A DNA stretch of 64,000 bases from Octopus sinensis (lineage: Eukaryota). The position numbers were made by a program, and so were the translations under genes. This document shows, in pieces, positions 1 through 64,000 of this stretch (its first letter is position 1; each line of letters starts with the position of its first letter). Location: the NCBI RefSeq assembly GCF_006345805.1, contig NC_043017.1, positions 9,114,001 through 9,178,000 of the forward strand, written 5' to 3'. The notes under the pieces are model-generated. The model ran no database searches and was not told where the DNA came from. It saw only the letters and a program-made list of their open reading frames with translations.

Positions 1-179
1 CAGAGTTAACTTCCCCACCTATTGTTGGAATTCATTTACAGCTGAGTAGACTGGGGTAATGTGAAATGAAGTGTCTTGTTCAAGAAAACAACATGCCACC
101 CAGAACAGGATTTGAAACCATGACCTTATGCTTGCGAGGACAACACTTTAACCATCAGGCAATGTGCCCTCACTATAAT

Positions 180-582
180 ACTCTTTACTCTCTCTTTTAT
201 TTGTTTCAGTCATTTGACTGTGGCCATGCTGGAGCACCGCCTTTAGTCGAGCAAATCGACCCCAGGACTTATTCTTTGTAAGCCTAGTACTTATTCTATC
301 GGTCTCTTTTGCTGAACCGCTAAGTTACGGGGACGTAAACACACCAGCATCAGTTGTCAAGCGATGTTGGGGGGGACAAACACAGACACACAAACATATA
401 CATACATATATATATATACACAACAGGCTTCTTTCAGTTTCCGTCTACTAAATCCACTCACAAGGCTTTGGTCGGCCCGAGGCTATAGTAGAAGACACTT
501 GCCCAAGGTGCCACACAGTGGGACTGAACCCGGAACCATGTGGTTCGTAAGCAAGCTACTTACCACACAGCCACCCCTACGC
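180..582 (-). mobile_element. tRNA-derived CORE-type SINE, family A (octopus-type)
   Basis: Reverse complement has A-box/B-box-like head TGGCTGTGTGGTAAG...GGTTCAGTCCC, then CCTTGGGCAAGTGTC, an internal TA/TG microsatellite and an (AAAGAGT)-type tail. The same element recurs many times in the window. Confidence 0.85.
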
Positions 583-1326
583 CTACTAATAGTGGTAGTT
601 TAAAAAAAATAGTCAGTGAAGAGGAATGTGAATGACCCAAGGGTTGGAAAAGGATTGTGTGTATGTGGTTATCATAAGAAATAAATGAAAGGACTTGTGC
701 AAGGGCTAAGGAAAAATGAGCTACGACAAATGAAAGTGACCAATGGCATGCGTTTGAATAAAATAGACAAATATTGGTATGTTAAATACCATACAATAAA
801 AATTTCTGATAAATTGAAAATTACTTGTGTCTCTAGAGGATGGAGGTAGTAATTACCAAAAGGCAATTAAAACCAAATCCACTTGAGAAAGGGGAGATAA
901 TCTCGAGAGTTAAGAATTCTCCAGAACAGATATGCCATTGAGGAAGAGGACAGGCTGAGTGTCAGGAGATAAGAAGGACAGGTGTGGACAGGTGTTTCTG
1001 GATCAGTAGCCATCATCAGTTCTCCAGACTTGTACAAGGCATGAATAGGAAAATGTAATCACTTAGGTAATTTGCATAATTTAAAGAAAAAAAGAGGTAA
1101 GAGAAAGCATTCAAAGTGGAGAGAGAGAGAGAAGAGAGAAGAGAGAGAGAGAGAGAGAGAAGAGAGAGAGAGAAAGAAGAGAGAGACAGAGGCTGGCTCT
1201 GTTGTATAGACAGAGAGATGCAGCTAGTTGAGATGTTTGGCTCGTACATTATTGGAAATAATAAGCAAACATAGATAAGAGAGAGAGAGAGAGAGAGAGA
1301 AAAAAGGACGAGTAGAGGCGACTTAC

Positions 1327-1407
1327 CAGTCTTGTGTTGTCAATGGCGACAATGAAATCAAAGAATGCTTCTAGTCCAGCTTTATGGCCAGGAGAACCGT
1401 CTTGAAC
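1327..1407 (-). CDS. GORASP2: GORASP coding exon 2 ([27 protein letters not shown]), start of PDZ1 of the GRASP domain
   Basis: Minus strand: pyrimidine tract TTTCTCTCCTCCAG acceptor (1408-1421), 81-nt open exon, GTAAGT donor (1326-1321). The peptide continues exon 1 in frame and matches the GRASP consensus VQENSPGHxAGLEPFFDFIVxI..RL. Not captured by the ORF track. Confidence 0.96.
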
Positions 1408-2024
1408 CTGGAGGAGAGAAAGAATATCCAGATGTCACGAGAACAATTTACACACACACACACGCAGACACACAGACATCTTCCTGGTCTTGGAAAGTCT
1501 GTAAAGGCAATGGATAAAGCCACCATCTCTAGGGACCAAAATACACAAACGCTGACAGACACATAAATACTCATTCACACACATATTAAAAAAAGCAAAA
1601 AAACAATCACTGTGCTATATATATATAAATTGTTTAAAGCAGACTCAGTGCAGAATAAGCCAGTGGTGGTGGTGGTGGTGGTATAATAGCATTTTTCATG
1701 TAATCCCAAGTTGCAGTTTATTGGCAAAATGTGGATGGTGGTGGTGGTTGTGTCAGGAGGTCTGATTAGGTTAAAGTGGAACCTGTTAACAGTTAAACAA
1801 GGCCGAGAACTTAGGGGTTAAACAACAACCCCAGAAGGGCAAGGGCACCTTTGATAATGTAGTCCAAGATACATAATGCCTGAGGTCTGTTGGATTAAGA
1901 GCTAAACAGCAACAACAACTTTCACTCACAGACCTAAATAAGTAATGTATTTACAGGTGGGTGAGAAGTTGGGTTTGCGTGTGTGTGGGTGTATGGGTTT
2001 GTGTGTGTGTGGGTGTATGGGGGG

Positions 2025-2405
2025 GGCACAAGTATGGCTGTGTAGTAAGAAGCTTGCTTCCCAGTCATATGGTCCTGGGTTCAGTCCCACTGCATGGCAC
2101 CTTGGGCTGACTGAAGCCTTGTGAGTGGATTTGGCAGATGGAAACTGAAAGAAGCCCATTGTATGTATATATATGTGTGTGTGTGTGTCTTTGTGCCTGT
2201 GTTTGTCCCCCAACCACTACTTGGCAACCGGTGTTGGTGTGTTTACATCCTGTAACTTAGTAGTTCAGTAAAAGAAACTGATAGAATAAATATCCGGCTT
2301 AAGGAAAGAATAAATACGGGGATTGATATATTCGACTAAAAAAAATCTTCAAGGTGGTGCCCCAGCATGGCCACAGTCTATGACTGAAACAAACAAAAGT
2401 TAAAA
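2025..2405 (+). mobile_element. SINE family A, CpG-decayed copy
   Basis: Colinear with the 41627 copy, with many CG>TG/CA changes. Confidence 0.8.
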
Positions 2406-2489
2406 GCTACATCCCCCTCCCCCCATGATTAGGTTTGATGCAAAGCACCATGGGAAAGGTCCAGGCTAGGAATATCATTGCAAGAACAA

Positions 2490-2735
2490 CTCTGGAATGA
2501 GGTTGTTCAAGAATGGAGCAGAGTGAAGGGCATGATTGCAGAAAGGTACACAGACACCAGGTGGACATGTGCAGTTGCTGAGTGGCATCCAAGAGATGGG
2601 AAAAGGCCTCCTGGAAGGCTAAATGGACATCTTTGTATCTGTGTATATATAACCTACACAGGAGCTGGTGGAACTGAGCATCAGATAAAGCGCTCTGTAG
2701 AGTGTTTGCGACCAGCATGTCAAGCTTTGACTTGA
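2490..2735 (+). pseudogene. 3' fragment of an RTE-clade LINE ORF
   Basis: Translation RWTCAVAEWHPRDGKRPPGR resembles the RTE C-terminal motif RWxxxxxEWxPxxxKRxxGRP. Confidence 0.6.
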
Positions 2736-2914
2736 AACCAACTCAAGCTCTGCTTTACCTTTGGTCCCACTGGGGTTTATAAAGCAAAGCACCAGTGAAG
2801 AACAGGGTCATTGACTGTAGCAACACTGACCTTAGAATGCAAAGAACCAGTTCATCCTCTAATTCACAAAATAATTGGAACCATTATGTATGCGAGTGTG
2901 TGTGTGTGTGTGTA

Positions 2915-3127
2915 TGTAACCGCGTGTGTACCGTTGCCGATTTTTTCCCCTCCGTCTTCCCTTCTCTGGATCTTTCCTTTTCCTATGTTTCTGACGAAGA
3001 GCTCTGCTCGAAACGTAAAACCCTCCTTCTTCCCTTCCTTCCTGAGCGTCCAATAATACTATATTTGTTCCACGTCCTCGCGTTGTTGTTGTTTTCTCTT
3101 TGTGTTTTCATATTTGGATTAACTTTA
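2915..3127 (+). mobile_element. Short non-coding PLE/retrozyme-like element carrying a minimal hammerhead motif (2987-3021)
   Basis: GTTT-CTGACGA-A-GAGC-TCT-GCTC-GAA-ACGT-A-AAAC. Homologous copies at 11671-11875(-), 23423-23615(-) and 52470-52690(+). This copy ends at TTGGATTAAC next to (TA)n. Confidence 0.7.
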
Positions 3128-3170
<43 letters not shown>

Positions 3171-6100
3171 AAACTGAAGAGTGGAAAATTTGATACATTT
3201 TTAAAAGCCATGGATTTTATTAATGTAAACATGCAGATGTGCTTCACTGGGCATGACTTTGATTATATATCATCATCATTGTTTTACGTCCGTTTTCTAT
3301 GCTAGCATGGGTTAGACACACACGCATATATACACATACATGTAAATGTCAAACAATGGCACTCAATACTGCGTTGGTGGATAAAGGTTACCATTGGTTT
3401 CATGTTAAGAAAATATCTTTCAAGCTGATCACACAGAGAAACTGGTCTTCATTTTAGATTTAGAACACAGAAAGATACATACACATACAAGAGAGAGAGA
3501 GAAAGAAGTAAATAAAATTTTTTTATGTCTGCTAAAAAATGATGATGATCTATGTATCTATTTATATATAAATTATGACATAATGTGACATGTATGATAT
3601 ATAAATATATTGAATACTAAAATAATTAGCTATGCTTTGAATATTTTATTGCATAATGGTCTTAAGTTGTTGAGGGTGAATGTTGTTGCTTAGCTCTGAT
3701 ACAATAGACATCAGGCATTGTGTATCTAGGACTATATTATCAATAGTGTCCTTCCAAGGCTGTTGTCAGCCTAATCCAGTTGACATGTGATTAATATCAA
3801 TCCAACAATAACCAACCTATTCTTTCTGCAGGCATTATGTATCTAGGACTACATTATTGAAAGTGAGCTTCAAAGATGTTTGTTGTTAAACCCCAGGTCA
3901 GCTTTGATCCAGCAGACCTTGTCAACCAGCCTGTTCTTTTCCCAGGCATTATGCATCTAGGGTTACATTATCCAAAGTCAGGGTCAAAGATAGTTGTTTA
4001 ACCCCAGGTTAGCCTTGATCCAGTGGACCTATGATCAGGTGTAATCCTGTCACAATCAGTTTTCTGTTCACTTTTCTTCTACATTATCTAATGTGTGTTG
4101 CCATTTTTTGTAGGGATGTAATTTGAGGCAGATTTGGCTGCCATCTCAGACAGGGTGAGTGAATGACAGTGGTGCTGGTGCTCTAAGTGGTAAACAAGTC
4201 TGAACAAAACAGACAGGTATAGCAGGTATTTCACAACATCAAAGCCTGTGCAACGAGGCATGAAGCCTGGCATACTAAATAACCACTCTACTTTTGGGTC
4301 ACCTATGCTGGAAACAGTAGCTAAATTTTCTGCAAATCACATCTTAATGTCCCCTTGGATTATGAGGCCAGTGCACCCTGCACACAGGGAAAAGATGTGA
4401 TGGTCATAGCAACCACGACACCAACTCTGCACATAAGCAATGGTAGGGGGACAAACACAAACACACACACATACATACATATATCCAATCTTGATCTGGC
4501 AATGTTTCTAAGGCTGGATGCCCTTCCTAATGCCAACCACTCCGAGAGTGTAGTGGGTGCTTTTTACGTGTCACCGGCATGGGGGTCAGTCAGGCGGTAC
4601 TGGCAATGACCTCGCTTGAATCTTTTTACACATGCTACCGGATGGTGCTCTTGGCACCCTATTAGCACGGGCACAAGTGCCAGTAAGGTGACGCTGGTAA
4701 TGATCACATTCGAATGGTGCCTTTGAGCCTGGTGCAGCCATCTGGTTCACCAGCCCTCAGTCAAAATCGTCCAACCCATGCTAGCATGGAAAGTGGACGT
4801 TAAACAATGATGATGATGATGATTATATATACATATGATGGGCTTATTTCAGTTTCCATTCACCAAATCTACTTACAAGGCTTTGGTCGGCCCAAAGCTA
4901 TAGTGGAAGACACTTGCCAAAGGTGCCACGCAGTGGGACTGAACCTAGAACCATGTGATTGGTAAGCAAGCTACTTACCACATAGCCACCCCTGCAGCTA
5001 TACATATATATATATATATATAAGTTCATAAGACACACAACTAATGTTACTGGGTGGGGGTGGGGCTATACTCAATCTCTGAGATAATCTAAGGGCTGGA
5101 ATGCCTTTCACAAGGGGTCAGCTTATTGAGGGCTAATCTACCTACAATATTGACAACACCTGACCTGCAGTACAAACACCACTACTCTCACCACCAACAA
5201 CTCCCCTTCCACCACGACCACCACAAAGAAAAAGCCAGAAGATAAAATGACATTATTAGATACCTGTAACAGGTATCTCTATTGTCTCTCATAAATCACC
5301 TGTACATGAGGTGTGAGTTTATACGTGTGTGTGTATATATGTGTGTGTATGGTGTGTGCATCATTTAGTTGGCTTATTGATTTTATAGCAACAGCTTGTT
5401 TCTGGTGGTGGTGGTGGAAGCAGATGGTTGTTAAGGCCAGACCTGATCCAGCAAGATTATGACCTAATGTATCCCAGAGCCACAACTATCTTGTCTTTTA
5501 TTCAGGCAGAGTGTATCTAGGATTACATTATTCAATGTATCATAGCATTTCTCTGAGATGATAGAGCATAATTTGTGGGAGAGATCTGGCTGCTATTTCT
5601 AGCAGGTTGAACAACCACATAGTGGCACCTGTGACTGTGGTTGTTGTTTAACCCCAAGTCAACCATTAATGAACAGATCCATGGGCAAAGGAAATCCAAC
5701 TGTGACCATCCTGTCTTTGCTATCATATTTGCTGGGTACCACAGGTCAGCATTCTTCTTCACAGTGTCATTGGCACAGGTGTGGCTGTACGGTTAAGAAG
5801 TTTGCTTCCAAACCATGTGGCTTCAGGTTCAGTCCCACAGTGCAGTACCTTGGGCAAAGGACATAGTTCTGAGCCAACCATAGCCTCATGAATAGATTTG
5901 GGTATATTCTCTGAACTGATTTGTCCCTTAATATATATACATATACGTAACCTATATTGCAGCTTTATAAACAAGACTAATTTAGCTGTTTCTCCACAGA
6001 TTGAGAAAAATAATAAACAACTTCAATCAATTTTCAAATCATATTGGATTCTCATCAGAGGCATCAACATCAATTTGACCAATTCCGGAGAAACAAGCAG

Positions 6101-6342
6101 ACAATCTGTTTAAATATTCAATGATTATAATAGCTGTAGAAAAGTGGGTCTACTAATTTGCATAGCGTGTCAACACTTTGTTATACAAACACCAGGGTCC
6201 AGTCAAAGGGGATCTTAGTCAACACAGTATCGAGGTATAAACAGGGCTAATTTAGTTGTTTCTCTGCAGATTGGAAAAATATGATGTGGGACACAAGAGG
6301 GAATGGCATGAGTGTAAGAACTGACCACTTTATATATATATC

Positions 6343-6700
6343 ATCATCATCATCGTTTAACGTCCGTTTTCCGCGCTAGCACGGGTTGGACGGTTCGACC
6401 GGGGTCTGGGAAGCCAGGGGCTGCATCAGGCTCCAGTCTGATCTGGCAGTGTGTCTACAGCTGGATGCCCTTCCTAACGCCAACCACTCCGCGAGTGTAG
6501 TGGGTGCTTTTTACGTGCCAGAGGAGTCTGGCATCAGCCACGATCGGTTGGTGCTTTTAACGTGCCACCGGCACGGAAGCCAGTCAAGGCGGCGCTGGCA
6601 TCGGCCACGTTCGGATGGTGCTTTTTATGTGTCACCGGCACAGAAGCCAGTCGAGGCGGCGCTGGCATCAGCCATGTTCAGATGGTGCTTTTTATGTGCC
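6343..6700 (-). mobile_element. Repeat family D with (GAT)n tail and internal 45-60 bp tandem units (SINE-like, RTE-type tail)
   Basis: Plus strand begins (CAT)n-CGTTTAACGTCCGTTTTCC...GGATGCCCTTCCTAACGCCAACC. Further copies at ~4485-4822, 9481-9800, 10091-10545, 11328-11665 and 16740-16950. Confidence 0.7.
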
Positions 6701-6842
6701 GGTGAGAGAGAGAGATAGATAGATTAAGAAGGAGAAAAGTAGGGAGGCAGAAAGGAGAGAGAAAAGGAGGAAAATTAGGGACAAAAGAAGCAAGCTGGAG
6801 AGGAGAGGAGAGATAGACAAATATAGGGAGGAAGGAAAAAGG

Positions 6843-6875
<33 letters not shown>

Positions 6876-7355
6876 TGGGAGAGAGAGAGAGAGAGAGAGA
6901 TGGGAGAGAGAGAGAGAGAGATGGAGAAATAAAGGGAAGAAAAACAGAAAACAGAGATTAAGAAAGTAAGCTAGAGAAGAAAGGAGAGCGAGAGATAGTG
7001 ACAGAGTGCAGTCTAGACAATAATACAGCATTTTAGCTTCATAATTATATATAATTAGTTGCTAATGAGAGAGTGTGGGGGAGAGAAAGTGACCAGCTAA
7101 TACAAGTTAGCTTAAGCCAACCAATTTTCTTAAACACCACAGTGGACATAGGTCAGTCAGACCAAGAGAGATCAGACTATTTATTCCTTTCCGGAAGATC
7201 CTCACTAACACTTTTGAACTACATGGTCTCTGGTTCAGTCCCACTGTGTGGCACTTTGGACAAATGTCTTCTTGTGTAGCACCAAGCTGACCAAAGCCTT
7301 GAGAATTTGGTAGACGAAAAGTGAAAGAAGCCCATCGTATATATGCATCTGTGTA

Positions 7356-7410
<55 letters not shown>

Positions 7411-8213
7411 GTGTATACACACACATGTGTGTGTGTGAGCATGTGTATGTAAGTGTGTACGTTTGTCTTCCATTGTCTCGACATTGCGTGACTTGTAAAT
7501 CAAAGCCATTCATTCCCAATGTTCTGCAAAAACCATGTCTGGCCAGGGGTGAGGTGGGGGGGATATTCCCTTATTTGGAAAAAGGTGATGGCTGGTGACA
7601 GGGAGGGCATCTGATCAAAGAAAATCTGCCTAAACAAATTCCATCCGACCCATGCAGGCATGGAAAAACAGATGTTAATGTGATGAAACTGTGATTGCTG
7701 TACCTCAGTAGGGTCATGACAGCTTGTTTGCCATCTAACAAACACACACACACCATTAATTACTCATTCAGCTTATAATTGTTTTCCTGAGCTCTACAGC
7801 ATTAGAGATGGTCAGGTCAGGCTTGGGGCTCATGATTGACAAGATCAATATAAATCTGATTGTTGTGAGGGGCAAAAGATCTTTAGTTTTAGGTTTATTG
7901 CCCTTCATCCCTTTTTGCCATGAGGAAGCAGTCTTCAAGAGATCTAAAGAAAAAAAAATGCACAAGAAAAAAATGAAAACTGGTGGTGGTTAATGTTGAA
8001 TTAAATTACTCAGTGAAGGTCATTAGTTTGGAGAGGTTTGCCCTTCATCCTTTTGGGGCCAATGAAGAAAGTACCAGTTTAGCACTTGGGTTGGTGTAAC
8101 CAACCAGGTCCCTCACCCAAAATTTTGGGTCTTGTGCCTATAGTAGAGAATTATTATTATCATCATCATCATTATTATTATATAATTATTATTATTATTA
8201 TTATTATTATATA

Positions 8214-8245
<32 letters not shown>

Positions 8246-8922
8246 CGCTGGGTGAAATGCTTAGCAGTATTTTGTCTGCCACTACATTCTGAGTTCAAAT
8301 TCCTCCAAGGTTGACTTTGCCTTTCATCCTTTTGGGGTCAATTAAGTAAGTACCAGTTACAAACTGGGGCTGATGTAATCGACTTAATCACCTCCTCCAA
8401 GTTGCTCTTGTGGCAAAAATTTGAAATTATTATTATTATTATTATTGCCGGGCGAAATGCTTAGCGGTATTTTGTCTGCTGTTACATTCTCTGTTCAAAT
8501 TCCGCCGAGGTAGACTCTGCCTTTCATCCTTTCAGGGTCGATAAATTAGGGTCGATGTGATCAACTTATCCACTCCCACCCCACCCCAAATTTCAGGCGT
8601 TGAGCTTAAAGTAGAAAGGATTATTATTATTATTAAGGCAGAGAGCTGGCAGAGAAGGATACAGGTGTTTCAAGAAGATTGATCCTGGATGTGAGAAAGA
8701 GAAAGCAGACACAGGTAGACATACACAGGTACAATAGAAACACGTTGGGGGTGTTGAGGCTTGTCTTTCTCCTCTTCTTACGTCTCCTCACCCACCACCA
8801 CCACTATCATCATGCCTCATCTTTACTGCCAATGCTACGTGGAACTTTAACAGGTGTCACACAGGTGTGATAAGTCGATGGTGGTAGCAGTGGTGTGGTG
8901 GGTGTGGGTTTATCAATCACAG

Positions 8923-9155
8923 AAGGCAGCGAGCTGGCAGAAACGTTAGCGCGCTGGGCGAAATGCTTAGCGGTATTTCGTCTGCCGTTACGTTCTGAGT
9001 TCAAATTCCGCCAAGGTCGACTTTGCCTTTCATCCTTTTGGGGTCGATTAAATAAGTACAGTTACGCACTGGGGTTGATATGATCGACTTAATCCATTTG
9101 TCTGTCCTTGGTCGTCCTCTCTGTGTTTATCCCCTTGTGGGTAGTAAAGAAATAG
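8923..9155 (+). mobile_element. tRNA-derived SINE family B (Meta-domain-like)
   Basis: AGGCAGCGAGCTGGCAGAAACGTTAG head, GAGTTCAAATTCC B-box, GCCTTTCATCCTTT..GGGTCGAT..AAGTAC body. More than 15 full or partial copies in the window. Confidence 0.8.
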
Positions 9156-11670
9156 GTGGGTGTGGGTTTATCAATCACAAGATGGTTAATCAAAGACGAA
9201 TAAACAAAAACAATGTGATAATAATAATAATAATAATAATAATAACACAATAATTGTTTCTACTACAGATACAAGACCTAGAATTTTGTGGGAAGGGCTC
9301 TTAGTCAATTACAGCAACTCCAGTACTTGGCTTGTACTTTTTATCATATTGACACTGAAACAATAATGAAGGCAAAGTCCACCTTGACAGAATTTGAATT
9401 CAGAACATAAAGAGCCTGAAGAACTGCTGCTAAGCATTTTGTCCGGTGCATTAACAATTTTGCTGATCAAACACCTTAATTATCATCATCGTTTAACGTC
9501 CGTTTTCCATGCTAGCATGGGTTGGACGGTTCAACTGGGGTCTGGGAAGCCAGGAGGCTGCACCAGGCCCAGTCTGATCTGGCAATGTTTCTACAGCTGG
9601 ATGCCCTTCCTAACGCCAACCACTCCATGAGTGTAGTGGGTGCTTTTTACGTGCCACCGGCATGGGGCCAGACGAGGCTGGCAACAGCCACAATTGGATG
9701 GTGCATTTTACGTGCCACCGGCACGGAGGCCAGTCGGGGCGGCACTGGCAACAGCCACGTTCGGATGGTTCTCTTACGTGCCATCGGCACTGGTATCACA
9801 GCTTAATAATAATCAGAAAGAATTATTATTATTATTATTCTTAGAATGTTGGGGAAAATGTGTAGTGGCATGTTGTCTATCTTTACATTCTAAGTTCAAA
9901 TCCCACCAAGGTTGACTTTGCCTTTCATTCTTTTGAGGTCTTTTGGCACTGGGGCCAATCTTATTGACCTAACCCCCCCTTGAAATTGCTGGCCTTGTGC
10001 CAAAACCTGAGAGTATTATTATTATTCTCAAGATGGCAGACTGGCAGAATCGTTAGCTGGATGAAATGATTAGCAGTATTTCTTCTCTCTCATCATCATC
10101 ATCATTATCATTGTTTGTCTGTTTTCCATGCTGGCATGGGTTGGACGGTTTGACTGGGGACTGGCAAGCCAGGAGACTGCACCAGGATCCAGTCTGATCT
10201 GGAAAGGTTTCTACAGCTGGATGCCCTTCCTAACGCCAACCACTCCGAGAGTGTAGTGGGTGTTTTTTACGTGCCACCGACACGGAGGCCAGTCAGGCAA
10301 CACTGGTATCAGCCATGCTCGAATGGTGCTTTTTATGTGCCATTGGCACAGGAGCCAATCTGGTGGCACTGGCATCAGCCATGCTCGAATGGTGCTTTTT
10401 ATGTGCCATTGGCACAGGAGCCAATCTGGTGACACTGGCATCAGCCATGCTCGAATGGTGCTTTTTACGTGCCACCACCGGCATGGGTGCTAGTCAGGTG
10501 GCACTGGCATTAGCCATGACAGCAATTTTACCTGACTCAATAGGTCTTCTCAAGACCTATTGACCTCATGTTCTAAATTAAAACTCTGCTGAATTTGACT
10601 TTGCCTTTACCATTTTAATGTCAATAAAATAAAATACAAGAGCTGGGGGTCATTGTAATCGACTATCCCCAAAAAGTCTGAAATTCTAGGGGACAGGCTG
10701 AATTAGTTACATCACCTACCCCTCCACCATGCACAACATGTACTAATTTCCTCAACTTGGTTTCTCTTGAAAGGCAAAGTCGACACCAGAATGTAAAGAT
10801 GTAAAAAATTCTGCTAATAATAATAAAAATTTCTAACTTTGGCAACTGGACAACAATTTTGACAAAGGGGATGTAATCGACCCCAGCACTTAACCGGTAC
10901 TTTTATAGACTCTGATAGAATGAAAGCCAAAGTTATCCTCAGCAGCTTTTGAATCCAGGACATGTTCTAATCATTTTGCTAGCTTGTTGGCTTTGACGAG
11001 ATGATGATGATCCTTTCTGCTATAGACACAAGGCCTGAAATCTTGTGTGGAGGGACCAGTTGCTTACACACCCCAGAACTTAATAAGGAATTTATGGCTT
11101 TGAACTGGAAAGGATGAAAGGCAATGTCAACCGCAACAGAGTTTGAACTCAGAAGCAAAGCCAGAAGAAATACCCCTGAGAATTTGTCAGATGCAATGAA
11201 GATTCTGCCAGCAGGGTAGGTGTTCAGGGTGGTGGGTTTTCAGGTAATAGAAACAAGAGAAACACCTGATAATTTCACACTTTATATACACAGAGACATT
11301 AACATGTGTGTGAGTGTGTATATATATATCATCATCGTTTAGCGTCCGCTTTCCATGCTAGCATGGGTTGGATGGTTCAACTGGGGTCTGGGAAGCCAGA
11401 AGGCTGCACCAAGCCCAGTCAGATCTGACAGTGTTTCTACGGCTGGATGCCCTTCCTAACGCCAACCACTCCGTGAGTGTAGTGGGTGCTTTTTACGTGC
11501 CAGACGAGTCTGGCAAACGGCCACAAACGGATGGTGCTTTTTACGTGCTACCGGCACAGGTGCCAGACGAGTCTGGCAAACGGCCACAAACGGATGGTGC
11601 TTTTTATGTGCCACCGGCACGGGGGCCAGGCGGGGCTGGCAACGGCCACGAACGGATGGTGCTTTTTAAA

Positions 11671-11875
11671 GTTAACCCAAACAAGAAAGCACAAAAAATA
11701 CAACAACGCGAAGATGTGGAACAAATATAGTATTATTGGACGCTCACGAAAAAAGGAAAGAAATGGGGTTCAACGTTTCGAGCGGAGCTCTTCGTCGGAA
11801 ACATAGGAGAAGGAAAGATCCAGAGAAGGAAAGACAGAGGGAAAAAATCACCAACGGTACACATGCGGTCACATT
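11671..11875 (-). mobile_element. Second copy of the hammerhead-bearing short element (motif 11768-11802, core CCGACGA)
   Basis: Reverse complement reads GTTT-CCGACGA-A-GAGC-TCC-GCTC-GAA-ACGT-T-GAAC. Confidence 0.7.
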
Positions 11876-12375
11876 TTGAATGAAGTGCATTTATGGTTAT
11901 ATAAATGTGTGTTCACAATCTTGATAAAAAACATCAAATTCTGTCAATTCTGTGCTGCTCTTGGAGGCTGGTTATCTCAATCCCCTGAAGTTGCACAGAA
12001 GAATAACCACCCGTAACATTGTTCCTCAAAGACCTCGTGTCACAACCTGTACGATATGCAGCAAAGCTTGTGTAGCTAGTTCCAAGATTCATAGAGACAT
12101 ATGGTGGAGCTTAGAGTTTGTGTTCCACAAAGTGATCCTATCAATCCTGTGGGAAGCACAACTTCCCTCTGTCCCGTGTTCCATAAACTGTTCAGATCTG
12201 CAGCTGGACTAAATAGTCATTTAGAAGGTTGTGGATGAGGAGAGGATGACAAGCTAGGAACAAGAAGAGACAACAATCATCTGTAAAGATGCTGCTGTCA
12301 TCATCATCATCATATATACATACACAGATTTCTGCTAATAAACACAGAATACATTATATATTGTACTTAGACATA

Positions 12376-12446
<71 letters not shown>

Positions 12447-12725
12447 CATATACATACATATACATACATACATATACATACATACATACATATATATACA
12501 TACATATACATACATATATATACATACATTTATATATATACACACACACACACACATATATATATATACACACACATACACACATATGCGTTTATTAAAA
12601 CATATTCCTTTGTGTATATACATATATTTAAATATTTGTAAATGTTCGTGCATAACACATCCTCCACACACACATTCCTATTGATATACATATAGACATG
12701 CATGTGTGTGTGTATGTGTGTGTCT

Positions 12726-13941
12726 ATAAGAGGTGTTATCAGAAAGCTTTCAGACTGCATTAACAACAAATAATCCCAGGCATCCAGTTTACTGAGACTA
12801 CCAACTGGTGTCATGCTGTCAACTCCTGGTCAATAATTTCAACAAGTTTTCCCAATACGATGTTAGAACAGCTTTGGGAATGTCTACAATGGATGACAAA
12901 TGCATACAACATGCCTCAACAAGTTGGGTTTTACAAGAAGCTCAACAAATCTGCAATGGAGATATTTAACCCTTTCGTTACCAACTCGGCTGAAACCAGC
13001 TCTGGCTCTGTAGTACAAATGTCTTGTTCTCATAAGTTTTGAATTAAAATCTTCCACCAAACCTTAGCCACAATTAATGTTCCTAATACTAGCTTAATGA
13101 TCTATCTATCTATCCACTCAGTCGAAGTCGACTCTTGGTTACTCGATGGATCAGTGTCCTCCAGTCAGTTCTATCCTGGGCCGCTTCTTTCAGATTGGCT
13201 ATGTCCATTCCAGTATCACTCTTGATGGTGTCAAGCCAGCGGGTTCTTGGTCGGCCTCTTCCTCTCTTGCCACTGACCATTCCGAGCATGATGACCTTCT
13301 CCAGGGATTTTAATGATAACTAAGTTATTTTACTAAATTCTTTGTTTTATTTTAAATTGAAAGAAAAACAGAACATCTCAAAATAAATACGGTAATGAAA
13401 AGGTTAAAAGGCTTTGTTCAGCTTTGGGTGAATGGTCTTTCAATTGAACGGGTGGCACGTGTGTTTCAAGGTGGGTTGAGGGTTAGCTCAAATCTATGAG
13501 CATTGAGAAGGACCAATCTTGTGGAAGAATTGAAAAAAATGTGATCTTATGGAAGAGGATCAACACCGAACAATCCACTGAACCTGCTCGCATGTCTAGA
13601 AACAGTTATGCAGTTTCCCAAGGTAGACTTATTTAATATGCAACAGGATTGAGAAAGAATCTTTTCTTTCACCAAAAGCTGAACAAACCCTAACCCCCCA
13701 TTGCAGAGTTGCTGAGCTTCTGACTTGTGCAGGTATGTTGTATGCATCTGTCATCCATCGTAAACATCCCAAAGCTGTTCTAACATAATGTAAGAAAACC
13801 TTGTGTAAATTATTGACTAGAGGTAGACAGTGTGACACCATTTACTAGACTGACTCAATAAGCTGGATACCTGGGATTATTTGTTATTTAATCACCTGTA
13901 CAATTACTGCAGTCTGAAAGCTTTCTAGTAACACCTCTTGT
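12726..13941. mobile_element. Non-autonomous mariner-type element with long (~230 bp) diverged inverted arms and nested insertions
   Basis: Left end TAAGAGGTGTTATCAGAAAGCTTTCAGACTGC pairs with right end GCAGTCTGAAAGCTTTCTAGTAACACCTCTTG. Arms 12726-12960 and ~13690-13941 are inverted copies. Confidence 0.7.
12970..13403. mobile_element. TTAA-flanked MITE (piggyBac-like ends) nested in the mariner derivative
   Basis: TTAA|CCCTTTCGTTACC ... GGTAATGAAAAGG|TTAA. It contains a LINE 3' fragment with (TCTA)n at ~13100-13305. A related copy at 14276-15008 carries a nested SINE. Confidence 0.7.
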
Positions 13942-14589
13942 GCACACACAAATACATATACACCCAAACATATATGTACATTTGTATGCATTTAATCATG
14001 CTTTATCTTTTAATTTTGATGACGTGATGGTTTATTTTTAGAATGGCATTGTAGGGTTGGTGTGAAAGGTCAGATCCAGCCAGTTTCAACATAAAACAGG
14101 TAGAATATTCGAGCCTAGTATATAGCTGGTTAAATGCTAAAGGATTAGTGAAAGTTGAATAAACAAACTTAAAAACTGTGGGGAAAGTGATTTGTTGAAA
14201 GTAATAAAAAAAATTTAAAAAATAAATTGGAAAATATCAATGAAAATTTATTTTTGAGATTAAAACAAAATTTAACCATTTTGATACAAATCTATCTGAA
14301 ACCACCCTTGGTTCAATATGATGCAAGCTCTCCATTTGAAAGTGATCTAAGTCAAAACCTTCCACCAAAATTTCATGATATATATTTCAAACACCAAGTT
14401 AGTGACCCCTTTGGTCATGAATGACCATGGGATTGCACCTAGAAAGTTCCCCTCTGAGGCACAAGTCTGGGCAAGGTTGTTTATGGAAGACCAGCAGTTG
14501 CCAACACATACCAGCCTCCCCTCTCCACGCGACCAATGTTATCCAAGGGAAAGGCAAAGGGGCCAATACAGCTTGGCACCAGTGACGTC

Positions 14590-14910
14590 ACAGCTCATTT
14601 ATTAACGTGCAAGTGGCTGAGCACTCTACAGACACATGTACCCTTAATGTAGTTCTCGGGGAGATTCAGCATGACACAGAGTGTGACAAAGCTGGCCCTT
14701 TGAAATACAGGTACAACAGAAACAGGAAGAAAGAGTGAGAGAAAGTTGTGGTGAAAGGGTACAGCAGGGTTCACCACCACCCCCTGCCGGAACCTCATGG
14801 AGCTTTAGGTGTTTTCGCTCAATAAACTCACAATGCCCGGTCTGGGAATCAAAAATGTGATTCTACGACCGCGAGTCCGCTGCCCTAACCACTGGGCCTT
14901 TGCACCTCCA
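14590..14910 (-). mobile_element. tRNA-derived SINE family C nested in a TTAA MITE
   Basis: Reverse complement of the 31094-31477 element, with CpG decay. Confidence 0.75.
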
Positions 14911-16394
14911 CAAACACCAACTTAATGGCATAGTTATTTTACTAAATTCTTCATTAGTTTCAAAATTAATTAAACAAAGCCGTCAACATAAATATGGAAA
15001 TGAAAAGGTTAAAAAGCAGGACAACTGACTATCCCAAAGCATTCTTTTAAGACACAAAGATTATTATTTAAAAACTAGGACATCTAGACAGCCTACAACC
15101 AGGAGATTCTCATGGTAAACTTGAACATGCATTGTTGTGCTGTGGAGTTTTGTCTCTCAGCTCTTTGACACTCAAAGAAAAGCAGTGATGCCTTGACTTC
15201 AGGATTTTCCCCAAGACAAAAATGAAGCTGAAAGGGACACACACCACTTTGAGAAGAGGGATGAGTTTCGGACATAGTCACATGCAGAACTGGATGGCCT
15301 TCAGGAAGAGGGTGTTCACAGTAACTTCAAGGTACAGAAGACACCTAGGGATCACTGTCTATGTTCTCAAAGAGATTATTTTGAAAAGGATAGGGCCTGA
15401 TTATATGAAGTATATTATTTACCATAAAACTGGTGTAAATTTAGGTTGGAGCCATCTGATATCGTCATGTTTGTATGTGTGTGTGCATATTACATATCAT
15501 CATCATCATCATCATTTAATATCTGTATTCCATGTTGAAATGGATTGGATGCTTAGACAGGATCTGAGAGGTCAGAGGTCTGTACCAAACCCCATTGTCT
15601 GTTTTGACAGGATTTCTACAGCTGGATGCCCTCTTTAATGCCAACCAAGTCACAAAGTGTGCTGGGTGCTTTTAGTTTCACTGGCACTAGTGAGGTTACC
15701 AAGTGGCAAGACAGGACCCATTGATTAAGGGTGGGGTTTATTGAGGGAGGTGGTTTATGTCAGTTGTTGAGAGGCAAGAGTATGAATAAAGGGACAGGAA
15801 CATGTGTTTAGCAATAGAAGGGATACTTGGCCAACACTACTTGGAAAAGGGGAGAAGATGGTGATAATAAGGTGTCAGGATGCACCTTTAAGATAAATAA
15901 AGGTGAATATGAGGGGGATGGGGATAGAGAAATAGGTGTGGGTGGTAGGGGCAAAGGATCAATTAAGTTCACAAGAATGTGATATGAGCAACAGGTTGTT
16001 TGAGGTAGGAAATATGGAGGATATATAGTGAATGGCTTGCAAACAGGGGAGAGGGCATTGTCAATGGTGAATATCGGTTGGGGGGGGGGGAAATAGGAGT
16101 GGTAGTACCAAAAAAAAGTGTGTGTGTGTGTGTGTGTGTACATGTATATATATATTCTATGATATGTTTCAGTCATTTGATTGTGGCCATGCTGGGGTAC
16201 CACCTTGAAGGGTTTTAGTTGAAGAAATCGATCCCAGAACTTATACTTTATAAGCTTGGTACTAATTCTATCAATCTCTTTTGTTGAACTACTAAGTTAT
16301 GGGGGATGTAAACACACCAACATCGGTTGTCAAGTGATGTGGGGGGACCAACACAGACACAAAGATACATATATACACACACTATATATATATA

Positions 16395-16735
16395 CTAGCA
16401 GCTAAGCCCAGTTTCACCTGGTCAGTTTGGATGATATGGCTGTAAAACCTGCTTTTTGTAAGCATTCAACTTGTTTGGGCATGCTTATGTTAAAAAACAA
16501 TTTTAGAAGGACTTTTTTCTGTCAAAATGCTAAAAATAACTGCCCAAGCAAAAAAAAAAAAAAATAACCCAACTAAGATTCAACCAAATCAGAAAATAAG
16601 CCCAAATACTAAGCAAACGAAGAACACCACCGGATCATTCTACATGTGTTATTTTTCGCGCAATTCCACCCAGCCGTTTGACCATGAATCCCAAGACAAG
16701 AAAAAATCGCCCATGTTAAATTTATATATATATAT
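16395..16735 (-). mobile_element. Non-autonomous Helitron-like element
   Basis: Minus strand begins with a TATATATAAA-type 5' end and finishes with a GC-rich imperfect hairpin (CCAGGTGAAACTGGG) followed by CTGCTAG|T. It is inserted in the TA tract of a family A SINE. Confidence 0.6.
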
Positions 16736-17889
16736 AACCATCATCATCGTTTAATGTCCACTTTCCATGCTGACATGGGTTGGACAGTTTGACTGAGAGC
16801 TGGCGAGCCAGAAGACTGCATCAGTCTCCAATCTGATCTATGTGACAAAGTTTCTACAGCTGGATGCCCTTCCTAATGCCAACCACTATGAGAGTGTAGT
16901 GGGTGCTTATACATGCTAACAGCATGAGGGTGATACTGGCATTGGCCACAATATATATACATATATACACACACAACAGGCTTCTTTCAGTTCCTGTCTA
17001 CCAAATCCACTCACAAGGCTTTGGTCAGCCAGAGGCTATAGTTTCTTATTTACTTCTTTATTGCCCACAAGGGGCTAAACATAGAGGGGACAAACAAAGG
17101 GATTAAGTCGATTACATCGACCCCAGTGCGTAACTGGTACTATAGCCAGAGGCTATAGTGGAAGAGACTTGACCAAGGTACAACACAGCAGGACTGAAAC
17201 CAGAACCATGTGGTTGGGAAGCAAGCTTCTTACCACAGTCACACCTGCACCTTATACATAGATATAATTAATTCTTCCATGGGTTAAATGGATAAATATT
17301 GGTAGAAGAATTTTATGGCCAGATGCTCTTTCTATCACCAATTGTTACCTGTTTTTCAAATAAGGCTTTTTTTTTTTTTTATTCCAGAGGTCTTTGAAAG
17401 AGCAGAGTGATCAGTCATAATGCCAACAAGGAATGTGTGAGGGTGTGTCACATGTGTGTGTGTGTTTGTGTGTGAAGGTGCAAGGCCAAGGTTAGGTTGC
17501 TGCTCTCATGATTACTAGACTGTGGGATTGATTCCCAAACCAGGTGATGTGTTGTGTTCTTGAGTAGAATTATTGTTGTGTCAGCAGAGATGCTTTACCT
17601 CTACATGCTCTTTTGACCTACTAGAAATAGCAGCCAAATCTCTACTGTAATAAACTGGTGTGATATCCAGGGGATGTCTCACATCACAGTGGCTCACTAT
17701 AGCCCACGTTACCTTAATTGACTCACAGCTGTGAACAGCAGCCACCAAGTCATCTGGGAAATATTTACCTGTGAGTAACAGGTGTCACATCCAAGATGAG
17801 ATTAATATTTCTCTCAAAGGTCCAGAGTCGACCAACACCCCTAAAAAACAACCTTTCAATATGTATGTAATACTTACATTGTGTATAAA

Positions 17890-18420
17890 TACCTTTTACC
17901 TTTTACTTGTTTCAGTCATTTGACTGTGGCAATGCTGGAGCAAATAGCCCCAGGACTTATTCGTTGTAAGCCTAGTACTTATTCTATCGGTCCTGTTTGC
18001 CGAACCGCTAAGTTACGGGGACGTAAACACACCAGCATCGGCTGTCAAGCGATGTTGGGGAGGGGGGACAAACAGATGCACAAACATATATACACACATA
18101 CACATACATATATACGACGGGCTCCTTTCAGTTTCCGTCTACCAAATCCACACATAAGGCTTTGGTCGGCCCGAGGCTATAGTAGAAGACACTTGCCCAA
18201 GGTGCCACGCAGTGGGACTGAAGCCGGACCAGGTGGTTGGTTAGCAAGCTACTTACCACACAGCCACAACAAGCTTCTTTCAGTTTCCGTCTATCAAAGC
18301 CACTCATGGATTTTGTTGGCCCGAGGCTATAGTACAAGACACTTGCCCAAGGTGTCAGATAGTGGGACCGAACCCGGAACCATGTGGTTGGGAAGCAAGC
18401 TTTTTTTTCCCACACAGCCA
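17890..18420 (-). mobile_element. SINE family A with duplicated head region
   Basis: Head segment CTTTCAGTTTCCGTCTA...CACAGCCAC occurs twice (~18120-18267 and ~18272-18421). CpGs are largely intact. Confidence 0.8.
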
Positions 18421-20440
18421 CGAATAAACATCGCCGACTACAGATAAAACAAAAATAAAACCACACAAACAGTATTTGGTCGACAGCTGCAGATATTGAA
18501 TCGACCCTTACCCAGCAATTCTGTCACTAACATACGACGACCTAGTTGCAAGTTGTGGAACTAACTTATAAACATGTATACACACACGCACGCGCTTGTC
18601 CGCACCCGTCTACGTACACAGCGCAAATCAGGACTTCCACGTCGCCGGCAATTGTAATGGCAACAAATTAACAATAATAATAATAAGAATAAGAATACTC
18701 TATATAAATAATAAATTAAAAAACTAGCAGCAACAGTAGTTGTAAAGGTGGTGGCGGTGGGAAGAAAGAGTCTGGAAGACAACTGGTCAAAGGATCGCAT
18801 CAACATGCTTCCACCGCCCTCAGCACAAGTTGATTCTCTCATCAAAGAGCCTCTCACAGTACGGGAGTTTGGGGGATGTGGCTGGCTAGTTTTTCGTTTC
18901 TTTTTCTTAAAATCTATGTTTTTACATAAACCTCACAAGTATACACTAAACACACATATACATACATACATGCTTCGCTATTTTCATGAAACCTGTCCAT
19001 ACTGTGCATGAATACTTCGTGTATCTAGATTCAACGTTGTCTTACATCACATTCCCCTTAACGGCTAACCCAAGACCGAGACTTCGAAGTCACTTTTGCC
19101 CCTCTTGTAAAAAGTACAATAAATATGCACCTTTCAGGATAATGTTAAGCTGTTTTCATACATAATTCGACATAAAAAACATCTGTACAGACGCACGCAT
19201 AATATACATACATAATTTTGTGTGTACATGCATATATAGATATATATTGTCGTCTGTAAGATCGTACGTAGAGAGAAAACATGTAGCGACAAAAGCCGTC
19301 TTAAGACACGAACACATTGGGCAAGTGCCCTGAAAACCCACAGGATCAGGGGGTCCAGTTCTGATCTATGTATGCTGTGGGACTTGTTATCAATAAAGAA
19401 ATACTATAAGGGACCAGTGCATTTATTCGCCCGGGGTGGGGTCTTATAACGCAGCTAAGATGCCCTTAGTAGCGACAACAGAGGCGTTAATGACCAGCTT
19501 TCACACAATATAAAATATAATGTAATTCATACGTTAATGTATATTCAAAAGAATATATATGAGAAAGACAATTAATTTAAGACGTTAATTAAGCTTCTTC
19601 TAACCTACCATATCCCTCATTACGAATTTCCACCACCACGACCACCCTCATTTTTCTCTTTACAGATGATACACAAAGGACTGCAAACGTAACCCTTATA
19701 TCTATCTATCTACCTACCTACCTACCTATCCAACCACACGCTCATGTGTAATCAAACACAGTTCAAATACCAATTAATAATTTCGTTGCTATTTGCTATC
19801 TTGTTTCATTGTCGTTCGTTGTTGTTTATAGAAGAGGCTACACGATTATTTCCCAGGTAACCGGTATTAAACTGTAGCATGTCCCCCGCCACACACACAC
19901 AATTTCTAACTATTGAACTGTCTCAATCGATACTCCGAGTTTCACCTTTCTTATACGAAAAGGTCAAACACGAAGAGTACTAATTGCGAAGTTTCAATAT
20001 AAACCAACGTCCATTTACTACATATATATATGTGTGTGTGTGTCCAGACACACGGAGGAGGCCAACCCTGAATAAGCAGAGCTATGATCAAAGACGTTAC
20101 AACCATGACCATCCTCACCCTTCTGTCGGACACTGCATATCCTAGGAGACCACACTATTCGATGCGCCATTTAGTTTCCCGAGATATCAGGGTATAATCC
20201 GAGGGAGATTTAGCTGCTATTTCTAGTAGCCTAAACGACCACGTTGAGGCACCCTCGTTGACAAAACCAAATGTGTACAGAATCTCCGAGATTGTTCCTT
20301 CAACTCGGTGACTAGACTTGCTAGAAATAGCAACCAAATCTCATTCAAATCACAGTCTCAAACAAGACAAGGACACGGCTGACAATGAGAATGTCCAGGT
20401 GTGCAGAAACATGCGTGCGGTGTGTATATGTATGTATGTA

Positions 20441-20475
<35 letters not shown>

Positions 20476-21623
20476 ACATTGTATCATACTTGGGTTTCTG
20501 TATAACATGTTATACGTAATCAGCGACGGTGTGTATATTGTAAGGTGTTCGGAAGCTGATAGTGTGATGAAATTAGGAGGCAAGGAGACCGAATATAGAT
20601 ACCAGACGTGGGTATATCTCTGACCGAATTTTAATCACCACTATCGATAATATAGTATTAACATTACGGGCTGGAGCTAATGTATAAAACACTCTGGGTA
20701 GAATGGTAGGTACTACGCGCGCGCGTGTGTATGTGTGTATATCTAAATCCTAAAATATATATCCACGTATACATACGGCGGATGGTTTGAAGCGGAACGA
20801 AAGTTAAGATGTTAAATCTAATACGTCAAAAGAACCATCTGGTCTGGTTCTTGCCGACTAATAATGATAATGATAATAATAATAATTGGTTTATATTTGT
20901 CATTCAGGCAGCAAATGTCGAGGAAACGAAGGGAACGATTTATGATGACGACGACGATTTGTAGCAGAGAGTCCCAAAATCCAGAAATTTTTTGTGGGGG
21001 CGGGGAGACACGAGGGAGGCTGAAAAGTCGGTTCGATGCAAGGCCACAAGTACCTGACGGGAGCTTTACGGTTATGTCAGACCCCGGAAGAGTGTAAAGC
21101 AAAATTGACACCATTGGGATTTGAACTACTACTACTAATACTACTACAACAGAAAGAATAAAAGCTATTTAGTATGTCGTTCTTTTTAGTAAACTTGGAA
21201 GTAAATGACATATAAGGGGAGTAAAAGAGGTGAAAATAAATCTGTTAGGGGACAGACATATAACGAAGTGGGAATAAAAAAATATTAACGGCAAGTCAAT
21301 CGCCTACGTGGTAGGTCGAGCGGCTAGAAATAGCAGTCACGTCTTGTTTTAATTCAGGCCTTTATAGAATTAAAAATTAGAAGGATACCTTAGATAATGT
21401 AATGCCAGATATGTTTTTTATAATAACGGCTGGAAGGTCACGAATGGAATACGTTTGGTCATAGATATTACTCAAACAGGGCGGACCTGTAGTTAAACGA
21501 TGACAGCAGACGAGAAAAAAAGGGGGAGGATGGATTTGGTATGCAACGAAAAACAGAACCCTTAACAACAACAACAATAATAATAAGCGGCAGCGAAGGA
21601 TGATGATGAAAAATATATCTTAC

Positions 21624-21686
21624 CCTAAGTACATGATAACCTTCGGTTCCACCACCAGGTACTTCGGTGCTGAAAGAGCCTCCCAT
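21624..21686 (-). CDS. GORASP2: GRASP55/65-family Golgi reassembly stacking protein, coding exon 1 (MGGSFSTEVPGGGTEGYHVLR)
   Basis: Minus strand reads ATG at 21686 through ...GTA CTT AGG, then a GTAAGA donor at 21623. The 21-codon peptide matches the GRASP N-terminus (MGxxxSxExPGGGTEGYHVLR), with a G2/S6 myristoylation consensus. The 63-nt phase-0 exon matches vertebrate GORASP exon 1 as I recall it. An invertebrate gene is probably co-orthologous to GORASP1 and GORASP2. Confidence 0.96.
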
Positions 21687-21786
21687 GGTAAGAAGAGAAG
21701 CCCCGGAGAAGAGGAAGTAGAGCAAGAAACAATAGAGCTCGACGAAGACGGGGGTGTTGGTTCCAACACCGCAAACTGACAAACCA

Positions 21787-21880
21787 AGACAACCAATATG
21801 GCCGCCAACGTGGCAGGAAGTAACATACATGGAGTTTCCGGTTCCGGGGACACGGGGTAAGACGTGAGCGATATCGCGTT
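21787..21880 (-). promoter_or_regulatory. Likely TATA-less GORASP core promoter: YY1-like, ETS-like and ACGTG motifs
   Basis: CpG-rich patch 110-190 bp upstream of the ATG. It contains AATATGGCCGCC (21795-21806, YY1-type), ACGTGGC (21808-21814), CAGGAAGT (21814-21821), TTCCGGTTCCGG (21836-21847, two ETS cores) and GACGTGA (21861-21867). Confidence 0.6.
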
Positions 21881-22310
21881 AACACACACCATCCATATCC
21901 TATGGAAGCATAAAACTGTTATAAAATATATTGGATTTATATTATGCAATAGAAATCTGTTTCTCCGTCGAAGCTACTAATATAGACACACACACACACA
22001 TAGACACACGCAGACACAAATGCGAGAAGATGCATGTATGTGTGCGTATATTTATGTGTGTGTGTATGAGTGTGTGTGAGTGTGTTAGTCTTTATTAGTG
22101 TCAGTCATTTGCTTACAGCCATACTGCTGCAAAATATTCAGAGGTTTTTACTAAAATACGTTGATTTAGTATAACTTCTTTTAGCGATCTTTATGAATGC
22201 GATACCATTTATCAGAGTTACGTCCCTTCAAAGATTTATCTCCCTTTTCCAGACCGAAACGTAATAAAATGTCTTCAAGGACGTTGATTTTAACAAACGC
22301 ACATACACTC

Positions 22311-22341
<31 letters not shown>

Positions 22342-22374
22342 GTGTGTATGCGTGCGTGCGTGTATTTTCGATAT

Positions 22375-22578
22375 TCTTTTACTCTTTTACTTGTTTCAGT
22401 CATTTGACTGCGGCCAAGCTGGAGCACCGCCTTTAGTTGAAGAAATCGATCCCAGGACTTATTTTTGTAAGCCTAGTACTTATTCTATCGGTGTCTTTTG
22501 CCGAACCCCTAAGTGACGGGGACGTAAACACACCAGTATCGGTTGTCTAGCGATGCTGGGGAACAAACACTGACACAA

Positions 22579-22621
<43 letters not shown>

Positions 22622-22790
22622 CATATATATACGATGGGCTTATTTCAGTTTCCGTCTACCAAATCCACTCACAATGCTTTGGTCAGCTTGAGGCTGTAGT
22701 AGGAGATACCTGCCCATGGTGTCACGCAGTGGAACAGAACCTGGAACCATGTGGTTGGTAAGCAAGCTACTTACCACACAGCCACTCCTG
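22375..22790 (-). mobile_element. SINE family A
   Basis: Full colinear copy with an internal (CA)n. Confidence 0.8.
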
Positions 22791-22879
22791 CATGAAAACC
22801 AAATTTATTCATTAAGAAATGTTTATTTTTCGAAAGACCAACATAGAAGTCGTTCACATGCGATGTTCCTAATGGATCT

Positions 22880-22911
<32 letters not shown>

Positions 22912-23140
22912 TACACACACACACACGCACTATCTCTCACTTTCTTCCCATTCCTCACCCTTTCGTACTATCTTATATCTCTCTCCACCCCTACATACTC
23001 AATAATACTATAAAAAGAGACAAAATTCCTGAAAAAGTTCAATCTGATGACTCCACTGGAGTGGACGCAAGCATGTGACATATTAATAAATATCTGTAAA
23101 TATAAAACCATCCAAATTTCTGAGTATCTCATTTTTTCTA

Positions 23141-23190
<50 letters not shown>

Positions 23191-23257
23191 ACATATATGT
23201 ATATTATTCATATGGGCAAGTGTGTTCTACTATAGCCTGAAACTGAAAGAAGCCCGT

Positions 23258-23304
<47 letters not shown>

Positions 23305-23373
23305 CGACGGGCTTCTTTCAGTATATATATCTATTATATTATATTATATTATATTATATATATTATATATATC

Positions 23374-23405
<32 letters not shown>

Positions 23406-23422
23406 TATATATATATTATAAT

Positions 23423-23615
23423 AGTTAATCCAACACAAAAAACACAGAAAAAAAGAGAAAAGATGAGAAAAAAACACACCAACGCAGGACGTGGAACAAT
23501 TAAAGTATTATTGACGCTCAGGAAAGAAGGGAAGGAGGGTTTAACGTTTTGAGCGGAGCTCTTCGTCGGAAACAAGGAGAAGGAAAGATCCCAAGGAGGG
23601 AAGACAGAGGAGACA
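23423..23615 (-). mobile_element. Third copy of the hammerhead-bearing short element (motif 23539-23573, G12>A damaged)
   Basis: Reverse complement reads GTTT-CCGACGA-A-GAGC-TCC-GCTC-AAA-ACGT-T-AAAC and abuts (TA)n. Confidence 0.65.
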
Positions 23616-23918
23616 ATATTTGAGCTGGTAGTGCTCAAGAGATCACGTATGTATGTATGTATGTATGTATGTGTGTATATGCATATATCTATGTGTGTGC
23701 CTTTGTGTTTGTGTTTGTCCATTCCCGTCACCGCTTGACAGCCGGTGTTGGTGTGTTTACATCCCCGTAACTTAGCAGTCAGCAAAAGAAGCCGATAGAA
23801 TAAAATAAATACTAGGCTTTTAGAAAATAAGTCCCGGGGTGATTTGTTCGACTAAAACCCTTCAATGTGGTGCTCCAGCATGGCCGCAGTCATGTGACTG
23901 AAACAAGTAAAAGAATAA

Positions 23919-23959
<41 letters not shown>

Positions 23960-24331
23960 CCCCCCTCTCTCTCTATATATATATATTTACAAATTCTTCA
24001 AGGTGATGCCCCAGCATGGTCGCAGTCCAATGACTGAAGCCGGTAAGAGATAAAAGACACATATATACGCATATCGTTTCAAAATATTCGCAATATTTCT
24101 GAACGACACCATTTTTGGAAATGACAACTCTATATTTACCATGTTTTACATATCTATGATGTTTGTTTGGCAGAAAGTATTTTTTTAATGATAATATTAA
24201 AAAAAAAAACAACAAAAAACAAATGTCTGGACAATCCGAATTATATTTTCATTTATTTTTAAAATTATTCGTCTGTCAAATATTAGAATTTCTGTAGGCC
24301 GAACAAAATAGTGTTAATTGATTTGATGGCA

Positions 24332-24390
<59 letters not shown>

Positions 24391-24594
24391 TATTATATAT
24401 ATATATAAATATACATATATATACTTCTTTTTCTTCCCTACCATAATTCACAACGACCTTGAACCACAAGTGTGAACAAAGAGACAGAGCAAGGCAGAAA
24501 GAAGGAAAATGCCACTTATATTTGAACACTATACAAATATTCCTTTAAAAAAACATTTCTTTTAATTTTTCTAAATTTAATTATTTAATCGTTA

Positions 24595-24633
24595 CAGTTG
24601 AAAAAGGTCTCAAAATGACTGAAACCGGTACTG
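24595..24633 (+). ncRNA. Candidate minimal type I hammerhead ribozyme, U3-A8 core variant
   Basis: CAG-TTGAAAA-A-GGTC-TCAAAAT-GACT-GAA-ACCGGT-A-CTG: stem I CAG/CTG, stem II GGTC/GACT, palindromic stem III ACCGGT, GUA cleavage triplet. Confidence 0.55.
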
Positions 24634-24789
24634 AAATGTTCTTTATAAAATTATTTTAGCATTTTCTATTTTGACATATTTTTTCATATATATCAACTCG
24701 TGTGTTCCTTTTCATCCTTATACATACATACATATATATATATAAGTATACAGACAGACACACAGACTTATATATGTATATATGAACAA

Positions 24790-25340
24790 TGACGGAAAAG
24801 TTTGGCATACCTCTAATATTCAAAAGTCTTGCTGAGTGATGCCAAGACACCCTCGGCTTTTGACAATTTTAGAGATATGCTTTGTCCAACGCAAATCACT
24901 GCTGACAGTGATGCCTAGGTCATGCTCGCAAGAGGATTTCTTGATATCAGTGTTGTGGAGGGAGTATGTGGACGCAGGGTTTTTTCCTCCCAAAATGCAT
25001 GATGGTACACTTGTCCACAGCCAGTTTCAGTTGCCAGTCTGTGATCCATTGCTGCATTGTGTCCAGGTCTGATTGCCGGAAAGAGTTGTGGACATCAGGA
25101 TCTGTCCTCTTGATTTCAAGGTACAGCTTGATGTCGTCTGCATATTTCAATAATGTGGCATTCTTTAAATTAGCATCTATGTCGTTAATATATGCCACAA
25201 ACAAGAGGGGACCAAGAACAGATCCCTGTGGTACACCCGATGACATCTCATATGGTGTAGAATGCTGTCCTAGAACTGTGACTACCTCCTTTCGGCTGAG
25301 AATGAAGGATTTCAACCAGTTAAAAAGATCATCCCTCATA
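24790..25340 (-). pseudogene. CR1/L2-type LINE reverse transcriptase fragment
   Basis: ORF 24947-25339 contains SGVPQGSVLGPLLF, YINDI, YADD and WQLKLAVDKC..MHFG motifs. It is truncated at both ends. Confidence 0.92.
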
Positions 25341-26351
<1,011 letters not shown>

Positions 26352-26506
26352 TTAGGAGTAAAACACATTTTTGGCAGACGAGTGAGACTGGAGCAAGGTG
26401 AAATAAAATGCCTCGATCAAGGACACGACACGCTGCTGGGAATCGGACGCACGACCTTACGATCCTAAGCCGGATACCTCCAAGAACTAAATCACTTCCC
26501 TTCACA

Positions 26507-26511
<5 letters not shown>

Positions 26512-26581
<70 letters not shown>

Positions 26582-26709
26582 GACACACAGACACAACACA
26601 CAGACACACACACACACAGACACACAGACACACACACACACACACACACACCGCACGCACGCACACGCGCACGGCACGCACGCACGCGCACGCACGCACG
26701 CACGCGCAC

Positions 26710-26778
<69 letters not shown>

Positions 26779-26780
26779 CA
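26512..26780. repeat. Compound (CA)n/(CACG)n microsatellite
   Basis: Directly visible. It generates several artefactual ORFs. Confidence 0.95.
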
Positions 26781-27007
26781 ACACAGTGTGAATCGGGACT
26801 GGAATAATTACAAATATTAGAAAGCCTAGCTGTGAGAGAAATATGAAAATGGAAACGCATTCCTTCCTCTGCTTTCGATGTGCAGGAAAAAGAGGAAAGG
26901 CGGGGGGTGGGGGTGGGGTTTCCGTTTCACATTTAAAAAAATTATTCCTCAGAAAAGACACATCCGGTTCCCCCACCTCGCATACTTAATATCAGAATGT
27001 TTAAGAT

Positions 27008-27351
27008 AGGCGCAGGCGTGGGTGTGTCGTAAGAAGCTTCCTAAACAGCCAAATGTCTCCGGGTTCATCCCACTGCATGGCAACTTGGGCCAGTGTCTTC
27101 TACTATAGCCTCGGATCGAGCAAAGTCTTGTGAGTGGATTTGGTAGACGGAAACTGAAAGAAGCCCATCGCATTTTTTTTCTCTCCTTCTTTCTGTGTTT
27201 TTTTTCTCTCTGGGTATCTTTCTGTTGAAGAGCGTAGGCTCGAAACGTTTAAGACTTGTTTTATTTATATTTCCTGAGCGCCATACTAATACAATGGTTT
27301 GTTTTTTCCCACCTGCCTTCGTCTTTTGTCTATTTTCATAAAGCTTTCCAT

Positions 27352-27448
<97 letters not shown>

Positions 27449-27580
27449 GCGGTTCGGCAAAAGAGACGATAGAATAAGTACCAGGCTTACAAAGAATAAG
27501 TCTTGGGGTCGATTTGATCGACTAAAAGGCGGTTGCTGCAACATGGCCACAGTCAAATGACTGAAACGTGTAAAAGAGCA
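27008..27580 (+). mobile_element. SINE family A interrupted by a second hammerhead-bearing short element (motif 27217-27254) and (TA)n
   Basis: SINE head 27008-27170. Insert ~27171-27350 carries TCTTT-CTGTTGA-A-GAGC-GTAG-GCTC-GAA-ACGT-T-TAAGA. The SINE tail resumes at ~27447. Confidence 0.7.
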
Positions 27581-27599
27581 TATCCTGTATTTGTATGTG

Positions 27600-27692
27600 T
27601 ATTTATTATTATTATTATTATTATCATTATTATTATTGTTTTTATTATTATTATTATTGTTATTATTATTATTATTATTATCATTATTATTA

Positions 27693-27750
<58 letters not shown>

Positions 27751-27778
27751 GTTGTTGTTATTGTTCTTATTATTATTC
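27600..27778. repeat. (ATT)n microsatellite
   Basis: Directly visible. Confidence 0.95.
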
Positions 27779-29120
27779 AGGTCACTGCCTGAAATCGAAC
27801 CAGGGCTCTTAACCATTACGCCATATGTAAACTATATGAATGCATATTAGAAGGAATATAATGGTCTCTAATTTAGGAATCAGGCCAGCAATGGCGGAAG
27901 AGATTAGTCGATGCTGCCGATCCCATTTCTTAGCTGTTATTTTATTTTGTGAATCCCAGGAAGATGAAGACAAAAATTGACCTCGCCGAAATTTGAATTC
28001 ACAACGTAAAAAAGGACACACGCCACAAAGCATTTTGTTCAAAGCTCTAACGATCTTGCTAGATCCTTTGTCTTCTCTGTTCACCTTTGATCAACTAGAA
28101 TAATAGAAAAAAAAATTTATATAAATATAAAAAAGAGAGAAAATCCGGACGAAATGCAGAACAATCTTGAGAATTGGTACAGAAATTTCTTTTTTAAAAT
28201 ACTAATCTTACAAGGGAAGTAACTCCTACTATTTCAAGGGAATTTACTCTACCTGCAATTAACAAGTGAAAAGTCATGTTTATCTCCCTTGAATTCTTTG
28301 CCCATCTTCCAACTAAAATATATGATTGTCATCACACCGCCTGTCATTAAATGTCTTTAAAACGGAATTGTGCTTTCTACAATGTTCTCAATATACAGTA
28401 AGACGAGGTGGTCATAACTGGGACGTCCCTATTGATAAGGTTTGCTTGACTAGATCACACGTGGGGCTATGAAGCGGCGACGACATCAAAATTTTCTTTA
28501 ATTCTTTACTTTTAACCTGTTACAGTCATTGGGTTACGGCCATGCTGGGGCACTGTTACAAAGGGTTTTAGTAGCATAGTCTGACTTCACTATTTGTTTA
28601 TTCCATCAATCCCTTTTGCTGAACCACTACGTTACATGAATATATATATATGTATATATACACACACATTTAGAAAAGGAGCACTCCGACGACGAGGGTC
28701 CCAGCTCTTACAAGTGGCTGAGCACTCCACAGACACGTGTACCCTTAACATAGTTCTCAGCGTGACACAGAGCGTGATAAGGCTGGCCCTTTGAAATATA
28801 GGTAGTACTCATTTTTGGCAGTTGAGTGGACTGGAGCAACGTCTTGCTTAAGGACCTTACGACCTTACGATCATGAGCGTAATGCCCTAACCACTAAGCC
28901 ACGCGCCTTATATATATATATATATATATATACACCCCACCCACCCACCCACCCATAACACACCCACCACTCTCACACACACACATATCTATATATATAT
29001 TGGGATGCTCGCTTAGCCATCGGGTGGTGTCATTTAAAGGCTAAAACAATGTGAAGCGCATTGTGACCAGCGATGTGTAGCAACATCTGATAGCCTGGTT
29101 GGTCACGGTGTGTTACGGTG

Positions 29121-29179
<59 letters not shown>

Positions 29180-29226
29180 ATATATATCTTCAGTTGGGAT
29201 TTAGGCAACTATCCAGCGATGGAATA

Positions 29227-29278
29227 GTCATCGCTGGTGAGCTTTTAATCTAAAGCGAAACAGGACTAGTATGATGGT
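29227..29278 (+). ncRNA. Candidate type I hammerhead fold with A6>G core (CUGGUGA)
   Basis: GTCATCG-CTGGTGA-GCTTT-TAATCT-AAAGC-GAA-AC-AGGACTA-GT-A-TGATGGT. All three stems can form. Confidence 0.5.
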
Positions 29279-29522
29279 CTCGCTCGCTCTGGGGCGGTTA
29301 CCTTCCCTGTCAGTGCATAGACATGTGTTTTTTGCGGCCTTAAGGGACTTTAGCTCTTATTTCTAGCAATGTAGGTGCTACCCTGCACTGCCAGTCATAA
29401 TTAGTGACAATTGAATTTTTCCTTCTTGGTTTTATATTGCGTATGGCAGCCTTCGTTATTTCATTTATCTATCTATCCGTCCATCCGTCCGTTCATCCAT
29501 CCATCCATCCATCCATCCATCC

Positions 29523-29606
<84 letters not shown>

Positions 29607-29654
29607 GTCTACCTACCTCTCTCTCTCTCTCTCTATCTATATATAAATATGTCA

Positions 29655-29715
<61 letters not shown>

Positions 29716-29841
29716 ATATATATTATATATATATATATACACACACACATACACACACACGGAATAAATAGTTAGAGGTTTCTGTGCAGGTTGTATTATA
29801 TAACTGGTTTCCACCATCAGTGTCTGATTTTTTTCAAATTA

Positions 29842-29872
<31 letters not shown>

Positions 29873-29929
29873 TGTATGTATGTATGTATGTATGTATGTA
29901 TGTATGTATGTATGTATGTATGTGTATAT

Positions 29930-30197
29930 ATATGTGCAAATTTGAATGTTTTGTTTCATTGTATTCTCGTGCATACAGTTGCATATCTAGACATTCTCAT
30001 ACATACTTAAATGATGAACTTCTGAAAAGTTTTACAGATTTTTACAGTTCCAGTGATGAATTGGATCTGTAGTCTTCGAATCAGCTTTCTCCTCTCTGAT
30101 TTTGAGAAGCCTAATTTCTCAAGATTGGTATTTAGACAGTGTGTTACATATCCCAGGGCCCCAATAATTACAGGTATAAACCTGAACTTGTAATCAT
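29930..30197 (-). pseudogene. Second, shorter R4/Dong-type 3' fragment
   Basis: YKFRFIPVIIGALGYVTHCLNTNLEKLGFSKSERRKLIRRLQIQFITGTVKICKTFQKF aligns with the end of the 25341-26220 element. It is flanked on both sides by (CATA)n. Confidence 0.8.
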
Positions 30198-31093
30198 ATG
30201 CATGCATGCATGCATGCATGTATGTATGTATGTATGTATGTATGTATGTATGTATGTATGTATGTATGTATATACATATATGTATATATGTATGTATGTA
30301 TGTATGTATGTACGTACGTACATACGTATGTACATACGTATGTACATACGTATGTATGTATGTATGTATGTATGTATGTATGTATGTATGTATGTATGTA
30401 TGCGTGCGTGTGTGTGTGTGTATGTATGTACATACGTATGTATGTATGTATGTATGTATGTATGTATGTATGTATGTATGTATGTATGTATGTATGCCAT
30501 CCTTGCTCACGTTCACTCCACTGCTGGACGAAGGACTCAACATTGTGCTCTCCACCGACCATGTCCTGATGTTTTCCTCACCCATGTTTGAGTGCAAAGG
30601 AATGAAACAAAATATTCATTCCAACTCTTGCATGGTCTTCCCTTCCTTTTTTCTGGACGTGGTGTCCATTCTCTCAATTTGCTATTTGATCTATTGTCCT
30701 TTCGGCTAAACACATGTCCTGCAAAAGACCATTTCAGAATTTTTTATTTTCCAGACAACATCCGATAAAACCTGTTGCCACTCTTATCCTGTTGTTTCTC
30801 CATTTATTCATTTGTTCCATACACGCTCGCGAGCGTGCATACACCCACACACATATACACAAACACGCATACACCCCTATACACACACGCACACACCCCT
30901 ACACACACGCACATACTCACATACACACATCGATAGTCTAGTTAGGCCTCACATTGTACTGTAATCCATCGCAATCTGTTGCCTGGCCGAGTCGCCAGCG
31001 TCTGAACCGCCGTCTCCATCACGCAACAATATTAACCGGACAGATAAGAAATATTTGGGAAGAGACTGAACCCATTGTAGGGTCAAGAACTAA

Positions 31094-31477
31094 GTGGAGG
31101 CGCAATGGCCCAGTGGTTAGGGCAGCGGACTCGCGGTTGGAGGATCGCGGTTTCGATTCCCAGACCGGACATTGTGAGTGTTTATTGAGCGAAAACACCT
31201 AAAGCTCCACGAGGCTCCGGCAGGGGGTGGTGGTGAACCCTGCTGTACTCTTTCACCACAACTTTCTCTCGCTCTTTCTTCCTGTTTCTCTTGTACCTGT
31301 ATTTCAAAGGGCCAGCCTTGTCACACTCTGTGTCACGCTGAATCTCCTCGAGAACTACGTTAAAAGTACACGTGTCTGTGGAGTGCTCAGCCACTTGCAC
31401 GTTAATATCACGAGCAAGCTGTTCCGTTGATCGTATCAGCTGGGACCCTCATCGTCGCAACCGACGGAGTGCTCCTA
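31094..31477 (+). mobile_element. tRNA-derived SINE family C
   Basis: Head TGGCCCAGTGGTTAGGGC...GGTTTCGATTCCC. TAGGGTCAAGAACTA is directly repeated on both sides (~31078 and ~31479), a probable TSD. Confidence 0.85.
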
Positions 31478-31499
31478 CTAGGGTCAAGAACTACGAAGC

Positions 31500-31930
31500 G
31501 ATAACATGGAGATATAGAATCACTGGGTTGGTGCCTGGCACACACTGTGGGCCCTTGTCTTTAAAGAGTTTATTTCATTCAGAAAGTTATTCTGATATAA
31601 ACCCGCTGTTCACGCTGTGGTCTTCGTCATTTTAAATGTCTTCTGACTCTGCCACATTCGCAAGTCTGTGGCAGACGATATATAGATACTGGGTCAGTAA
31701 CTGGCACGCTATTACCTCACTAGGATTATGGTGCCTCTAAGAACGTGTCTGAGAGAAGGTTACTCCGATATTAACCCGTTGCTCGGGGAATGGTCTTTTG
31801 AAGATCTTATATGATACTGCAATGTTCCCGAGTTTGCGGCAATTATGGAGAGAGATCTTCCCCCGGTTTGTCTCACAACCATATCTATAGTGTGATGAAG
31901 GTCTTGCCGGTTTTGTGCATATCTTAACGG
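31500..31930. repeat. Degenerate ~170 bp tandem repeat
   Basis: GAAAGTTATTCTGATATAAACCCGCTG (31582) versus GAAGGTTACTCCGATATTAACCCGTTG (31755), with similar downstream motifs. Confidence 0.5.
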
Positions 31931-32306
31931 GCCTAAAATTTCGAACGGCCGTTGCTGATTTCCCTAAAGTATATCGATTTCAAATTTTGGCACAAGGCTA
32001 GCAATTTCGGGGGAGGGGTTAAGTCGATAATATCTACCTCAGTGCTCAACTGGTACTTATTATATCGGCCTCGAAATGATGAAAGGTAGAGTCGACTTCG
32101 GCGTAATTTGAACACAGAACGCAGACGAATGAAATGACGCAAAGCATTTTTTCCGGTGCGGTAACGATTCTGCCAGCTCGATGCTTTACTTCTGTAGCAC
32201 TGGTTTCAAATTTTGGCACAAGGCCAGCAATTTTGGGGGGAGGTGTATATATTTATATCATATATATATAAATGGCCGCGGCCTTCGGGCTAAAACACTT
32301 TTAAGG

Positions 32307-32382
<76 letters not shown>

Positions 32383-33092
32383 TATATGTAGAAAGAAAGA
32401 AAGAAGAAGAAAGAAAGAAAGAAAGAAAGAAAGAGAGATAGAGAGAGATAAACTGATTAAAGTACATTAAAAGATACTTTTTTTATATGCTCTTCCACTT
32501 TTGCGAGTGTGTCTCATAGATGAATTGATAAATAGCTAGAAAGACAGACAGACAGACTGCATACAGATAGATAGATGATAGATACATAACCAGGCAAACA
32601 GACAGACAGACAGATTGTTAGAAAGATAGATTGCTTTAGAGACAGACAAACAAATAGATAGGTAGATGGACAGACAGATATACAGACAGATAGATAGATG
32701 GACAGATAGATGGATGGATGGATGGATAGATAGACTCACAGACAGACAACTTGAGACAGTTTAAGAGCGAAGACACTATCAGGAATGAAACGAAATATAG
32801 ACAGAAAGAAGAAGAAAAAACAAAGACGAACAGAAATAATTGAGTAAAAACAACAAAGACACCAGCAAAAGGGCAAAAACAAAAGAAAAATAAAACAAAA
32901 TAGCAAAGAGAAAAAAAGCAAAGAAAAAAGTCATTTTTGTTTCTATTTTTCCTGAAATTCCATCGTCTTTCCCATGGATTGACAGGTAAGGTGGAAAGGA
33001 AGACAAGATATACATACATACATATATATGTTTCATATGTGTGTGGTGTATATATATATATATATATATTATGGATATAGTACACATATATA

Positions 33093-33156
<64 letters not shown>

Positions 33157-33897
33157 CATACTATATATATATATATATATATATACATATATATAATACA
33201 TATATAGTATATCTAGATATTATACATATACATACATATATATGTATGTGTATATATGTGTGTGAATATATATATATTGTAGTGCACCTGAGCACTGTAC
33301 ACAATGTTTTATTATTATTATTATATACACATATACATATAGATACATATATATACATATCAATACACACACACATATATATACGTACATATACACACAT
33401 ACACACACACACGCACGCACACACACACACAACACACACACATATATATATACAATGAGAGAAACCCTTCAGGTCTGGAATTACGACAATAAGGAATAAT
33501 CTACGCGACTGGTGCTAATTACAGAGAGAATATTTTTCCTCTCCATCAAATTGAAGCTTCCCTGTCATCGTTCCTGCAAACTCTCTATAAAACCATTCTC
33601 TCAATCTCTCTGTCGCTCTGTTCTGTCCGTTTGTCTGTCTGTCTCTCTTTGGAACAAAAATGGTGAATGACGGTGATTCCATCCTTGACATTTTCCAAGC
33701 AAAACAAAAGACGTCAGCGAAGAGGGCGAGAGATATGTCGTGCTGCCGATATGACAATCGCCGTGGCGGTCGTGGTTGTGGTCGTGGTGGAAGGTCTTCC
33801 TCTCCGTCCCTCCACCTCCTCTTCATCTTCCTCTTCTTTCCCGAGATCGGTCTGTCTATCTGTCTGTCTGTCTTTTGTTTTCTTGTGAACAGAATAT

Positions 33898-33929
<32 letters not shown>

Positions 33930-34237
33930 ACACTTCAAACACACATACATACAAAGACACACATACACGCACACGCACACACACAAACACACACGCACAC
34001 ATACAAAAACACACAGACACACAAATACGCACACGCAAGAACACATACACAACCTCCTTACGTACATATGTATGTATATGATTATGCATATATGGTATTT
34101 ATTAATAGATATATATATATAATATATAATATATATTATATATATATTATATACCGCATCATCTATCTTCTATCCGTCATTATCATCTACTATCTATCTA
34201 TCCGTTATCTATCTATCTATCTATCTATCTACTATCT

Positions 34238-34268
<31 letters not shown>

Positions 34269-34866
34269 CACTCTCTCTCATCTCTCTCCTCTCTCTCTCT
34301 TTCTCTCTCTCTCTATCTATCTACATCTATCTATCTATCTATCTAGCATCTATCTATCTATCTATCTATCTATCTCTCTCTCTCTCGCTCATCTCTCTCT
34401 CTATATATATATTATATATATATATATGATATGGAGAGCAGGCAAGGGAAGAAAGCGAGCGAGAGAGAGAAGGGAGGGGTGCCGTGTTTACCAATTTTCG
34501 CATTATGGAAAAATATTGGTCAGTAATACCGAAGAGACGGGGTAAAAAAAAAAAAAGAAGGAAGATATGGGGAGATAATGGCGGCGTTGTTGGTGGTGGC
34601 GTCGGGTGTGTTAGACGGTAAGAAGACGATGAGGGTGGGGATAACGAAGACACTAGGGGACGGTGGTGGTGGTGGTGGTGGTGGTGGTGGTGGTGTCTGT
34701 GTGTATGTGTGTGTGTGCGTGTTTCCCATATCCTCGAAGAACACACACACACTGTCATATATGGTGATCTCTCTCTACTCTAACTGACCATTACCATATT
34801 TAGTGTTGTTAACATTTATTGTGGAATGACCGTGCATACCGTGTGTGTATACATATACATACATAT

Positions 34867-34912
<46 letters not shown>

Positions 34913-35084
34913 TATATATACACATACATACATATATACATATATATACACACCACAATATATGTATGTATGTTATATGTAACAGCGTAACTGAGAGAAG
35001 GGAAGCTATATAAACGAAGTCGTGTAATGGTGAGTGTTGTACACACACACCCCACACAGACACACACCCACACATATATATATA

Positions 35085-35118
<34 letters not shown>

Positions 35119-35271
35119 CACCATTCATACAGATATACATGAACACACACACACGCACACACAAATATATATATATATATATATACAATATAAATATATA
35201 CATAGATATAAACATATATAGATATATACAACCATATATACATATATGTGTGTGTGAATATATTTACACAT

Positions 35272-36093
35272 ATACAAAGAAACCGGAATTTTGCAATATC
35301 TTTCTATTCTCTTAGTTTTACAGGTTTGCACTTTTACCGCTTTCAGAGTATTCTCCATTTGAAGCGATGCATCGGTCCAAACATGTTTTCCACTGTTCGA
35401 AACAGTCCTGGAACTCTTGTGAAGTGATTCCTTTTAACGCCCCAGTCGTTTTTTTCTTCATCTCTTCCAGATATGCAAATTCCTAAGCACCAGCTTTCGT
35501 CACCATTGATGACCTTCGGAAAAAAAAAAGCCGGATCAGCTTCCACCCGCTCTTGCTGTTCACGACACGGATTTAGTCGAGACCGCTTTTGATCTTCCTT
35601 GAGAAAGCGAGGCACAAACTTTGCTGCAAGTCTTTCCATTCGCAATTCCTCGTTCGAAATTCGGTGGCAGAAGTTCCAGGACACACCAATCATAAAAAAG
35701 TTTGTCAGTTGTTCGGTGACGGTCCTCCAAGATCAGTTCATGAATTTTCATTCGTTCGGGAGGTCGATGGTCGCCCTGAACGAGGTTGGTCTTCAAGTGA
35801 CAAGTGACCATTTCTAAAGCGTGAAAAAAACCCTCGCGTTTTCCCCAACAGGAAACAGATTTTCACGGAAGCATGCCGTTCCTTCGTTTCAGCCATCGCA
35901 AAAACCGACGAATAGCGGAAAAGCCCTGCAAAACAAAGACGCACCACTTGGTAGTACGACATGAGCGGACGATGCCGGTGGGCAAACTGATGCCTTTGGG
36001 TTGCATCAAGTGGTTTCTAGAGGCAGAAGCCTGAACTACGAAAGGCTTGTCCTACAGAGAACGTTTCCTGTAACATTTGGGTACCTCCATGTA
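35272..36093 (-). mobile_element. Internally deleted Tc1/mariner transposon
   Basis: Frameshifted transposase: MAETKERHASVKICFLLGKT, EDQPRSGRPSTSRT, ILEDRHRT, AAKFVPRFL and INGDESWC (first catalytic D). Decayed TIRs sit next to TA at both ends. Confidence 0.88.
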
Positions 36094-36113
36094 TACGTAC
36101 GTATATTATATAT

Positions 36114-36198
<85 letters not shown>

Positions 36199-36262
36199 TA
36201 TATATACATATATATATATATACATATACATAATATACATATATATATATGCCTGTGTTAAA

Positions 36263-37208
36263 TGTCCTGTACTCATTTTTTGTTGTTTTTAAAAAAATGT
36301 CCAGTTCCTTTGGTTTGTGTCTATGTTTTCGTTTCTCTTTGTGTTCGACGTCCCTTTGGTGTCCTATACTCATATATGCGTATATATGTACATGTAGAGG
36401 TAGGTACGTACATATATGTTTCTATATATGCATGTGTTTTATTTCATTTATTAATATATTATATGACTAAACGCACGCACCCCCTTAAGTAAGATTGTTC
36501 TGTATATCAAGTTTTGGTCTTGATATTAACTCTGACGCGCACTCTTCACCTTTCTGTTTCCTCGCAGCCATTCCCCTTCTTCTCTCCCTTCCTGTTGCTC
36601 CTCCTCCCCCTTCCCGTCGTCCACCCGCGACGATACTTCCGCTCTGACTGTCTTTCTGGCCTGGCCTTTCAAGGTAACTGGACGACATTCTTCCTGCCCC
36701 CCTGTCGTTCACAAAAAATTCTGCGTTTGCAAAACTTTTTTCGTTCGGCGTCTTATCTTGTTTTCCCTGTCCTGTCTTTTACTGTTTATATTTTTTCACT
36801 GTTTATATTTTTGTACTGTCGTTACTGTCCTGTTTTTTTTATCATTTTTTAACCATTTTTTACCCCTCTGCGAAAAGATCTCAGAATTTTAATTGATTTG
36901 CTTTTCGCAGGAAGGAAAGTTTCTTGTCGAAGATACATCTCGCTTTTATCCTTCGAAACGTAGAGTAGATGAAACCATAGCGACTGAAGAAGGGGTTTTT
37001 TCTTTGTATTAATTGTCCTGTACTCCATTTTTTTGTTTTTTAAAAAATGTCCAGTTCCTTTGGTTTGTGTCTGTGTTTTCGTTTCTCTTTGTGTTCGACG
37101 TCCCTTTGGTGTCCTGTACTCATATATGCGTGTATATGTACATGTAGAGGTAGGTACGTACATATATGTTTATATATGCATATGTTTTTATTTTATTTAT
37201 TAATATAT
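36263..37208. repeat. ~195 bp direct repeat pair (36263-36460, 37014-37208), pLTR-like, next to a Penelope relic
   Basis: TGTCCTGTACTC...GTAGGTACGTACATATATGTTT...TTAATATA is repeated 751 bp apart with few differences. Confidence 0.8.
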
Positions 37209-37210
37209 AT

Positions 37211-37241
<31 letters not shown>

Positions 37242-37399
37242 GATACATACATACACATACATACATAAATACATTCATAATACATACATACATACATACA
37301 TACATACATACATGCATACATACATACATACATACATATATACACACATATATATATATACATACATCCATGTATGTATAAGACAATTGCGACCAATCT

Positions 37400-38160
37400 T
37401 GCCACAGTTATCTTTTTAGATTTTACACTCGATTTGGGTACCTCTCCTTCCAGAATTTACCGCAAACCAAATGAAAGGCTGTCGTGCAATAAACACAGCC
37501 TCCTGTCACACACCTATTGGTTTTAAGAACATGGCGAAGGATATCAGTAGGGGTATTTCGAATCAGTCCTCGAATAAAAAGATTTTCGACGCTGCGATTC
37601 CCTATTACAATGAGTCTTTGGAAACCAGCGGGTTTAAGGACTGCATCTCCTTTATGCTGGGGCCCTAACACCCACAAAAGAAAGTGTAACACACACACAC
37701 TTCAAACACACACACATACACACTCACACACACACACACACACTTCAAACACACACACATACACACTCACACACACACACACACTTCAAACACACACACA
37801 CATATTCACACACTCACACCACACACACACGCACAAACACACACACGCACAAACACACATACATACAAAGACACACATACACGCACACGCACACATAAGA
37901 TCAATGGGTTTGGCCACCTTTCAAAACCTGGGGAGGATCTTTCGTAGATTAATGGACAAACATTTTATGCAAAGGAACGGACGGATTACTTAATGGACCG
38001 TCACTGTGCACCCAGTGTTAAAAAGGATTTTAAGGAACGCCCCTAAACCTTACACAGATGTAGGATGCACGTGTAGGGTTAACAGTAACTGCTCAGTAGG
38101 CAGTAGATGCAACTCCGAGAGCTGTTGTCTACGAGGCAGAGGTGATTATGAGTAAATACT
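37400..38160 (+). pseudogene. Penelope-like element RT thumb / linker / GIY-YIG N-terminal relic
   Basis: FLDFTLDL...YRKPN, INTASCHTP..KNMAKDISRGISNQSSNKKIFDAAIPYYNESLETSGF, NLGRIFRRLMDKHF and CTCRVNSNCSVGSRC match typical PLE motifs. It is interrupted by (CA)n. Confidence 0.8.
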
Positions 38161-38314
38161 TGGGACTTAGCTGGAGTTTTCTATTGCTTTTCCTTATTAA
38201 AATATTGCGTAATGAAATCGGCTCATTCGTTTTGAATAACACTGTATACACACACACATATACATACATACATACAAAGATACATACACACATCACACAT
38301 ATATAATATATATG

Positions 38315-38866
38315 TTAATATTTATCGCCAAACTAATATGGCAGTCCATAAATATAAGACTAAAGCTGTCGCTGATTAGCTCCAAGAGGCCATCGCCTCT
38401 TGCTAGCTATATGACACACGAACCTGCGTCCATTACAACCTTCGAACAGGGGAGGTCAGCCGCTTCACCTTGCTGGTCAGACATCTGCAGACATGTTTCA
38501 GGGTTGTTGCCCTTTATCAATGCAGCGTAGTCAGACCCAGCAGGTGTCGCTACAGACCGTCTGTTCGAAGATTTTATTTAACTAGTTACAGTGGAATACA
38601 TAAATAAAATCTTCGAACAGACGGTCTGTAGCGACACCTGCTGGGTCTGACTACGCTGCATTGATAAAGGGCAACAACCCTGAAACATGTCTGCAGATGT
38701 CTGACCAGCAAGGTGAAGCGGCTGACCTCCCCTGTTCGAAGGTTGTAATGGACGCAGGTTCGTGTGTCATATAGCTAGCTAGAGGCGATGGCCTCTTGGA
38801 GCTAATCAGCGACAGCTTTAGTCTTATATTTATGGACTGCCATATTAGTTTGGCGATAAATATTAA
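38315..38866. repeat. Near-perfect fold-back palindrome: two 266-bp arms and a 20-bp spacer
   Basis: 38315-38580 is the reverse complement of 38601-38866 with one mismatch seen. The spacer is ACTAGTTACAGTGGAATACA. Confidence 0.97.
38656..38696 (+). ncRNA. Minimal type I hammerhead ribozyme, U3-A8 variant (mirror copy 38485-38525 on minus)
   Basis: CTGCA-TTGATAA-AGGG-CAACAA-CCCT-GAA-ACATGT-C-TGCAG: 5-bp stem I, 4-bp stem II, palindromic stem III, GUC cleavage site after 38691. Confidence 0.7.
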
Positions 38867-38990
38867 TATCCAGTAACGCTGTCGTAATCTCCTTTAGAGA
38901 GACTTAGTAATTTTAATATTTCTATATATATATATGTGTATGTATGTATGTATGTATGTATGTATGTATGTATGTATGTATGTATGTATG

Positions 38991-39027
<37 letters not shown>

Positions 39028-39583
39028 CATGTATATACATATTTGTATGTACAAACACACACACACACACACTCATATATATCAAAGAATGAAAGAATAA
39101 AAGATGGATTAGTAGTTTCAAAGCATTAGATAATTCATAAGATATTTATATCTTATGGAGTACAAAAATATATAAATTTAGCAGAAAAAACGAAGATAAT
39201 CAGAAAGAGAAATTTCGTAGCGATTCTTCGTAGACAGGTACAAATCTAAGAGATTCTTACTGTAATGTCGTTAACCAGATAAAAAAAGGATTTGTGCAGT
39301 GTTTTGAGCTGATTCAATCTAGATAAGTAGGTAAAATCCTGGGAATCACTAGTCAAAACTTCGCAAGTGAACGAGTGGAAAGAACAGATAGTTCTTTCCA
39401 GCTGTTTCAGGGGTGAGGTGTTCATTAGAAGCAGTTATGTGCAGTGTGCCCATATATACATAAGATATATTGGTGCAGTTATTATATATGAGTTAGCGCA
39501 GGTGTAAATTATGCGAACAGCCTAAGAAGAAGAAAGAAATTTAGGTAGCGAGGTCTTTAAACGATTTCGTCGTAGCTAGCAAA

Positions 39584-39622
<39 letters not shown>

Positions 39623-39625
39623 AGG

Positions 39626-39666
<41 letters not shown>

Positions 39667-39997
39667 CTCTTCTCACAGCTACCCCGCGTTCAAAAATTAT
39701 ACGAGTATTTAAAAAAAATTCATTCAATAAATAATATTAATAAATACGACACTAATGTAATGTAGTGTAATGGAGGTAAGACAATTTTTTTCAAGTTTGT
39801 TGCACACACGCATTTTTGCTAGTACATACGCGGGGAATCTATACATTAGCGTCGTATTTATTACGTTCGCTATTTTCCAGTAAATATCGGTACTTCGTTG
39901 TACCATATATTTACTTCTATGTATAATTTTCCCTCACGGGCATATTCTTTACCGGAAAGCAATACTCTCGTATTGGATTACTATTTATATATATATA

Positions 39998-40055
<58 letters not shown>

Positions 40056-41124
40056 CGACAAGCTTTCATACCATTTCCATCAACCAAATCCACTCACAAG
40101 GCATTGGTTGAGTCGTTGGGTAAAGTAGAGGACACTTGTCCAAGGTGTCGCGCAGTGGTACTGAATCCGAAACCGCGTGGTTCGGAAGCAAACTTTTTTC
40201 ATCGCACCCCTACCTATCTTTTTGCAATAAAATTTTAATAACACCCCTCCTTTTCTGTCCTCCACCACAAGCCAGCCTCTTCTCAAAGAAATTGACCAAA
40301 AGCCATGATGGATGATGGAAGATAATGTAGGTTAGCCTTCAGTTTTTGAAATAAAATATATGAATATAACAAAAATCATTTGAAATATATTTCACTTGGA
40401 AAAGAAAGTGTAAGAAGGAAACATGACAGTTTCCAAGGAATATTTGAAAAGGAATCTCAGAGTTGTGATGTCATCGTTAAAACAACATATCCGATCTTGT
40501 TGTCTTCTTGGCACAGATTCTTCAATGAAGGTAATTAGCAAATCTCATTGTTTCTTCGTTTTGTTTTCTTATAAAAAAGAAGTTGGTTCCATTCTGTATT
40601 AAATATAAATTTTTAATTTCCAAGGATTTTGGCTTTTAGCTGATGAAATCTTTTCTTCAAGAGCCCCTATACATTTCTCGTTTAGAATCTGATCTCCGTG
40701 GCAAGATCTCAATGTTTTCAGCCTCAGGCCATCTCATCATTGATTTAACTCTAAACCCGGAAGCCTTGTTAGATGGTTGAATGACGTAAATCTTTGTTAA
40801 AAATATTTAGTATTTCTCTAGCTGTTTCTATGTTCTTCTTTAAATGCTTTCATGTGCTTTCTTGAAAGAACAATGTGGTATTTCATAGTTTATTGTGTTT
40901 TCGGTTAAGGCCATCCGCATAAGATATTATTTCCCCTTCTCAAAACAAACTTCAGTCTTTGTTTATTGGCCATCTTCAGAGTTTTTCTTTTTTTTTAAGG
41001 CTTTAAGGCACGTGGACCTAAATCTTAAAAAATTAAAATCAAAATCTGTCTGCGTAAAGAACCCTTTCTCGCCGAAAACATTGTATCTTAGTATCGTTGA
41101 ACAATTTTAGTTAGTAGAGACCAG

Positions 41125-41600
41125 CCACCAGATAGTGCAAGTACCTGAAATCACTAACAACGCACCAGTAATATTGTCTTACTCTGGTTTATTCCTGGTG
41201 TCTGTTGTTAGGAAGCAGAATGTTTCCAGGAGAAACTAGAAACTACCCACCCCTAGATAGAACAAGGATCCGAAATCATGTGTAATATCCCAAGAGCATA
41301 ATCTAGGGACATCCTCCTCCTCTAGTTTGTCATCTGTGTCTACTCCCGGGAAGCAGAATTCTTCGAAGATTAAGTAGATACCAGCTCCAGATAGTACATG
41401 GACCCAAAATCACATATGATATCCCAAGGGCGTAACATTCTAGCATCACCTTACTTTAGTTTGTCACAGGTGTCTATTCATAGGAAGCAGAATAATTCGA
41501 AAAGTAAAAACCTGTCATCAGATAGTACAAGTATCCGAAATGACGAGTAAAATCTCAATAACATAACCTAGTGACATTGTCATACCCTTGTTTGTGACTA
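41125..41600. repeat. Degenerate ~130 bp tandem repeat, about 4 units
   Basis: AGATAGT-CAAG-A-C-GAAATCAC-like motif near 41129, 41254, 41388 and 41519, with GAAGCAGAAT recurring between these motifs. Confidence 0.6.
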
Positions 41601-41626
41601 GTGTCTATTTCCAATAAGCAGAGTAT

Positions 41627-41790
41627 GGGCGCAGGAGTGGCTGTGTGGTAAGTAGCTTGCTTACCAACCACATGGTTCCGGGTTCAGTCCCACTGCGTGG
41701 CATCTTGGGCAAGTGTCTTCTGCTATAGCCCCGGGCCGACCAATGCCTTGTGAGTGGATTTGGTAGACGGAAACTGAAAGAAGCCTGTCG

Positions 41791-41823
<33 letters not shown>

Positions 41824-42040
41824 GTGTGTTTGTGTGTCTATGTTTGTCCCCCTAGCATTGCTTGACAACCGATGCTGGTGTGTTTACGTCCCCGTCACTT
41901 AGCGGTTCGGCAAAAGAGACCGATAGAATAAGTACTGGGCTTACAACGAATGAGTCCCGGGGTCGATTTGCTCGACTAAAAGGCGGTGCTCCAGCATGGC
42001 CGCAGTCAAATGACTGAAACAAGTAAAAGAGTAAAAGAGT
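41627..42040 (+). mobile_element. SINE family A, young near-consensus copy
   Basis: Complete head, body and (AAAAGAGT)n tail with CpGs intact. Confidence 0.88.
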
Positions 42041-43594
42041 AAAGAGAGTATTTCGAGAGGCCAATCTGATGTTACTGCTGCAAACTTCTAACTGGGTTAC
42101 ATGAGGAGATCGTTCTACTGCTTAGCAGCAAACCATCCCCACACAACAGGTTATGGCTTCAAGAAAAAAATCGTTAGACAATTCTTCTCTCCTCCATGCA
42201 ACTATTGCTGAAGTTCTGTCCAAATTTTAACTTTCCTTCACACTACGTCCTACAAACACATTGTAAACTACACACGCTGTTAAAAAACAACACAATGAAT
42301 GAACGAATAGATCCTCCTTCGATTTCGACGATGAGCATTCGATTGCTTCGATCAACTGAACGATTTACCCTTTGAACTGGTGCGTGAAATGGTTGAGTAT
42401 TCCAGAGACACATGTATTCTTAACGTAATTCTTAAGGAGGTGATCAGATTTTATAAACTATATTTTTAAACATTTGTTATTGAGCGTTGGTCTTTCATTA
42501 CTGTCATTCGGTATCATCCTCGTCGTTGTCGTCATCATCATCATCATCATCATCATCATCGGTGTCATCGTCGTCGTTGACATCGTCGTCGTTGACATCG
42601 TCGTCGTCGTCATGATCATCATCATCACCATCATGAGCATCATCATTATAATCTCTGTATATACTTATGTGTGAATGCGCGTGCTTGTACACACGCGCGC
42701 GCGAGCGTCACAGGGAGCAAAGTTTGGATTGTGGGGAGGATGAGGGATAGTTTTGATGCCCATCTCAGTCGAGTAGTTGGTTACCAGGATGGAACTGCGG
42801 ACCGGGGCATTGGGCTGGTGGAGGTGCTACCAACCGGAAGAGTGGAAGAGCTCTGGCCTTTTACGATGAAATCTCTTCCTCAGCTCTCTAAAAACCTCAA
42901 CAGAGTTCTCTTTGTTGACCATCTGGCCAGAGGGAACCCAGTAGATGTAAATGGTGCCCTTGCTGGACATCATTTACATCCACAAGGGGACCATCGTGAG
43001 CTTCCCGCTGGACTTGCTTTGCTTGGTTTTATTGAGTCATGGAGAGCCAGAATGCTCCCATTGGGCAGTCTGTCTCTTGGTCTCTGGATCATAACAGTAA
43101 ATCCAGCTTTCGTCACATGTCACCAGACGCTCAAGCACTCTTGCACTGGAGGTAATCAGCTCAACTATCTTCTTGCTCTCACCAACGCGCCTTTCCTTCT
43201 GTTCGTTACTGAATATCATGGGAACAAATTATGCACACATTTTGCGCGGGTTCAGATCTTCATGAACAATTCTGTGCACAATTGCCACACCAGCTCCGCA
43301 CTGAATTTTTAATGTCTTTATAGACACACAACAGTCTTCAGCCAGAAAATTGCAAATTTCCTCCACCAGCTCTGATGTCCTGCCGTCCCTGCCGCCCCCA
43401 CGCCTTTCAAGGTTTCTCATCTCCTCTTTACCGCTCTTGAACCTCTTTTGCCAGTGAAAAACAGATGTTAATCCATGACCATTCTGGAGCATCTCATAAG
43501 TTTCTGTAGTGTTTTTGTCCATTTAACACAAGACTTTATTGCATAGCCAGCTTCCAAATTATCTTCGCTTCCCGACTGCATCTGTAAGCTAGTC

Positions 43595-43808
43595 AGACCG
43601 AAGTGGAGAAGGGTTCCGTGCCAACGGCGGTCGAGCACGGGTCCGTCGGTCCTAAGAGGCGGGCGAAAGCTTCCACGAAAGGCGCCGGATTCGCGAGCAA
43701 TCGAGCGAATAAGCAAGCGGCCGGCCTCGCATCGAAAGGGAATCGGGTTAATATTCCCGAACCCGAACTCGGAGAGTGCCCGCCCGGCGGCGGGAACGCG
43801 GCGTGCTC
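43595..43808 (+). pseudogene. 28S rRNA fragment (D7a/D7b region), orphan copy
   Basis: Conserved LSU blocks GACCGAAGTGGAGAAGGGTTCC, GTCGGTCCTAAG and CGAAAGGGAATCGGGTTAATATTCCCGAAC in the correct order. It is a GC-rich island in AT-rich DNA. Confidence 0.9.
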
Positions 43809-43837
43809 CTAGTAAGGAGCGTTCAAAGTGCTGTTAC

Positions 43838-44073
43838 ATATTTCTTTACTACCCACAAGGGGCTAAACATAGAGGGGACAAACAAGGACAGACAAAGGGA
43901 TTAAGTCGATTACATCGACCCAGTGCGAAACTGGTACTTTATTTATCGACCCCGAGAGGATGAAAGGCAAAGTCGACCTCGGCAGAATTTGAACTCAGAA
44001 CGTAGCGGCAGACGAAATACTGCTACACATTTCGCCCAGCGTGCTAACGTTTCTGCCAGCTCACCGCCTTACA
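43838..44073 (-). mobile_element. SINE family B with 16-bp TSD
   Basis: TCAAAGTGCTGTTACA is directly repeated on both sides. Confidence 0.9.
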
Positions 44074-45946
44074 TCAAAGTGCTGTTACAGCCATCTCTTT
44101 CAATCTACAATTTCAAAATATGTTGGCAGGTCAGCTTATTCGAAATATAGTAATAATACGCTAAAATTACAATAAACTGTCACAGTTATAACCGTCTCTC
44201 CTATAAAAGTCTCAAACCTTCTGGAATGCAGCTCGTACAATAGCATCCGAATTGTGACCTGAGAATATTATTTACAACGTCGATACATCACACACGTGAT
44301 GGACTTCTTTTAAAGACACACAGCTCCAGAATTAGACTGAGAATGGTTTCGGTATGTTTGATCCATTGCATCTGAGTTGTGCTGAGCAGCGTTTGGGACT
44401 TCTTGCCGGTTTCAGCATTTTAAGTTTTCTCTCCTTCGAATTCAAGTTTTGGATCCATAAACGGAACATTCTGGAAAATTTCAGCTTCAGATGGGAGACA
44501 TTTTCAAGCCGGAGGACGTACTGGGAGAGAACCTTCAAACTGGGAGTATTGTGGCCAAACCGGAGCATATAGTAAGCCTACGTATTCATTCCTATTTTTA
44601 ACAAAATGGGTGGCATAAGCATCAGAGATGCTTTACTTGACGCAGATAACGTAAGAGCTGCTCAAAGATATTGCACACTTTTCGCCAGTTGTTGACGAAA
44701 GCCGCCGCCAGGTTCGTTGTTAGTGATTTCAGGTCCTTGCACTATCTGGTGGCTGGTCTACTAACTAAAATTGTTCAACGATACTAAGATACAATGTTTT
44801 CGGCGGGAAAGGGTTCTTTACGCAGACAGATTTTGATTTTAATTTTTTAAGATTTAGGTCTACGTGCCTTAAAGCCTTAAAAAAAAAGAAAAACTCAGAA
44901 GATGGCCAATAAACAAAGACTGAAGTTTGTTTTGAGAAGGGGAAATAATATCTTATGCGGATGGCCTTAACCGAAAACACAATAAACTTTGAAATACCAC
45001 ATTGTTCTTTCAAGAAAGCACATGAAAGCATTTGAAGAAGAACATAGAAACAGCTAGAGAAATACTAAATATTTTTAACAAAGATTTACGTCATTCAACC
45101 AGCTAACAAGGCTTCCGGGTTTAGAGTTAAATCAATGATGAGATGGCCTGAGGCTGAAAACATTGAAATCTTGCCACGGAGATCAGATTCTAAACGAGAA
45201 ATGTATAGGGGCTCTTGAAGAAAAGATTTCATCAGCTAAAAGCCCAAATCCTTCCATATCTTCCAGGATTCCAAGCATTCGCCTATTCAGTACTCGCTTG
45301 AGTGGTCGCGAGAACTGAATTAGCCTTCGTCTGCAGAAGGGCTCTATCTACAGTCTTTGTCAACCACAGACACTTTGAGCTGGTTTTAGAGGCAACAGCT
45401 ATTTCCTTGGTGTCTTTCTTCACTAATATCTAGGGAATACATTTTGATTAGGATAAGTATAAGTTTCTTCAATCTAGACAAAACAGCGATGTCTAGAAGG
45501 GTTATTTTAATTAATTCTTTCGCAGCCTTTTTTCCCCCCAATTCTCTCAAACAATCCAGAAATCCACAATAGCACATTCTCACTGATACCTCGACACAAT
45601 CTTACTCAACTCTCACACACTTTTAAATAATGTTCACGTTAGACATTTTAACATCATCCTACTCACACGTTTCTGGTTTGTTTTCAGATAAATGGAAGCT
45701 ACATTGTTAAACAAATTATATCTGGCACACAGTTTCTCTATTTTTCACTGAACTTTATAGATTCTGTCAAGAAATAGTAAACCTTTTTAGTTTTTCGCTA
45801 TTTACTTTCATTCGATGGACACGAACGAGCAATGAGTTATGACTCAGAAGGGAAAATAATATTTCCGGCTTGTCTTGTTTTTATTTTCCATCATTTGATA
45901 CGCGAACAATTATTCATAAAAACCGTTTGCTCTAGAAACTGCATCT

Positions 45947-46025
<79 letters not shown>

Positions 46026-46716
46026 CACACACACACACATGCACGCAATACACGTACACGTACACACAAGCACATATCGATTGAAAGATTGAAAGCGTTT
46101 ACTGTTTTCACAAGAAGGACAAATGGCGGCCGGCATAGTTTCTAGACTCGGCCATTTCCAGCAATGTTTGATGGACGGTCGTTACTAAAGCAACTAATCA
46201 TAGTGGCATAGCGGTGTCGAGAGATTGTTTCGGAGGTGGCAGAATAAAAAGAAAAAGATAAAACATTTCTTCGAAGGTTACAAAGTAACAACAGAGCATA
46301 GATTTATTATCATCGTCGTTTTATAAGTCTGATGTGTAGAGAATTAAAGTGTTAAATAACTAACTGACGTGGTTGGCAGTGATCTATATGAATGTCTTTC
46401 TTCTGTCGTCTGCTTCAATGAATCAACTTCTAGTTACGAAGACAGATACGAATGTAACAATGATAGGGTCATAGATAATTGGATTTCTGACAGAGGATTC
46501 AGTGAAATTAGTAACAGTTAAAAGAGCGGAAAACCGATTTAGCGGATTAGGAATGGGAATAGACGCTAATCTTGTGAAGGTAGGAGAAAAGGAGGAAAAC
46601 GGAAGAACGAACACGTTCAGTCTATGCAGCGTGCTTTTAAGTAAATACTCTCGATATTTCGTTTTGGGATTTGGTTTGCAAGATTCTTTATGTGAGTTCG
46701 TGTGTTGAAGCATATT

Positions 46717-47067
46717 CTGTTGTGTCTGGGGAGAGTCATTTTCTTTTTGTGCCTTACAATGTAACACACTCAGCGGTAAAATGTCCACTTATTTTTTTTT
46801 TCCTAAAATTTTCGTTGCGTCTTGCAACCTTTTCAATAGTCTTGAGAGAGTCAAGACTATTGAAAAGGTTGCATATTTTTATTTTCCTAAAATTTTCGTT
46901 GCGTCTTGCAACCTTTTCAATAGTCTTGACTCTCTCAAGATTATTGAAAAGGTTGCAAGACGCAACGAAAATTTTCGGAAAATGAAAATAAATAAGTGGA
47001 CATTTTACCGGTGAGTGTGTTACATTATAAAGCACAAAAAGAAAATGACTCTCCCCAGACACAACAG
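46717..47067. repeat. Fold-back palindromic element with internal 84-bp duplication, carrying three U3-A8 hammerhead motifs
   Basis: Ends CTGTTGTGTCTGGGGAGAGTCATTTTC and GAAAATGACTCTCCCCAGACACAACAG. Motifs at 46803-46839(-), 46887-46923(-) and 46941-46977(+). Confidence 0.9.
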
Positions 47068-47114
47068 ACTCTCAATATTAGTTTCTGGTTTACACTGAAC
47101 AGACAGGGATTGAC

Positions 47115-47865
<751 letters not shown>

Positions 47866-47881
47866 CGTATATCAATATCTA

Positions 47882-48296
47882 TTGGCGAACCGCTAAGTTA
47901 TTTTATCGATTTCGTTTGGGGATCCGCTAGGGTTATTTTATCGATCTCGTTTGGCGAACCGCTAAGTTATTCTATCGATTTCCTTTGACGAAAAGCTAAG
48001 TTATTTTATTGATCTCCTTTGGCGAACCGCTAGATTATTCTATCGAACCCTTTTGGCGAACCTCTAAATTACTTTATCGATCTTCTTTGGCGAACTGCTT
48101 AATTATTTTATTGATCTCCTTTGGCGAACCGCTAGGTTATTTTATCGATCTCATTTGGCGAAACGCTAAGTTATTTTATCGATAACCATTGGCGAACCGC
48201 TAAGATATTTTAATGAACACGTTTGGCGAGCCGCTAGGTTATTCTATCAAATCCGTTTGGCGAACCGCTAAGTTATTTTATCGATCTCCTTAGGCG
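47882..48296 (+). repeat. 35-bp minisatellite, about 12 diverged units, derived from SINE A body
   Basis: Unit TTGGCGAACCGCTAAGTTATTTTATCGATCTCCTT resembles the SINE A segment TATTCTATCGGTCTCTTTTGCCGAACCGCTAAGTTA. Confidence 0.85.
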
Positions 48297-48479
48297 ACAA
48301 CGGATGTTGGTGTGTTTACGTCCCCGTATCTTAGCGGTTCGGCAAATTAGACCTATAGTATAAGCACTAGGCTTATAAATAACAAGTCGTGAAGCTTATT
48401 TGTTCGACCGAAAGGCGGTGCTGTAGCATGGCCGCAGTCAAATGACTGAAACAAATAAAAGAGTAAAAGAACAGAGAGG

Positions 48480-48521
<42 letters not shown>

Positions 48522-48523
48522 TA

Positions 48524-48560
<37 letters not shown>

Positions 48561-48832
48561 TCTTTGTACATGTGTGTTGTCTGTGTGCCAGTTTGCCGTT
48601 GTCGGTCTGTCATTGTGTATTTGGCCCTGTGTGTAGATGTCCCTGTGTATCATTGCACATACCTCTATGTGTGAGTGTGTATGTGTGTGTATGTGCGTAT
48701 GTGCATGCATGTATGTGTATGTGTGAGTGTGCCGATGATTATCTGTGTATGAATCTCTTTGTCTCTGTATGATATATAACATATATGTATATATATATGT
48801 ATATATATATATATATGTATATATATATAATG

Positions 48833-48869
<37 letters not shown>

Positions 48870-48955
48870 GGTATATATATATATGGATATATATATATAT
48901 GTATATATATATATACATATGTATATATATGTATATATATATACATATGTATATA

Positions 48956-49004
<49 letters not shown>

Positions 49005-49089
49005 ACACACACACCTACATATATATATATATATATAATACATATATATATATGTACGTAGTGTATTGTGTGTATGCATATATATATGT

Positions 49090-49120
<31 letters not shown>

Positions 49121-50137
49121 TTATTCATGTGTACGTATGTGTGTTTGTCTGTCTATGTAAGTACGTATCTCTGAAGATCTATGTGTGTGTGTGGGGGTGG
49201 GTGGGTGGGGGGTGGATGTGTGTGTGTGTGTGTATGTGTGTGAGGTGTGTGTGTGGGTGTTTATTACGTCGCACGCCGTAAATATATCAAATGATTACAT
49301 TTGAAGTCAGTTTAGCTTTTAATGCCCTACTTTAACAATAAGGATCTTCTTTTATGGTCGTCTGCGTAGCTTGTTGTTGTTGTTGTTGTTGTTGTTGTAA
49401 TGGTGGTGGCGGTGCTTTATAGTTTCCTATAACAGCAGCAGCAGCAGCAGCTGTGGCAAGAATAGTTACTATCATCACTAATACCACCACACCACTGCAC
49501 TTCCTCCTCCTCCTCCTTCATCTTCTTTATCATCATCATTGTGGTTTTTGTCGTAGTTTTAGCCATCACCATCATCATCACGATCATCAACACGATCGTC
49601 ATCATCATCATCGTCATCGTCATCATCATCGTCATCGTCATCATCATCTTCATCATCACGATCATCATCATCATCAGCTGTCACATCCTCAATGTTCCCG
49701 TGGGCCACCAGAAGTGAGGGGATCCCCAAGACGGTATCTATGTCGACTTTGCCTTTCATCCTTTCGGGGTCGATAAATTAAGTACCAGTTACGCAGTGGG
49801 GTCGATATAATCGACTTAATCCGTTTGTCTGTCCTTGTTTGTCCCCCTCTATGTTTAGCCCCTTGTGGGCAGTAAAGAAATAGGTATCTATGTCTGCTCG
49901 CGATTGTGCAGGCGCCTTAAATAATTGTCGAAAGCACGGTACATATAACCAAACCATATTCGCTTGCGAATGACGACACAGTATTCCTTGAGTTGGTGTT
50001 TATGAATGTATTCCATAACAGAGGGATTTTCTAAGTTTATTATTAAGTTTATTTTTGCGGATGTACGTACATACTACATACATACATACATACATACATA
50101 ATTACATACATACACACACACCACACACACACACATA

Positions 50138-50209
<72 letters not shown>

Positions 50210-50423
50210 GGGAGAATTCACACACAAAAAATAAAAGACGAAGACAGTTGGGTATACACACATATATAAATTCAAAATTCACATACATTATCATTATCTC
50301 ACATATAATGAGAGTTTGTGACTTTGGAGAGTTTTAACTCTTCTTTCTAGCAAACAGGTGCATTTTGTACCCTAACTTCTAATATATAGTTTGCTTATTG
50401 GGTTATGTTTGCTGGCCACTTTA

Positions 50424-50523
50424 NNNNNNNNNNNNNNNNNNNNNNNNNNNNNNNNNNNNNNNNNNNNNNNNNNNNNNNNNNNNNNNNNNNNNNNNNNNNN
50501 NNNNNNNNNNNNNNNNNNNNNNN
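50424..50523. other. Assembly gap (100 N)
   Basis: Run of N. Confidence 1.
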
Positions 50524-51051
50524 TATACCCAGGTGTCGAAACCATAATGATATCCATGGGGCAGCTGATGATGGAGGTATGTTGGATTGTTGGTAAGGCT
50601 CTTTTTGTATATCTGGAATAGTATTATAACACATCCTTTTGATATTTGTCTTTTTCTGTTTTTTTTTTTGGAGGGGGAGGGTTGTAGTTGTTTTGCGGGG
50701 CGGGGTTTGAGTGATTCCAGTACTTTTTCTATTGGCCTGTTTTGCCGAACCGCTAGATAACGGGGATATAAACAAATACCGACTGTCATGCGATGGAACG
50801 TTGACGAAGAGGCACAAAGACACACACACACACACGCACACACACACCGCACACACACACACACACACATATGTGCAACAGGTTTCTATACAGTTTCCGT
50901 CAACCAAATCCACCCTCTCGCCAGGTTTTTGGTCACCCAGATGCTACAGTAGAAAACACTTTCCCAATACGACACGCAGCGGGACTGAACCCGAAACGAT
51001 GTGGCTAGAAAACAAACCTCTTACCACACAGCCAAGCGTACGGTGGCATAG

Positions 51052-51091
<40 letters not shown>

Positions 51092-51329
51092 CACCGTGTT
51101 CTCATTTGCTGTAATTCCAGATGTTATTCCCATATTTCTGAATATTTTTATTCACATAATTAAGTTGTTTGTTTATTGGTGTTTAGTCACTTGTAAGATT
51201 TAGAGCTTCCACACCCGACAGTCGCTCCATGATTCATATGCTCGTATGTCTGTTATAGACATATACATACACACATACGCACGCACGCACACACACACAC
51301 CACACACACTCACACGTACATAGTTAGAG

Positions 51330-51365
<36 letters not shown>

Positions 51366-51387
51366 TTTCACACGCATATACATACAT

Positions 51388-51428
<41 letters not shown>

Positions 51429-51586
51429 ATATGTTATATTCGTATATATAACATATCACAATATATATATAATATATTTATATATAATATATATATCTAA
51501 ATATTATATATATATATACTAATCTATATTATAGTATATATAGCTATAATATACGTATATATATATAGTATTATATATAATAAATA

Positions 51587-51624
<38 letters not shown>

Positions 51625-51990
51625 ATATATGTATTATTTATGTATGTAGTGTGTGTGAAAATCTATCTATCTATCTACCTCTCCTCCTCTCTCTCTCTCT
51701 CTATCTAACTATATACGTGTATGTGTGTGTGCGCGCTATGTATATATATATATATATATATATATAGTATATATATTATATGTATTTTTCCATACATACA
51801 TGCATATATACGTATGTGCGAATGCGTGTGTATGTGCATAGAATAATTAATGATTACATATGTATTAATGACATATGTAAGTAGGTAAATGTGTATATAT
51901 ATATATATGATACACATCCACGCGCATGCACATACACACACATACATGCATGCATGCATACATACATACATACATACATACATACATACA

Positions 51991-52021
<31 letters not shown>

Positions 52022-52469
52022 GGCCGCTATATACAACACAAGTTAACTGAGAAGTAGATTTCTATGTAGAACAAGAGACACGTGGGATGGAGTGTTGCTG
52101 AGGAGGTCGCAGGGTGTGTGACGAAAGATTTCCCGACAAAGGACATTAATATAAGGACAATAATAAATCTGAAATGAAGACAGAATATATAGTGCGTGTG
52201 TTTATTTGGGGGGGGGATGACCGTCCCAAAATATAGCATCCCATATATATATATATATTTCGCCCGACCTCACACGCCTACACACAGACGCACACACTAA
52301 CATATACATATATTTTTTGTTTTTTTATCTCGCCTCACACACACATACACACATGCACACGCACACACTCACACATACATACACATCTGTTGCGTTACCA
52401 ACCCTGTCTCCACTCTTTTGGCTTTAAAAACCTACTTTGCTCTTGTTATCGTAACTTCCGCTTTCACCA

Positions 52470-52690
52470 TGTGTACTTCGTAAACACCATCGTTTTTTTT
52501 TTTTTTCTCTCCTCTTGTTGCCCCCTGGGATCTTTCTTTCCTCTCTCTTCCTTCTTTATGTTTCCGACGAAGAGCTCCGCTCGAAACGTCATACCTTCCT
52601 GCTTCCATCTTTCCTGAGCCCTATTAATAATATACTGTAATTGTTCCACGTGTTGTTGTTTTTTTTCTGTTTTCCACCCATTGGATTAAA
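52470..52690 (+). mobile_element. Fourth copy of the hammerhead-bearing short element (motif 52560-52594)
   Basis: GTTT-CCGACGA-A-GAGC-TCC-GCTC-GAA-ACGT-C-ATAC. It ends at TTGGATTAAA before (TA)n. Confidence 0.65.
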
Positions 52691-53162
52691 ATTATATATT
52701 ATATATATATATATATATAGAGAATAAGAGATATAGAGAGAGAGAGAGAGTAGAAGAAAGAAAGAAAGAAGAGAAAGAAAGAAAGAAAGAAAGAAAGAGA
52801 CGGTAGAAAGAAGGAGAGAGAGGGGAGAGGGGGAGAGAGAGAGGGAGAGAGAGAGGGAGAGAGCAATGTAGGATAAATAGTACATGTATGTACCTACATT
52901 ACATTGTTTTTAATTTTGGGCACAAGGCTTGCAATTTCAAGGAAGGGCTAGGTCTATAACATCGACCCCAGTACTCAACAGGTACTTATTTTAATCGATG
53001 CCGAAAGAGTGAAAAGCCAAGTCGACGTCAGCAGAATTTGAACTCAGAACGTAGGAAATGCCGCTAACCATTTCCCCCATCGTGCAAACGATTCTGCCAG
53101 CTCGCCGCCTTATCAAGCATAACGTTGACTATATTACATACTTCACATAATATACTCTACAT

Positions 53163-53381
53163 CAGTGCTTTTCAACCTTTTTGCTGGAACGGAACCCCAA
53201 GAAAACATTCCACTGGCTCGAGGAACCCCTGTGCAATAATTTAATAGTCTTATGCACACATATCTGCACAGGAGAATTTAAAATTACTGTCGATTTTAGC
53301 ATTTTTGTAACTTCTTGCGGAACCCCTGGACTATACTGGCGGAACCCTAAGGTTCCGCGGAACCCTGGTTGAAAACCACTG
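53163..53381. mobile_element. hAT (Buster-type) MITE with perfect 8-bp TSD
   Basis: TIRs CAGTGCTTTTCAACC and GGTTGAAAACCACTG. TSD CTCTACAT at 53155-53162 and 53382-53389 (NNNTANNN pattern). Confidence 0.92.
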
Positions 53382-53389
53382 CTCTACAT

Positions 53390-53719
53390 CATAGGTTCTC
53401 AAAGTGGGCGCAACCGCCCCCCACCCCGATGGGCGTTGAGAGGGTCCATGTGGATGCTGGTGTTTAAGGGGGTCGTGCGGGGGTAGAGAAAAAGGAGTTA
53501 TTGGGAGTAAAGCAATGGATTAGGGAACGCTATGAATTTATAATATTATTATAGTTTTGTATACAAATTATATAATATATTAAATATCAAATGATTAATA
53601 GTATATATAAATTATTAAGATATCAAATATTTATTTATACATAAAAATAGGAGTGGGGACGCTGAGGATATTATGTGCCCATGAAGGGGGCGATGACCCT
53701 AAAAGTTTGAGACCCCCTG
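53390..53719. mobile_element. Second, older hAT MITE in tandem
   Basis: Ends CATAGGTTCTCAAAGTGG and AAGTTTGAGACCCCCTG, followed by CTCGACAT (one mismatch to the same TSD). Confidence 0.75.
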
Positions 53720-54103
53720 CTCGACATGTAAGGCGGGGAGATGGCAAAGTCGTTAGCAAGCCAGGTAAAATGATTATCCGTATTTCGCCCCTCTTTGCGT
53801 TCTGAGTTCAAATTCCGCCGAGATTGACTTTGCTTTTCATCCTTTCGGGGGTCAGTCGAGTACTGGGGTCGACGTAATCGACTACCCACAACCCCCAAAA
53901 TTTCAGGCCTTGCTCCTTCAGTAGAAAGGATTTGGTATGTAGGTTACTTCTGCTCGTAACCCAAGTGTAAACCTTGTGTATATAAAGACTGATCGCGAAT
54001 AGATTTGATTCGCCTTTTGAAATGGGGATTACGTTAGACAACAGGAGAAGGTCTTTGCCGCTAAGTACTTTTGCATAGACCAGCACACACAGACGTATGT
54101 GTA

Positions 54104-54159
<56 letters not shown>

Positions 54160-54364
54160 TGTATACACACACAATATATGTATATATATTATGTGTTTAC
54201 ATATATATATATGTATGTATATATACATGTATGTATGTATGTATGTATGAATGTATTCGGTGGATACATTTTTTAGTGCTCAAGCACTAATTCAATGTGT
54301 GTGTATGTGTGTAATATATATGTATATATGTGTGTTTGTATATGTGTATGTGTATGTGCGTATA

Positions 54365-54395
<31 letters not shown>

Positions 54396-54734
54396 GTATT
54401 TATGTATGTATTTATATATGTACGTAGACTCGGTAAGAGAAAAGGAGAGATGAACACACACACACATACACACACACATATACACAGACACACACACAGA
54501 CACACACACACACGCACACACACACACACAACACGCACACACACCAAACAAACAAAACCATAGTATATAAACATCTGTTGGCAGTATGTTTATATCACGT
54601 GGTCTGCTCGCTTCTGACAGCAGCGCGAGGTGACTGAGGACAGAAGTTAGTCATACTTAACGACACACCAACACTCGATATGGCATCGAACATGTGACGA
54701 CACTCGGCGGTGCTGACGTCGAGAGACGACGACG

Positions 54735-55812
54735 TCTAGACATTTTTCAGCTGGTAGGCAACACGTTGCACCTCTCACTTGCTTTACGCTTTCACTGTTT
54801 TTTACTCGTGCTGCTGTAGGCAACTTGACTGCGGCATGCTGGAGCAACAGCCTTGAAGAAATTTAAGTCGAACGAGTCGAGCCTAGTCTCCCAGACTGTA
54901 CTTTGAGCTGGCAGAATCGTTAGCAACAGGGTGAAATGCTTAGCGGTATTTCGTCTGCGCTACGTTCTGAGTTCAAATTCCGCCGAGGTCGACTTTGCCT
55001 TCATCCTTTTCGGGTCGATAAATTAAGTACCAGTTACGCACTGGGGTCTAGACATTTTCAGCTGGTAGGCAACACGTTGCACCTCTCACTTGCTTTACCG
55101 CTTTCACTGTTTTTTACTCGTGCTGCTGGTAGGCAACTTGACTGCGGCCATGCTGGAGCACACCGCCTTGAAGAAATTCTAAGTCGAACGAGTCGAGCCC
55201 AGTCTCTCAGACTGGTACTTTGAGCTGGCAGAATCGTTAGCACACCGGGTGAAATGCTTAGCGGTATTTCGTCTGCTGTTACGTTCTGAGTTCAAATTCC
55301 GCCGAAGTCGACTTTGCCTTTCATTCTTTCGGGGTCGATAAATTAAGTACCAGTTACGCACTGGGGTCGATGTAATCGACTTAATACCTATGTCTGTCCT
55401 TGTTTGTCCCCTCTGTGTTTAGCCCCTTGTGGGTAATAAAGAAATAAGTATTTCGTCTGCTGTTACGTTCTGAGTTCAAATTCCGCCGAGGTCGACTTTG
55501 CCTTTCATCCTTTCGGGGTCGATAAATTAAGTACCAGTTACGCACTGGGGTCGATGTAATCGACTTAATACCTATATCTGTCCTTGTTTGTCCCCTCTGT
55601 GTTTAGCCCCTTGTGGGTAATAAAGAAATAAGTATTTCGTCTGCTGTTACGTTCTGAGTTCAAATTCCGCCGAGGTCGACTTTGCCTTTCATCATTTCGG
55701 GGTCGATAAATTAAGTACCAGTTACGCACTGGGGTCGATGTAATCGACTTAATACCTATGTCTGTCCTTGTTTGTCCCCTCTATGTTTAACCCCTTGTGG
55801 GTAATAAAGAAA
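54735..55812 (+). repeat. Tandem amplification of SINE B: ~312 bp duplication plus three 184-bp units
   Basis: TCTAGACATTTT(T)CAGCTGG at ~54736 and ~55047. TATTTCGTCTGCTGTTACG starts at 55265, 55449 and 55633. Confidence 0.9.
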
Positions 55813-55946
55813 TTGGTACTTGTTCTATCGGTGACCATATGTCGAACCGCCAGGCTATAGGGGACGTAAACACACCAACGCCAATTGTCAGGAGGCGGTG
55901 GGGGGACAAACATACACACACACACTACAAACATATAAACATACAA

Positions 55947-55992
<46 letters not shown>

Positions 55993-56239
55993 TTCTTTAC
56001 TGCCCACAAGGGGCTAAACACAGAGAGGACAAACAAGGACAGACAAAGGGATTAAGTCGATTACATCGACCCCAGTGCGAAACTGGTACTTTTATTTATC
56101 GACCCCGAAGGGATGAAAGGCAAAGTCGACCTCGGCGGAATTTGAACTCAGAACGTAACGACAGACGAAATACCAGCTCGCCGCTACACATATAAACACA
56201 CAAATACACACTCTCACACACACACACACACATACATGT

Positions 56240-56695
56240 AGGCGCAGGAGTGTACGTGTGGTAAGAAGATTGCTTCCCAACTACATGATTTCGAGTTCAG
56301 TCCCAGTGAGTGGCACCTTGGGCAAGTGTCTTCTACTGTAGCCTCGAACCGACCAAATCCTTGTGAGTGGATTTTGGTAAACAGAAACTGAAAGAAGCCC
56401 GACGTATATATATATATGTATATATCTTTGTGTGTGTGTGTGTGTGTGTGGTGTGTGTGTGTGTGTGTGCGTGCGTGTGTGCGCGCGCGTGTGTGAGGTT
56501 GTCCCCTCACCATCGATTGACAAACGATGTTGGTGTGTTTACGTCCCCGTAACTTAGCGGTTCGACAAAAGAGACCAATTTAATAAGTACTAGGCTTACA
56601 AAGAATAAGTCCTGGAGTCGATTTGTTCGACTAAAGGCGGTGCTCCAGTATGGCCACAGTCAAATGACTGAAACAATTAAAAGAATAAATAAAAG
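56240..56695 (+). mobile_element. SINE family A
   Basis: Full colinear copy. Confidence 0.8.
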
Positions 56696-56696
56696 A

Positions 56697-56727
<31 letters not shown>

Positions 56728-56749
56728 ATATATTATATATATAATATAT

Positions 56750-56780
<31 letters not shown>

Positions 56781-56994
56781 TTGTGCAATGGGCTGCCTTC
56801 AGTTTCCGTTTTATCAAGTCCTCTCGCAAGGCTGACTCTATAGTAGAAGGCACTAGCTCAAGGTACCATGCAGTGGGACTGAACCCACAACCACGTCAAT
56901 GAGAAGCAAACTTCTTACCACACGCCTACACCTGCTCCGTCCCTATCGAACCGACGATCAGAGCCTCTCTTCTTCTGATATCTAACGTACAGCG

Positions 56995-57230
56995 AAGGCG
57001 GCGAGCTGACAGAAACGTTAGCACGCCCCGAGCGAAATGTTTAGCAGTATTTCGTCTGTCGTTACGTCCTGAGTTCAAATTCCGCCGAGGTCGACTTTGC
57101 CTTTCATCCTTTCGGGGTCGATAAATAAAAGTACCAGTTACGCACTGGGGTCGATGTAATCGACTTAATACCTTTGTCTGTCCTTGTTTGTCCTCTCTAT
57201 GTTTAGCCCCTTGTGGGCAATAAAGAAATA
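56995..57230 (+). mobile_element. SINE family B
   Basis: Full colinear copy from AGGCGGCGAGCTG to TAAAGAAATA. Confidence 0.85.
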
Positions 57231-58870
57231 TATATACTTTTCCCAAGACATGTTTGCAAAGAAAGAACACATATCACAGCATAATGTATTTAAAATCAAA
57301 GAAAATTAACATTTGTTGTAATTGTTTCTTTAAAAAGATTGAAAATGCTGGAATGCGATTTCATGAAGAATTTAACAATAAATACATGTACCTATGCAAA
57401 AATAACAAAAAATGAAAAAAAGACATAGAAAAGACATGGACAAGATAGAATACTTAATGCATAAACAATGGATGAAAACACGTGATTATGATAACAATGA
57501 TCATGAGATAAAACCAAAATAGCTATCGTGCTAATTTGATTGCTGGAAGTGTTAAATAGATTGCTCCGAAACGAAATTTGAATGCTCGAAAAGACGCTTC
57601 CTCGCATTCCGACTTTTTTTAATGCTCTCGACGGGCATTTTAATTGGAATGAGGTAAATGCTAAATTCTTTGAATGAAGTGCGAAATTGAGTGATCGAAC
57701 AACCTATTTGAATGACTAACTTCATGGCGGCGCTAATTTTTTTCGCGACTTTGAATGACCCGATTATCAAATTGAATGACAAACGTACAAAAATGACTGA
57801 AAAAAAAAAAACTTTATTATTATACACACATGTACACTCAAACATATATATGATGGGCTTCCACATAGTTTCCATCTACCTAATTCACTCACAAAGCATT
57901 ATTCGTTACCACTTCTAAAACCATCACAGTTGCTGAAAACTGAGTGTACATCACTCTGGGAACATTAGAAGGGTCTGAGCATAATTTATCTGTCATTTGT
58001 CCAGTTTGACTTTTGCTCTTGGTCGAAGATTTTCTTATTAGAGAAAAACGCAAAACATGCCATGTTCGTGAGGGTTTTAAACCTTGTTCAGTAACCACTT
58101 GGCACGGATGAAAAGGTTGAAAAGGTTTTCCTATGTCCTTGCAGGCATGATTTGCCCTCTCTTCAGTACGTATGATTTGTGACGAATGTTCCCGTGCACC
58201 ACAGTTCTGATAGTCCACTCCGACACCCGAAGGTCTTTGGCGATATCCCTCATTAATTTTCCACAATCATCATCAATGTTTTGAACCCGTTAGATGATTT
58301 ACGATGTTCTTATCATGACTGAACGTTTAAAATGTAGTTTTCTCTTTGATACAGTTGCAACAACATCCCCACCCAAAGACTTCCAATTCCATCCAAACTT
58401 TGTGTAAAAAGATCTTGTAACATTTCTAAAACTAACAACTTCTAAATCGCTGTTCTGCACATAAACCAACAATGACCACTTGTCTTTTCATTTCTTGTGT
58501 TATCAGTTTATCTGCCATGGGGGATGTGAAAGAGAAAAAAACCTTTTAATTGGTTTGAGGAGAGTAATGAGATACTGATAATTAACTGTTCGCAAACACC
58601 CCTCGAAGTCTGTAATATCTGTAACAGAATTTTTTTTGCTAAAAGTTCTGACACGCTTTTTATTTTGAAGTTTATCGATCTGTCCTAACACATACAAAAG
58701 CGATAACAGTTGATTGCCTAATATCAAAGAGAACTGTTTGTTTCCTTACATCTTTGTTCTTTCAATAAGAATGGAAGAATAACACACACGCACACACACA
58801 CACATGTACTTATGTATATACATACATACGTACGTACATACATACATACATACATACATACATACATACG

Positions 58871-58942
<72 letters not shown>

Positions 58943-58995
58943 CGCACCCATGTATGTATGAACAGACAGACAGACTGACAGACAGACTGACAGAC

Positions 58996-59142
<147 letters not shown>

Positions 59143-59320
59143 AGATAGATAGATGCGGAGACATGGCCGTGTGATAAGAAATTTACTTCCAAACAACATG
59201 GTTTCGAGCTCAGTGTCATTGCGTGGCACCTTGGGCAAGTGTCTCCCACTTAACCCCTGAGCTGACCAAAACTTTGTGAGTAGATTTGGTTGACGGAAAC
59301 TAACACAAGTACATCATATA

Positions 59321-59743
59321 TCTTTATATATAAAAGAGAGGTTGTGTGCTGTCTGTCTCCTACGATTTAGATTCCTAACTACTCCCACATTTTGCGGTGC
59401 AGTTTAACCAAAACCGGGTATCTTATAGTCGTGATTCATATCGAGCCCTTCTGGGTATTAGCGCGCGTCTACGATGAGTCTACGATTTAAAAAAAAATTT
59501 ACCATAAATTTTTCCCATTTTTAATGCATTTTTGGCATATATAAGGGAAGTAACTCTCTAAAGATTTATTGTTAAATCTCAGAACGTAAAAAGCTACAGT
59601 AACACCCCCCCCCCTTTGTGGTTAGCCATATTGAGCTGGCTATTATACTTTACATCTCTAAAAATGCTTATATAGTTTTTGAGTAAAAAACTATATCATG
59701 AGATAAAACCAAAAATCCGAGCAACGCCGGGCGATACTGCTAG
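59321..59743 (+). mobile_element. Non-autonomous Helitron
   Basis: A|TCTTTATATATAAAA 5' end, subterminal GC-rich CCGAGCAACGCCGGG, CTAG|T 3' end. Inserted between A and T with no TSD. Confidence 0.85.
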
Positions 59744-60335
59744 TATATATATATACATACATACACGTCGTCGTCGACTTACGACAACAATTGGCTCCGA
59801 CTGACAGGTCGTAAGTCGGCCTATAGGCCTACATAGCTTTGTTTTATAATTTTACATTCTTAAGGTACATTCTCTGGTAAAAAGTCACACACAGCATTCT
59901 GTATTATACTATTATACTGGCGCTAGACAAAAACTTCGGAGACTCAAGCAATCATCTTATAAACAAATACGAGGTGGCCTCGGACACGATAGTCATCCAA
60001 CACATTGGCGATCGACAATCATACTTAGGGGAAGCGTTTGTTAGATGACATCATCCGTAGATGGGTTAATCTCTAAGAAATTAAATCCATTAGAAATTCC
60101 AGGCTTTGGGTCGATAATAGAAAGGAGCTGGCAGAATCGTTAGCACTCCGAACAAAATGCTTAGTGGCAATTCGTCCGTCCTTACGTTCTGAGTTCAAAT
60201 TCCGCCGAGGTTGACTTTGCCTTTCATCATTTCGGGGTCGATAAATTAAGTACCAGTGAAACACTGGGGTCGATGTGATCGACTGCCCCCTTTCCACCAA
60301 ATTTCTGGCCTCTTGCCTATAGTAGAAAGGATTGA

Positions 60336-60336
<1 letters not shown>

Positions 60337-60380
<44 letters not shown>

Positions 60381-60408
60381 CATTAGTAGTAGTAGTAGTA
60401 GTAGTAGT

Positions 60409-60467
<59 letters not shown>

Positions 60468-60496
60468 CAGCAGCAGCAGCAGCAGTTGTAGTAGTA
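60337..60496. repeat. Compound (ATT)n(AGT)n(AGC)n microsatellite
   Basis: Directly visible. Confidence 0.95.
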
Positions 60497-61741
60497 TTTT
60501 GTTTTCCTACCACTGTTTGACAACCGATGTTGGTTTGCTAATGCCGCCGTAACATTGCGGTTCGGCAAAAGAGAGGGCTAGAGTAAGTACTAAATTTAAG
60601 AATAAATAAAAAGAAAGCAGTTTAATAGTACTGGGGGCTAATTTGTTCGACTGAAAGCTTTCAGGGCTGTGTTCCAGCATGGCCACAGTCCAATAACTTA
60701 AACATGTAAAAACAAATAGTATAAAAGGTTAAAAAAAAAAAGAAAAAGATCGTCTGAAAATAGGACGATGCAAGCAGCAGACAACGCCGTGATGGAAGCT
60801 ACTTTGGATAATTAAAATACCAAATATAATCGAAATTGTTGTGTAACCATTCTTTAAATGGAAGCGACCCAAAAATAATGCCTGACCTTGTAGCCAAAAT
60901 ACAAGATGGTACCGTAGCCAAGATCTATTGGCACTATTTCTTGGAGATTCCTCAAAATAAATGAAGGAAGAAACGAATAAAATATAGAGATATAATAGGT
61001 AAGTATTTGAGGAAAACAGAGCAGACGAGAAAGTTGAATTTTTATTAAGGTTAGAGCCGACCAGACGATACACTGCTTGGCTGTTGGCCGTCTCTTTTTG
61101 CGCTCTGTTGTTGTTACCCATAGTGTCTTCCGTAAACTCGATCGGTCAACTGTCAGAAGAATAAAACTGGGAAGCGCTATTTATTTATACATTGGTATAC
61201 ATACATTTACAAACGCACGTGTGTACATAAGTGCCCGCGCGCGCACACATACACACACATGTGCATGTATATATATATATATATATTGTTTTAGAATAAT
61301 ATATATAGAGAGAAAGACTCATATTGTCGTTGAATGCTCGAAATGCGAAGTAGATAGACAGCCGACAACTGATGAAGGGTCCTTTATCTGTGTTTACATG
61401 TCCTGTTTTCCGGTATTTATTTAATCGACCCCGAAAGGATGAAAGGCAAAGTCGGCCTCGGCGGAATTTGAACTCAGAACGTAACGGCAGACGAAATACC
61501 GCTACGCACTTAGCCAACGTTTCTGCCAGTTCGCCGCCTCAAAAGGTGCAAATATTATTATCATTATCAATAATATCAATCCGCCAACCTGTTGTTTTTG
61601 TACGTCCGTACCTGTGGTGTGTGTCACACTTACCCCAAAGGAAGAAAAGAGTGGCAGACGGGGAGAGAGGAGGACAGAGAGGAAGCAAGAGAAAAAGAGA
61701 GAGTGAGAGAGAAAGAGAGATAGTGAGAGAGACAGTAGATT

Positions 61742-64000
61742 ATAGTTTCCTAAAGTGGGCGAGGATCGCCCACCGGTGGGCAATTTCATCTTACAGGTGG
61801 GCGATGGTTGACTTTCTAGAAAATGATGAGCGATTTGAGAATTTGGTGGGCGATGTGAACATTTTGTGGGTGACAAAGAACTTTTAGAAATTCGGTCTGC
61901 ATTTACTTGTATCTAGGCATGCCTAGAATAAGGATGCACTTTTATAGATTTGACTACTCGCATGAGACGTCGCTTTGTATTATAAAAGCGGACTTGTTTA
62001 TCAATTGAATATTTTTGTCGCGCAGTCATTGAGATGGTTGTCATATTTGTTAAAAATACCAGCCAAGTAGGCCAAGGCCTTAAATCATGCTCCACCAATT
62101 TTTTTTTTCATAATTGTATGAAGCCCTGCGTGTAAAATACAAATTTGTAAAAATTATCTGAAAACTCGAACAAATAAAAAAAGTTATGAGGGGGTTACAT
62201 GTGCGTAATTCTACGATTTCATATCAAAACACAAGTGCTATTTTCAGGATGTTGACAAAATGTGCAGTCACGCACAAAGTGACAGCTTTGAAATTGTGTT
62301 TCTTGACTGGGTGAAAATGATCGAACTTTAAACCTCTATAACTTGTTAAAAACATTTTTTCTAGAAAAAGTTGAATAACTCCAGCAATTTAGCTTGAAAA
62401 AGCATATTAATGTGCCAAATTTTAAAATTTTTGATAAACTTTCGTTTTTGAAATGCTTGCAGCTAAACGAACTAGATCCGTATTTGCTCCAGTAAAAGAT
62501 ATGTAATCTGACTCTGCTCTATCGACTTCTCTTTGGGAATACCGTACTACCTTTCTGACGCCATCTGTAGAAATCCGTTTTCACATTTTCACTTTACTGA
62601 TGCCTCCAGTCAAGAAAATTTGTCGACAATACAGTAGTGATTATTTATCGTTTGGATTTATTCCTTCTCACAACTGTCAGTTACCAATGCGCCTTCTTTG
62701 CCATCAAACATCATGCTTGAAGTATCACTTTGATGCAAAGCATTCTGACAAGAAGGACAAGCCATTATCATACCTTTTGTAACTAAGCACCTCTTTCAAA
62801 AAGCAAACACAAACATTCAACACACTACCCCAGGAAACTAGTAAGCAGGAGAATTATTGGTTGGTTGCATCGTACAACATTGCATTGCTTGTTGCTAAGT
62901 CTGGGAAGTTTCACACCATTGGAGAAACATTACTTCACCCGGTTATCAAAGAGGTTTTGTCAACCGTTATGCACAAAAACGCGATAACATTAAGATCCCA
63001 CTTAGTAATAACACAATTTTTCAACACATCGCTGAACTGGCCAGCGATGTCAAACATCAGCTCATCAATATTCTCCAGCATTCTGAATTTTCTATACAAG
63101 TGGATGAATCAACTGCTGTGGACAATCGATGTTTGATGCTGGTATTTCAGCAAAGACCTTCGACCTTGTGAGGAAATGCTGTTCACAGAGAAATTGCTGC
63201 TTGATTCAAAAGGTGCAACTATTTTTCACACTCTCAAGTCTTTCCTTTTTTAATATAATATCCCACTCAGTAATATTCTTGTCTGTGCATCTGATGGGGC
63301 CCCTTCAATCATAGGAAGATACAGAGGTTTTTCATCTCTCCTAAAGCATGAAATTTCCCACCTGATGCTAATTGTTCATTGCTTGGCACACCGGCAGCAT
63401 TTAATGGCAAACGATGTGAATGGTAGATTGACTGATGCGCTACAGTTAGTTATCAAGACTGTGAACAAATTGAAGTCCAGTCCCTTGTCTGATCGAATTT
63501 TCCGTCAACTCTGTCTGAGAAATGATGAAGACTATACTAAACTCTTATACCATACTGAAGTGTCAAGAGAAAACTGTGTTTTACGCTTTGTTGAACTGTT
63601 TCATATAATCATATCTTTCTTATTTCTTTACTACCCACATGGGTAAACATAGAGGGGGACAAACAAGGACAGACAAACGGATTAAGCCGATTACATTGAC
63701 CCCAGTGCGTAACTGGTACTTAATTTATCGACGCCGAAAGGATGAACGGCAAAGTCGACCTCGGCGGAATTTGGACTCAGAACGCAACGGTAGACGAAAT
63801 ACGGCTACGCATTTCGCCCGGCGTGCTAACGTTTCTGCCAGCTCGCCGCCTTATATAATCATATCATTCTATGAAGATACTCCACTATCCACTTCATTGA
63901 TGGTTGCAAGGCGCGATATCGTTTTTTTTCTTTGTGATATATTCACAAAATTAAATGATTTGAATAAGTTATTGCAAGGAAACAGGAAAACACTCGTTGA
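61742..64000 (+). pseudogene. Decayed hAT Buster/Charlie-type transposon (SCAND3/ZBED5-like transposase), runs off the window
   Basis: Decayed TIR at ~61742. The frameshifted ORF from 62600 reads KKICRQYSSDYLSFGF, ASYNIALLVAKSGKFHTIGETL, PLSNNT, FSIQVDEST, DGAPS, HCLAHRQHL and LLYHTEV. A SINE B at ~63620-63851(-) interrupts it, with TSD ATATAATCATATC. Confidence 0.9.

What the first reader, a model, noticed from the sequence alone, without database searches (positions are those of the whole stretch)
46717..47067. Second, unrelated palindromic element with tandem U3-A8 hammerheads 84 nt apart
Seen: a 351-bp fold-back with an internal duplication. The minus strand carries two identical motifs CTA-TTGAAAA-G-GTTGC-aagac-GCAAC-GAA-AATT-T-TAG (46803-46839 and 46887-46923). 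A third copy on plus (46941-46977) has a damaged stem I. The central hairpin loop appears in both orientations (GAGAG versus CTCTC). It shares no primary sequence with the 38.3 kb palindrome but has the same architecture and the same core swap. Inference: two same-strand copies are the arrangement needed for a dimeric hammerhead via the AATT palindrome and would release an ~84-nt unit, as in retrozyme-type replication. Weak points: stem I is only 3 bp and the triplet is UUU.
Basis: partly seen in the sequence, partly recalled or inferred. Interest (0 to 1): 0.72.

Follow-up and report, generated by a model that had tools for sequence, protein, structure and literature searches.

The report
Penelope retrotransposon stub with rearranged centre
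This palindrome is one short, back-to-back end fragment of an abundant Penelope-type jumping gene that carries a known kind of minimal hammerhead motif, and its 84-base repeat is found only at this spot and is likely a one-off copying accident rather than a self-replicating RNA unit.

Summary
The palindrome, the three motifs and the flipped loop are as described. The element is larger than reported: a 58-63-nt tail extends it leftwards, and a 12-bp target duplication flanks it. It is one of at least 1,406 copies. Longer copies continue upstream into a GIY-YIG endonuclease and RT-like ORF, and the tail runs into the start of that ORF. It is therefore a Penelope-like element (PLE) stub: two head-to-head pLTR arms plus tail. 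U3-A8 minimal hammerheads and this layout are published (PMC4209133, PMC3846280, PMC11167929). The retrozyme reading is not supported. The 84-nt junction occurs once in the genome, same-strand tandems in other copies are rare and differ in spacing, and the double-hammerhead fold is predicted 34-94 kcal/mol above the hairpin. Arm 5' ends pile up just upstream of the hammerhead, not at its cut site. The scan noted this kind of stub before, in this and other genomes. Self-cleavage is untested.

The parts
46647..46658 (.). Left copy of the 12-bp target-site duplication; its last 5 nt also match the element's tail end (microhomology)
   Evidence: contig loose ends stack at 46654
46659..46716 (-). 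One-sided PLE tail (between inferred RT start sites A and B)
46653..46739 (-). First 29 codons of the PLE ORF (ATG at 46739-46737); continues into the full ORF in partial-tandem copies
46717..46845 (-). Tailed pLTR arm (sense on minus strand)
46803..46839 (-). Minimal type I hammerhead motif (U3-A8), family-majority sequence; predicted cut between 46806 and 46805
46846..46929 (.). Extra 84-nt central segment (inverted triplication of the fold-back point); junction at 46873/46874 unique in the genome
46887..46923 (-). Second minus-strand hammerhead motif, inside the extra segment
46930..47067 (+). Inverted pLTR arm (sense on plus strand) ending at the fixed site A
46941..46977 (+). Third hammerhead motif, stem I damaged by two private substitutions
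47068..47079 (.). Right copy of the 12-bp target-site duplication

Best explanation
This is a 409-bp, 5'-truncated insertion of an endonuclease-bearing Penelope-like retrotransposon, made of two head-to-head copies of its terminal repeat plus a one-sided tail and a 12-bp target duplication, whose centre was likely triplicated by a one-off template switch. Shown: family membership, the link to the coding element, the two fixed 3' ends, the target duplications and the uniqueness of the 84-nt junction. Inferred mechanism: the element's protein makes a staggered cut in AT-rich DNA; each nicked strand primes reverse transcription inside the start of the ORF, one at site A (about +23) and one at site B (about +83), on RNA from the same source; both cDNAs run back through the uncut hammerhead and mostly stop about 10 nt upstream of it (likely the transcript start or a short palindrome there); they are joined head to head. 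The hammerhead is the element's ordinary pLTR min-HHR. In the active element it probably works weakly, in trans or with protein help; at this locus it is predicted to be locked in duplex and inactive.
For: 1,406 exact hits of a 33-nt tail motif, 0 for the reversed control. 23 of 30 best endonuclease loci have this unit downstream on the same strand, 9 ending at site A and 14 at site B. GIY-YIG above the Pfam cut-off; Atlas neighbours carry HTH_animal, GIY-YIG and RVT_1. In 16 of 30 loci found with the ORF's N-terminal DNA the tail runs into the ORF. Inverted arms end at unit 140-158 in 50 of 58 cases. Non-repeat target duplications of 7 nt or more in 25 of 48 copies against 4.9 in shuffled pairings. 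Both arms carry the same subfamily letter at 152 of 166 site comparisons against 60% shuffled. Arm 5' ends: 47 of 64 at risk stop at unit 0-16. The 84-nt junction occurs once. Layout and two-site initiation are published.
Against: Pfam gave no RT hit on any of the six RT-region ORF pieces scanned; RT identity rests on motifs read by eye and Atlas neighbours. All long copies seen are broken; no intact ORF was found. 24 of 82 tail-anchored copies have no detectable inverted arm. Arm concordance could also come from gene conversion or snap-back copying. The triplication could not be confirmed in independent contigs, so a local assembly error is not excluded. Even in an ordinary single-arm copy the hammerhead fold is disfavoured (stem II probability 0.03).
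Confidence: 0.9

Rival explanations
1. Nascent retrozyme: the two same-strand motifs form a cis double hammerhead and release an 84-nt RNA that circularises and is copied.
For: Two intact same-strand motifs with a palindromic helix III. Min-HHRs show low activity as dimers (PMC4209133). A preprint argues that animal retrozymes derive from PLE pLTRs (abstract and part 1 read). Other copies also have same-strand pairs (46, 51, 86, 155 nt).
Against: Junction unique at up to 2 mismatches. Spacings are not shared between copies. Forced double-hammerhead costs +33.6 kcal/mol in 46795-46930 and +93.9 in the whole palindrome. Described animal retrozymes have 150-450-bp units with canonical hammerheads (PMC7229834 passages).
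Confidence: 0.03
2. Same PLE origin, but the palindrome arises by snap-back self-priming of one cDNA (as proposed in PMC3846280), with later deletions at the centre, not by priming on both nicked strands.
For: Arms share subfamily letters; a short inverted repeat lies at unit 3-12, where 5' ends pile up; centres are often rearranged.
Against: The two arms end at two different fixed sites, either arm can be the long one, and in 3 copies (L068, L074, L093) the arms do not overlap at all. PAc cuts and extends both strands in vitro (PMC11167929).
Confidence: 0.25
3. A DNA-transposon MITE or foldback element with terminal inverted repeats, the hammerhead being a chance look-alike.
For: Long, near-perfect inverted repeat with a fixed end.
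Against: One-sided tail, variable-length target duplications, independent 5' truncation of each arm and continuity with an RT/GIY-YIG ORF.
Confidence: 0.01
4. The PLE stub is real but the 84-nt extra segment is an assembly error at a palindrome.
For: The two minus-strand motifs are identical; no public contig shown spans the centre.
Against: Similar centre rearrangements with other breakpoints exist in other copies; flanking contigs match the window exactly on both sides.
Confidence: 0.1

Closest known systems
C-terminal-endonuclease Penelope-like elements with inverted pLTR and tail (PMC3846280 and PMC8557442, passages read)
   Same: Head-to-head pLTRs, one-sided tail, short target duplication, pLTR and tail hold the first ORF codons, partial tandems, RT then GIY-YIG, CX4CxxC linker (Neptune/Nematis type), TA-repeat targets, N-rich ORF insert.
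   Different: Tail about 60 nt instead of 30-40; this copy has an inverted triplication at the centre; clade not fixed by a tree.
Metazoan PLE minimal hammerheads, U3-A8 variant (PMC4209133, parts 1-2 of 4 read; supplements not opened)
   Same: U3-A8 core, unpaired nucleotide 5' of stem II, G10.1-C11.1, palindromic helix III, pairs on opposite strands 100-700 bp apart.
   Different: Stem I 3 bp (4-5 in Schistosoma, 2 in D. virilis), stem II 5 bp, triplet UUU; activity untested here.
PAc, Poseidon of Anolis (PMC11167929, parts 1-2 of 4 read)
   Same: Two internal RT start sites inside the ORF start that bound the tail; ATT-type target ends; uncut RNA as template.
   Different: Here the ORF starts about 70 nt downstream of the hammerhead, not inside it; the core is U3-A8; the evidence is genomic only.
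Animal non-LTR retrozymes (PMC7229834, passages; bioRxiv 10.64898/2026.07.22.740005, part 1 of 5)
   Same: Two same-strand type I hammerheads at this one locus.
   Different: No amplified unit, 84 nt against 150-450, minimal rather than canonical motif, unit contains the motif's own antisense, family has a coding master.

Membership tests
EN+ Penelope-like element | GIY-YIG endonuclease C-terminal to RT in one ORF | tested here: met
   PF01541 above cut-off; RT-like motifs upstream read by eye; Atlas clusters with RVT_1 in 14-23% of members; no Pfam RT hit
EN+ Penelope-like element | pLTRs from partial tandems, direct or inverted | tested here: met
   23 of 30 EN loci have the unit downstream; 16 of 30 N-terminal loci have it upstream
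EN+ Penelope-like element | One-sided tail equal to the ORF start | tested here: met
EN+ Penelope-like element | Variable target-site duplication in AT-rich DNA | tested here: met
   25 of 48 against 4.9 shuffled; 12 bp at this locus
Neptune/Nematis clades | CX2-5CxxC linker between RT and EN | tested here: met
   CX4CxxC seen in translations; definition
Neptune/Nematis clades | Placement in the RT phylogeny | not tested
   no reference set fetched
PLE minimal hammerhead | Core, extra nucleotide, G10.1-C11.1, palindromic helix III | tested here: met
PLE minimal hammerhead | Core conserved above flanks; covariation | tested here: inconclusive
   core 44 of 1,885 non-majority letters, stems 116 of 2,740, downstream 921 of 15,760, CpG sites left out; copies are not independent; no formal pair count; stems differ across four families in the window
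PLE minimal hammerhead | Self-cleavage as a dimer | not testable with these tools
   needs an assay; no excess of arm 5' ends at the predicted cut
Non-LTR retrozyme | Amplified head-to-tail unit with a hammerhead in each repeat | tested here: not met
   junction once in the genome; 2 of 82 copies with pairs, other spacings
Non-LTR retrozyme | Abundant linear and circular monomer RNA | not testable with these tools
   only standard RNA-seq of another organism label could be laid
MITE / foldback DNA transposon | Symmetric ends with fixed-length target duplication | tested here: not met
   one-sided tail, variable duplication lengths

The most novel reading that the evidence does not exclude
The thousands of stubs are an in-vivo record of the Penelope insertion reaction: both strands of one staggered cut prime on RNA of one source at two different sites inside the ORF start, copying runs through an uncut hammerhead to a transcript start about 10 nt upstream of it, and junction accidents now and then put two hammerheads in tandem, the raw material from which retrozymes could arise. 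This would carry the in-vitro PAc model over to a Neptune/Nematis-type element and argue that the hammerhead does not set the template's end.
Probability: 0.5. Interest if true: 0.35.

Novelty: new member of a known kind. Interest (0 to 1): 0.17.

Why it matters
The locus itself is an ordinary, probably inert retrotransposon stub. Its use is as one data point in a large family whose copy ends let parts of the poorly understood Penelope insertion cycle be read from the genome (two fixed priming sites, shared template, no trace of hammerhead cutting). It also shows that same-strand hammerhead pairs inside palindromes should not be read as retrozymes without a copy count.

Tried and rejected
Rfam scan: no hammerhead family among the 150 of 339 rows shown, only hairpin-like miRNA look-alikes below their cut-offs. 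A 4-kb pair of tail hits taken for a full-length element was an assembly duplicate beside a gap (L060). Hammerhead-cut footprint: I suspected a pile-up of arm 5' ends at the cut; 3 of 84 ends at risk fall at unit 41-47, and genome-wide 42 arms have another letter before the cut against 1,599 with the family letter, of which 12 of 30 inspected were truncations, about 1% per base and within the 0.4-1.3% of neighbouring stretches; rejected. Sequencing runs: no RNA holder listed. Raw RNA reads of another organism label (745, 684 and 214 reads, about 6% of each run) lie on both strands, 86-93% run on into unlike sequence, and show no stack of ends at the cut or an 84-nt joint; these come from other copies and do not test this locus. 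PDB sequence search gave nothing useful. No tRNA gene called at 45500-48500. A paper search for octopus + Penelope + hammerhead listed 4 papers; none describes this family in the listing (only PMC8557442 was read, in passages), which does not show that it is absent from repeat libraries, which I could not search. The 2017 paper on dimer-cleaving PLE hammerheads was seen only as a cited title. Splice-like signals in the arm were seen but not supported by any RNA joint.

Full report
Observation. The 351-bp fold-back, the two identical minus-strand motifs 84 nt apart, the damaged plus-strand copy and the flipped central loop are all in the sequence at the stated places. The genome is a 2.7-Gb animal assembly; earlier notes of this scan call it an octopus, which I did not check.

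It is a repeat family, and larger than the palindrome. A DNA search gave 2,307 candidates, 40 scored. Most of the fetched copies are about 270-285-bp palindromes with one centre. 23 of 24 other places share a further 55-74 nt on one side only. A 33-nt motif from this tail occurs 1,406 times exactly, the reversed control 0 times. At this locus the tail runs to about 46654-46659, and a 12-bp duplication flanks the whole (46647-46658, 47068-47079). Public contigs show loose ends stacked at 46654 and 46712-46714, and thousands of contigs of five organism labels align.

Anatomy across copies. I numbered the sense unit from the centre (hammerhead at 11-47, site A at about 141-144, site B at about 200). 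In 82 copies picked by the tail alone (82 of the first 100 places listed), 58 had an inverted arm call, 50 of them ending at 140-158; each arm is truncated independently at the centre. Non-repeat duplications of 7 nt or more flank 25 of 48 two-armed copies (2 of 50 skipped) against a mean of 4.9 in shuffled pairings. Both arms carry the same letter at 152 of 166 subfamily-site comparisons in 51 copies, against 60% shuffled.

It is the end of a Penelope-like element. Copies with longer arms continue through a microsatellite-rich 3' region into a GIY-YIG domain. 23 of the 30 best endonuclease loci have the unit downstream on the same strand, 9 ending at site A and 14 at site B. Upstream lie RT-like motifs and a CX4CxxC linker, which marks Neptune/Nematis-type PLEs (PMC8557442). 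Pfam found no RT family; Atlas neighbours carry HTH_animal, GIY-YIG and RVT_1. In 16 of 30 loci found with N-terminal ORF DNA, the unit and tail run into the ORF; the window keeps its first 29 codons. Head-to-head pLTRs, a one-sided tail holding the first codons and short target duplications are the published PLE layout (PMC3846280, PMC8557442), and two internal RT starts bounding the tail, with cutting and extension of both strands, were shown in vitro for PAc (PMC11167929).

The hammerhead. U3-A8, the extra nucleotide before stem II, G10.1-C11.1, a palindromic helix III and opposite-strand pairs are all described for PLE min-HHRs, with low dimer activity (PMC4209133). In 251 arm pieces the core has 2.3% non-majority letters, stems 4.2%, downstream flank 5.8%, upstream 7.3% (CpG sites excluded; rank test p = 0.002). 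This is modest: copies are related, and the C11.1-G12 CpG decays at 15-21%. The window holds four unrelated motif families with different stems and the same layout, and shuffles give none. Activity is untested. Arm 5' ends stop at unit 0-16 in 47 of 64 at risk (4.3% per base) but only 3 of 84 at 41-47; a genome-wide count at the cut gives about 1% per base, like neighbouring stretches. The templates were therefore mostly uncut, as in PAc (inference).

The 84-nt repeat. On the minus strand the order is antisense arm, sense 1-58, antisense 27-1, sense to the tail, with the loop flipped: an inverted triplication, not a head-to-tail unit (the template-switch origin is inferred). Its junction occurs once in the genome at up to 2 mismatches. 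Same-strand pairs occur in 2 of 82 tail-picked copies (46 and 51 nt) and in a few other loci (86, 155, 352, 363 nt) (motif allowed 5 substitutions, no gaps). Forcing the double hammerhead costs 33.6 kcal/mol in the isolated 136 nt and 93.9 in the whole palindrome; both motifs have near-zero stem probability in full context (tertiary contacts and folding during transcription are not modelled). Described animal retrozymes are amplified 150-450-bp repeats with canonical hammerheads (PMC7229834). An assembly error at the centre is not excluded.

Verdict. A new but ordinary member of a known class: a PLE stub with the family's minimal hammerhead and a private rearrangement. The scan has reported such stubs before. 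Supplements of the cited papers were not opened and repeat libraries could not be searched, so the family may already be catalogued. Interest 0.17.

Noticed in passing
window 38312-38935: The 38.3-kb palindrome is a second, younger multi-copy family (2,860 candidates, 93-99% identity) with the same two-fixed-ends-plus-tail pattern and a better-formed U3-A8 motif (5-bp stem I); its coding master was not traced.
   Followed up: partly
window 2991 (+) and 24598 (+): Two more minimal hammerhead motifs of unrelated sequence, one C3-G8 and one U3-A8.
   Followed up: no
L014:1036-1763: Four head-to-tail copies of one arm at 155-nt spacing, each ending exactly at site A: the most retrozyme-like array seen in this family.
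   Followed up: no
window 47011-47067 (+): Splice-donor-like and acceptor-like words in the arm, the second acceptor coinciding with site A; the ORF's ATG lies between them; no RNA joint seen.
   Followed up: partly
L150, L151, L160, L161 (ORF 5' part): Asparagine/threonine-rich insert in the ORF, like the N-rich inserts described for rotifer Penelopes.
   Followed up: no
L100:3622-3936 and 7276-7608: A longer copy sits between exons that look like a dynein heavy chain gene (recalled likeness, not searched).
   Followed up: no
L104 / L030: A copy lies at the junction of a long inverted repeat of a different GIY-YIG-coding element.
   Followed up: no
window 47107-47260 and 47870-48330: A SINE-like repeat starts 40 nt right of the insertion; a 34-bp minisatellite lies inside another repeat copy further on.
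   Followed up: no
window 43611-43780: Fragment matching eukaryotic LSU rRNA above the Rfam cut-off.
   Followed up: no
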